Shown: one piece after another, positions 1-64,000 of the stretch
Position numbering within the stretch: position 1 is the first letter of the stretch
Layout: each line of letters begins with the position of its first letter
Assembly (NCBI GenBank): GCA_903813345.2
Contig: CAIIXF020000001.1
Coordinates: forward strand, 29,884,001-29,948,000
Length of the DNA: 64,000 nt
Source: Owenia fusiformis
Lineage: Eukaryota
Direction: 5' to 3'
Notes under the pieces: generated by a model
What the model saw: only the letters and a program-made list of their open reading frames with translations
What the model was told of the DNA's origin: nothing
The model's database searches: none
Position numbers and translations under genes: made by a program

Positions 1-212
1 TCAATTTTTGCACCAAAAGAGGTTCATTCTTTTCACTCCTTCTCATTGAAGAGTTTTGAAGAGCTTTTCGCTACCACTATAGACCTAGATGATCAACTTA
101 TTCTGATCTTATACACGCAGTCACTCTGTTCCGAACCGTTTCGAAATTGTTCCGTTCCGAGGCAAAATGTTCCGAACCAAACTGTTCCGATTTTTTTTTG
201 TTCCGTGACATC

Positions 213-1369
213 CATAGGCTAAGGGAAAAGTAATAGTAAGCTGTATATTAGAAGATACAGTGTCTGGGTTTGTAGAAAAAAACGGGTACCGGGTAGTAAA
301 TCCTCCATGCTGGGTTCAAACTTGGTACCCGGCACCCGGTCGAAAAAACCGGGTACCCAAAAAACGAAAAATACGATTATATAACATATTTAGATCATTA
401 GAAAACGTGTAAGATTTGTTTTGAATATACAAAAATGTATGTAACTTCCTTCAAAATTGAGCTAGAAGCTTCAAATAAAAAGCATTTTAAGGTTCGTTCC
501 TCTATCATCATGGTCATATTTTCATAGGTTATGGGGTGGGGTGCGATCGCCTATGACATTGTAAGACGTAACAATTTACACTTCAGTGGACGTTTCGTCG
601 AAAATTGGGATAACTTAAATTATGATTAATAATCAAAATCTTACACGTTGCATCATGTAAATTAACACACGTCACCTCTCTGCTAAAGTAACGATAGCTA
701 TTTACAGATTTAAATCATGATCAAAACTGTTCACGTACCAACATACGAACTATTGAAATTAGAGGTGACGAAAAATTTCGAACGGAATGCGTGACATATA
801 CGTGATTCACGTGAAAAGTCCGAACGGATTGCGTACGTTTTTTTTGGTGTTCGTATTTTTGCTGTATCGGCGAACTGTTTTAGAATTTTTTCTACAGAAA
901 TATTTTTGCTTGACAATACCAGGTAAAATGCGTATTTGCGTGACATTTTCTGGCGTGACTTCAAATTCTTCAGCAAATGCGTGACAAATACGCAAATTGC
1001 GGGACAGTTGACAGGCCTAATAACCGATGAAAATATGACCATGATGATAGAGGAAGAAAAGAGCCTTAAAATGCTTTTTATTTGAAGCTTCTGGCTCAAT
1101 TTTGAGGGAAGTTGCATACATTTTTGTATATTCAAAACAAATCTTACACGTTTTCTAATGATCTAATTATGTTGTATATTAGTATTTTTCGTTTTTTGGG
1201 TACCCGGTTTTTGACCGGGTACCGGGTACCAAGTATGAACCCAGCATGGAGGATTTACTACCCGGTACCCGGTTTTTTCTACAAACCCTACAGTGTCTTC
1301 TATATACAGCTTACTATTTATCCTGTTCCCGGACTATGGTACGGGATAACTTACTACCCTTGGCCTATG
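213..1369. mobile_element. Non-autonomous DNA transposon with ~320-bp TIRs and 8-bp TSD (P- or hAT-like)
   Basis: Termini are CATAGG...CCTATG. The inverted arms are ~213-531 and ~1020-1369. GTGACATC is an exact direct repeat at 205-212 and 1370-1377. Confidence 0.8.
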
Positions 1370-2296
1370 GTGACATCTCTAGTTTTTAGAGGACTTACAT
1401 TTAGCAGGATTGCATTCACAGCTGTAGTCCGTCAGTATGCATAGGCTAATATAGGTGCATTCATGCGCCTCTGGGCCTTTATATATATATCTGAGATTTG
1501 TCATGGCCCCAGACCCTATCAAAACTCCGATAGTCAAATAAGTCACTAGAGCCGTGGATCCACGTCTAAGGCTAATAAAAACCTAAAAGTGATCAATCAG
1601 CAAATCACAGGGCCATCTTGGATTTATAGTCTCGAATAATACTGTGATAACTCACCTGAAATGAAACCAAATGCTTTATCCTAATGTGAGATAACTCTGT
1701 ATAAAACAAATATCATATGTAACATTACATTGTTTTTTTCTCTATAAAAAACAAAACGTTGTCACAAATACAAAAAGATCCTGAAAATATCTTTATATTT
1801 CAATTAGCACTACTTTCATATTATCTAGGTCAAATTATTCCGCTAATACATACTGTCCAAATCCTTAGAATTGAAATATTAAATCATGGTATTCCTCATA
1901 CATTAGTATAACCCTAACAATAAAACACGCTTTACGTTACTTTTATTTGTAACATCGATGTACCTCGAATATTTACCATTGTACTGCTCAGCGAATTATA
2001 TTATATGTGCGTCTAATGGAAGGTGTTGTTGGGCTCCATAATCCTCCTTAGGATTATCAAAAATGAGCCCAAAACCTCGATATTTCCGACAAAATACATT
2101 AAAATATAACAAAATCAATAGGCTAAGATTTCTTACTAACATTTGGTGCAAATTTGGGACTCTGCGAAGGTGCAGTATTGAAAAAAGTTGAATGTGTATA
2201 ACCACTTGTTGTGTGACAGTCAAGTCGTCTCATTGGCTGTGACAGCTTGCTGGTGGAGAGACCGTCTGAAAAATTCGGGAGATTTTCCCAGACAAA

Positions 2297-5200
2297 ATGG
2301 ACTTTCATGCCGCTATGGAAACATTTGCAGAGGCATGGGTTGCGGCAAATACACAGACACCTGTCAATGCAGAAAGTACTGTAAGTATCGAGCCTATTTC
2401 TACATGTTTTAGTCAGAATCTTGAACTTCATTTTTATAGATCTACTTTCACTTTCATTTCCTGTTGGTCTCTTCATAAACAAATGTAAATTATTCAATGA
2501 ATTATCACATATCATCATTGAACAAGAGTTCAGAAAAAGATACAGCAGAGGTCTATGATAAAACACAAATCTAGCCACGCCATGTCAACTATCAACAACA
2601 ACTGTGTCATTTGGCAAAGACGATGAAACAGAACTGTCATTGACCTCTGTTTGAATGTTGTCATAATGTAATGATGGCTTTTTTATGTCATCACCAAAAA
2701 AGTTGTGGAATATACCTGGGGAAATATTGCTAGAGCCACTGTTTTTTTGTGACTGACACCAATGTTCATTGTCAGTATCTGTAACAAATGGTTACACTTT
2801 TGTAATTGCAAATATACAAGTAGACTATATCAGTGTAATGATATTTTGTTGTGTACCTCATACTACAAATAGGAGCCTAGCTAGTGGAAAAAGCCCATGT
2901 TCCTCTGAATGCAACTCAGGAATAATCTGCCCCCAATGAGTCCTGCATTCAGAGGATGCCAAATCAAATCACACAACATATGTCCATACATATCAGATAG
3001 GGTCTATATTATACAAATAGTGATTGCCATTGAGGGCAATAGTGTAAATTATTTCCCCAAGGGAATATCCTCTAAAATGTACTATTCCTGAAGCCACAGG
3101 CGTTGCTGTTGTCTAGTGTTACCAATATACAGGGTGGGCCAAAAAAAAACAATACCCAACTTCAAATCAGGATAAAAATAGTTACATTCAATATGGTACA
3201 TTGACTTACATACCATTTTAAAGGTTATACAATTTCAAACAATTTGGTATATAACACTATGTCATGAAATCAATAGTAAAGTTTTATTATACTTATTTGG
3301 GAGCCCGGGTCGCTATTTAAGGTCTCCAGATTTAAGGGAGAAAATAGTAAATCTGCGGAATTATGTTAATTTTTTATTTATAGAATATCATTCTTTTGTT
3401 AGGTGAATACAGGCTTGGATATTGATAATTGCATCATTGTGTGACTAAATTTATTGTTTATGAATTTCAGTGTTGTTTAATAACATTTTACACTTTATTT
3501 ATTTAAACAATTTTCACAATTGCTCAATATACCCCCACCCCCTCCCCTATGCATCAACAATAAGCTTCAAGTGGTAGCGCAATCTATCAATAGCCTTATT
3601 GAGAGATTTCTGTTGCAATTCATTTCAGCACTTTAGGATTCTGTTTCAGCACATCAAAGCTGTTTATTGGATGCTTTTGATTGTACCATTTCCTCGGGAT
3701 GGCTCCATGTATGGTAATCAAACACATTACATGTAGCATTGGGCCTATCGGATGGCCAAGCATCGAGATCAATCAAATTGACACGTTGTTTGCAAGGAAT
3801 GCCAATGTCTCCTGAGATCTATGGTACGAGGCGATGTCTTGTTGGAAAATAAAATCCTCGTCACATATACATTTAATGTCTTTTAACAGACCCCCTTTAA
3901 GTACTTATTGATAATAAACAACACTAAAATTCATAAACATTAAGTTTAGTCACACAATATGCAAATATGCAAGCATTAATTCACCTAGCAAAATGACATT
4001 CTGTAAATAAAAAATTAACATTATTCCGCAGATTTACTATTTTCTCCCTAAAATCTGGATACCTTAAATACTCCGGGCTCCCAAATAAGCATAATAAAAC
4101 TTTAATATTGATTTCATGACATAGTGTTATATACCAAATTGTTCGAAAATGATTACCTTTAAAATGATATATAAATCAATGTATCATATTGAACATAGCT
4201 ATTTTCAGTCTGATTTAAAGTTGGGTATTGGTTTTTTTTGGCCCACCCTGTATGTTACTTTGACGACTTATGTCAATGTAACACAAGCGATGGTCTAAAT
4301 GCATGAATTACAGCTTATTTAAAAATCAAATTCCAAACCAAGGGCATTTGTAAAAGCTAGACTATATTGTTTAACTTTGTGCCAAATGATAATCCGCAAT
4401 ATAACTTATACATTAGTTAAATCAAGAAAACAAAAACCCGTATCCAGGAAGTTCATCCATTTTGTTACATTGACGTTCTGTCAAAGTAACTAGTTGTGGA
4501 ACAGTGAATAATAAATGAAAACATTCTCTTCTAGGCTACACTATAACTCTATGTTACCTGAAGACAAAATACACTTTCCATGTTTCCATATCCCAACAAC
4601 CAAATTATCTTACAAAGGGATATAAAACCACTCCAAATAATTAGTGAACAAACTGTGTATATACATGGATTCATAGAGTATGACATCCTTGGCCCAAGAG
4701 TAATTCATTGCATTACAGCTATGAAAGCAGTGAAGGACCGATCTTGAAGGATGAGAGTATGAAGTATATGAAGATACTTTTAGATTGTAATCATCATTGG
4801 ACTTTGCCCTTTCTAATCTGTTAATCCACTTTTACCTGGGTTCCTCATGCAATCATATATACCTTAACAAGCTGGCTCAGCCCTGCATTGGGATAAATTC
4901 AAATTATCTTTATTATCCTTTAGCCAGATTAGCCAAATCACTTATTATTACATGGTGTGTTATACAAGGAAGATAGAAGCTTCTGCTTCTAAGCTATCTG
5001 AAAATAAGTCACTGTGAAATGCAATCAGATTAGGCAAAATGGAAAAATTGAAAATGTAAAAACAGTTCATGTTTACATTACATAGTACTAGAGGATATCT
5101 TATGATTTATGAGTGATATGATTTTTATCCATGGGGTACAGCAACATATGTCATGGTTTGAAAGGTGTACTTCATGGTTAGTAGAATATGCCAAGAATAT

Positions 5201-8200
5201 GATATTTTTGCACTGGTTACAAAAAATACCATTTTTATTTGAACATGATATCCTAGGGATATCACAGTGACTATAGAATAGATGTACATATGATATAGAT
5301 TTATTACATGATTTATTATGTGATATACAAGAAGTAAAACAATATCTAAAGATATATTGAAGGGTAGTGTCTATTGAGTTATTTCAGTACATTATATAGT
5401 GCAAATCTTTATTATGTATATGAAAATAGCATTCAAATACAGTATCAGTGAAATCTGGAAATAATATCTTGACCATATGATATTCAAAGTATTTTGAACT
5501 AATCACATGACATGATTTGACCAACCACAATCTTACTTTTTTAGAAAATGTACTCGCCTTTAAACCTTTGTGATAAAAAAATTTTGATATAGAAAAACAT
5601 GTATCTTATGAAATTTTTGAAACATTATGCATCATTTTTATTGGTCGTCGATGTAATATTAAGTTAATTATCATATTATGGTGTTATTGTGAGTTTAATG
5701 AAGCATTGAAATCACTTCTCAAAATGAATTTCATTTTAACTAAAGCTGGAACGATGAAATTGAAGCTTATTTTCAACTTGGCCTAGGAACGCTAATGAGG
5801 ATGTCTCTGATAAAACTAACATTATATTTTTCAAATTACTGTTGATGAGAAACAGGAAGAGAAGCTAAATGAATATAACAACATAACATAACATTTAAAA
5901 ATATATTTATTTCACAGTTATTGGTAGATGCTGTATTTTAGATCAGTCATTGATAATTTAATAGAATTGGGTGTATGGATTTTTCATATTTCCAGTTTAT
6001 ATGTACATGTATTCATGTTTGTACTGATAATCTCTATATTGACCTCAATTGTGATAAGGTCTAAAACACATGTTGAGTTTCTACTCTTATCTAAACCCTG
6101 CAAGCTTATCTCTATGTGTTAATAACATATTATATTGAGAGAACTGTGTGTGCTATTGCGCTGTAACCAGATATGAATGTCTAACCAAAATGACAGTAAT
6201 ATTGCATTTGTCATTCAAGTTATAATCCATGTTACCTGAGATAGCACCTAAGCAGGTACCTAGTTAGTCGGGGATACAGGTGGATACAGGTGTGATGTGG
6301 GATTAATCTACAGAAACTAGTCTTGGGTTACTATATGTGATCTCGATTTTAATTACCCTAACTCCATCCTAAGGCTTTATCCTTGGTAAACATGTAATCA
6401 AAATAATTGCAATGACAGTAGGTAAGAACAATGGACCAGATTATTAGCTAGGTATTCCAGGCTGAGCTATTGTCCTTAGAGTGTAATATAATATATTCTC
6501 TGCCATGAGAAACAATGATTCCTTTATAAGTGGTTTACAGAAATCCTAACAAATAGCTATATCTATAGGTTGTCAAAATATGTTGTCACTCATTCTGTGA
6601 TTGGTTTAACACACATCACATGACATGAAATATCCTGTAGTATTACATACCTAGCGAAGCATTTGTATGGAAGTCAATGGGAAAGTTAGCGAGCTATATC
6701 CACCGATATTGCCCGATTACCCCGATATAGCCTGCTTACCTCGTTTTGATATTAGATTTCTTTAATAACCATGATAATATCATGACGTCACGTCATTGAT
6801 ACAAAGTAACCATGGGAACAAAGGCATGTAATACATCAGTTATGTCACTATGACGTGAAATATGCCTTCGTTCTTGCCCAAATATAGAGCCTCCCAAGGT
6901 CGGCCTATATTGGGAGAACTCAGGCATATTTCACGTCATAGTGACATAACCTCTAAATATTCCCCTGTGATGCATACTGTCCATTGGTAGATAAGCGAGT
7001 CTTGTTTTGAGGAGTGAATGTCCTACTACAGTGAATAATAAAACAAACATTTCATTCTATTTTTGCTATTACTAGTTATATGAAGAATATAACCTTGTTT
7101 GGGAAGAATGCAAGATGCAGGGAAATAGGCTGCTAAAATTTTTTATCATTTTTTGAAAACATTACACACCAAATATTGATTTAGACTCAACCTGTACATT
7201 TATACTTTAAATCTATTCCAACATATTCAGGATGTGTCTGTTATGAGATTAGCTGCCAAAAATAAACAAAAACAGATATAGCCATAAATAAACAATTTTC
7301 ATTTGTTTATAGAGCCCAAAACCTGGCAACTCTCAAGACTCATTGGTGACAAAAGATTCTATTCCCTTGACTCCACAGAAAGAGGAAAAACTAGTGAAAA
7401 TGGGAATGATGAAACCTGGCAATTCCTCTGCAGCACCAGCCTCAGCAACATCAGGTATTATACTTTCACTATACTTATCTAGAGATCAAGTTTGGCTACT
7501 GATGATGGTGATACCAAATGTTACCAAATCTCAATTTTCATCTCATCTAATATCACAATTTTTCTCTGAGTGAATCAGCCTCAAAGACAGTACATCTCCA
7601 TATGTACATATCTTGTCTTTGTTAATATGACCCGATAGACTTTGATTTACAAAAAGTAGATCTTTTGTCAAAGCTGACTTCCAGTTGAGGTATTTAACAG
7701 TTTAATAAAACACAGGTACACCCTGTATCAAATGTGTGAATTTGCAGTCTAAAACTAATATGGTTGTCATCAACACCTTCTATGTATTTTAAAATCCTGG
7801 TGGTGGTTGCCTTTTAGAATTAACCTTATTCCTATGTGGCACATTTATTTTGCCAAAAAAGACGATTAGCGATAGTTTGGTGATACATATTTGCATTTGA
7901 AAAGATTAGCAGGTAAACAAGACTGGTGACATCCTACCAAAGACCACACAAAAGGATGTTGAACAAAGACTGTCTTTTAAATGTGTTTTTTATGCGTGGG
8001 TTTTTAAATCCCTAAATGCTAGGTAATAGTCTGTGCATGTGAGTTTAGCAATAGAGGATATAGAATAGATTTAAAGGTATAAACTTGTTTAATATCCGAA
8101 GTTCCTCATTAAATTAATTAAACTTCCCCGATGTATAAGTCAATTTGAGATGTAGCTTTTCAGGCTTTGATTTTAAACCATAAATCTCATCCCATTAAAA

Positions 8201-11200
8201 ACCTAATTAAAGTTTTTGTATAATCTGTTTGAGGCATTTGACATGTACATTCTTGATTTTGAGTTTAGATTGCATGGTGTTATAACTAACTGAAGATTCA
8301 TATCAAATTCCTTCAGATAGTAGATAAAATTTAATAATAAGCCGATCTTTGAAGTTTTTAAACATTGCTTTGTAAAGATTAAGTTTAGAAAATGTGAGTC
8401 TAATGTAAAGTTAATGTATGGATATTAAAGGTTTAGAGTTTAGCTTGGAGATACATGTGAAATATCTCTTTGTTTTGTGTTAGCGGGTGTCACACTTCAC
8501 CAGCCTGACTCTAAAGATTCTGACAAGGGAAGATTGAACCTATCAATCTTAAAAGAATAAATCATTCTTATGTTGGATTTAACTACCTGAAGATCTACCA
8601 AATTGTTTAACCCTATGTAGCGGGATAAGCAGATTAAGTGCCCTGTAAAATACATAGAATAGAACAGGCCAACATGCAATGTGGTAAAGGAAACAACGCT
8701 CTTTTGAGTCTGACAGCTTAGCATGTTCAGCAGCTAGACCCCTAGGGTGCTCACTTATGTGAATCAAGTTCGCCTAAGTGCCTAATAATCCAAAATAATG
8801 AAACGAAGGCCAATTAATTGCTTATTCCAATAACTCTACATTTTGGGGTAATCGCCAATTAAGAACCTGTGGGTAACCCGCTAAAGTTTGACAGTCTGAA
8901 ACTACATTATCACAGCTAGAAAATAATTCATCAAACACAAAAGCATTACAAAAGAGTAAGAAGATGCATATGCTTCCATTTTTAAGCATTTTGTGGTTCC
9001 ACACAAAAATCTGGTTCTGAATCGTCTTATGAAAGAAAATTATGATTTCATTTTCAACATGGTGTTTATAATTTCAATAGAATAATGATTGTATAAAGAA
9101 TGTGTGTATAATGTTGCATTGTATTGTGTCTACCTATACACGAGTAGGATTATTGGTAATCCATATTACTTAACGGATTATCCATGAGAGGGAATGCCTA
9201 ATTACTACAACTGTGCCTTTATTGATCCTCGTACATAACCCCAACTTAAGACATACCTCATCAGCCAATATATTGAAAACTTAGATCACATTAAGATGCA
9301 ATGCACATGTTACTGCATGTTTTAAAAATTGTTAAAAAAGATTATCCATAACCAGTATTAAAACAGGCTGTGCTTAAGCTGGCATATGGAAATGTTATGT
9401 TTTTAAGAATAACTCCATTTGTTTTGATCAGGGAGTAGATCAGAGGAAAGGGTTAAAACGAATTTATCCACCATTATTCATCCTAACCTGGCCCCATCAA
9501 AGTACGCCCTGGAACCTTTTCACAAAATTAATGCAATATTTCACAAAAGAACTGCCTTATTTCAAAATCCATTTAGGCATAAATAGGTAAGATAGAGCTT
9601 TATGAATAGCCCAGGGATTAGTGATCACCAGACCTGAAATAGAAAATGAGAAATGTTCAAAAGTTTGCATGTGACTGTACATCAGTAACGTTTCCCTTTG
9701 CTACCTTAGAAATCCCCATAGCCAAAGAGGAAATTGTAATTTTTGACAGAAAACGGCACTTTCTTAAATCTTGAGGAGACACATACAATCAACTTGTGTG
9801 AAATCAGGTATTAATGGTGTTTGATTTGAAAGGGGGTAATTTTAGTGGGATAATACTGGTTTTAATAATTTTACTGTGAACCGGAGTGTATCCTTCGATA
9901 AAAAGAGTGCCATTCTCTGTGGCCTCTCAATCAGCATGGCATGCTCTCTTACAAATCTATTCATTATAAATCCTACCATTTTTTTAAATCCATTATAAAA
10001 GTAATCTTAAATCTCAAGTGAGATTTTGAAATCCAAAGTCTATAGCCATATAGTCAGATGGCGTGATTAATATTTTTGTTTATGGATCAGTATGATTTAT
10101 TTTTCCACGAAATCTAAGATATTCTGAAACAGTTTGCTTCTTGATAATACTATCTTATAATTGTTATGAATAATGTGCATCCTTTCTGGAGACACCCCTT
10201 TCCTATAGTTACTTCCCAAACTTACTTATTGTATCAAAGGTTCAATGTGAGGGTCTTACGATCTTAAAAAATTATAGAAACACAATCCGATTTGAACTTG
10301 GAATGATTTAGATTTAGAATATTTTATGTAATAAACTCACATATTAAGGAGTATACGATGACATTGATATATGTTATGTCTCTAATTTAACACATTTTCA
10401 GATTGTTCATTGTCAGACCCATGTATCAGTTGTTGACATTGTTGCTATGCTCATTTTCAGATTGTTCATAGTCAGATTTATTATCAGATTGTTCATTGTC
10501 ACACTTATTGTCTATTGTCAAACTTATTTTCAGATTTTTTCAGATTATTCAATGTTACACTCTTTTTCAGATTTATAATTGTCAGATCCATATTCAGATT
10601 GTCCAATATCACATCTACTAGCATATTATCTATTGTCAAACTTATTTGCAGATTTTTTTCAGATTATTCATTGTTACACTCATTTTCAGATTTATCATTG
10701 TCACATCTATATTCAGATTGTTCAATGTCAAATCTACTAGCATATTATCTATTGTCAAACTCATTTTCAGATTTTTTTCAGATTATTCATTGTCACACTA
10801 ATTTTCAGATTTTTTTTCGGATTATTTATTTTCAGATCCATATACATTGTACATATTGTTCATTGTCGGATCCATTATCAGATTGTCTATTGTTACTCAT
10901 TTTTAGATTTGTCTGTTGCAAGACTCATTTTCAAAGTTAACATTGCCAGACCCTTCTTCTGATGAAAATTGATTGATTTACTGTATTTGATATAATGATT
11001 ATCGTTTAAGGTTTAACATTCATTGGTCTCTTTATTGATCTTCCTATGGATACTTTTCATTGAACCATTTTGATCACAAGAGGTCAACTTTTACACCATC
11101 TAGCTACAAGCCCTTGTGAACCCCAACTACTCATCCCAACCAATGTGAGGTGTTTAGTCAAGTAAAGGGGGATAGGGTCAAAGGGGCTTGTTGCTAGACT

Positions 11201-14200
11201 ACTACACTACTACAGGACTTTTTTGGGATGATCTAAGAGTAAGGTCAGATCAAAATCATTTTTGGGCTCAACATGGTCAGCTTATAGAATCACCATCGTG
11301 AGATATCACAGCCTTCTCTCAGTTTCCTTCTTCCTTCTTGTGCATAGCAGAGATGGTCTGAGTATCAGAATGTAGAATCACCACTCATCCATCTGTCCAT
11401 CCATACGTCTGTTTATCTGTCTGTCAGTCAACATATTTTTTTTTAATTTGGAGAAATCAGATTTTTTTCTCCATATGAGCCCAAATGGTGCCATTTTATA
11501 GTAATTTGGGAAAAGTAATATATTTTTTTAGAGGACTTTTTGGCAAAAATATGTTCTCAGAATATTTTTCAAGCAATATTGATTATATAATGTATAATGC
11601 TGTTATAGAGATATATTATCAGAATAATAGATGCTAATCACTATAATTGATAAGAATGACATGAAATTGTTTTTGAAAAGACTTACCTATTATCACCTAT
11701 TATATATATACTTCCTGCTGCACACTTTTTTTTACTTTTTTCAAAAAAGAAATCTATATATTTTCTGGTTGAATGCATGCAGATTAGCAAACCCTTTGAA
11801 AAGATTATCATAAAAATATACATGGGCTAATTCTTAATCTATTATTATAGCTCTTATAGAGCTTAACAATTATGCTATCTTAAAAAATTGTATTGGTATT
11901 CATTTGGATGTTGGTAAACATACTCAATAGACTGGTTAAATCGTGTTTGAGTCACCAAAAGTAAGTTCAGTATATAGTTTCTTTTTGATAATCTTATCTC
12001 TAAGAACATCTTTGTTGATTATTTTTCTGGAGAAGCTATTGACTTTCTTGCATGGGTTTTATTTCAAATTGATAAAGATTCATGGTTTTGGAAAATTAAC
12101 TTTTAATATGTAGGATTTCATTCTCTCACGATCATGATTCAAACTTTCCATACATCAGTAGGTCTCTAGTCTATATCAGGTTATCGTCACAAAGAAAACC
12201 TTGGGAAAATATCACATTAGATTCCTACAGTTTAATACAGTAATAATTACCTGAACCCTGTCAGCTAAATAATCTTACTGAGTACCGAAATACATTCCCA
12301 TAGAATTGAAGAACAAGCTATTCACGTGCTTAACCACTGTCAGATTTTGTTGTCCAACTGGTCGACCGTAGATAATGACCAACCCAGGTAGGGTGCGGGT
12401 ATTAGCCTAAGTCCATAGAGAGAGTGGCCGGTATCAGCGGTTAATGCCGACGAATAATGACAAATTTCTGTGGTCTGTTGAATCTTTGTAGAAATTATTA
12501 CAGCTTTTCAATTATCATTGTTGAGATTTGAAATATTAGGCAGGGAAGTTATTAATATCATCCGATTTAAAGCAGAAACGTGGGAAAATAGAATTTTTAT
12601 GGCCAGTTACTTTTCAAGTTTAGAATATCTAGGACAATGTTAATCATTCCATAGAGCAACCTCTTGAATAGTTGGTGTTAACAAAGGTTAGCGGTCCTTT
12701 ATTAATCCTCCTTTTTCTCTCCTTCACTTGGTGATCATTTCTATCTGTTTCATACTCAAAAAATCAAATTTAAAAATATAACAAAATATATAAAATACCA
12801 TGTTTCGTTTGTGTATTGTTACCTTTATATAAGTTGTTGCTTTTTGTTTTATTCTCATATGAAGCTCTGTAGTCCCAGTAAAAAACAAGAAAGATCCATT
12901 TAAATATGTCAAAAATCAGATCAAAGACATAACAAACAAGTTTAAAAACTTCCCCACAGAATTTTCTAATTTAATTTTGATTTAATATTTTTTGCTAATA
13001 ATGGCCCTGCATAAATCATAAAAAGATAGTAGTGATGCTTTTTCATGTGATTTGTGATGAATGTAAATGCCTAGATTTATCTGTCGATTATTGTCTCTAA
13101 TGATAATGGCGTGTGTCGGCCAACTGCTCATGTCATAATACAGGACATTACACAGCGCATCCTACACAACTTTGTTGATCAAATTGAAAGTTCCGTTATT
13201 TGTCTAAACAATAAATAAAGGGATGCTATTGAGCTGGGGACGTTAATACAAAGCTTGGAGGACGACAAGGTTCTTGTTGTGTCTTGTTCCCATTTATCTG
13301 AATGGAAAAACGTTAATTCATTATCATACACATAGATAATGCACCCAGGTGAAGCTACTCATCCTTTACAAACTAGAATAAAAGGATGAATTAGATTAAA
13401 AACATCATGATTAAACACATATGTCTTTTGTCATATGGTGACACCTTGCGTAAAACGAATATATTATAAGCGTATGTTGCTTTGAATAGGGCAGATGTGT
13501 GGATCAACAGGTGGGAGAGAGACCATTCATCATAAGACTTAGACTTTCACTTGTCTTTTATTTTTGACTCATCCTATTCATCTTTTAATACCGCTTGAGC
13601 GTAACTTTTTTGTGTGACTTTGATTCTTTCTTCTAGTGATATATTTACATGGAATCCTCATTATATGATGAGAAATTAAAGTTTTTAATGCGAATAGTTA
13701 TTTTATTAGATCATTATTTAATTTTACAAAGTTGTATGAGAAGATTGATCAATTCTTTTTTGATTGTTTTATCAAGTTAGTATTGTCAGCCTTGTGATCA
13801 TTCAACACAGTTGAGATTAAGTTAATACAAGATTTTTGACATCTTGGGACATTGTTTTCTGATAACACTAGTGATAGCTTTTGTCTGAAGATTTAAGTTT
13901 TTTTATAAACACTCATGTTAATGATAAATATGTCCCGAAACAATTGAATGTTGAAGATTAGTAAATGTAGGTAAAGGTTTCAAGAACAATTTTGTACATC
14001 ATATCTGCTTTTGAAGACAAATCCTTCGATTGCAATCATGCTTTAATAAGTCATCTTACAGACGTTTCTGCATTTTGAAATTTTAAAAATATTTTTTTGT
14101 GATCAGTTTTTAGTAAACTTAAGTGAATATGATAATTAGGCATATCTATTCTTATTTCATATATGTTAATGTTGATTATCGCTATATACACTCTTGTTAT

Positions 14201-17200
14201 CAGGTAGAGAGTACCTGGGATTGTGGCGTATGTATTTTTAGCCTCGATTGTCTGAACATAACATATATTTATTAACTTGTCGTTATCTTGAATTATGTTG
14301 ACCCACCTTAACAAAGCTAGATTATCTTAATAACAGGTGACAATAGTCTCAGGTATAATAACCCTTACAAGAAATCTCACAGTGATCTTATTTCCCTTGC
14401 AATGTATCAAGTAATAATAAGTTCAAATATTGCAAATAATCACCTTGGAATATATTTTGGTTTAATTTATGAATTGAATTTGTATGTAAACAGAGTTAAT
14501 GAAATGAATTTCACCAGCAAATTAAAATTGTTTGGAAGATGATCACTCCTTCAGAAATGTAATACTCATTCGGTTAGATGCATTCTGTATTAAGTCAGTC
14601 TGATATCAACTAACACATTTATTAATTTTACCCAACAATTTATTAATGAAACGATTACAAAATAACTGGACAGTAAACATAGGATCAAACGTAAGCTTTT
14701 TCTAGGAACTCTATGGCCAACTTTATATTCTTCAAATGATGTTATTGAAATGATACAATTTACCTGGATTCTAGAACCAGGTTATTAACTTAATATTGAG
14801 GATAACATTGAAACGGGCCCCTGGGGGAAGGGCTTTCTTTGTGTTATAATAAAGGCATTGTTTAAAGAAAACACTCTATTGTAATACATGTGAATATGTA
14901 AAAATATAATCTTCCTAGTTCAATCAAGTATTTCAGTATCGAGTGTTTGAAATTTTGAACTTCAGTGTCTTTACAAGAATAACCCATCATGATAAACCAC
15001 AACATCTCATTTGATTTCTTCTCAGCTTCACTGGTGAAACAGAAAGATGTTATGAGTATCCGACTGATAACATCTTATATTGAGAACCTTTGTTACAAGT
15101 GACATAAAATTTAATAATGTGCATCAAAGAGCAAACTTTGGAAACTTTTGAAACTTTATAAAGAATGCTTAACTTATCAGTTCATTACTCTGTGGTTCAT
15201 TGTTTTCTGAGTGAGGATATTTACAAGTATACTTACTGTATATTTATACTTTTATTGACTCATAATTAAATTCAGTATAATGAGTTTGGTTCAGTACACA
15301 AAACTACCTGTAAACTTTACTCCTGGGACTATGCTCCTACATACAAATAAAGTTCTATTGTCGCATTCTTTTTTCTAAATACTATGTTAAGTGGAGTTTT
15401 ATTAATCTTTAGACGTGTTGGTTTATAAGCAAAACAAACCTTAGGAGATGTAACAGTACCTACATAATCCTAAACTGCCTTATGATATTCTTAATCCCAT
15501 CCCAAAATTTCAAGAAAATATTGAACTAGTCTCAACAAACATAGAAAGTGGCTTATGTCTACATAAATATTATTTATTTTCGACATGCACATGATACAAA
15601 AATATTTAAATTGCCTAGCTGGGCGCTTATCCAATACAAATTGGCTTAATATATAAAATTTGATAATCAGGTTTATGTTGATCCATCTCGGTCAGGGAAG
15701 GCTAAGTAAATAAGCCTATCAGGTGGCTAGATTGTGCACATATTGTCATATGGGATTAGGCTTAATCTGGGATTAACATAGATCTCCGATCACCTCCTGA
15801 ACCCTTCTACCAAGAAACGTGAACCTCAGACAGCTCTTGTTTAGAGATTAAAGTGTCTAGCCGTTGGTTTTTAGTTTTTTTGTAATTAGTAAAAAATGTC
15901 ACATTTTCAGACATCGTGATTCCTCCAATTAAGTTAATTCTTATCTGACACTTGGCTTAAAGCTATGCTGATTATCTCTATGTCCCAGGTAGATGAGATT
16001 AGTGTCATATACAGGTAGGGATTATTTCAGGTGAGACAGGTATGCTAACGAGATGACCCAATTGTCTTTACTTGAATTTATCAAGTATTGGGACCTGAGG
16101 TTACCTGGCCTAACTGTGTTATCTTCGTTCCTGATTAGAGATTACTTATCTCACCTAGCTTATCCCATTGATAACCTCTTGCATAACAATCATAGAGTCA
16201 CACATTTTGTCATTGTCGAATTTCACATTTATTGTTTATGTCTCATTATATCAATGGAAATATGGATTTATAAAAAAAATGAAAGCTGTTTCCACAGTTT
16301 ATAACAGTTATCTGATCTTTTATTTGCCTTGTGTGTTGTTTTCAAAAATTAGTATTTAATCCATGGTATGCATAGACAGTATTATTTGCTTTTGCTTGAA
16401 AGAGATATGACTCGAATACCAGTTTGATTTACCTATACATCTTATGGGCTCCGATACAATTCACAAAGATAGCAGACTGAATAGGATTGTCAAAGGATCA
16501 ATACATATTATATTGGTGGTGTTAATCTATTGGGCCCCTACTGTGGATGATTTATGCTAATCTACCTGAAGTTGGGGATTATCTCTGGGGAAACTAATGT
16601 ATTATAATCCCTCCTTTAATCCTAAATAATCTGACATGTATGAACATACTGTGAGCCAGATGATAAACATTGGATCGACAGTTCATCCTTTATTTCATTA
16701 AATAAATTTAAACTTCAAGTGAGGATTGGAATTGTGACCTTTGAGGTAGATCAACGGCTGCATCAACTCCTGGGATCTCCTCGTCACGATTCACCAAATA
16801 AAGCACTGAAAGGGAAACGTCTTCAATACAGTTTCAAGACTATTATACATATGTATAGAGATTAACTATCAATTCTGTTTGATGTACCGGGCGTCTGAAT
16901 GAATCATCGAGCGAGCGAACAGACAAATCTTAACAAAAACACTATAAGATCTTTCAGGATGATAACTGAACTAAAAGTTGAAAAGATTATTGAAAATGAA
17001 GTAGTTATCTTTTGATCACGCTTGCTGAATTTGAAGACAAGCTTTTTGAGACGATTAATATAAACTCGCTTAGCTATTGAGTCAGGAAAAAATGTTGGTG
17101 GGGCAAATTAAAGGTGAGATATAAAGAATAAACAAATATTTAATGTTTTTTAAGTCTTATGGCATCACTATACTTGTAGTAGAAACTGAGCCAGTGTGAT

Positions 17201-20200
17201 TACCTATATAAATCAGGAGGTGGTTTATACAAAACATAATTTCCTGGCTAGATTGTGATTACAGAAAAAATTCATAAAAGTGATAAAACAATGTTGGATA
17301 GGTACGGACTCTGATTAATCATTCGGTGTCACCTGGATGTGATACCGTCCAAATTATAAATTTCACTATGTTTAAAATCTCAAATCTGGTCCCAGCTTCA
17401 GGCATTTCAAATTCTCCCATCCTATTATCATACGTATTATACCATTATCTGTGATTATTAACTCATTTTGCCTAAAGCGCTAGACAGATTGTTGTTTTTA
17501 ATAAGATAAATAACATTTTTATGATGACCCTATAGGCCTTTATGAATATCAGATGAGATTACCTTTGGGAAAAATCAAAAAAACATGAATAAACTTTGAA
17601 CTATTTTAATATCAATCTAATAAAAAATTCAGACTTTAAATTTCCCATAGAATCAACAAAATCATAAAAACTTTGATTTATCAACTTTGATTACATTAGA
17701 TAATACAACTAAATACAATTAAAACATTGCATTATTAATAAAATACTATGTACTATTATGCCAAAACAGGCACCCCCTGTTGATAATTACCACCTCCTTG
17801 TTTTAATCACAATGAAAACTGAAAATGATCATCTGGTGTGTAAATTAAAACAAAATTAAAAAACATATTTTTAAATTCCATAATTGGCTAATATAATAAT
17901 TATGATACAGGGGCAATGAGTGGTGCCAGTCATTATAAAGAGACCTTCAGTGCCAATTGTAGAGTGTCAGATAAATAACTATTTAAGTAGTAATATCTTT
18001 TTCACTTGATCACTATTTGATGCACATTTGCTCTATCTGGAGGCAAGAGTGGTGCTACCAAATTATAATACAAAGATAGATAATGAGGCTAAGCGGCCAC
18101 TATCCTAACGAGCTAAATTCAAGCCTGATTTACATCGCATTGACGAGCCCGAAGCTATCAGGATATTCACACGACTCAATACGCTTTATATTAACATACA
18201 TCATAAATACTAATGTGAGCATGTTAACATATAGTGCAATTACCAAGAATTAACATTTTCAAGATGTTTTTCGAAATCATGATACATGGGTCATCCTCAT
18301 AAAAAATGATGGATTGTTTGTATTTATGAGTGTTTTGATCACCTGGTAGAGTGCAACAGATTTGAAATAATTCAATCTCAGATCTTTTTGTGTTTTCAAA
18401 ATCCAAATTAAAGATTCATTACTTGTTTTTTTGCTTTCCCAAGCTCATCTATAATTCAAAAATCATAAAACGGTTATTAAAAACGGATAAACTTTTTATC
18501 TCTTATGATAAAAGGTGACATGATGATAATAGTGATGATATGACCCTCCCCCTAGGCAGTTAGTTGAACTATCCACGCTTGACCTCTATCTATCTATGTC
18601 CACAAATCACAATAGTTCTATGAAGATATTGCTTATCCCAAGTTACTGTTGTTATCTCATTTCACGATGTGCACAATGGTTTTTTGTAGTTTGTGGATCG
18701 ATTTAGGGAGGATTAGGTTTAGAGGATTAGGTGATGGAATCCCTAATGTATTTGCTTATCGGCCCTGTCACCATGGAGACCATAATCCTGAGATTAAATT
18801 TGTCATTTTGCTAATGCTCATTTCATGTATTTGAACGAAATCCATTTGGCGGGTTATTAGAGAGATCTAAAAACAGCTTAGCATCGTGATCCCTCTGATG
18901 AATTTAGGATAAACAGGGCGTCTTTCTTCTCCCTAATCCTATTTTATCTCACGCTTGTGTATTAAGCATGTTTGACTGTCTATCAAAGGGCTTTAGCAGG
19001 TAAAGCTAGCTGCCTCCTGCTAATCCCTTGTTTCACATTCAATTTGTGTAAGAACGTGTCTTTTAGATAAAAAACTATCTGGTTCCAGGAGGGTTGGGCG
19101 AATGGCGATGCAGTATAGGGTCAATAACATTCCATAACGTCAACCACTGTAGATCTCATCAAACCAAAGATTACGTTCATCAGTAATGATTTCTATACTT
19201 TTGCCCCCAGACTTACGTTGCTAATCTTTTTTATATATAAAATCTCTAATTGATGAAAGGTCTTTGAAGCGAAATTACTATTGAATAAAGCAGCGGGTAT
19301 TATCAGTGTGATCCGAGTGAAGAACTTTGATTTACCCTGCATGTTAGAAAGTCTCTAGAAGATCAAAGATGGATTTTGTTTCCTTTACTTTCTACATAAA
19401 TCGTCGATTCTGATATATCGAAATAGGGATAGAAACCCCATGGATGTATACCCTCTGAATCCAACAGCCAATGAACTTTTTTCAAAATCTTAATTTTGTT
19501 TAATGATTATCTCTGCGATAAACAGAGGAATGAATTGCAGAGTTATAACTGTGATGCCCTGTGAGCTCTCTCAATCATCCTCTTTGAACTTATCTTTTCT
19601 TGACATTTACTAAGGATTTAATATTGTCAATCTCTCATAGCATTTATTTAATAATCTCATAGCCTGTAAGCAATCTAATGAATTACATATATGCATGCTG
19701 GAGAGGTTAGCACATGCTCGGAATGTTATATCAAAAATTAAGTAAAAGCTAAAGCAACTTCTTGTCGAATATCTTTGCCCCTGTTGGTAAGTATAATATT
19801 AGGAAAATCTTAAGTGAGGTGTGCTAAAGGTTTTGATAAGGGCCTGACAGATGATTTACGGGTTACCTGGGCCCCAAGGTCATATGCCTTTGTTTTATCA
19901 TTAATTCCCCCTCTAATACTCTCATTATCCCTCTTCATTCATGATCTATCTATCTTAGATTAAATCCTACAAAATTAAATTTTAATCTAGATCCAACGGT
20001 GAATCTTCAAAATAATTTCTACTAAGAGGATTACTTTAAGAAGATTATAGTAGATTAATTTGCACAGCGTATTAAGGTATTAACCTCCTTGCTTGCAAAA
20101 GCAACCATTCTTGCCACACTCTTCGTAAAAATAATTCGTTATATATAAACATTGAGTTGGAATTTGCTATCATCTAATGGTTTTATCCGGAGATTTATCA

Positions 20201-23200
20201 TTTCCACATTTTGAAATCACTCAAAGATACAACAAAGGTGTGTTTATTTTATTTTGTAGAGAATTAAAACAGAAATTGACCGCTATTAGATAATGATGTT
20301 TGAGTGTGCAGTGCAAGATAAAGTACATACTGGTATTATCATGATTAATGGAGAAACTGATTTGTCAGCACGGCTCATCCTTTTTTTTAATTAGTTTCTG
20401 AGGCTTAATAGAATTTCAATCAAAGTTAGTAAAGCTAGAAAGTAAACTTTTAAAAATACCTAAAACTGAAATAATGCTTGATGATCTCGATTGACTTTTT
20501 AGATTGATATAATTTAGATCCTATTTAAGATTTTACATCACATAGAAGATTATAGATAATGTGCTAAGTCACTCGTGATTTGACTTTCTGAGTCGGGAAT
20601 TAATCTCACTTCCCCTAAGAAATCTCTCGGAATCATGGGTCGTCTCTGACACGGGAAAGATTACTCTAAGAAATTACGAAAGTCAAGTTGGAAATCCCCC
20701 ACCAAATCAAACATTATTCTGATTGCATTGGCCCATTCGTTAAGCTTAAATACTATATGTCGGATTAGGATATAATCACGGAGGAGCTCATCAAGGAATA
20801 AACTTCCCATTATGAGGTCATTTATCATGCTCATAGCCACTGTTTGCCATGACAGATACATGGTACCTAGGCCCCTCTACAACCAAGAACCCTTCCCGAG
20901 CGATGAGCCCAATCTAACTCAGAAGTGATTATCTTACGAAGAGGATTATTCAATATTTGAGGATTACATATTGAAGAGTTGCCACGGTGATTTTATCTTG
21001 CATATCCGCCATTTTTATTGATTATGAGTTCAAAGCAAATTTGTTTTTGTACATGTGGTAATCCCCTGTAGTGACTTAGCCACTACCGTAATAGGATTCC
21101 GCGGCGCTAATCCTTTCTCTAGCCCCAGATTACTTCCTAACAAAAATTGCATTTACAATCTCATTTCATCACAAATCGCTGTTGGCAGCCATTTTAGAAT
21201 ATATTTTCTTGAATCATCTCAACCACCTGTGTTTTGATAACAAATCCTAAATCTCCAAGCAATAACAGTGTTAGCATGCAACCTTTCTCATTAGCAGGTT
21301 CACAGTTTGTGTCATATGTAATCATTAAAACATGTTAATCTTAGAAAATGAATTCATCTGGATTTCTGGCACAGGCTTTGTTTCTGTTATTAGCATTTGT
21401 GACAAACTCAGTCATGATCTAAAGTCTCCTAGACATGCAAGTTTGATTAACTGTTTAACAGTTTGTGGCACATCTATACAAACTGACAAACTGTACAATT
21501 ATTAAAAAGATGATCCATTGAAACAAAGCATTTTCCAAACACTGCCAAGGCTAATTAATGTATTTAGCAAACACAAAGTAGAATGACAACCATGTATTTA
21601 GTTTTAAACTTCTGGATTATTGTTCAATATTGTATATAAGTTCTGGTTATGCAGCTTCAGCAGATCAATCAAAGAATCAGATAAGATAAGAGCAAAGAGA
21701 AAGAAAATATTGTAATAAAAAATTCAAACAAAAATGTTGCTGGAAACATATGTTCAAAGTAAGTTACTTTTTAAATTGTAATTTTCAGTTCGGTGGAATT
21801 TTTTAAGAATTGGCGAGTATTCTGTTTTGAGGGATTTTTAAATACCAAGGTGTTAATAAAGAAGTGCCAGACTCTGATATTGTAATTAAAATTTAGATTG
21901 CATAACTGAATTGACAGGCTGCTTTAAATATTTCCTTACTTTTGGATTTGAAGCAAAATGATTATATTTTATTGAACAATACAGTCTGTGTAATTCACAA
22001 AAGGTAATATCAGTTTATAATTACTGTAATTACATTAATATTAAAGCATTGAACAGATGTAGTGGCTAATCAAAATTGTCTAACTTTGATATTGGATGGT
22101 TACTAATAAAAGGCATGATTGATGCGACTGAGGGGCTAATATTAATGTATAGACTAGAATCAGACTTGAGTGGGACGGTTGATAGGGCTTGATAGAGACA
22201 TCTAGTGTTATCAGGTATAACTAGGCAAACTCCCAGAGCAAAGCATTCATTATCACCTTGACAGCCTACGTAGTAGACTAGTATATATAAAGAGACTAGA
22301 AGCAGAGATTTTCTCAGGAGAACGTTTCTTGAGGTGTGCCACATCTATATCTTAGGTTTCAGCGGGGCAACAGGTAGTCTCAGAGCTGCTATTCATTGTG
22401 CATTACGCTACGCTAGGATAAACATGACCGTATTATAGACACACAGGGCCATATAGTCACTAGTTGTCAGGAGTTTAAACATGGAGAACACACATATTTT
22501 ACTCAGTCAAATGTCTTGGAAACGGGAGTTAGAAGATCAGTATATGAAAATGATAAACTTATATCAACAAACATCTCCACCTTCAGATGTTTCAGGAGAT
22601 GTAGGAAAAGGTATAATTTTATATTATTTATTATCAAAAAAGGCTTGACATTATGTTACACACAGCAACAATGGAATTAAGTTTATTAAAAGTTGTAAGG
22701 TTTTTAACTTTGCAAAGTTTCACGTGCCTTGATCTATTAAATGTTCTTATTTGTTCTTGTTGTCGATTGTCACATAGTAATTTAAGATAATTATTTTGTA
22801 GATAATTGGAACATGCTATTGTTATTTACATACTAACTCATGGATTATACAATTGTCTTAAAATTGCTAGGGAATTAGCAGATACTTTTGCAAATTTCAT
22901 TCTCAGTTGGTATGTCATGAGATCTTGCATTCAAATCACTAATAATCGCTCTTAACAAGAGGTAAATTATAGCCACTATAATTAAGTGTGAATTGTAAGT
23001 TTTGCTTGATCTCATTAAAAAATCTTTGGTAAATCTTACATCCTGTATATTATTAATATTAGATATTTTTCTTGAGGAAGAAAATCAGTTTTAATCGTAA
23101 AAATTAATCCCAAGGCAAAGCATATAAGCTTATAGGAATTAAAAAATTCTATCACTAATTGGTATTGTTAATCAGCCATGTCATTTTGAACTGTTAGGGA

Positions 23201-26200
23201 AATAAAAGTGTGCAGTTCACTTACTATCAACTAGCTGTTAATCAAGATTTATTTTTGAAATACCATAAAACCTCTTAACGATTTACATAACATTAAGTTA
23301 ATATGAACATTTCATTTTAAAGTTTAAGATAATATGCCCATTTGCCACTTATATAATGCCATAAATGAATTCATGTACAGTATAAACATATATTTTTTAT
23401 GATTTACAACAGTTTGGATATTAACTTTAAATTGATCATTTAAATATATGATGTTGTATATTTATTTAAATTGATGTCTGTTAGTTTCTTTACATTTTAA
23501 CCATTCATCTAAAGGATATCCTATGATTTATGAGGGATATGAATTTTTTTTATTATCTGTGAGTTGGATATATCTCCATTTTTAATAGGTTAATTGTTTT
23601 TATTTGCATAATAAGTTATGTATTAAATTTTATTATATAAATTATAGGATGTTATTTTTATTCCATATTTAGATCAGTTCAAATCAAACTTTCTGAATAA
23701 TTGACTGGCCATTATGTATTGGATCATTAGTGAAAACATTTTTTTAATTTTTCTACTGGTTCCAAAAATACCATTTTTATTTTGACACAATATCCTGTGA
23801 TTTCACAATAACTTTGGAATAATGCAATATATTTGCTACCCACATTTCCATTTTGTACTACATTTATCAAGAAAGATAATAATAATTAAAACATTTATCA
23901 CTTATTAGCAGTATATGTTATTTGTATATAATGCGTTATCATAAGAAAATGTTGCTAATGAAACATGTTATCACATTATGTGGCACGCTTTTTATTTAGA
24001 TCAATTTTTCGTCATCATCTTCTTGTTATTTTATTCATTTATCATTTCATTTTATTTTACGGATTTTGTGTTTTGTGACCTTGAGTAGGAAGGAAGAGTC
24101 AGAGCTGTATATAGTTGCTTTCAGACGGATTACTGTGCCATCTATTGGCATAAAACAACTTTTTATTTTGTTAATATTGTGTGGTTTCAGGCAAAGCTAT
24201 TCCGGTTCATTGCATCATAGAGAGAGAACCGCAGGGTGGAGATACCCGATCACCCTCCGTAGAGGTGGACAGTTATGCCATAATACCAGCCCAGACACTC
24301 TTTAGAGAAGTCGTTCATACAGCTCTAGTTAAACTTGGTTATACATCAACTGAAGCAATCTCAGCTAAAGGTAGGTGATATATGAAATTATTAATGGTTC
24401 ATGTATAGGGTTGAAACATGATAGCATTAGATGTTCTTCAGTAATAAAATCATGTCTCATGTCATAAAGTAATGATAAGAGCATTATTAATTATGGAAAT
24501 ATTTCTGTGTCGAAATTTTGACCATACTGCATCCATGTGAAAAGTTAAACCATTTGATGTGATACTTGAAGAAAATAATGCAAAACCCGCATCATGGGAT
24601 GCAAGATTGACATCATTATTTGCAAGATTTGCATCATTGGCATTTCTTGAACCAGTATATACTTTTTATTAAAAGATTTACTCTAGTAAATTCATAGACA
24701 TATTTAAGTTTAATTTATAGGAAATTGATTTGCTTGTACATGTTTGTGTTATAATTGAAAAATAAACAAATTTATTTTCAGGTGCAATAGTAGTGAAGAA
24801 TTGGAAACCTCTTACGCTTGACATGATAACAGATCGTCCAGATGCGAATGTCGAAGAAATGTTTGCAGACCTCACCAATGTTATATCTCTTCGCATACGT
24901 CTTAGTAGGTTAGTATGAGTTACTACCATTAGATGGGGTTGATATTCTATACAAAAGCGTATCGGAATTATCACTTGTCATGAAGTGTCTTTTAGTTAAT
25001 ACTAACACATATTTATTTTGGTAACATAATATTAGATGAATAGCAGTCAGTCAACAATTTGTGCTTGGCCCCTATTCCTGCTTCTACTACTCTTTTGTTT
25101 TGTTTGTAGCTATTAAGCCCCACTGCCTTAAGAATGTTATGCCCCTCAATTCGTTTACTTGGGTCAATTACCTAACAGACCATGTTTCTGTGATATCTAC
25201 AAGACTGTATTGTGTATCCGTGTTGCTCCGTTGTATTATTTGTAAATTTTAATTGATTTCATAAACTCGCAAGGCAAAAACACGATTTTTGGATTCAGTG
25301 TGCATTGAGCTACTAACTGTGAGAGTGTTTCAATAAAACCACGTGTTTACCACTGAGTGTTTACAACTAGGTGTTAAGAAAGTGAAGTGAGTTAGATTTG
25401 AGTGTTTAACTCCATGTTTCAGTCGGACCAAGTTGAATTCATCCTCAAATGAGATGAAGGATAAGTTGTTGCAGTTACTGCTATCACAAGCCCATTCCAG
25501 CCTCGGCAGCTCAGGGTGCCCCATAGAAAAGGTATGTACAATTTTTATATTTAAAAATTTGATATATTCCAAATGCTCAAATAACAAACTATCAATTTTA
25601 TGAGCTGCAGTGATGTAGATAATACAATTTTAATATCATCACAGATTTGCTTGCTTATACTGTACGATGAAGGGAAATTGCTGTGTTTATAAATCGCAAG
25701 TTTATTTATGGATTTGGAAATGAAACACTGTAACTAAGGAATCACAAATATTTAGGATAAAAATATACTGTCATCAGCTAATAATTATTAGTTCATATTG
25801 TAACTCTGTGAATCATTAACAAGTTTTACATGTATATTATGTTTGTGTGTTGCAGGAGCTACTACAGATGCTCTCTAAAGGTGGTAGCATACAGGACCTC
25901 CCAGAAGATGCAAGAAATGCATTTGACATCTGGTACAAATCACAATTGGAGAAATCAAACGGCACTAAGTCAACTATCCAGACATTGCTCAATCAGCCCC
26001 CACAGTCCACCCACTCCCCCGTGGCACCCTCTCTGCCTCTAGGCCTCATTACCAGCCCTAGGACCAACCCTATCACATCAACTCCCACAGCATCTACCCC
26101 TATGGAGTCATTGATGCACAGCAACCATTCTCCAGGCACATTGTCTATGTTGTACAAACAGCGCATTCGCACATCTTTCGATCCTGATCTCGAAATTCCA

Positions 26201-27622
26201 CGACTTCAACAATGGTTTAAAGTCAATCAGCATCCCTCACGCACAGAGATGGTGGCCTACCTGAATGAGCTCAATTCGCTGGACTCACGACGTGAGCGCA
26301 AACCTCTAGATTTGACCAACATCATATATTGGTTTAAGAATGCACGTGCTGCTCATAGACGTGCAAACAAGGAAGGTGGTGATGATGAACTTATCGATGA
26401 CAGTCTAGAACATGAAGAGGGCCATCCAGAGGAGGAGGCTAGTGCTGGAGTTAAGAGCGAGGGAATGAGAGTACCAGTTGGTACACCAGTGGGTATCCCA
26501 GAGCTACCTAATCGTAATGCTGTGTACTTAGTAAACCCCTTGGGTGAAGAGCAGAGATGGTCTGCCCAGCAGGCAGAAGGAAGAAAAAGTGCAGATCTTG
26601 CCGCTCGAGGTAGTGATGAAGATGATGTGCCGCAGAACCTAAGCCTGAGGAAATCCCCAAGTCATATCCAAGAAGAGGCTGAAGACCTGAGAATGACTCC
26701 ACAATCTGATAAACACACTGACCCCAACAGCTCACCTAGTAGTACAGATAGCGACAATAGGTGCAATGGAGTAAGAGATGTCAATGCTGAGGTTCGTGCT
26801 ACAGGAGATGAAACTATGGAATTTGATGATAAGCTCAAAACTCCACCTGGTGACTGTAATGAAAACCACACAAAGATATCTGGATCTCCATCAGTGAAAT
26901 CAGAGCCTGATGTTAGATCAGAACAAGATGAAGATGGTTATGATAGTTCAGAGTCAGCTTCGTCCACACCTAGACCTGCCCACATGCCAGCCTACCCCCA
27001 CTTGCAACATCCCTTGAACATGGCCTTCATGTCGCAGTACACAGCCAGTATGAAGGCCATGTCCCCTCATATGTCACCTCATATGTCCCCACATCACCTT
27101 GGGCTCCCTATGCCACATGGCTTCGCTCAACACTATCCAAGTAAAATAGATGGCAGTATTACAGCAATCCCAACACGCAGCTACTCCTCCAGCGCAGCCG
27201 AGAGAGAAAGAAAGAAGCGTACTCGTGTATTCATCGATCCACTCTCAGAAATCCCAAAGTTAGAGCGTTGGTTTTTGGACGATACTCACCCCTCATCATT
27301 TATGATAGAGAAATATTGTGAAGAACTGAACAGATCAGAATATCGCCAACGATTTCCTAAATTGGAATCAAAAAATATCCAGCTGTGGTTCAAGAACCAT
27401 CGTGCAAAGGTTAAGAGGCTTAGATTAGGACATGACATTAGTGAGTTTAATAGGCACCAGGTCCATGTGGAGGATGAGCCCAAGATGCCGTCTTCAGCAT
27501 ATGCCACTTCTCCATTATCATTAGGGAACTCTTACTCTGAAGAAAATGGAGATGTTAAGCTTAAACAAGTGAGAGATTGGCCTCCGAGAGATCTCCCCAT
27601 ACAGGCTGGTGCTACACATTGA
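2297..27622 (+). CDS. dve: Defective proventriculus / Compass (CMP, SATB-family) homeobox protein, isoform A, ~802 aa, 6 coding exons
   Basis: Exons 2297-2380, 7313-7454, 24191-24370, 24782-24908, 25423-25531 and 25856-27622 have GT-AG boundaries and consistent intron phases (0,1,1,2,0). The N-terminus reads MDFHAAMETFAEAWVAANT. The CMP/ULD domain reads GKAIPVHCIIE...LFREVVHTALVKLGY...AKGAIVVKNWKPL...LRIRL. There are two atypical homeodomains, RIRTSFDPDLEIPRLQQWF...YWFKNARA and RTRVFIDPLSEIPKLERWF...LWFKNHRAK. CMP plus two K50 homeodomains is the known Dve/Compass layout. Exon 2 is supported only by splice signals and phase. Confidence 0.9.
3130..4250. mobile_element. Tc1/mariner-family deletion derivative with long TIRs and a decayed transposase remnant
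   Basis: TA|CAGGGTGGGCC...GGCCCACCCTG|TA with ~350-bp inverted arms. The interior - strand reads DFIFQQDIASYH (~3865-3825) and WPSDRPN...VFDYHTWSH, which resemble the FQQD.A..H and WP..SPDLNP.DY..W motifs of Tc1/mariner transposases. Confidence 0.85.
6585..6950. mobile_element. Hairpin-ended non-autonomous repeat
   Basis: A long imperfect stem-loop at 6839-6950 (GTTATGTCACTATGACGTGAAATATGCCT...AGGCATATTTCACGTCATAGTGACATAAC) lies downstream of a TGATTGGTT motif. The organisation is similar to that at 52417-52837 and 58875-59440. The left boundary is approximate. Confidence 0.5.
10393..10935 (+). repeat. Degenerate minisatellite (core TTTTCAGATTGTTCATTGTCA)
   Basis: Many imperfect ~20-30-bp copies containing CAGATT and ATTGTCA, plus a higher-order duplication (ATCTACTAGCATATTATCTATTGTCAAACT at ~10613 and ~10732). 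Confidence 0.8.
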
Positions 27623-29670
27623 CATAGTTACACCTGAATACTAGTCTTTGTGTGTAATCTGCTATGATGGTAACTGAATCGTCTAGACACTGGTCACGCC
27701 AGTTGTCACAATCTAGAGCCACAATCCTATTGTTTGCCTAGACACTGGACACACTCCACTGTGTGCAATATGGCTGCCCATATTGGGAGCCAATCAAAAG
27801 TGTACATATATTCACTGCTGACTCAGAATGCTCACTTGTTAACATAAATCCACTCAGCCATGAAACGTAGATTCAATATCCGTGAAATTATCCATGCCTA
27901 GTTGAGATTCACTTCCTGGAAAGTAGTCCATAATAATGTTTTAGGTATGAAAATTAATCTAATGCTTGGTTTTCTGTGTAAGCTCATTATTAACTGTTAA
28001 TGCAATCATAGCGCGGAAAATCTCTCTCACATGAAAATAAAAACTATTATTTAATATCTACTATTTCAATGATGCAACAGGATTCAGTATACAAAGCGAC
28101 AATCTACTTCAGTTTAAAATTGAATGGATAATTTGAGTAAACTGTGAGTGCAGTTTAAAATCAAAATATTGCTCAAATATCAAATAATGTGTGCATTGCA
28201 CAATGAGGTGTAATATAGAAGATAGTTTGGTGCTGTATTGGTGTATGAAGGAAGATAGCATAAGAATAATATTTGAATATTGTCTTGTTACTCACATTGG
28301 AGATTTATAATGTATTTTGAAATTAAGATAAGCTATTTAATATAATTGTTCTGCCATTCATTAATAAATCACTATTGAGGTTTTCAAATTTTTATTGATA
28401 GTTTTCCTGTGTAGAAAGCATTTATATTTTAAGATGTTTGAAATATTCAATCATCTTGCTTGAGCATTTGATTATTATATAGATGTATTAAACATTCCAG
28501 TGTATAATTTCTAATTTGCTTTTGCATTTAGTCTTCAAAGCGCTATATTTAATCATTCCTGTACCTTGCTTATCTTGTGTTATATCTATATGGAATATAC
28601 CTTCCACATACAGAATTTGTGAGCGTGCTTAATGTTTTATCTTTTATATTGTCAAGTGTACCACGAGTTGCTATTATCTGTATATATTTTGTTTGCCATA
28701 AAAGGGTGTATGTATATATATAGTAAGCCACCTATGGGGTAAAAGCCACGGTACTCGCTGTACATTGTAATTATCATAGACTTATTGAAATGTACATGAA
28801 ATTTAAATATTTTTGCTACCAGAATATTTAGAATAGAATAGTTTAGTTTGTGTTAACACAGGGTTCCTGAGAAACAGCAGAATAATGAAATGTACACGCT
28901 AAAACTTGATCTCAAAATATTTGCCAAGTTGGGGTATGAAGTTTTAAAGATGTAATCTTATTTATTTATTTTGAAACCCCTATGTATTTTGAGGCACCCT
29001 TATCAAGTATAGATTTAATGAACAGTAGTTTCATGTAGTATGTTAACAGTGTTACATGTACAAATGTAAATTGAGGTAGTTTTAGTTTAAAGGTGAAGGG
29101 GCCATTGCAATTTAAACTTTAAACAATAAAAAGTGCAAGTAAAACTAATGTGCAAAATGAAATGCAAGTAAAACTGATGTGCAAATTCATCTAAATTCAT
29201 CGTCTTTAATTGTAGTCACCGATGATATTAAAATTCAAAATAACGGTTCACCGTTTTATGGTGTTTTGTGAAATGTGAATGTATTTTGTCTGTTCACAAA
29301 TAAAGTATGGCACTAAGAAACTTAATCCTTATTTGTTATGTCTATGTGTGGAAAAGTTCAGACAGTAAAACAACCAAATAATATTGGAGTCATTCTAAAG
29401 AGTAAACATAGCAACATTTGAATAATGCATTGTAGCAAGTCTTGATTCTGGCCAACGTGTTACCCCCTCCCCCTGCCATCCCATGATCTATTTTAAGGCA
29501 ATATTTTAGAGACCATGCCATGATATCTGGATATCCATAGTACATTTCATATACAATTGAGTAGTACTATTTTACAAGAGGTCCACCATATTTCAAGTTA
29601 ATCCTTAAAGGCTTATCAGTAGAAAAAGTGAACATCCTCTTCAACTTTTAACCAATTAACCTAAGCTTAA

Positions 29671-29874
29671 AGGCAGTATCAGATCTAGCAAGATCCTAAA
29701 GAGTACGCTTGGCAAAAATTGTTTCAATTTTAGAGTATTTTGAATCCTAATAACTTCACCGATTTATACCATATTGTGGATCTTTCGGGATTCATTATAT
29801 TTGAGATAGTAAGGAATATATTGGTAGGTCAGCTGCTTGCAATTTTGCCACTCCCTATAAATCTGATTCTGCCT
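29671..29874. mobile_element. Short MITE with TTAA TSD (Kolobok-like)
   Basis: TTAA|AGGCAGTATCAGAT...ATCTGATTCTGCCT|TTAA; the TIRs match at 13 of 14 bp. Confidence 0.65.
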
Positions 29875-31181
29875 TTAAGATTGAAGGATTATCTTGAAAT
29901 AAAGTGACTCTTTTCCCAATACTTTACTGAATTGTCTTTTGGATCATTTTCTTTTTTATTCAAATTGAAATAGTCAGGGAATTTGTGAAGTGCTCCAAGA
30001 AATGGTTTGGAAGTTTTTGTATGGCCAAACAATTCAGGGAATTTCACCTTGCCAAAAACAGATTGTAGTCAGGGGATTTCATCCAACTAGAAATACTGTA
30101 ATATTACCTTTTCATTCAGATATTCTATATTATAGTTTTTCTAACCACCCAATAGACAGAAGGTCACTCTTACTGGCTAACAATTTTTTCATATTTCATC
30201 TTCATAAACAAAAGTGGTAGATCTGATCAAATAAAAAAATGTTTGCCAAATAATTTGGCTATAAAATATGACATTTTGATTAATTGTATTTGACTGCCAT
30301 CTTTAAATACATCAACATAAATAGAGATAACCTTACATGGGATATTATAATTATCCTGAGTATTATATATCTGCCCTAGTGACTGAGATCCCAAGGGTAT
30401 AACTTCTCAGATATATGAATTATTGAGATTTTAGGTTGGTGGTGTTGCCATTTAAACTAACTCAACTAAACCTAATTAAGAAATAAGAAATAAATATGTT
30501 TCCTCCACACCCTTTGATACTCTGAACCCAGAGGCTAAAAGTACAATTCATTACACACAAATGAGTCCATCCTTTTAACCTGAAAAGTGTAGAGTAGTAT
30601 AACCAGAATTCCAAAAATGATGAGGCAAATATAAATAGGTGAGGCAAAACAATGAACAAGATTATTGCACTTTAATGGGACATACTTTATGAAAAACATT
30701 TTATAATATTTTTCAATGGTTTAGGTGAAGCTCAGATGCGAAGTAAAATAATAACTCTTAAATCTACAATTCAGATAGACACAAGTTTCTTAATAAACGT
30801 CTTTTAAATTGACCTAATCTTAAAAATAATCATCTATGTGACTATAACTCATTAAAAGCTCAAATCTGACATCAAATTTTAGATCTGACCTTTCATTGAC
30901 CATTACTTATATTAGTGACCTTCAAAAGGTCAATTTGGCCTAACTTACTAATCTATCCTAAATAAATAACGGCATCTTATAAGTAATTTACTTACTAACT
31001 AGGAAACTAATTCAATAGCAGTAACTTAATTATGGTAAAAATCATTTAAAGATATATAGTACTATTATGATAAACATTGATGAAGAAACAAGAAACCGAA
31101 GTTAACATAATAACATAACATAATTTTAACAATAATTAAAAAAAAAATTATTATCTAAATAATAACTGTTTTTTGTTGCAG

Positions 31182-32902
31182 AAACAAGGAGTGGAATGAT
31201 CAAGCAGTACGCAGTGCAGTTAAAGAACTTCTGAAAGAAATGAATCAGACCAAGTTATCACAGCTATGTCCTCTATCTCAGGTAATTGGCACTAATTCCC
31301 TCAATATGATGTTGCTTGCTTCTACATCCGTTCAGAATCTATAGTCATCTTACCCATTTTAAGTTGAAGGGATTCAAATGATAAACTTGCCTGAGTGAAT
31401 TGTTTCTTGCGATAATCATGCAAGAGAAAATTAAATTTAGACCCTGTATGGTGGGTGGGTAGGTGGAAATCCAACTAGGTATGGGGTGGTAAATTACAGA
31501 ATCCCTAATTTTAATGCTTTGATGCGATTCCTTTTTGCCCATGCAACTTAAACTGAAAGATTCAAATAAGATTCAAGAGAAATCTGCCAGGGTATACAAT
31601 CTATACCCCTATACAACAAAATCACTCCATCACTTTTTGAGAGGGGTTCACACAAATGGCTTGATGCAAGCTATTGTCAGAGCTATCTAATCTGGATGAG
31701 TTAGCAAGTTTGCAATATTTGTTTTTCCACATATGTTTTAATTCAGTCAATTCGGATATATGTCTCTGGATGAATCAAGTACCTTTATAATTGATATATT
31801 GTTTCAAAGTCATCGAGAGTACAGGATTACATTATCATGGTACTTATAATGTAGCTATATTGACATTTTCATTAATTTTCATTTCCTAACATAATACCTT
31901 GTAAAATACTTATGGTAACAAGAGCTAATCTAATAATGAAAATACTGTTACTAATTCCTTGTGTGGAAATGAATGTTTTCCTCCAATTTTTGTTTCAGAC
32001 TATGATATCCACAATTGCCAACTCAAGATATTCAGCAAAAATTTCAGAGCAAACATGTGTAGCATTTGGCCAGTGGTATGATGAATACAAGCAGCAGGCC
32101 AAAAGTAAGTACACTGCAGCTGTACAAGGCCAGAAAAATAAAGATTTGTTGTAACTTGTGATTAAGTCCCTGATGATTTTAAAAGTAGGTCTGACATTAG
32201 TTTTCTCAGTATCTTAAGTTACAGGGTGTCCAAAAAAATTGTACCCAAATGAGATGGAAGTAATATAACTCTTTTTTCTTTCATCGAAAATTTTTCAATA
32301 AGCAGTCAAAAATTCATTGAAATTTGTGAATAGCTTCATGAGTTTGAAATTTTAGATGACATGCTCTAAATGACCTCAATCATGAGCAATGCATGCATGC
32401 TGTTTGTGTTGATTGTCCAGAAAGCTAAACAGCATGCAGTTATATGTTATTCATCTGTAGTCTCAACTATCAATCTGGCAATTAAGTATTTCCAGATATC
32501 AACAAATAGCTAGTAACTCCCCCCCTGGACCCAGAACTGTTAAACCAGACCTCATGACCATACATGTACTTTGCAGGTGAAGAATTCAGCGAAGGTCCAC
32601 CTAAAGACTCAAGGATAACATTTCACCCTATGTATGAAATACCACAGATGAGACGCTGGTACAAGTCAGATAAATCACCATCTGAAGAATCGCTAAAATA
32701 TTTCCTAAATGAACTTAATAAAGGACCTGTAAGACAAGATAGACCAAAATTAACATTAGCTAAAATCAAAATATGGTGGAAAAATGAACGTTCAAGAGAA
32801 AAAAAAATTCAGAATAAAACAGCACAGAAAATGTTAGCAGAGTTGGAAGAGGAAACTGCAGGTCTGGACGATGATTCTGACTTTTCAGATATGTTGCTAT
32901 GA
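31182..32902 (+). CDS. Second 3' module: SATB-like CUTL domain plus one Dve-type homeodomain; putative isoform B of the dve/Compass locus (~354 aa if joined to exons 1-4)
   Basis: Exons are 31182-31281 (NKEWNDQAVRSAVKELLKEMNQTKLSQLCPLSQ), 31999-32104 (TMISTIANSRYSAKISEQTCVAFGQWYDEYKQQAK) and 32577-32902 (SRITFHPMYEIPQMRRWY...KIWWKNERSREKK...stop). All boundaries are AG/GT and the frame is open throughout. The first exon begins in phase 2, matching the donor at 24908/24909. AATAAA follows at 32942. Confidence 0.8.
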
Positions 32903-33103
32903 CAACTGATTTATTATTAACCTTCATGAATGGCTTATTTGAATAAAATGATGGGGGAACTCAGATGTTTCCGAATCTTGCTACTAAAAGGCAATGGCAC
33001 AATATTTGCCATACGTATAGCATTTCCTTTATCAGTTTACAAGTTGCAAAGTCTGCTACATGTATTTTTTGTATATACAGCTGTATGTTTGAAGATAGTT
33101 TAA

Positions 33104-34212
33104 TTATCCCATCGAACGAAGTTCGGAGGGATATAGGGAACGCCTCCGTCCGTCCGTCCGGGCAATAACTCCAATACCGTTGGCCCGATTTTGTTCATAT
33201 TTTGTACACATATACCCTATGGGGGTAGAAGTTCTGCTCGAAAGCTGATTTTCAAAATGGCCACTCATTTCAAAATGGCGGCCATTTTAGTGACGATTTT
33301 ACAGTAATTTAGGTGCAATATGTAAAACTGTAATAGCAATATGTTTTAAATGTAAAAAAATTATAAAGGACATTAATAATGCTACAAATGTAGATATTAA
33401 AAAAGCACATGGCAGCCATCTTGAAAAATGACAGCCTTTACTCGTCATTTTACGATTTTTGCTGTAACTCAAAAAATAGTGGAGCGATTTTGTTCATATT
33501 TGGTGTGTGAATACTATAAGCATTGCACACTGTCTAAGGACACTTTTCAAAATGGCCGCCATTTTAACGTATTTTACTATAACTCGAAAAGTAGTGGAGC
33601 GATTTTGTTCATATTTGGTATGTGAATACTATAAGCATGGCACACTGTCCTATGACACTTTTGGTAGAAGGCGGCCATTTTGAAAACAATTTTGAAAAAT
33701 GGCCGCCATTTTAACGTATTTTACTATAACTCGAAAAGTAGTGGAGCGATTTTGTTCATATTTAGTATGTGAATACTATAAGCATGGTACACCGTCTATT
33801 TCTAATGATGCTTTTGGTAGAAGGTGGCCATTTTGAGAAATGGCCGCCATTTTAACGTATTTTACTATAACTTGAAAAGTAGTGGAGCAATTTTGTTCAT
33901 ATTTGATATGTGAATACTTTAAGCATGGCACATTGTCTAATAAAACTTTGGGGAGTAGTCGGCCATTTTGAAAAATGGCCACCATTTTTATGTGTGTTAT
34001 TTTACAAGTACGTGTGCGATTTTTCAAAAATTTTAGAGGTGGCTACTTAAAAGCATATTGTTTCTTCTGATGACAACTTGGCTAGTGAGGAACCATTTTG
34101 AAAATGGTGGCCTTTCTGGTGTGTTGTTTTATGATATTTGCGCTTCGTTTGTAAAAATGCCAGCCATTTCTGTTCGATGGGATTCGCTACGCTGGCTTTG
34201 GCGTTGCCGTTG
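33104..34212 (+). mobile_element. Helentron/HINE-like (DINE-1/pearl-type) non-autonomous element with an internal ~145-bp tandem array
   Basis: Sub-terminal inverted repeat ATCCCATCGAAC (33106-33117) / GTTCGATGGGAT (34172-34183). A (CCGT)n microsatellite lies near the 5' end and a GC-rich stem-loop at ~34185-34208. About four internal repeats contain AAAATGGCCGCCATTTT...AAAAGTAGTGGAGCGATTTTGTTCATATTT. Confidence 0.8.
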
Positions 34213-34338
34213 TTCTGGTTATGATATAGCTGATAGAGAAAAATAAATTATTTTCTTATGATACCAAATTTTAATGGAGCTAAAAATCTGTGTTACATTC
34301 GATAGATCTACAGTACTGTGTTAGATGGGTTAGTGAAA

Positions 34339-35087
34339 AGGATAGGTATTGATATGGTGAACTGAATTCAACAATGTTTTTCTCTTAAACCAATTATTGA
34401 AAACATTCTGTAAATAAAAAACATGATCCTTTATGTAATGTTAACTGATTGACAACAATTTAATGCAAAATTATTTATATATATTTTATATAACTGTTTT
34501 TGTTAACATTTTTTGTTTTTTTAGTGCAATTGTTTTTTTGCAATGGTCCTTTCTAACAATTCTTCAGAATGAAATAAAAAAAATTTCCAAACCTTGTTGG
34601 AACAAAATAGCATATACAACATTTTCTTAGACCTCTCAATATTATAGTTAGACAAAGGAAATTTTGGTTGATTTAACAAAAAGCATACAAAAAATTAGAA
34701 CAAAACTCCCAAAATAGTTAAAAATTAAGATTAACCTTTTATTTCATAAACAAGATACTTTGTGAAAATCAACCAAACTTTCCTTTGTACTATTACAATA
34801 TTGAGAGACTTAAACACGTTGTGTTTATGTCGTTTTGTTCCAATGAGGTTCGGATAGATGTTTTATTTCATTCCGAACATATGATACCAAGAACAAAAGA
34901 AGTGTCTGTTTTGTTTTCTTAAACAATATATAGAAAAGTGTATACAAGGTATATATATTTCAAATTATAATGTTACCATCCAAAAGATGACCATTAAATT
35001 GACGAAGTGTAAATTTTTCAGAATCTTTTGATGACTGGTTTAAGAGAAATGTGTGTTCAAAAAGTTCACCATATCAATACCACTCCT
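34339..35087. mobile_element. Non-autonomous TIR element, copy 1 (Kolobok-like AGG...CCT ends)
   Basis: TIR AGGATAGGTATTGATATGGTGAACT / AGTTCACCATATCAATACCACTCCT, with an additional internal inverted repeat (~34567-34675 versus ~34767-34874). The same family occurs inverted at 53065-53649. The TSD is not clean. Confidence 0.7.
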
Positions 35088-36051
35088 TTACCAAAAATAT
35101 ACTTCTCCAAATATACTGTTTATATTTTGAACAAAATATACTATTAATATCACAGTTACTCTGTTGATTGATTTTTGATGAGTTTATCTACTGCTTGAGA
35201 TACTTAATTATTAATATATTTGTTACTGGTAATTGGTGCATTAATAGAATATCAAAAAAAACTGACAAAATTATTTGAGTATAATCTACAATGACTCAGA
35301 AAGCTTCACCTTGAAAATGAATTGTGTTAACAAAACAATAGCCTAGTCATGGGTTCATTTGAAGATGTTGCCTGCTGAAATGAGGTTATTACTTCTATCA
35401 CCACCTATATTGAAAACATAAGTACAAACTCGTTATTCGCCCTGGTCTATGGTTCCACCTTTTGCTCATGTCAATATCATAAAATATAAGCCTTCTGAAC
35501 TTGTAACTTAGTGCCTCGAGAACATGCCTTGCAAGGTGGTAATAATTGTGTTTAAAGTGCTTAGAATTCCCATTCCGTAAATTTTCCCAACTGTGTCTGC
35601 TTTTGAGTTAAGTGTGGCTTTGTCTTTCTTACTTGGGCCAAACTAAGATATTCCCAAAATACAACAACAAAAAATAATTCAAATATTTAATTCTGATATT
35701 GACAAAAATATATTCTTAATCTTCACAATGCATTTTAATGTACATTATATATTCAGGAAGCGACCATTAGATTATGATTTTTTCCACCTTGATTTTTTAA
35801 ATCATACGATCAAATTTCGAATTTTTACCTCAAAAATAATTTTTACCTCAAACATAATTATTTTAAAAAAAAATCCATTCCTATTTATCATATATAGATG
35901 CCAGACTAAAGGTAATGGCCATTAGATTCTCCTGATATTGAGTTATTTATTCTTTGAATGTGCCATTTTTGCCATTTGCCTTGACATTCACGTCTGTTCA
36001 CTAATCCCTTGATAACTGGCCAAAATATGATTTAGACTCATGGGCTATATC

Positions 36052-38740
36052 TCAAGATTCATCATCACTATCATCTGCTTGTAATCCACCAGAGAAAATC
36101 CTTTTCATGAATGATTTATTATTTCCAACTGCAGCATCAGAGCCTTTCTGTTTCTTTTTCTCTGGAACTTTTTCATCTTCAACACCTTTGCGCTTTCTCT
36201 TTTTATCCTGAATTTCATCTTCTGTTGCAGCTTGGTGAAACTCCCAAGGTCTAAGATTCAGTGTTCGTTCTTTTTTCTTTTCAATTCGTTTGAAAGCTTT
36301 TCGCTTTTCAATGTTATCGATATAGAAATTTGTTTCTTTTTTGACCTGGGCAATTTCAGTTCTCATACGGTGTGTGTGCACTGCACTTTCATATGCAAGT
36401 CTTTCATTTAAATGAGCCCATTTAAAGCGATGGAGGTACTTCATCATCCAGACTTCTTCATACCAGGGGCTTCTCCGTTTGCCCCCAATTTGTTTGTTAT
36501 TAAGGGTAACAGCAACTTGCTTAGCAATCTTTTTATCCTTGAACTCAATCCATCCTTCTGAGAATACTCTATTCTTCTTATGTTCTGGGGCCCTCTCTGA
36601 AAATAGAAAACTACCTGTCAAAATATTTTTCAACATGCTTTAACAAAAATTTCTTTACTCCAAACACTGGTCAAGGTATTTTGTATTTTATGGTTTTCAA
36701 TTAAACCATTACACACAATTTTTATAGTTCATGTGCCTTTAAATAAAACTTGTTTAATCCTTACGCCACTTGGACCAGCCAAAAATGTTCAGAATGGCAG
36801 GTGTTCACATTTAGAATGGCAGACTAAACAAGGCATTAACATGCAAAATGTCACAACATGCCATTTGTTGCAGATGCCATCCATCAAATGCCAAACACCA
36901 ACTGCCTAACACTACAAAAAAGTTGGAGACTATAACAATATGTCACCACTTGTTGTGGTGAAATATAAATGGGATTGGAAAATTATTTTGAGGTGTCTAG
37001 ATGAGAGAAGAGTTTAGATTTACAGGTTTTACTCTAAGTTGTCACTTGTACAAATAGCTTAAAGATAGGCTTAAAATTTTAAAAATTAACAAGAAACGGG
37101 GTTACAGATTGTTTGCCTCCAGATCATTGGAAGCAGTAGTGACGGATTAGATAAGCTACTTCATGAAAAGAGGTGAAGTATAGAGCTGAATTCAGTAACT
37201 GTAAAAAACATTTTAGAACTCCTGAAGAATAGTTCAAATCTGAGGACACTGCAACAGTTTGTGGACATGGTATAAGTAGAAGTTTTAGAGTAACTATGAC
37301 TATTATTGCCATTGGTTTCTTTACAAATCACTGTGAAATTATGTTATATAGCCTCTAATTTGAATGTTAAGTGATTACTCACATACATGTACAGTGTAGT
37401 TGTTAATGTCAATTTGAAATTTGTTCTAAAACATATTTGCATAAAGAGAAACTGCTTATATTGAGTAATTACACAACAAAAGTGTTAAAACTACTGATGT
37501 CATATACTACAACATCATTGATTATTTGTGGTAGATACATTTATTGTAAGGAAACAAATCATATGGTTATACCATCACTAAAACATACTTAAAGCTATAA
37601 CATGTTTATAGCAACAATTCCCATCTTGTCTAGGTTTCAAAATAATAAGTTAATATTATTTCAGGTGATAATTAAAAATAAAACCAATTTTTTATTTATT
37701 TCTGGTTTCTATGGTAACACCATAATATTAATTCTCAGGTCACATTCAAAAATATATTTTCCACTGTTAGAAACAAGATTTCCTACTATTATGATTCTGA
37801 TTAGGGATTGGTTTAATTCATGAATAATGGTACGGAATTCACTAAATTTAAATTATGACACTAATTGATGGAATGTATGTTGTAAACCTTATCAAAACTA
37901 CAATGATATTTTTTCATATTGAAACCATTTGGCGGCTCACTTTTATTTTACATCAAAACTAGAAAATAGCAAGAATATGACAAAAATTGAGAAATATTAA
38001 GTCAATTTTTGGACTGACGAAACATGATCGGATCCCTATGGAAATCCCAAATTGGGAAATCCCTGGAAATGGATTCTTAAAAATGGGTAACAATTTTTGG
38101 CATTCAACTGACGATACCTCAAGAAAAGCCAGAGTTTCCTGAAGATTGGCATTGCAAACGAAGCTGGCCTAAGGTAACACAAATGTGAAGAGGGGTGATG
38201 ACATATGTCTCTGATTGGTCAAAATCGAGGCCTCAAAAGTTTCGAAATGCGCTTCAGATAATATTATGTTCATTTCTGGCGAGTTAACTATTATAATAGC
38301 TAGTTATTTCACATCAATAAATGAAGATGTATGGAATATGCTTACATCGATAAAATATCACAAAGATTTATCGTATGCTACGTCCCCACTACGTTGTGGA
38401 TTTGATAACAAAAGATGTGTTATATTCGAAAACCAACTGTTGATTTAATAAGACCAAATTCGGTTGTATGGGCGACCTTCGGCTGCGGGGCATTATGGCC
38501 CAACCTCGGTTGAATGGAAAGGCTGTCTCTAATTTAACAACCGGATGTAGAGAATTGAAAATTACCATCTGGTTGAAGGAAGATTCTGTCCAATTCACCG
38601 TATACACTGAATATCTGACGTATCTTTTTAACACTCATATACGTAGGTATTCTACTGAAATATATTATTCCTGGTTCCTTTGCTTTTTTCTTCGACTTTT
38701 TGGTGGTTTTAGAAGCAACTTTTTCATTTTCAACTTCCAT
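36052..38740 (-). CDS. ABT1: Activator of basal transcription 1 / pre-rRNA processing protein ESF2 homolog, ~239 aa, 2 exons
   Basis: Exons 38740-38566 and 36596-36052 are joined by a phase-1 GT-AG intron. The motifs PGIIYFSRIP...GELDRIFLQP, FSEGWIEFKDKKIAKQVAVTLNN..IGGKRRSPWY..W.MKYLHRFKWAHLNE and RMRTEIAQVKKETNFY are characteristic of ABT1/Esf2. Confidence 0.93.
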
Positions 38741-39286
38741 TATTTCGATAGCGTAATCCCGCAGAACATGTGAAATGAACCTCCGGTAAATATATTTTTC
38801 ATCAATTCTCTTTTTATTTATATACTTTAGAAAGGGTTTAAGCCCGGGGTTTAAGTAATTTATATTTCGTATGTAGAAACGGTAAAATATGGTTTCACTA
38901 AAGGGATTTATTCAATGGGGTTATACTTTCTTGTGTTCTTGTCGATCTATTCAGATGGGCTTGGGCTAACCATGGGCTTTCAACTAGAAGGGTATGCAAC
39001 TCTATGTAATAACATGAGACCTTCAAAATGAGCAATGACATGCTTCCCTTTTATGGCAATATTTCAAAAAGTATTAGATAAATGTATATGTTTTAGTATT
39101 ATTTTGAATAAAAATCAATTTTTTAATATGATTTAAGCATAAAATATATTCAATATCATATAAAAGTAAACAAAAGGGTAGTTTAGAGAATACAACACCA
39201 AGAAAATGCATGCTGGTGGCTCCCAGAGGGTATACACATTTTTCACCAAGTGCTTTTTTCATCTCCAATCAAATTGCAGGATTCGA

Positions 39287-39335
39287 TCACGTGAACAATC
39301 ATGGGCACATGCTTTCTCAGTGCTGCGCATGCGCA
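39287..39335. promoter_or_regulatory. E-box plus NRF1-type palindrome ~550 bp upstream of the ABT1 start codon
   Basis: TCACGTGA at 39287-39294 and a perfect TGCGCATGCGCA at 39324-39335. These could instead be carried by a decayed transposon. Confidence 0.3.
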
Positions 39336-39821
39336 GAGTTAAATTTGAAATCGTGGGAATGGCGTTTACATCAGTTCAACATCGTCATTTCAAACCTACG
39401 GTAATACTATTGAAGTTACACGATCCATACTTGTAAAGAATACTCATAAAACTACAGTGAAAATTTGGAGATCCATTTCAACGGCAAATTGAGGCCTGTT
39501 TATAAAATTTGTTTTCGAACGTGCTAATATGATAGGGCATCTTTGGGGAATCTCCCCCCTGGCCAACACGGTAAAATACCGAATGGCGAAAAAAGCGAAC
39601 GCATTCCGTTCGGTCTTTGCACGCGATTGCCGTTTATGTCACGCATTTGGTACAAAATATGTGTATATATCACTCATTTGTTTCGAAAATATTCACATCT
39701 ACTATATATATTTTGCAAGTGGATCCAAGAGACCAAGTGGGCAAGTCAATTATTTTGCAGGGGTGGCATGATACACAGATTTCAATTTTGTATATAGTGA
39801 ATTCCCAGTGATTGATTTCAG

Positions 39822-40160
39822 TACAGTAAAACTGTCATAGTGAACACCTCTTTAGTGAAGATCTGTGCCCAGTGATATGCCTCTACTCTATTGAACACCT
39901 GTGTATATTATAGTGAACACCGATTCCGTCCCAGTGAGTTCAGTACAGTAAAAATATCCTAATGAACACCTCTTTAGTGAAGATCTGTGCCCAGTTAAAA
40001 CATGCGTCTACTCTATTGAATACCTGTGTATAGTGAACACCAATTCCCAGTACAGTAAAACTGTCATCATGAACATCTCTTTAGTGAAATACTGTGCCCA
40101 GCGAACATATGAGTATACTCTATTGAACACCTGTGTGTAAGCGAACACCAATTCCCAGCC
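39822..40160 (+). repeat. Three tandem copies (~107-122 bp) of a pogo/Tigger-like transposon end
   Basis: Units start TACAGTAAAA at 39822, 39944 and 40051. Each contains GAACA(C/T)CTCTTTAGTGAA...CTGTGCCCAG...TACTCTATTGAA.ACCTGTGT. Confidence 0.75.
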
Positions 40161-40196
40161 AGTGATTTCAGTAACTTTTAGAGGGGATTGTACCTA

Positions 40197-40652
40197 CAGT
40201 AAAATCTGTCTAATCCAAGGGACCAGCTCAGAGCGTTCGGATTAGGAGGTGTTCACATTTTGAGGTTTCGCATTTGCAAGATTTGGGTTTTTGAAGAAAT
40301 AGAAACAAATTCTCAATAAATATTATAGTTCTTTTGACTACTTAGCTTTGGCATTAGAGTGACATAAAAATCTGATTCAAATGAATTTAGTCATCCTAGA
40401 AAGCCCCACCATGAGTGAGATCGTTCAAGTTTTTTTCAAATATTTGATCAATTTATGGAACATGTGATATTTTATGTGTTCAGATTAGATAGGTTAATTT
40501 TCAAACATGACTGTTCACTGTCAAAATTGGGAGATGTTCATATTTCAAGTTTTTTAAACATTTGAGTCAATGGGAGAAAAAACGGGACCAAAAAATGTTA
40601 AAATTGGGAGGTGTTCGGATTAGCCAAGTGTTCAGATATACAGGTTTTACTG
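40197..40652. mobile_element. pogo/Tigger-like MITE
   Basis: TA|CAGTAAAATCTGTCTAATC...GATATACAGGTTTTACTG|TA with repeated GTGTTCAGATT/GTGTTCGGATT sub-terminal motifs. Related fragments lie at ~50585-51105 and ~52246-52290. Confidence 0.65.
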
Positions 40653-40725
40653 TACTACAATTGTTTTCAATCTTTTGGAGGAAAGTGTACATCATTCCAG
40701 AGAAATGACAGATGCACTGTATATA

Positions 40726-42804
40726 CAGTGATCGCCTACTATTAAAAGTGCGTGATCAAAGACTCGACAAGATGCGCAAAATTCAAATATTTTGTAACGG
40801 TTACTTTTAAAAGATTTATTTGTGTTTATATTACAGGCTACTGGTGATTCAATTAGGTTTTGTAGGCACAAGAACACCCATATGCTTTGAGAAATATATA
40901 TTAGTTTGACCATTTTTCGTATATGTTATTGATTTTACAATTTAAAGATATAAATGCGATACAATATGTGTTATTTTATTTAAAAAGCTTGAAAATATCA
41001 AAAACAATAGAACATTTTTACTCTCTTTAATTTTTTATACTTAGGTAGGGTCTTGGACTTCCATTTGACCATGATGAAATTCACGTTTCCCCTTCAATAA
41101 CATGGAATAAATATTTTAACACAGAAACGAATGGATCAGCCAATAGCGTGAGTTTCAGCAAACCATACACCCATATCTATATGCTTTTCAAGAGAAGAAA
41201 ATGGGGATCTCGCAAAATGTATGTCCAAACTGATTCAGTCAATTAAATGGTCACTGTGTGTGTGTTCATTTTGTTTGTCTGCCTAGATTTGAATACATTA
41301 CCATTAAATGATATATACATTGAACCTCTAGAACCTGCTAAGTGAAACACCTCTTGAAGCGTAACACCTTACAAGTGGAACTGTTTTTTAAGTTCCATTT
41401 TAGTCCATTTATTTAACGCCTCTGATCCCAAAGTATGAGAACTATACACCTTGGCATTCAAGATGATTGTCGAATTGTAATGTAATTGTAATTGTAATAA
41501 AATATAAAATCTGAATTGTACATTATCTATTTCATTGGGGAGTTAAATCATTCTTTTGCAGCAAGGTATCAATAAGTAATGTAATGACGTAATAACCTTC
41601 AGTAGATGCCAGTAGTCAGTTCCCAGTTTCACCACGAGGTGGCTAACTTGGGTCATATATAAATGACAGGTATAAGGGAAAACTCCTCTTAGGTATTCAA
41701 TATTCAGTCAACTAAGGTCTATAAGTGATTAGCTTGAGAATTTTAGAATTGTATGTAATCGAATGCAAAATAAACGATTAGTGAGCGTTTTTAGAGAAAC
41801 TCTACAAAATGTGAAATAAATACCATGCTATTATCTCTAATGACAGAGTTATGTGGATCGATGGGACCGAGTAAAAGTTCCAGTTTAGGCTTTGCTCAGA
41901 GGGGTATCATCTCAGATTAACTGGTGGACACTATTGGAGAATGAGAGTCTATTGTAATTTCAGAATCATTTATTGTCATTTCATTACTAATTGATATTCT
42001 CGTTCTATTGCAATTTCATTGGTAATTTTATTTGATTTTGTAGCAGTTGTTGAATCAGAGATTCTGGATGATTTCATTCGATTATTGTCAATCACTGAAA
42101 TTGTCATGAATTCATCACTTTCTACAAGTATGTGTTTATTAATTGATTTCACTTCATTTGGTATTATTCCAGAGAAATTTCGAATTCTTGTTATCATTCT
42201 AGATTTGCCTCTATTTTCAGTAATCTTTCTCATCTTCATCTCTTCTTCTTCATGATGTTCTACAAGGTGGTTTATAATGATTTGAAATTTAGGAGTTCGT
42301 AATGAAGGACAGTAAAATCATGTAAACCCAACCACTCTGAAATGCAAAGAACATATCATTAGAATCCACATGGTAAAATCACCCACTTGGCTGATCATAA
42401 ATTGTTTTCATAACATCCTTCTTACTCGATACTGAAGGGGAGTTGGAACGTCTGATATGCATGTAATGTTAAGTATTATGTATATTAACCATAAGCATGT
42501 TGGTTTTGTGGTTTTGGTAATCTAAAAACAGAAAATTTGGTGAAATATACATTTTCATTCGGCGGTTTTTTGATTTTGCTTCATTTATTAACTCAGTTCA
42601 GGTATTTCGGTTGAACCAATCACCGAATCCTGTTACCAAATGAATCTTGAGTCTCTTATACAGCATATGGAATACCATCTGTAGGTAAAATGTCATAAAG
42701 GTGGTAAAGAAAAGAGAAACAAACATACCTTTCCTCCGACATTTCGAATTTTGCGCATCTTGTCGAGTCTTTGATCACGCACTTTTAATAGTAGGCGATC
42801 ACTG
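40726..42804. mobile_element. 2.1-kb TA-targeting DNA transposon (Tc1/mariner superfamily-like), non-autonomous, with a decayed coding remnant
   Basis: A near-perfect ~59-bp TIR (CAGTGATCGCCTACTATTAAAAGTGCGTGATCAAAGACTCGACAAGATGCGCAAAATTC) occurs at both ends, flanked by TA. A - strand open stretch runs ~42320-41976. Confidence 0.85.
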
Positions 42805-43451
42805 TACATACAGTGAGGTGACACACTGTTATGGGAACTGGTCATATCAGATGTTCCCACGCTTTTCGTCCAGAAGAGGTCACTTCCCAGGATTATAGAT
42901 GAACCCTTGGCCAATCAATGATATAGTTTACATAAGAGAAGTATGACTGTATGAATTCTGGGATATTCCTGTTTTGTTGAGACAGGTGAGAATAAAATTA
43001 ACCCTTTGCAAATTTGATCAATACTGCCTCCAATCATCCAATACTTGGCTCAGTTAAAATAGTTGATTTATATTTGAATTCGATAATAACATTTAAAAAT
43101 TAAATGTGTAGTAGACTAGTAATACTTTAGTACCTCTTATTAATTAATGTATAATATTACAACATACAAAATGATGTAGGCAATTTGTTTCATAAAAATC
43201 TAAAAGTAAAATTCATAATTTAAATTTACCCTCTGGGAGCCCCAAAATTTTAGAAAATGCATTTTCTTGGTGATGTATTTTCTAAACTACCAAACAAAAG
43301 AGACCAATAAGAATAAGAGTTATCAAGATGTTCTCTTGAGTATTGCATTGTGGGTAATTATTCAAGAACACATTCCAATAAAAACATAATTTGTGGGAGA
43401 ATGTTCACTTTCTGTATTGTCATAATTATGATGAATTCCAATTTTTATTAA

Positions 43452-43855
43452 GGTTCAGCTGGAAAGTAACATTTTGGTAAAAAATTGCTATACCTGCACA
43501 TGTTATTTTCTGGTACATAATTAAGTATGAAGGCATGTGTGTATTTCCTTGCTTTTTTCAGGAAAGTATCATTACACTGTCTACTTTTAGTAAACCTGGA
43601 AACAGGTCAATGGTAGCTCCTGTGTTGTCTGGAAACTTTGAAAGAAAATTTGGAAAAACAGGAAGTGTGAAATATCAGAATTCCCTGGAGTTCCCTTTGA
43701 ACGCCTACCAGATATTCTAAAAGAAGACAATGTAATGATACTTTCCTGAAAAAACCAAGGAAATTGATACATGCCTTCATACTTTATTTTGTACCAGAAA
43801 ATAACATGTGCAGGTATAGCAATTTTTTACCAAAATGTTACTTTCCAGCTGTACC
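43452..43855. mobile_element. Palindromic MITE with TTAA TSD (Kolobok-like)
   Basis: TTAA|GGTTCAGCTGGAAAGTAAC...GTTACTTTCCAGCTGTACC|TTAA; the ~135-bp arms are highly similar. Confidence 0.85.
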
Positions 43856-44188
43856 TTAAATTATCAAGATGTATGTAGAAGATCATGTTTTTATTTTTGA
43901 GTTATTTCTTTTAATCATCAATAAAAAGTACAAAATAAGATTTTCTTGGAATGTGTACATTCTCCAATTTTGAAAACCCATGGCAATGTTTATGTATGAA
44001 ATATGGGAAGTTGCCTACCCTTCTAGTTGAAAGCCCATGGGCTAACAAAGTCAGCACTATCAATACCCTTTGCATTCGTTTGACTTCACTTCTTAAAAGA
44101 GCTTCGTCTTCACTCTTTCAAACTAAAATAAACCTGTGAACTCACTGCGCCAATCAGTGTTCGTCTGCCAAATTTGACCGACGTTCTA

Positions 44189-44425
44189 CAGTTGGGGACA
44201 AAAATAAATGACAGGTCGATTTTCGATCACCATTTCCTAATTACGGTGGTCTGAAAGCCCATAATTTCCAATATTGTCTAGATACATATCCCTTAAAATT
44301 TGCATATTTTACATTTTGTATAATCTCATCCACTGATTTATGGCCTCTTGTAAATTCTCTTATTTTTAACATGGGAAATCCTCACTTCAGCAAATCCACC
44401 TGTCATTTATTTATGTCCCCAACTG
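44189..44425. mobile_element. Tc1/mariner-type MITE
   Basis: TA|CAGTTGGGGACAAAAATAAATGACAGGT...ACCTGTCATTTATTTATGTCCCCAACTG|TA; the TIRs match at 27 of 28 bp. Confidence 0.85.
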
Positions 44426-44734
44426 TATATATGGTCATTCCTTCTGACGTCATCCTTGAGCCCGGAATTGGCCAATGACATTCGCATATTTAATTAGCAC
44501 GCTGATTTGTGGAAGAAAGGTCAGCGCATAGGCCAGAAGTGATTTATTACCCAAACTGTCACCCGTACCCGTCGTTGGGGTGGGGCTACTAAACTGTAAT
44601 ATGGTCTCTACTAGGTAGAGTGTAGTTTAACTAGACTCTGCGCGCAGGGTACACTATCAATGGTATACTCTACCTTTAGTAATATATAATAGTTTTTCTC
44701 TATTATATATTACTAAAGTAGATCAACCATTGAT

Positions 44735-46419
44735 CACGGTGTTATAGCATGACAGATACGACAAGGCAATTGGCCAAATTTTGCGGTAACGATAACAAAA
44801 AATGGCGGACGGGAAAGACAGCATGTCCTCTTTTTCGCCTGTAGGCAAGATTCACAGTAAGCTTTCCTTTTCAACTAGTTCCATTCGGTGATGCATATGT
44901 GAATGGTTATAAAGATTGAGTTAAATATGTCGTGTGGTCTACAAGAAGCAGAATATAAGCTGTAAACCTACCCAGCTGAGATTTCGAAGTTCATAATTTT
45001 TAGTCCTTTTTCGTGTTTTCTCAGTATATGTGCCTCAGAGCCACTCAAAATACTAACTGTACGTAAACTGTGTATAAACAAGCCATAAAATGACAAATGC
45101 AGAACAGAAATTTGGTGAATATTGTAGATAATAAGGTTTCAATCGCAAGGTCGTTAGACAGATACGTATGTATTGCATGCTTTTTTATGGACAGGAACGC
45201 ATTGTATTAGTTTTACATTAGATGTTAGCGGACGGTTACATGCAAGTTCCTGTCAAGTCAAGGTCCCTAGTTGAATAGCTCTCTCTGTGTGAACTGCCTA
45301 TATTTGTTTTCAGGACTCGCAAGAGACGCTCTTGCTTGAGCCTCTATAGGGCAAGGAAAAAAATAGCGAAAGCCAATGAAAGTGAAAATGATTGTAATGA
45401 AGAGGCAAAGGAAGACATAAGTAACAACGAGCAGGCGACGGAAGAAAACAACTACAAATTAATTGATGATGTCATGAGTGACATTAGACATATATTACCA
45501 TTATTACAAATCATATTCAGCTGTTTATGTCACCATCGTCATAATAGTGGAATAACGTCATTTCAACGTTATTACTATTATTACTATTATTACCATTACC
45601 ATTACCATTACCGTTAATGCCCAGGGCTGAAATAGCAAATTTGAAATAGAAAATCTTACGCACTGAACGATATCACTTTTCCCGGGAAACATAGCCGGGC
45701 GGATAATATCATTATTGCCCGACTAAAGTCATTAACGCCCGACACAATATTGCTCACGTCAATATAGCAATTTAAATGCCTTCTCAACTAGTACTAAAAC
45801 CCCTAGAACAGGCCCTGCAAGGTGGTAATAATACGATTTCATCTATTATAGCTTACAAAACTCAAATCCGGTTGAAAAACATTTCAATTTTGGATCACAA
45901 GCGATATGAAATGATTCGGTTTTACAAATATGAACGAGGTTAGCGTAACTGTCTATCAATTTTTGGCGTATCCGCAAATTCAAAATACATTATTATGGCT
46001 TGAGTAGAACATATTAAGTGGTTTACAATGCTTAATTGGCTTTGTATGATCGTATGTAGGTTACCTTTATATACACCAAGGTTGTTGCGCAATGTAGATC
46101 ATGCCCTAACGAGGAAAAGAAACAAATAACTAAATTTTATGAAGTTTTGAATTTCAAACTCGACAGTTTTTCGCTTATTTCATGTTATCCATGGGCGTCG
46201 ATTTGCAAAGACTACGTTCAAAATAAACATTACTGAATGCATCACCGAATGCGACGCTTACATAAATCTTTCATGTTTCTATTGATACGCAGTAGTAGAA
46301 CATAATGCACCTACCTTAGCTTTCTGTTTCATCGTGGCCATTTTATTGGATAAATCAGTGATCGTATTCGACTAACCTCGTTTTCAGAGGTGGCGTATCC
46401 GTCATGCTATAACACCGTG
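44735..46419. mobile_element. 1685-bp CAC-terminated element with 5-bp TSD (Transib/RAG-like), internally deleted
   Basis: 26-bp TIR CACGGTGTTATAGCATGAC(A/G)GATACG with one mismatch. TTGAT is directly repeated at 44730-44734 and 46420-46424. Removing the element plus one TTGAT restores the host palindrome CACTATCAATGGT...ACCATTGATAGTG. Confidence 0.8.
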
Positions 46420-47107
46420 TTGATAGTGCTGACTTTGCTTTCAACTCAAGGGTCTACGCTTCCCACATTTCATACATAATCATAGTCCAACTTCATTAAA
46501 CTCAATAACGGCGTTCTTTGCTATTAGGAATTTTGTTGGTCATTATTGGGTTTAACCCCCTTACTATTCTTTCCTTTATGAAAGTCCTTATTCAAATCAG
46601 CCCCATAACTATACTTGTGTATTGAAATCTTTGGGTTAAAAATAGGCTGGATTTAATGGTTATTTAGATAAAATTAAGCTTTGAATCAACAACTGACAAT
46701 GTTTTAAAACCCCAAGATTTCAATACAATAAAGTAGTTGTGGGATGACTTGAAAAATCGACCCCACATTTATGGGGTAATTTATGTATGGTCCAAACTGA
46801 AGGGAGAAGGGCAATTTGTGATTGGGATTCAGACGATTGGGATTTGGATCATTGGGATTTGGACCAATGGTGTGCCCTCACTATTTCAACCCCACGTAGA
46901 TGATATCCTATTATCCTCACACCAATATGCCAAGAGTTACAAATTTCCTCTGAAAATAGGGATGTGGGAAAAGCCGGAAGACTTGCTGAGGATAAGATCA
47001 AGGGAGACATCAGGGAATCTGTACCTGGAAACCTCTCCCCCACTACATAAAAATGTTTGATATTTTTAGATGAGGACAATAGACCAGGGTTATGTGTCAA
47101 CTGTAGG

Positions 47108-50100
47108 ATGTTTGAGACCCCAGACTATTCACACCTCACCAAAAGCTCAATATTTGAAGAGATCTATGAGCCTGCAGAAGATACATTCTTGTTACTAGAT
47201 GCCATTGAAAAGGATTATAAAAATATAAAATCAATCAAGTATGTCAAAACTCTTTTTAAAATAAGACTTTTATATATGCATTGCACATTCCTGTTATTCA
47301 ATATAGTTTTTTGATCTTCAATCTAGTCTATGCTAATCTTGCACAATTGCGGAACTTTGCATCGATTTTTTAAAAAATTAATTTTCCATTGGATTGAATT
47401 GAGAGGCTAATTTCACATTTGCTTTTTAGACCCCTAGTTTGCCTAGAAGTGGGATGTGGTAGCGGCATTGTTATAACCTTCTTGGCTAAGACATTTGGCA
47501 GCAACTTGTTCTACTTGTAAGTAAGCTTACATTCGTGTTCCACTGCAAGCGTATTTGATATGAAGTAATACTCCACCACTTCAAAAGATTCTTGCAAATA
47601 TATCAAATTATCCCTGGCAATATAACATTGATGGAATGTATAATATTAATTGCATTTTGCTATTCAAAAACTGTTCAACTGGAAGCTTTGAATTTTATAC
47701 AAAAAATAGATGGCATCTTAGTCATTCACATTTAATAATGTTGAAACAACGAACACCAATGTATCCTATAACAGAGTCAGTTTCATTGACGTAAAATATT
47801 CTTGTTTATCATTGATACTTATTCAATACCTCACATGAAAGTGATTCTGATTTAGGAATAAGTATTAATATTTTTTCATCTTGTAGAGCTACTGATATTA
47901 ACCCTATAGCTGCCAAGGCCACTCGAGAAACTGGGTTACAAAATGGAGTCAGTATTGAGGTCTTCATCTCAAATCTGGTGAGTATTCCATATCAAACACC
48001 ATAGTAAAGCAGAACACCTCATTTATTGTTATACCCAAAACACAGTATTTCACTTGTTCATCACTGGAAAACATTCATACTTGTTAAAGCATTAATTTTG
48101 AGATCACTTCCATAACCTCTGGAGTTATATGCATGTGCCTAAAATTGATAGGAATAAACTTTAGTTACTCGGAACAGAGGAGTTGATTGTTGGAATTTCA
48201 TAATAACCTTGTTATTAAATCCCTATACCTTTCTATTTTGAGGAGGGGACTTATAACTTACCCTAATACCCAAGGCCTGTTTTATGAAAACCTTATAAAA
48301 ATGTACAGTACCCCTGGGCTTTTCGTGTGTTATGTGTAGATTGATCACTCTTGAAAAAATATTTGTTCAAAAAGATGGCACTGCATTCATGTTAATGGTG
48401 CAATCAGTTTAGTTCATGACATACAAGCAGGATTGTTCATTATTAGTACAAAGTATGGCATGACATTAAACATGGTACACATAGCAAAATAGCAATTTAT
48501 TCCATAAATGTTAATACATAGAGAAATATTTTGTGTTTTAGGGGGACGCAATGCTGCCAAGGTTAACTGGTCTCATTGATGTTATTGTGTTTAACCCTCC
48601 ATATGTTGTCACTCCATCAACAGAGGTATGTACACTGGTGTTATATTGTACTTGAGACTATGGGGTGTTTGGCTGTAGGGTGTCACAATGTATGCAGCAG
48701 AGGTATGTACACTGGTGTGATATTGTACTTGAGACTAAGGGGCGGTTGGCTGTAGGGTGTCACAATGTATGTGAGACAGAGGTTTGTACACCGGTGTTAT
48801 ATTGTGGGTGGTTGGCTGTAGGTTGTCACAATGTATGCAACAGAGGTATGTACACCGGTGTTATATTGTACTTGAGACTAAGGGGTGGTTGGCTGTAAGG
48901 TGTCACAATGTATGTGAGACTGAGTGACATCCACATGTCCATCCATTTATCTGTTTGGGCTATAATTTAAACACTAATCAGATTATAGATTGCTGCTAAG
49001 AAAGGATCATAGGCCAAGGGTGATAGAAATAATTTTCAAATAAAGATGGCATGGTAATCGATCTGTGTTTATTAATAGAATTCTGCCGCTGCCATTTTGT
49101 TCGTTGAAATTTGCTACTTCATGGTAACTATGCAACCAGATAATTAATTATTTAGAGTACCCTTAAAGAGAACATATAGAACATACTTTATCCCCAACTC
49201 TTGAATCTAATTAAATTTGCTCTTAATGACTCTAATAAAACTTTAATGCGGTCACTTTGACAATGTTGCTAGTACATGTAGAGTTAATTGCAAATGTCCT
49301 CGTGTTTTCTTATAAAGAGAGCTTTTCAGTGAAAGACTTAAAACAGACCAGCTGTGGTGATTATGTGCCTCATACACTGCCCATTAATTGTTTTCCCCCG
49401 AGCATTCCACCTTTATGCATTTGTGGTACATGTATATATAAAAACAGGGAATACAATCAATACATGCTACTGACGGAGCATAAAGGTACGCAATTCACAT
49501 ATAATCTAAGGAATAAAGACTAGTATCCTGTGATTAATGGCAACTTTTGTTATGATGATAAGGCATCCAGAAAGGAGGAGGGAAATTATTGCAACAGATT
49601 TCGGATAGTCATATGTTGGATTTTGGCTATTCTCTGAGTATTTAAACAGGTGCATATGATAAATCAATGCATTACCTCCAAGAAAAGCACTCATAGATAT
49701 GATAAAATGATTTTGACCCTGAGACAGGGGAGGTGCAAACAACTCACCCATATGTTTTTTCTGAAATTATGTTCTGATTTTCAACCCCATCCAACCCTGC
49801 TTTTTCAATTTTTGTTGCATCAATATGTTGTGTTTTGACACACAGTTAACCACTTTTAAGGAATACGTAATTCCTACAGGGGTTTTAAAGATATCCATTA
49901 TGGGTGACCAAAATTAACTGAAAGCAATGGATTGCATGGGTTTTCCCAATGGGAAAATAACATGGGAAATATTGTTTTCCACTTTATCTAAAAGGAATCA
50001 CTTATTCCTTTAAAGGGGTTAACTGTGTCAAAACACAATATATTTATGCAAGAAAAATTAAAAAACCCGAGTGGAAGGGGTTGAAAATCAAGAAAACATT

Positions 50101-52049
50101 TCAGAAAAAACATGTGGGTGGGTTGTTTGCATCTACCCTGTCTCAAAGTAGGAATTATTTTATCATCTCTAGAAGTGCTTTTCCTGGAGGTTATGCATTG
50201 GCCTAACATATGCACCTTTTTAAATCCTCAAAAATAGCCAAAATCCAACATATGACTGTCCGAAATCTGTTGCGCTAATTTCCCTCCTCCTTTAACTAGA
50301 ACATATTTGCATTTAGTTGTCTGATGAATAAGTTATACATACCCCATTAGAGACCAGTAAATCAATATTGTTACATCACATATCATATTAGAATGTATAT
50401 TATAATATATAATATATTAACACCAATATTATGATATATATTAACACCAACAAGGTTCTATTTATATTGGATTATGGTGAATTCAATGTGAATATTAACA
50501 ATATGAAGAATGTGATAATGGATCTGCATTTTGTGGATAGCTGGATGGTTACTCATTGGATGACATTAATATCTGTACATGTATATCCAAAAACCTCTCT
50601 AATCTGAATACCTCTCAATGTGAACACTTTTTTAAGTCTACCATAGCATTGTTTAGAAACCTTGAAATGTGAACGCCAGAGAAATTTCTCTTTTTAATAA
50701 TCCTAAGAGATTCTAGGGCCCTACCGAAATTCACATCATCTGATATTCTTTATCCATGTATCACAAATAAATCCCAAGTCCTCCAGTTCCTTACCATGCA
50801 CTTATTACCTTATGAGTATTATAAAAAATAGTTAAACAAGTTAATCATAAACTTATGTCCAACAAATTTCAAGTTTTTCAATCCCTTAATAATGAACTAT
50901 ACGATACGCCTAAATGTGGTGTTGGTCCCAGGCAGGCTAGATTTCAACTGATTGGTCATGGATTTGTGGACTCTAATTGTTGTTCACTTGGAATACTTTT
51001 TTAAATGTACCATAGCATTGTTTAGAAACCTTGAAATGTAAACACCAGCCAATCCGAATGCTTTTGACCATTCCAAGTGGTGTTCGGATCAGACAGGTTT
51101 TACTTTAGATAGAGGTAGAATGAGTGATACTGCAGTTGAAGAAATTGCAAGTAACATAGCCAATGAATCAGCTAATGTGTTCTATATCTTGGGACATCTC
51201 ACTATTCTCTTTTTCAACTCATTTAAATTATTTCAATATTTATGTACATGCAAATCTTTGTTATCTTTTGTGAAAAAGATTCAAATAAACCATGCATTTT
51301 GGCTTGAACTATGTGTTCAATTTTATCTCACCAAATATCATAAATTCAATATCATTAGTTTTCTAGTTGTTATTAAGATGTTCATTTATTACTAATTAAA
51401 TGGAACCACTACAAATCAGCACCTGTAATATTTAATTATCGAGCTGGAAATCATTTATTCGCAGTTGAGATATAGGCTAGCGTTTAATTTGGTAATTTAC
51501 ATAATTTCATTGCTGTATTATTTTGTGGTACAAATCTTAATAATCATAATAGAGGTATTACTTGTCATATTGTTTATGCTATGTTTCAGGTTGGTTGTGG
51601 GGGTTTATCTGCCTCTTGGGCTGGGGGCAAGGATGGGAGAGAAGTCACAGACCAGTTCTTAAATCTTGTTCCGCATTTCCTCTCTAAACAAGGCATCTTA
51701 TATCTTGTTATCATCAAAGAGAATAAACAAGGTTTGTTCTGTTTTTATGCTTTCAAGTATAATATCCTCAAAAAGTTATTAAGTTATACATCAGTTACAA
51801 AGATATTAAGTTAATATATTAAAAATATTATTAACATCTCAAATTGGAACTTTGGGTTGCAGAGGATCGATTGGAGGGAAGTATACATTGACTGTCGAAT
51901 ATATGAACTATCTAATTGTAGATGAGATAGAGTCCATACTACAGAAACATGGATTCAGTATGGAAATTATCATATCCAGACGGTCTGGACCTGAGTTCCT
52001 GTCTGTCCTCAAGTTCTCGAGAGAAAATCTGCACACAACGCCTCCTTGA
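47108..52049 (+). CDS. N6AMT1: HemK-family methyltransferase N6AMT1/HEMK2 (eRF1 glutamine methyltransferase), ~220 aa, 6 exons
   Basis: Exons 47108-47238, 47430-47516, 47887-47977, 48542-48625, 51590-51731 and 51922-52049 have GT-AG boundaries and phases 2,2,0,0,1. Motifs: YEPAEDTFLLLDA, CLEVGCGSG (SAM-binding motif I), ATDINP, VFNPPYVVTP, SWAGGKDGREV and RRSGPEFLSVLKFSR. Confidence 0.95.
48621..48920 (+). repeat. Four-copy ~64-79-bp tandem repeat starting at the N6AMT1 exon 4 donor
   Basis: The unit CAGAGGTATGTACACTGGTGTTATATTGTACTTGAGACTA...TTGGCTGTAGGGTGTCACAATGTATG starts at 48621, 48698, 48777 and 48841. Confidence 0.9.
49573..50291. mobile_element. Long-TIR MITE (Kolobok-like) in N6AMT1 intron 4
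   Basis: AGGAGGAGGGAAATTA...TAATTTCCCTCCTCCT|TTAA with ~300-bp inverted arms. TTAA is preserved only on the right side. Confidence 0.8.
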
Positions 52050-52416
52050 GCTTTAATCACATCGGGAGGACCTGTTGGAGTAAGTCAACATTAACAGACA
52101 TTCAGCTCACTTTAAAGCTAACACAGCACAAAATAAATAATATTTTGGATTAAATGTAACCATCACAAGACTTATCGTGTAACTGCCAATATTGCTGAAT
52201 GGTTTATACTCTAAAGGTGTAGGCTGAGTAGCCTCATACCTAAAACAGTAAAACCTGTAGATCTGAACGACTAACTTGATCTGAACATCTCTTGGTTGAT
52301 GTGAATGTGAAGAGTTCTAATGAATGAACTTCCCTATAATATAATAATGATGTGTACAATTATGATCTTCCGTTAAGAGGATAACGAGGCAATAGCAAAG
52401 ACTAATATTTTTCCAA

Positions 52417-52837
52417 TATTGAACAAATATTTCACTCTATTGAGGTGAATACCTGTACATCTTTCACAAGTGATATTCCACGAAGTGGAATATCACCTTG
52501 TGAAAGTGCTACAGGTATTCACCGAAAATAGAGTGAAATATTTGTTTTATTATATCACTATCTAGCTAAACATCCCTAATATTATTAAGTCATAGGTTAA
52601 CATTGAAATACATTGAATCTACTCGGTTCGTCTGCCATTTTGACTTACACTGAACTAAATTATTTACACTGAACGAAAACAAATTCTTTGAAAATTCCCG
52701 GGAGCGTGGGATATCGCTAGATATCTCACGGTTGTCTTATCTGATTAGCATTGCCATTGAATATCGCCAGATATCCCACGACATGTGACCCGGTTTTGAC
52801 CAATCATACAGTCGCTAGCTAGATAGTGATATAATAA
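52417..52837. mobile_element. Hairpin-ended non-autonomous element
   Basis: A ~130-bp stem-loop at 52417-52547 is followed by the inverted pair TATTATATCACTATCTAGCTA (~52548) / TAGCTAGATAGTGATATAATA (~52817). A related stem-loop lies at ~58586-58750. Confidence 0.65.
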
Positions 52838-53064
52838 TTACTTTTATCTGTTAGCATAATTTAAGTGCCTCATTGCTCTTATATTTTTCACTTAAGTTTC
52901 CAAATAAAGCAAGCTTTGTTGAAAACAAGTATTTATCACATTTCAATTATTTCTGAATTATTGGATTCAAAAAGCATCACATTTTAGAATGCATTTTCTC
53001 TAAATGTTTTTCTGTGCTTTGGACTTACAATGATGTATTTTATTTCTACTTAATAATTAAATAA

Positions 53065-53649
53065 AGGAGTGGTATCGATATGGTGAACTTTTTGAACGCA
53101 TGTTTCTCTTAAACCAGTCATCAAAAAATCTAAAAATTTAACACATCGTCAATTTAATGGTCATCTTTTGAATGGTAACAATATAATTTAAAAACATACG
53201 GGATTGTTCGAATGCGTATTTATTAATATATATGCTTTAAATCATGTATTTTATTTTTTTAAATTATATAATTCAACTGATCTGCTCCGGTTACGTTCCC
53301 AGCTCCGGTTACGTTCCTAAGTAATATTTTTAAAACTTTTTTTTTAATTAAACAAATCAGAGTCGTGTGAATCAGAAATAACAGGATTATTCAATAGCAT
53401 AAGGACTATTCTGTACTTTTTTCAAAAGTCTATACTTAAATGTTGTAAAAAGTTATAATAGAAAAACCATCTTTCGGAGTAAAGTCCGACTGCGCCGATT
53501 TCAATAACTTCGTACTTGATCAGAACTGGGTTCCAACAGAATTCCTACAAACTCATGAATGAAATAGCCATTGCATGGAATACTTACTTTTGTCAAAATC
53601 AAAGAGAAAAACATTGTTGAATTCAGTTCACCATATCGATACATATCCT
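53065..53649. mobile_element. Non-autonomous TIR element, copy 2 (same family as 34339-35087, opposite orientation)
   Basis: AGGAGTGGTATCGATATGGTGAACT...AGTTCACCATATCGATACATATCCT. The first ~125 bp match the reverse complement of ~34960-35087, but the interior differs. Confidence 0.7.
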
Positions 53650-54836
53650 TTGTATTCTAAATAAATTCACAATATTTCGGGAAAAAGAACTGGTCTAGAA
53701 TTGTTTACATTATTTAGTTGGTAGACATTCACTTTACATTCTAGATAAAATATTTTGTGAAGTATGTATAGCCCATTGAATTTAGTTCAAAATGTTCATT
53801 TCCAGGTGTAAACATCGGGTGCAGGAAATTGTTAAGAGATTTTGAAATCTGAATTCTAAGAAAACTGGAAACCTGGTAACAGTTTCTACTACAGTGGACA
53901 TGTATTGAAAGAACTTGTTTATATGTGGCATTACTGAGCAAACCTATACATTGAGTAAAATGTCTGAATTAAGAAGTGGGACTATTCATTCTTCTCTGCT
54001 CGTATTGATGCAATGCAGACAATGGAACAATGCAGAGAAATCCAGGAACAATCTGCCGTCTGAATTTCCCATTTAGCATTTTCACATGGACACTTCTTCA
54101 CAGTGGAAATCAGGAACCTGAGCACATTTCCTTGTAGAAATAACACAACTTCTAAGTGGCATTTTTACAAACTGATCATTTATTCAAAGTATAAAATTAT
54201 TTACTCATCAAATTGTAAAATATCAAACATGCTAAATATTAGTTAATAACTACTGTATATTATATTGCTCACCCATGTTTTCTTTTGTTACTGATATTGA
54301 TGCAAAAGATGATATAATTTAAAATTGCCAGATTTAGGGATAATATACTATTAAATAATATACATCCACATATTCATTTATCCAACAAAAAGGAGTACTT
54401 TTCTTGCTCAAAGACTGTATCCACCCCCCCCCCCCCCCCACCGTCACCTTCACTCTCTTTACCTGGCAATATACACGAGAGAAGGATAAAGGGGGGAGTA
54501 CAGGGTCTTTTAAGCAAGACTAAGGAGTACCAGGTAATATACTAAATGCCTCTATCCAACTAGACATGGCCTGGATTTATTTTTGCATGTTTTTACTGTA
54601 CTTTGAAAAATTGATGATGCATTTTGGGACAACATTAAAATATGAACTGGTCCCTCATGTCCCTTCTCACATGATGCTTACGTTTTCAAAAACTGCATAT
54701 TTTGGATGAAATAACCAAATATTCCCAAAATATTACTTTTTTGTAATTGTCTTTGTATCCCTTTTAATATTGTATAATCATGGGCCAGATAAACATTGCT
54801 ACTTTAGCAACTGGAACACTTTCTAATATTAATATA

Positions 54837-55028
54837 CTGGGTGGTAAAAAATGGAAACCTTGCACTTTTCTCATATCTTTGTCATTTTAAGAAATTACTC
54901 CCTGATATTTGAAACATTTGTACATTATTCAATTTCCTACAACCCTACAATATTTCATGACCATAAGACTGAGATATGAAAAGATATGAAGAGAATAACA
55001 CAAGGGATTCCAATTTTTGACCACCCTG
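54837..55028. mobile_element. Small Tc1/mariner-type MITE
   Basis: TA|CTGGGTGGTAAAAAATGGAAACC...GGATTCCAATTTTTGACCACCCTG|TA; the TIRs are imperfect. Confidence 0.6.
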
Positions 55029-56053
55029 TATAGAAACCAGTATATGATAATACAATAATGTAAATCAATACACACTGCAGTAATTATATATAAGATTTTA
55101 CTGGCTATTTATGAGTACCTACCATTCCTATAATCTCTATTAGTAAAACCTGGGACTAGAATATTTTTAAAAAGATGGCTAGTATGTAGGTCACATCAAG
55201 ATCTGCTAATTTTCTCTAATGAAATATAATAATTAAATACCAATTAATTATAATATGCGTCTTTAGAAAGCCCATGGTAATAATGTATGAATGTGATTTA
55301 TGTACCTGTAAATATTTCATTAGATATGATGCATAGATGGAAATATAAAATTGATTAAATATTGACACAATCTTCATCTACATGTATTTGTTCATACTAA
55401 TAAACATAATAGTAGTAATAATCCTAAAGTTGAAGCAAACTCAGGTCATTTTATGAAGCATCTCTTGGAAATATAAAATTGATTAAATATTGACACAATC
55501 TTCATCTATTTGTTCATACTGATCCTTTATGAAAAGGTGATTATGGCTTAGAACTTGCATGACTTCTTTTGGTCTATACATATTTAGCATCACTACTTTT
55601 CGTTTGAATTCAACTACAGTGCTGTATGCTAAAAAGCATAGTTTGCACACTTCATGATTTATCCCACTTATCATTAAATTATATATAAAAAATGATATAA
55701 TGCACATATACATGATTATGGAATCAATACATATTTCAGATATTTATGATAATAGAATTGCACATGATTAGTAGGCCTAGTTTATATAAGAGCAAATTAG
55801 TTTTGCATCAGATGCCATGTTACACCACTGAGATCAACAGGGAAAGGTAATGAGAGTTTGATGTAAGATTATCTGTCCCACCACTACATGCAGTGTCTGA
55901 GATCAATGGGGGAGAGTAACAGGAGCTTGATGCAAAACTAAGAGTTAATACATGCCATTAATACTCATTCATAAAAAATCATCATTTAGATGGTTTCCAA
56001 AATTTAGCGAAAAAAGATCACCCAGATTACCATTTAAGTAATACAGTTTGAGT

Positions 56054-57839
56054 TTAATTACATATATCAGTTTTTTCACTGAGCGTAGATTCTGTGTTTT
56101 TAGATTCAATACTAGATTTATTGAGATTCTCTACCATTATGCTATCCCCTGCAGGAACATTTTTATTAACTGTCTCAAAATCAGCATGACTAGAGTCTTC
56201 TAAATTGTTCCTATTATTTTCATCTTCTATTGTGTCATGATCACCTCCATTCACTATTTTGGCACATTCATCATTAGCTGTTTCATCACTGTGTATAGTT
56301 CTATCTGGTTCAGAGTGCCTTACAATGTCATCGTTATCATTCTTGTCTATTGTCTGTTCAACCTCATCTACTGGCTCATCTAAGTCATCTTTGGACTTAA
56401 CAAAAGCATTCAAGCTGTCTGGCCACAAGACTGCATCTCGTTCATCAATAGGTGTCAGCACTGACACTGAGTCTCGGGCTTCAGTCATTGCTTCTTCTAG
56501 TAAGAGTTTAACTTGGGCTGAATTTGCCTTGTCCAATGCACTTTCTCCCCTCTGAAAAAACAATGGGTTAAATATTTATTTCAAACCTGAATGGGAATTT
56601 GATTTTCTAGTTATCTAAAATGCAAAATTGTTCTTGTGGTTATGCTTTTATATAAAAGTATTAACTGATCAATTGAACAGAGTGGCTTTATCTTTATTTA
56701 TAAATTAAATGAACAACATGTTTGATGTATCCTTCTTTTAAATAAATGACCATTTGTAAAAACTCTGGTAAAAAGGAAACAATAAAAATAATGTTTCACC
56801 TCTCCAAGAGTGTTAGGATTAGCCCCAGCTGCTAATAAGATTTCAACACACTTGGGATGACCCCTATTAGCTGCCCAATGTAAAGCTGTCCATTTACGCT
56901 GAAAATAAGAAAAGATTAAGATCAATATAATATTTTGGATTAAAAAGTTCATTAAAGCACTATAATCAACAAGCAGAATTCTTTCATGCTATTATGTCTT
57001 TAATCCTGACACTATCTCATTATTGTATCCTAAAGCCACTGGACAAATAGAGTCATTCTTTTGTCCCTTGTTTGCTCAACTATTTGTATATTGCATGTAG
57101 TATGTATCCTTGGCCCAAGAGTAATTCATTGCATTACATGATCTGCTATGAAAGTGAAGGACCGATCTTGAAGGATTTGTATTATGCATCATAGTGTATT
57201 CTATAAGACGGTTCTCAATGTGAGGCGTTTCTTGTTTGGTTTGTAGCACAATCAACCTTGAGAATCTTTTATACTAATATGTTTAACATTATTTAATAAT
57301 GAAGGCCAGGGTTGACACATGTTTGGTGAAGGTCAACCTAGTACTACGTACACAATGTAGACTTGTAAATATTTTGCTATCATATACATGATCAATTAAC
57401 GTTCAATCAAACTTGAAGCTACAGTAAAACCTTCTTACAAGAAATGCCCTCAGGACTAGCCAAAATAGTTCCTCGTAGATGTGTGTTCCATACAGTAAGG
57501 GTCCATGTTTTGGGCCAACCCCCAAAACCAGTTTGCCGAATAAGTATTTGATAATTGTAGATGATGAATTACTAATGTGATAGTAGAGCAATGTTTCTTA
57601 GAGCCTATACTTCAGTTTTGTCAGTCCCATTTTGTAGCATTTACAATATGCAAGTTTGGATTTCATTAGATCTCATTGACTGAATATGTGGAACTGATCC
57701 AATCATAAAATCACAAATAGCATAAGTGAATGTCACTTACTGTTCCTTGAGCATATATATCACAGTCCTCTTCAAGCAGGGACTTTATTACACCTGGGTG
57801 ACCATGGTAGGCTGCAAACATCAGAGGTGTAAACTCACC
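56054..57839 (-). CDS. Ankyrin-repeat protein, 3' part (5' exons not found in the window)
   Basis: Two 99-nt phase-0 exons each encode one ankyrin repeat: 57839-57741 (GEFTPLMFAAYHGHPGVIKSLLEEDCDIYAQGT, not in the ORF track) and 56898-56800 (RKWTALHWAANRGHPKCVEILLAAGANPNTLGE). The terminal exon 56551-56054 starts RGESALDKA and continues as an acidic low-complexity tail. Confidence 0.85.
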
Positions 57840-58146
57840 CTAAAAGGAAAGAGTCCAGAGGGTGAATCAGTTATTTCACAAATTAAGGTAGTTCCGTATA
57901 TTCAGAAATTGAAATGGCTTCTTAATTGAGACTCATGTCATTTTCAGGTACACATAACTCCACACCAGGCCAGAATGAGGTATATTTGCTGAATGAGTTC
58001 TTCTTTGAGACCAGAATGTATACGCATAAGCCATGTTTTCGAGTGTAATTAGCATAGAATCCAAAGCGTAACACTTTTCTTGTTCCAAAATTTTATTTCA
58101 CTGCAATGTTTAGTTGGACTCCAAATAAATTTATCAAGAGATTGAA

Positions 58147-58385
58147 AAAAATTGGTCAATTTGAAGCAAGTTGAAAAAATACCTTTTTGACCCTGAGAAG
58201 GTCATTGAAGGTCAAATCTCAAATCTAAAGTCAGATTTGAACTTCTGATAACTTGTAGATGATTCGAAAAAAAAATTGGTAAATTTGAAGCAAGTTGAAA
58301 AGACCTTTTTGACCCTGAAAAGGTCATTAAAGGTCAAATCTTAAATATAAAGTCAGATTTGAACTTCTTGAAACATGTAGATGAT
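58147..58385 (+). repeat. Two-copy ~120-bp tandem repeat, probably the internal array of a decayed Helentron-like element
   Basis: AAAATTGGT.AATTTGAAGCAAGTTGAAAA...CCTTTTTGACCCTGA.AAGGTCATT.AAGGTCAAATCT.AAAT.TAAAGTCAGATTTGAACTTCT occurs twice. A related inverted fragment lies near 30857-30935. Confidence 0.7.
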
Positions 58386-58874
58386 TTTGAAAAAAATAGT
58401 ATTTGTTAAGTTATTGGAAGTTGTAAGAATTTGTTACAGACACCGATCGCCATCTGCCGTCAAAAAAAATGAAGACCATAAAAAGTTATGTTTAAGTCCA
58501 AGCTATGATGATGGAGACAGTTTATCTAGATATAAACACAACCCCTTGGAAAATTCCTGGGGATACTTCTTGTTCATCATATTATACAAATATCTCATTC
58601 TATTGAGGTGAATACCTGTTCATCTTTCAATGATTCTAGCAATGTGTATTCACCGAAGCCCCGAGGACCAGGAGAAAACACCGAGGAAAACACCTTGCGG
58701 ATTCACTGAAAGTGCAACAGGTATTCACCAAAAATAGTATGAAATATTTGAATACACCTGTTGAATAGACCTTTTTTCTGATGTCACAGGCATGGCCATT
58801 GAATATGTCTTACTTTTATGTCACATGTAATGTGTAGACCAATGAGAGAGTGGGGAATATGACAGTAACATAAT

Positions 58875-59440
58875 AATTGGTTTTATCCCATACTTGGACG
58901 TGTTACAGGTACATAAAGCCAGTTTGTAAAAACTTATATTTTCATCAGCGGGCAGATATAGCTTTACGTCCCGCTCCGAGCGGGCAGATATAGTATATCT
59001 GCCTGCTACGTCATAATCACCGCTTGCATATTTGTTCATAATTTGTAACGTTCGCGTTATGACTGTAAACGACAATGGAGAAAACACAGATAATCGGGAT
59101 TTGTTTGATGGTTTAAAAAAGGGAAGGAGCATCCACGTAATCAATCAAAAATTCGAGAAAATAAATGTGGGAATATTTGAGAGAACAGGAAAATCCACCC
59201 ACGGACCACCCACCCAAAACTGGACATATTCTAAAATATTTCAACGATTGAACAAATGATGTGAACCAGATGACCAAGATTGGTATGGGATAAACATATT
59301 ATCCTATAGTCGGTTCAGGATATTGGGATTATCCCTTGGCTAATATAATATATTTTCCCTCGGGACCTGCGGCCCTTGGGCAAATTTATTATATTAGCCT
59401 CGGGATAATCCCAATATCCTGAACCTCATATAGGATAATC
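58875..59440. mobile_element. Hairpin-ended non-autonomous element
   Basis: The inverted pair TTTATCCCATAC (~58882) / GTATGGGATAAA (~59283) is followed by a ~140-bp stem-loop at ~59298-59439. AGCGGGCAGATATAG is repeated directly in the interior. Confidence 0.65.
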
Positions 59441-60211
59441 TCTATATATCCTTAATTGATTTTTTTAGAAACCAGCATTTTTTTGTCAACTCTATCAATA
59501 TGAAAATATAACTATACAAAGATACACATGTATGTTGTAGATAATTGGAAAAAAACTAATACAATCAGTCATATCTACGGGCATATGCTTAATATTGGAC
59601 TTGTCTGAAACATTTTACAAATGTGAGGTAATTATATATCCAAAAAACAAAGGAGCCTTTTTAAATCCTAAAGGGAAAAAGGAATTTGTGTTTTTCATCA
59701 ATATTTCCAAACACATTTCAATGTTTAGAGAGAGACTTATTATTTGCAATTATTAAGAAAATAAAATATTTTTTATAAACATTCATTCAGTCCTTCTCCC
59801 GAAGGGGGAGGAGGTACTGGTCAACTTTTTGAACATGAAATATCCACCCACATAAAGATATTTTTTATCTAAAAATGGACCCATTTCAATGTGAGGTAAT
59901 TTTTTAAAAACAAGACCCACTACCAGCAATTTTTTCTAAGAACAATACTGAGTTTTAGGATTTTCAAAAAGTAGACCCAGTTCTAGGGATTTTTTCACCA
60001 AAATTGAACACTTATCTAGATTTTTTTCTTCCAAATGGGAGCCATATCTAATTTTTTTTTGTGAAAAAGTGACCCACTTTAGCAGCACGTCCCCATATAG
60101 CCAATAGATGTTAGTGCTTTCTTTCTAATATGGGATTTCAACTAAACCTTATTTAAATTAAATCTTATTTCCAAGTCTGTTGATTGTTGAAGTTACATAT
60201 CATTATGAATT

Positions 60212-60446
60212 CATGGGTGTCACAAGGGGGGGGGGGGTGTTTTGGGTGCGATCACAACCCCCCCCCCCTTTTTTTTAGGCAATCCCCAGGGATTTCATTC
60301 ATGTTGCTGAGGGGAAGGAGACTCAGAGGAAAAAACCGTGTAAATCTGGCAAAAGAGTTGGAGAAGCTAGCAGATGTTGATGGAGAGATTCTGTTTTATT
60401 TAGATGTCCACACCCCTCCCTTGGAAAAATCCTTGGGACACCCCTG
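60212..60446. mobile_element. Possible short hAT-like MITE
   Basis: CATGGGTGTCACAAGG / CCTTGGGACACCCCTG match at 14 of 16 bp when inverted, with G and C runs inside. No TSD was recognised. Confidence 0.4.
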
Positions 60447-61864
60447 CGATTCAGGTATATTCATGAAATCTGTGCAAAACTGAAATGTTCACCGTGTTTG
60501 GAATTAGTTATGTGTACCAGAAAATAATTTAGGACTCCAATTACAAAGCCATATAAATTTCTGAGCATATGGAACTACCTTAATAATTCACACTTCTATA
60601 AAATAATGATCATTCCTCATGGGAAATATTGAGAGTAAATGATCTCCTTCATTATTTATCAGTTGCTATCATAATCTGTAGTAATCTGGGTAGATTTTCC
60701 ATGTAAAAATGGCCATGTACAACCATAGAAACTACCCAGAAATCTGTCTCATACTCAGTACTCATAAAGGTCTTGCAAAATCCTTGTTGTCTTCCATATG
60801 ACATGAACACTTATAGTTCAACGTCGTTAAACTCAATAACGGCGTTCTTTATTATTAGGAATTTTCTTGGGGCCATTATTGAGTTTAACCTCCATGCTAT
60901 TCTTTCCTTTGATGCAAGTTGTGGATCTATCGAAACCACTTTTCCTCGCTAATATGACACTGATACTTAACAATAATATAAAACCACATTTCATCAGGCG
61001 ATTTCACATAATATTATTGTGTTAAATGTTCATTTTTAATCGTAAAATGAGTCTTATTCTTACCAATTTATGAGACGAATATTTCAACCGGCAATGTCTG
61101 TCTGTGCGTCGCCAAAGTAAACTTGGTCAGCGAAACGAAATTGTTCTTCAATATTGATATTTATTATAACCATCCAGTATGACACGAATCTTTGCTTTAT
61201 TCAAACAGCGCGTGTATTCACCCAAGTTTACTCTATTATAAAAACTTTAAAAAGCAATACTCGCAACATTATTGATGCATTTGATTACTGGTAATTTCAG
61301 CTCAAAGAAATATAGATGTCATTGATTGTGCTAGATTGTGATTGTGTTGAATAATTGTGCCTAAATATTAAATTATGGTAATTGTTCATGGTTTTCTGCT
61401 TGCAAAAACGTACCTAGGAATACACTCAATTGTTTATAACTGGGATCATGTATTTTACTCAGCATACATGCTTTGTAACAATTGTTACATTTTAATAACT
61501 TCAATGTGGTGATGTATTGTGATAAGATTACATGTACAGTGATCTCCCCATGTCACTTTTATCGGGGGCTCCCCCTACTTGAAACCAAAGGCCCCCCAGT
61601 TGGCATCTGCACTTCAACTTCTGATTTAAAGAATGAGTGAAGTAAGCACCTACACTGAGATATTGTGAGCGTAGCGAGTGCTGATTTTTTTAGACTTGAA
61701 ATCTTGCACCCAGTTGAAATTTTTTTTTGGGGAGAACACTGATGTATAAGCATGGTTGTTTTATTCCTAGCTCTTAAATGTATGATGTTCTTAATAAAAT
61801 TAAACAGAAGTTTTGTTTATGCTATTTTATAAAACATATTTTTCTACAATGATATTTCATTTAC

Positions 61865-62713
61865 CACCCTATGCAGACAGAGCCTGTGGGAAATATTGGG
61901 TGCGGCGCAAATGAGCGGAGGGTGCGGAGCTAACGGTCATTTTTGAATTTAAAATTGGGATATTTCTGAAACTAAGCCGTTTTGGGACTTCAAATATACC
62001 AAGATATGTGTATTTGACACCAAATATCAATAAAATTGTGAAAATAGTAGTGCAATTCATTTTATAGCGACGCAGTATGCCTTAAACATTTCCCAGACCT
62101 ATATATTTTGAGACTATCCTTTTAATACTGCGTCCCCAGCATTCATAAAAAATGGTGTTCAAGATACACTACCCATGCAAATTATTTTTGCATCTTGGAA
62201 GCCAGGCAGTATCTGTGTGATTTTATAAAAATTCGGAAATGTTCTTCAGATATGAGCCCCTCTAAATATTGGGTGCGGAGCTACGTTTATGGAGCTGCTC
62301 CGCACCCAATATTTAGAGGGGCTCATATCTGAAGAACATTTCCGAATTTTTATAAAATCACACAGATACTGCCTGGGTTCCAAGATGCAAAAATAATTTG
62401 TATAGATAGTGCACCTTGAACACCATTTTTTATGAATGCTGGGGACTCAGTATTAAAAGGATAATTTCAAAATATATAGGTCTGGGAAAGGTTTAAGGCA
62501 CATTGCGTCGCTATAGAATGAATTGCGCTACTATTTTCACAATTGTATTGATATTTGGTGTCAAATACACATATCTTGGTATATTTGAAGTCCCAAAACG
62601 GCTTAGTTTCAGAAATATCCCAAATTTAAATTCAAAAATAACCGTTAGCTCCGCACCCTCCGCTCATTTGCTCCGCACCCAATATTTCCCACAGGCTCTG
62701 TCTGCATAGGGTG
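61865..62713. mobile_element. 849-bp foldback MITE with CAC termini and 5-bp TSD (Transib/RAG-like)
   Basis: CACCCTATGCAGACAGAGCC...GGCTCTGTCTGCATAGGGTG with ~420-bp arms and a ~10-bp loop near 62285-62292. TTTAC is directly repeated at 61860-61864 and 62714-62718. Confidence 0.85.
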
Positions 62714-64000
62714 TTTACTCAATGAGAGAAAAGTTAAACACATGTGTTTTATCACGATATTGGAGCAAGTAAATGTACTTTTAACCTATACTTCACACCT
62801 GATTTATCTCGATACCTCCAAATCTGATTTTTTCAAATCAACACTTTTCAGCTTTTTTTGATCTCATTACTCTCATGTTAAAAAACCTTACTTGATCGTC
62901 ATTAAACATTCAGTCAAAATGATGTCATACTATCTAGTATTTGAAATGTACATGTAAAAGTACATCAAGAAATATTGCTTCAAATATTGTTGATCAATTT
63001 TGAAAAAATTTTGTTTTGGAAAATGTAAATGCTACTACGGGGAGATTCAACATATAAAGTCACAAAAAGTGAAATATGTTTTCTTGTATTGGACAGATAA
63101 TATTTTCTTTTACATTATTTTAATTTGCATAATTATGTCATGCTATGTGACCTGAATGAGCCACCTGGTGGTGAAACTGGTAACTACCTACTCGCATCTG
63201 AGTTATTACAATGGGAAATCACTGACTTTCTGGGAGAGAAAACTTTGGCACAATATATATTTAAACATGTTAAGAAAAATATCTAATTATTCAGTATCAC
63301 ATGCTTGCGTCTGTCCAAAGATGTTGAAAGCTTTAGCATTTTAGCCAGAAATTTACCATAATTCTGAAAATAAAACAGGAAAAAAAGTAGGAAACTTAAT
63401 CATGTTTATCGCAAGCATCCTACAGTATTACAATATTTTGTACTTATATATAGGATAACCGGGGTTCGTATCGTTTTATGAACTTGTTTCGTTCAGTGTT
63501 GCTAACGGCGGTTTATTCCTGAAAGGATTTGCCATTTCGATGTTACCGGAACCAGAACAGAGTTTTCTAAACTAAGAAAAAGCCTTCTCCCAACATTTTC
63601 ATAATTATACATCGATGAGGTTACAGGGGGGTATGTGATGATTTGTATTTATTCATAAGGTATGTATGCATGCGTTGATCACATTATTTCTGTAACGATA
63701 CCATCTAATTACGGTTTAATTAGTTCCGCATGTCGAAACCTGCTGAACGATTAAATGATCGCATCAAGGGCAAAATCATCATGGAAGTTAGACCTAGCCG
63801 GGGCCATAAGACATGTCAGATAAGAAACGAGGCCCAGGCTAGGTCTAATGTTGTTGGACTAGAACACTTAGAGAAAAGAAATCATAAAAAACTGAATTAG
63901 CTGATTTCTGACAATTTCTACAAGACATAGGCTCTTAGAAAATAGCAACACTGAAAATGATTAAAATTAATGAATTTAAGCGAAGAAACTAACCTCAAAC

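Follow-up and report, generated by a model that had tools for sequence, protein, structure and literature searches.

Transib elements are defined by ends that begin with CAC and by target site duplications (TSDs) of 5 bp (PMC1131882), and both traits are common to RAG-like (RAGL) elements as well (PMC7204232, PMC9435367, PMC4411706). In protostome RAGL elements, the consensus of the terminal inverted repeat (TIR) has a conserved AAA at positions 8–10 (PMC7204232), YY1 motifs have been described for ProtoRAG ends (PMC7481187), and the N-terminus of RAG1L is expected to hold Chapa/C1–C3 zinc fingers (PMC4411706, PMC7204232). RAGL elements are described as low-copy (PMC4411706), and non-autonomous copies are known (PMC7204232). 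Duplications of 5 bp are also reported for families of the hAT5 group (PMC12730594), and target preference is described as GC-rich for Transib and AT-rich for hAT elements (PMC1131882). Chapaev and CACTA elements are given duplications of 2–4 bp in a recent preprint, which also describes Kodama copies as widespread and the autonomous Nozomi as present in few genomes, and which treats ends, duplication length and target as supporting, labile traits that should not override transposase homology (bioRxiv 10.64898/2026.08.26.747230).

We analyzed an element of 1,685 bp in Owenia fusiformis, located at 44735–46419 (+) of a 64,000-nt stretch of DNA (the window) on contig C1 of the 500-Mb assembly. 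All features named in a preliminary description of the locus, among them the CACGGTG start of the TIRs and the duplication TTGAT, were found in place, and the terminal inverted arms now measure 29 nt each with a complementarity of 93%. The features discussed below are as follows.

44735..46419, + strand: whole non-autonomous element of subfamily A
44730..44734, no strand: TSD TTGAT, left copy, from the sequence
46420..46424, no strand: TSD TTGAT, right copy, from the sequence
44735..44763, + strand: left TIR, starting CACGGTG, from inverted-repeat detection and the genome-wide end-pattern count
46391..46419, − strand: right TIR, on the same evidence
44799..44807, + strand: YY1-type motif over the start codon, identical to CGCCATNTT when read from the minus strand and a predicted binding site (motif as given in PMC7481187)
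44802..44857, + strand: predicted first exon of the lost gene, which in sister copies comprises 18 codons and two further bases; one donor base is missing here
44858..45313, + strand: predicted intron 1, with its AG acceptor at 45312–45313
45314..45476, + strand: predicted start of exon 2, a basic stretch resembling a localisation signal followed by an acidic linker; right limit approximate
45549..45600, no strand: what is left of the central hairpin after its collapse, together with a short run of triplets; both limits are approximate
45640..45833, no strand: piece of another, commoner repeat, with a 76% match at window positions 35462–35546
46107..46255, − strand: stretch mirroring 44878–45026 at 63% across 139 aligned nt; the pyrimidine tract read as an acceptor lies within it
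46315..46341, − strand: proposed right-hand exon, coding role unsupported, with a YY1-like motif

The heptamer CACGGTG, two bases off the Transib consensus CACAATG and one base off the RSS, is present at both ends and thus gives the element the CAC...GTG termini of Transib type. Positions 8–10 of the TIR read TTA. Transib ends typically have an A-rich nonamer about 23 bp inside the heptamer. On the left end the heptamer is not followed by such a nonamer, and AA at nonamer positions 5–6 of the ends appears only with a one-base shift of the spacer. A short motif of the inner half of the TIR reappears within both arms. The insertion site lies inside a palindromic repeat (44652–44734), which the element interrupts; removing the element together with one TTGAT in silico restored a 12-nt match, judged by eye, to the reverse complement of ∼44652–44663, in line with the earlier argument that the interrupted host palindrome supports the duplication. 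Short hairpin repeats surround the element at 44187–44427 and 46602–46743. Elsewhere in the window, two open frames at ∼36000–38911 (−) look like exons and may belong to a conserved gene for an RNA-binding protein of pre-rRNA processing.

Globally, the 26-nt end pattern was found 54 times in forward and 54 times in reverse orientation, giving 108 exact A-type ends in the assembly (control, 0), and a variant pattern returned 444 further ends, which make up an older subfamily B. Where B-type ends could be paired, they mostly lay 0.6–1.3 kb apart (first 100 of the 444 ends). Copies were fetched for their left-end likeness, length or subfamily and form a non-random sample. Among these fetched loci, an exact 5-bp duplication flanked 44 of the 45 distinct complete copies, although two of the 44 have common flanks and probably derive from one event that was later duplicated. 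None of the 45 carried a duplication of 2–4 bp, the length that would have spoken against the reading in the preliminary description. The genome-wide search and TSD tally that it had proposed thus bear out its picture of a CAC-ended, internally deleted transposon with 5-bp duplications. Subfamily A copies of 1.6–1.8 kb (n = 15) diverged by 0.4–3.7%, and this low divergence (median 1.7%) argues for recent copying. The duplicated target bases were G or C in 43 of 220 cases (19.5%) compared with 33.8% in the flanks (p = 2e-6), and the target logo of the family showed a preference for T as the second base and A as the fourth. We take this pattern to resemble that of hAT elements and count it in favor of the hAT5-type parent considered below. 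A metagenome scan with the TIR and an Rfam search each returned 0 matches. Our literature search, whose scope lay outside Repbase and Dfam (either of which may hold the family), found no published account of it. We conclude that this is a real, recently copied non-autonomous transposon family, in which the young subfamily A stands beside the older subfamily B.

The central part of the element is a hot spot of deletion and insertion. In most A copies it forms a hairpin with arms of ∼60 bp, for instance in one copy fetched (L019:2300-2435), where its folding energy is −54 kcal/mol. The repeat piece at 45640–45833 is present in subfamily A, not in B, whose copies resume at reference position 1230; in the RNA reads this piece shows high depth with loose ends at 45648 and 45832. 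At the tip of the central hairpin, a 14.9-kb copy on contig C3 (L021+L022, G000:C3:26992407-27007332) holds 13.2 kb of an unrelated DUF6589 element. The joints of this insert show no duplication, its large frame is cut at the 5′ end, and the copy that carries it is the only one that lacks a clean 5-bp duplication. Judging by its motifs, the DUF6589 element is presumably Academ-like.

The left end retains what the preliminary description had read as the spliced 5′ end of a gene. In the window copy, an ATG at 44802 is followed by a GT at 44857, an AG at 45312–45313 and a frame that is open from 45315. The earlier observation that the exon phases fail to join holds for this copy, where a single base has been lost and the donor is out of phase, but not for sister copies with an intact donor, where the phase-2 end of exon 1 connects through the acceptor at 45313 to a basic-then-acidic frame. 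Across the A-labelled copies (n = 38), the donor position reads GT in 18, AT in 17 and carries other changes in 3, the window copy being one of these. The open basic-then-acidic frame reported beyond the acceptor is indeed present, but its acidic part depends on a run of seven A that most copies lack. An exon-2 frame of at least 80 codons was found in 6 of the 33 A copies with a recognisable acceptor, five of which also have an intact donor, and most of the remaining A copies run into a stop after 16 codons because the A run is one base shorter.

We compared majority sequences of nine A and up to eight B copies. Two of the 56 nt of exon 1 differ, as does one of the first 48 nt in exon 2, so that the left exons carry 3 changes in 104 nt, all of them silent, compared with 64 in 445 nt of the intron, where they are spread evenly over codon positions (Fisher p = 7e-4; the 48-nt limit was set after the alignment had been inspected). 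In the next 47 aligned nt of exon 2 we counted nine changes. The acidic part is thus not conserved in DNA, yet its frame is kept across a 15-nt indel. Since sister copies join both exons in frame and the exons change more slowly than the intron, the left exons are the true 5′ end of a gene, as the preliminary description had it. Low divergence near the end of an element can also reflect protein-binding sites. The majority sequences of A and of B alike have a dead donor: the GT-to-AT loss prevails in both subfamilies, and only some A copies and three B-type copies still have an intact donor. This shared loss either arose twice or spread between the subfamilies; in the former case, donor-dead copies perhaps harm host genes less. 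The exon-2 peptide, which is short and of low complexity and hence a weak query, had no match in Pfam, the protein library or the atlas. The Chapa/C1–C3 zinc-finger pattern is absent from the ∼90 surviving N-terminal residues of the left gene and could lie further in.

The right end was described earlier as the start of a second, convergent gene, and here the evidence points elsewhere. On the minus strand of the window copy, an ATG at 46341 is followed by a donor after 46315 and an acceptor AG at 46107–46106. The donor reads GTAGGT in subfamily A and GTTGGT in subfamily B. All three changes in the 27 nt of the proposed exon alter amino acids, and this exon together with the downstream frame differs between A and B at 24 of 207 nt compared with 25 of 209 nt in the intron (p = 1.0), showing no constraint in any frame. 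The donor is in phase 0, whereas the sole long frame past the acceptor, which spans 60 codons in many A copies, requires phase 2; the earlier caveat that the phases do not join therefore stands on this side. The ATG lies in a YY1-like motif, which fits well with a second caveat, namely that the start motif may be a YY1 site. Within the window, the combination of an ATG in a YY1-like setting with a donor-like site after it is uncommon, with 1 case in 798 tiles of 160 nt, and this speaks in favor of the earlier reading. The mirror score between 46107–46255 and 44878–45026 was reached by 0 of 200 shuffles for the window copy and by 21 of 200 for a B copy, which makes the match of the right pyrimidine tract to the left intronic one suggestive only. 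We infer one of two explanations for the right-hand ATG, either a YY1-type motif or a mirror of the left end that has since decayed. Another family (L119:244-1488, G000:C1, about 3.98 Mb), whose TIRs are different after CACGGTGT, shares the layout of the element: its left side has a short exon, a phase-2 intron and an exon 2 that opens with a basic stretch, and its right end contains an ATG with a donor.

RNA evidence came from three raw runs of one study (1,055, 973 and 722 matching reads; 6–12% of each run was read) and one contig set. Reads over the element were thin, about equal on both strands and mostly from other copies. Neither of the splice joints predicted for the left and right ends in the preliminary description was among the 13 joints listed in these data. 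This thin two-strand coverage is consistent with passive read-through, and nothing in it points to a spliced transcript. None of the indexed holders listed for the sequence is on record as RNA.

The element contains no transposase frame. We found no autonomous parent of the family among the loci that we checked, which comprised the first 100 B-type ends out of 444 as well as RAG1-like, Chapaev-like and CACTA-like transposases; a parent may still be present in this assembly. The 14.9-kb copy on C3 has a frame of 1,952 codons, which belongs to the DUF6589 element; a PDB search with this frame returned 0 matches. The same 13.2 kb occurs on C11 (L043-L045, about 14.70–14.72 Mb) with 99.5% identity. 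Since this twin lacks family ends and its frame extends further 5′ (2,641 codons), the 13.2 kb in the C3 copy is a captured piece. Copies of 11.6 and 10.6 kb contain retroelement frames. What looked like solo ends were copies whose partner end carries mismatches or that contain nested inserts, all 46 matches to the exon-2 pattern lay in or beside short or nested copies, and the B-type matches, 15 in-frame and three with an intact donor, were short or truncated copies.

Profile searches of the genome with the RAG1 and RAG2 Pfam models gave no match, a weak result given that no control gave a signal and that a RAG1-like element of this genome escaped the RAG1 profile. A RAG1-like query gave 26 matches, and none of the nine regions of 16–37 kb checked around such loci had family ends. 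The RAG1-like element confirmed in this genome has ends starting CATATCG; its family (L056:5149-7327, L075-L078) has several near-complete copies of 96–100% identity whose ends start with CAT, not CAC. The CACTA profile gave 15 matches, none with family ends in 1.5-kb flanks; one CACTA-like match lies 1.2 kb from a 57-nt right-end remnant and was rejected as a parent because homology stops there. Likewise, 30 of 94 Chapaev-like matches were checked with 1.5-kb flanks and had no family ends. The genome holds many Chapaev-like transposase families (L167-L196), several with near-identical copies and open frames of 650–900 codons.

The element probably is a non-autonomous, Transib-type deletion derivative of a one-gene, intron-containing parent. 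Such a parent would have carried a single intron-containing gene read from the left end, from which an internal deletion would have removed the catalytic part; both ends were spared, as were the promoter region and the gene's first exon, its first intron and the beginning of exon 2. The left gene presumably encoded the transposase; the enzyme would be of Transib type and would act in trans, so that transposase supplied from elsewhere would bind the CACGGTG ends, excise the element and insert it at AT-rich sites with a 5-base stagger, giving the 5-bp duplication. Because no parent was found, the superfamily assignment, which we regard as likely, is drawn from the ends and the duplication length only. 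TransibN (PMC1131882) and the Drosophila Kodama/Hopper elements (10.64898/2026.08.26.747230) are described with the same CAC heptamer ends and strict 5-bp duplication, and likewise as internally deleted copies of 1.2–1.7 kb in high number with a parent that is rare or missing from the assembly. Unlike Transib examples, with A at position 2 and T at position 4 of GC-rich targets, our family favors AT-rich sites with the T and A exchanged, and unlike non-autonomous Transib elements it shows no A-rich nonamer in register on the left end and its gene opens with a short exon and an intron. These differences bring in a hAT5-type or other non-Transib parent of the same anatomy, which we judge rather unlikely. 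The 5-bp duplications of hAT5 families (PMC12730594), the CA..TG ends, the AT-rich sites favored by hAT elements (PMC1131882) and the inner-TIR motif repeated inside both arms would all fit such a parent, yet CACGGTG stands close to the Transib and RSS heptamers. No hAT transposase is linked to the family, and hAT5 end sequences for comparison were not found in the literature. CAC ends are also typical of Chapaev and CACTA/EnSpm elements, whose transposases are numerous in this genome, but the 2–4-bp duplications of these groups are missing from the family, their checked loci lack its ends, and Chapaev proteins, in contrast to the left gene, begin with a CxxC zinc finger.

The similarity of both ends, each with an ATG in YY1-like context and a donor-like site, raises the question of a parent in which a transposase gene and a helper gene other than RAG2 converged, the 5′ ends of both having been kept. 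The matching layout of L119, despite its different ends, and the 60-codon frame past the right acceptor speak for such a parent, but the lack of constraint on the right, the incompatible phases, the altered donor of the older subfamily, the pyrimidine tract that aligns with the left intronic one and the lack of a matching joint among those listed make it improbable. As our search brought up no autonomous parent, a two-gene origin lacks support but is not formally refuted. A more specific version, in which several families with CACGGTG ends and 5-bp duplications form an undescribed lineage of the Transib/CACTA clade that targets AT-rich sites and combines an intron-containing gene with a basic-then-acidic N-terminus and a convergent non-RAG2 helper, is slightly more doubtful still. 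As for the RAG-like ancestry proposed in the preliminary description, a true RAG-like parent with RAG1L and RAG2L is highly improbable. The resemblance of the ends to a heptamer, the duplications of 5 bp and the YY1-type motifs that lie near either end recall RAGL elements, ProtoRAG and TransibSU (PMC7204232, PMC4411706, PMC7481187), and non-autonomous RAGL copies could account for a deleted form. However, the genome gave no RAG1 or RAG2 Pfam match (weak, as noted), the RAG1-like loci that we checked have other ends, and no fetched copy contained convergent RAG1L and RAG2L genes or any such sequence. TTA replaces the AAA of the protostome RAGL consensus, the surviving residues lack the Chapa zinc finger, only one stub is under constraint, and hundreds of copies contrast with the low copy number described for RAGL elements.

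At present the family simply joins the other non-autonomous transposons, and its chief value is that of a pointer. An undescribed two-gene lineage, if true, would be an independent two-gene design beside RAG1–RAG2, and only a two-gene parent would have a bearing on RAG origins. Should the enzyme be of hAT type, CAC ends and 5-bp duplications would be insufficient to call an element Transib or RAG-like. Very recent mobilisation implies that the species should still have the transposase, for which we now know the 5′ exons and the AT-rich target of 5 bp. An enzyme of Transib type would extend the range of targets known for the group that gave rise to RAG1.
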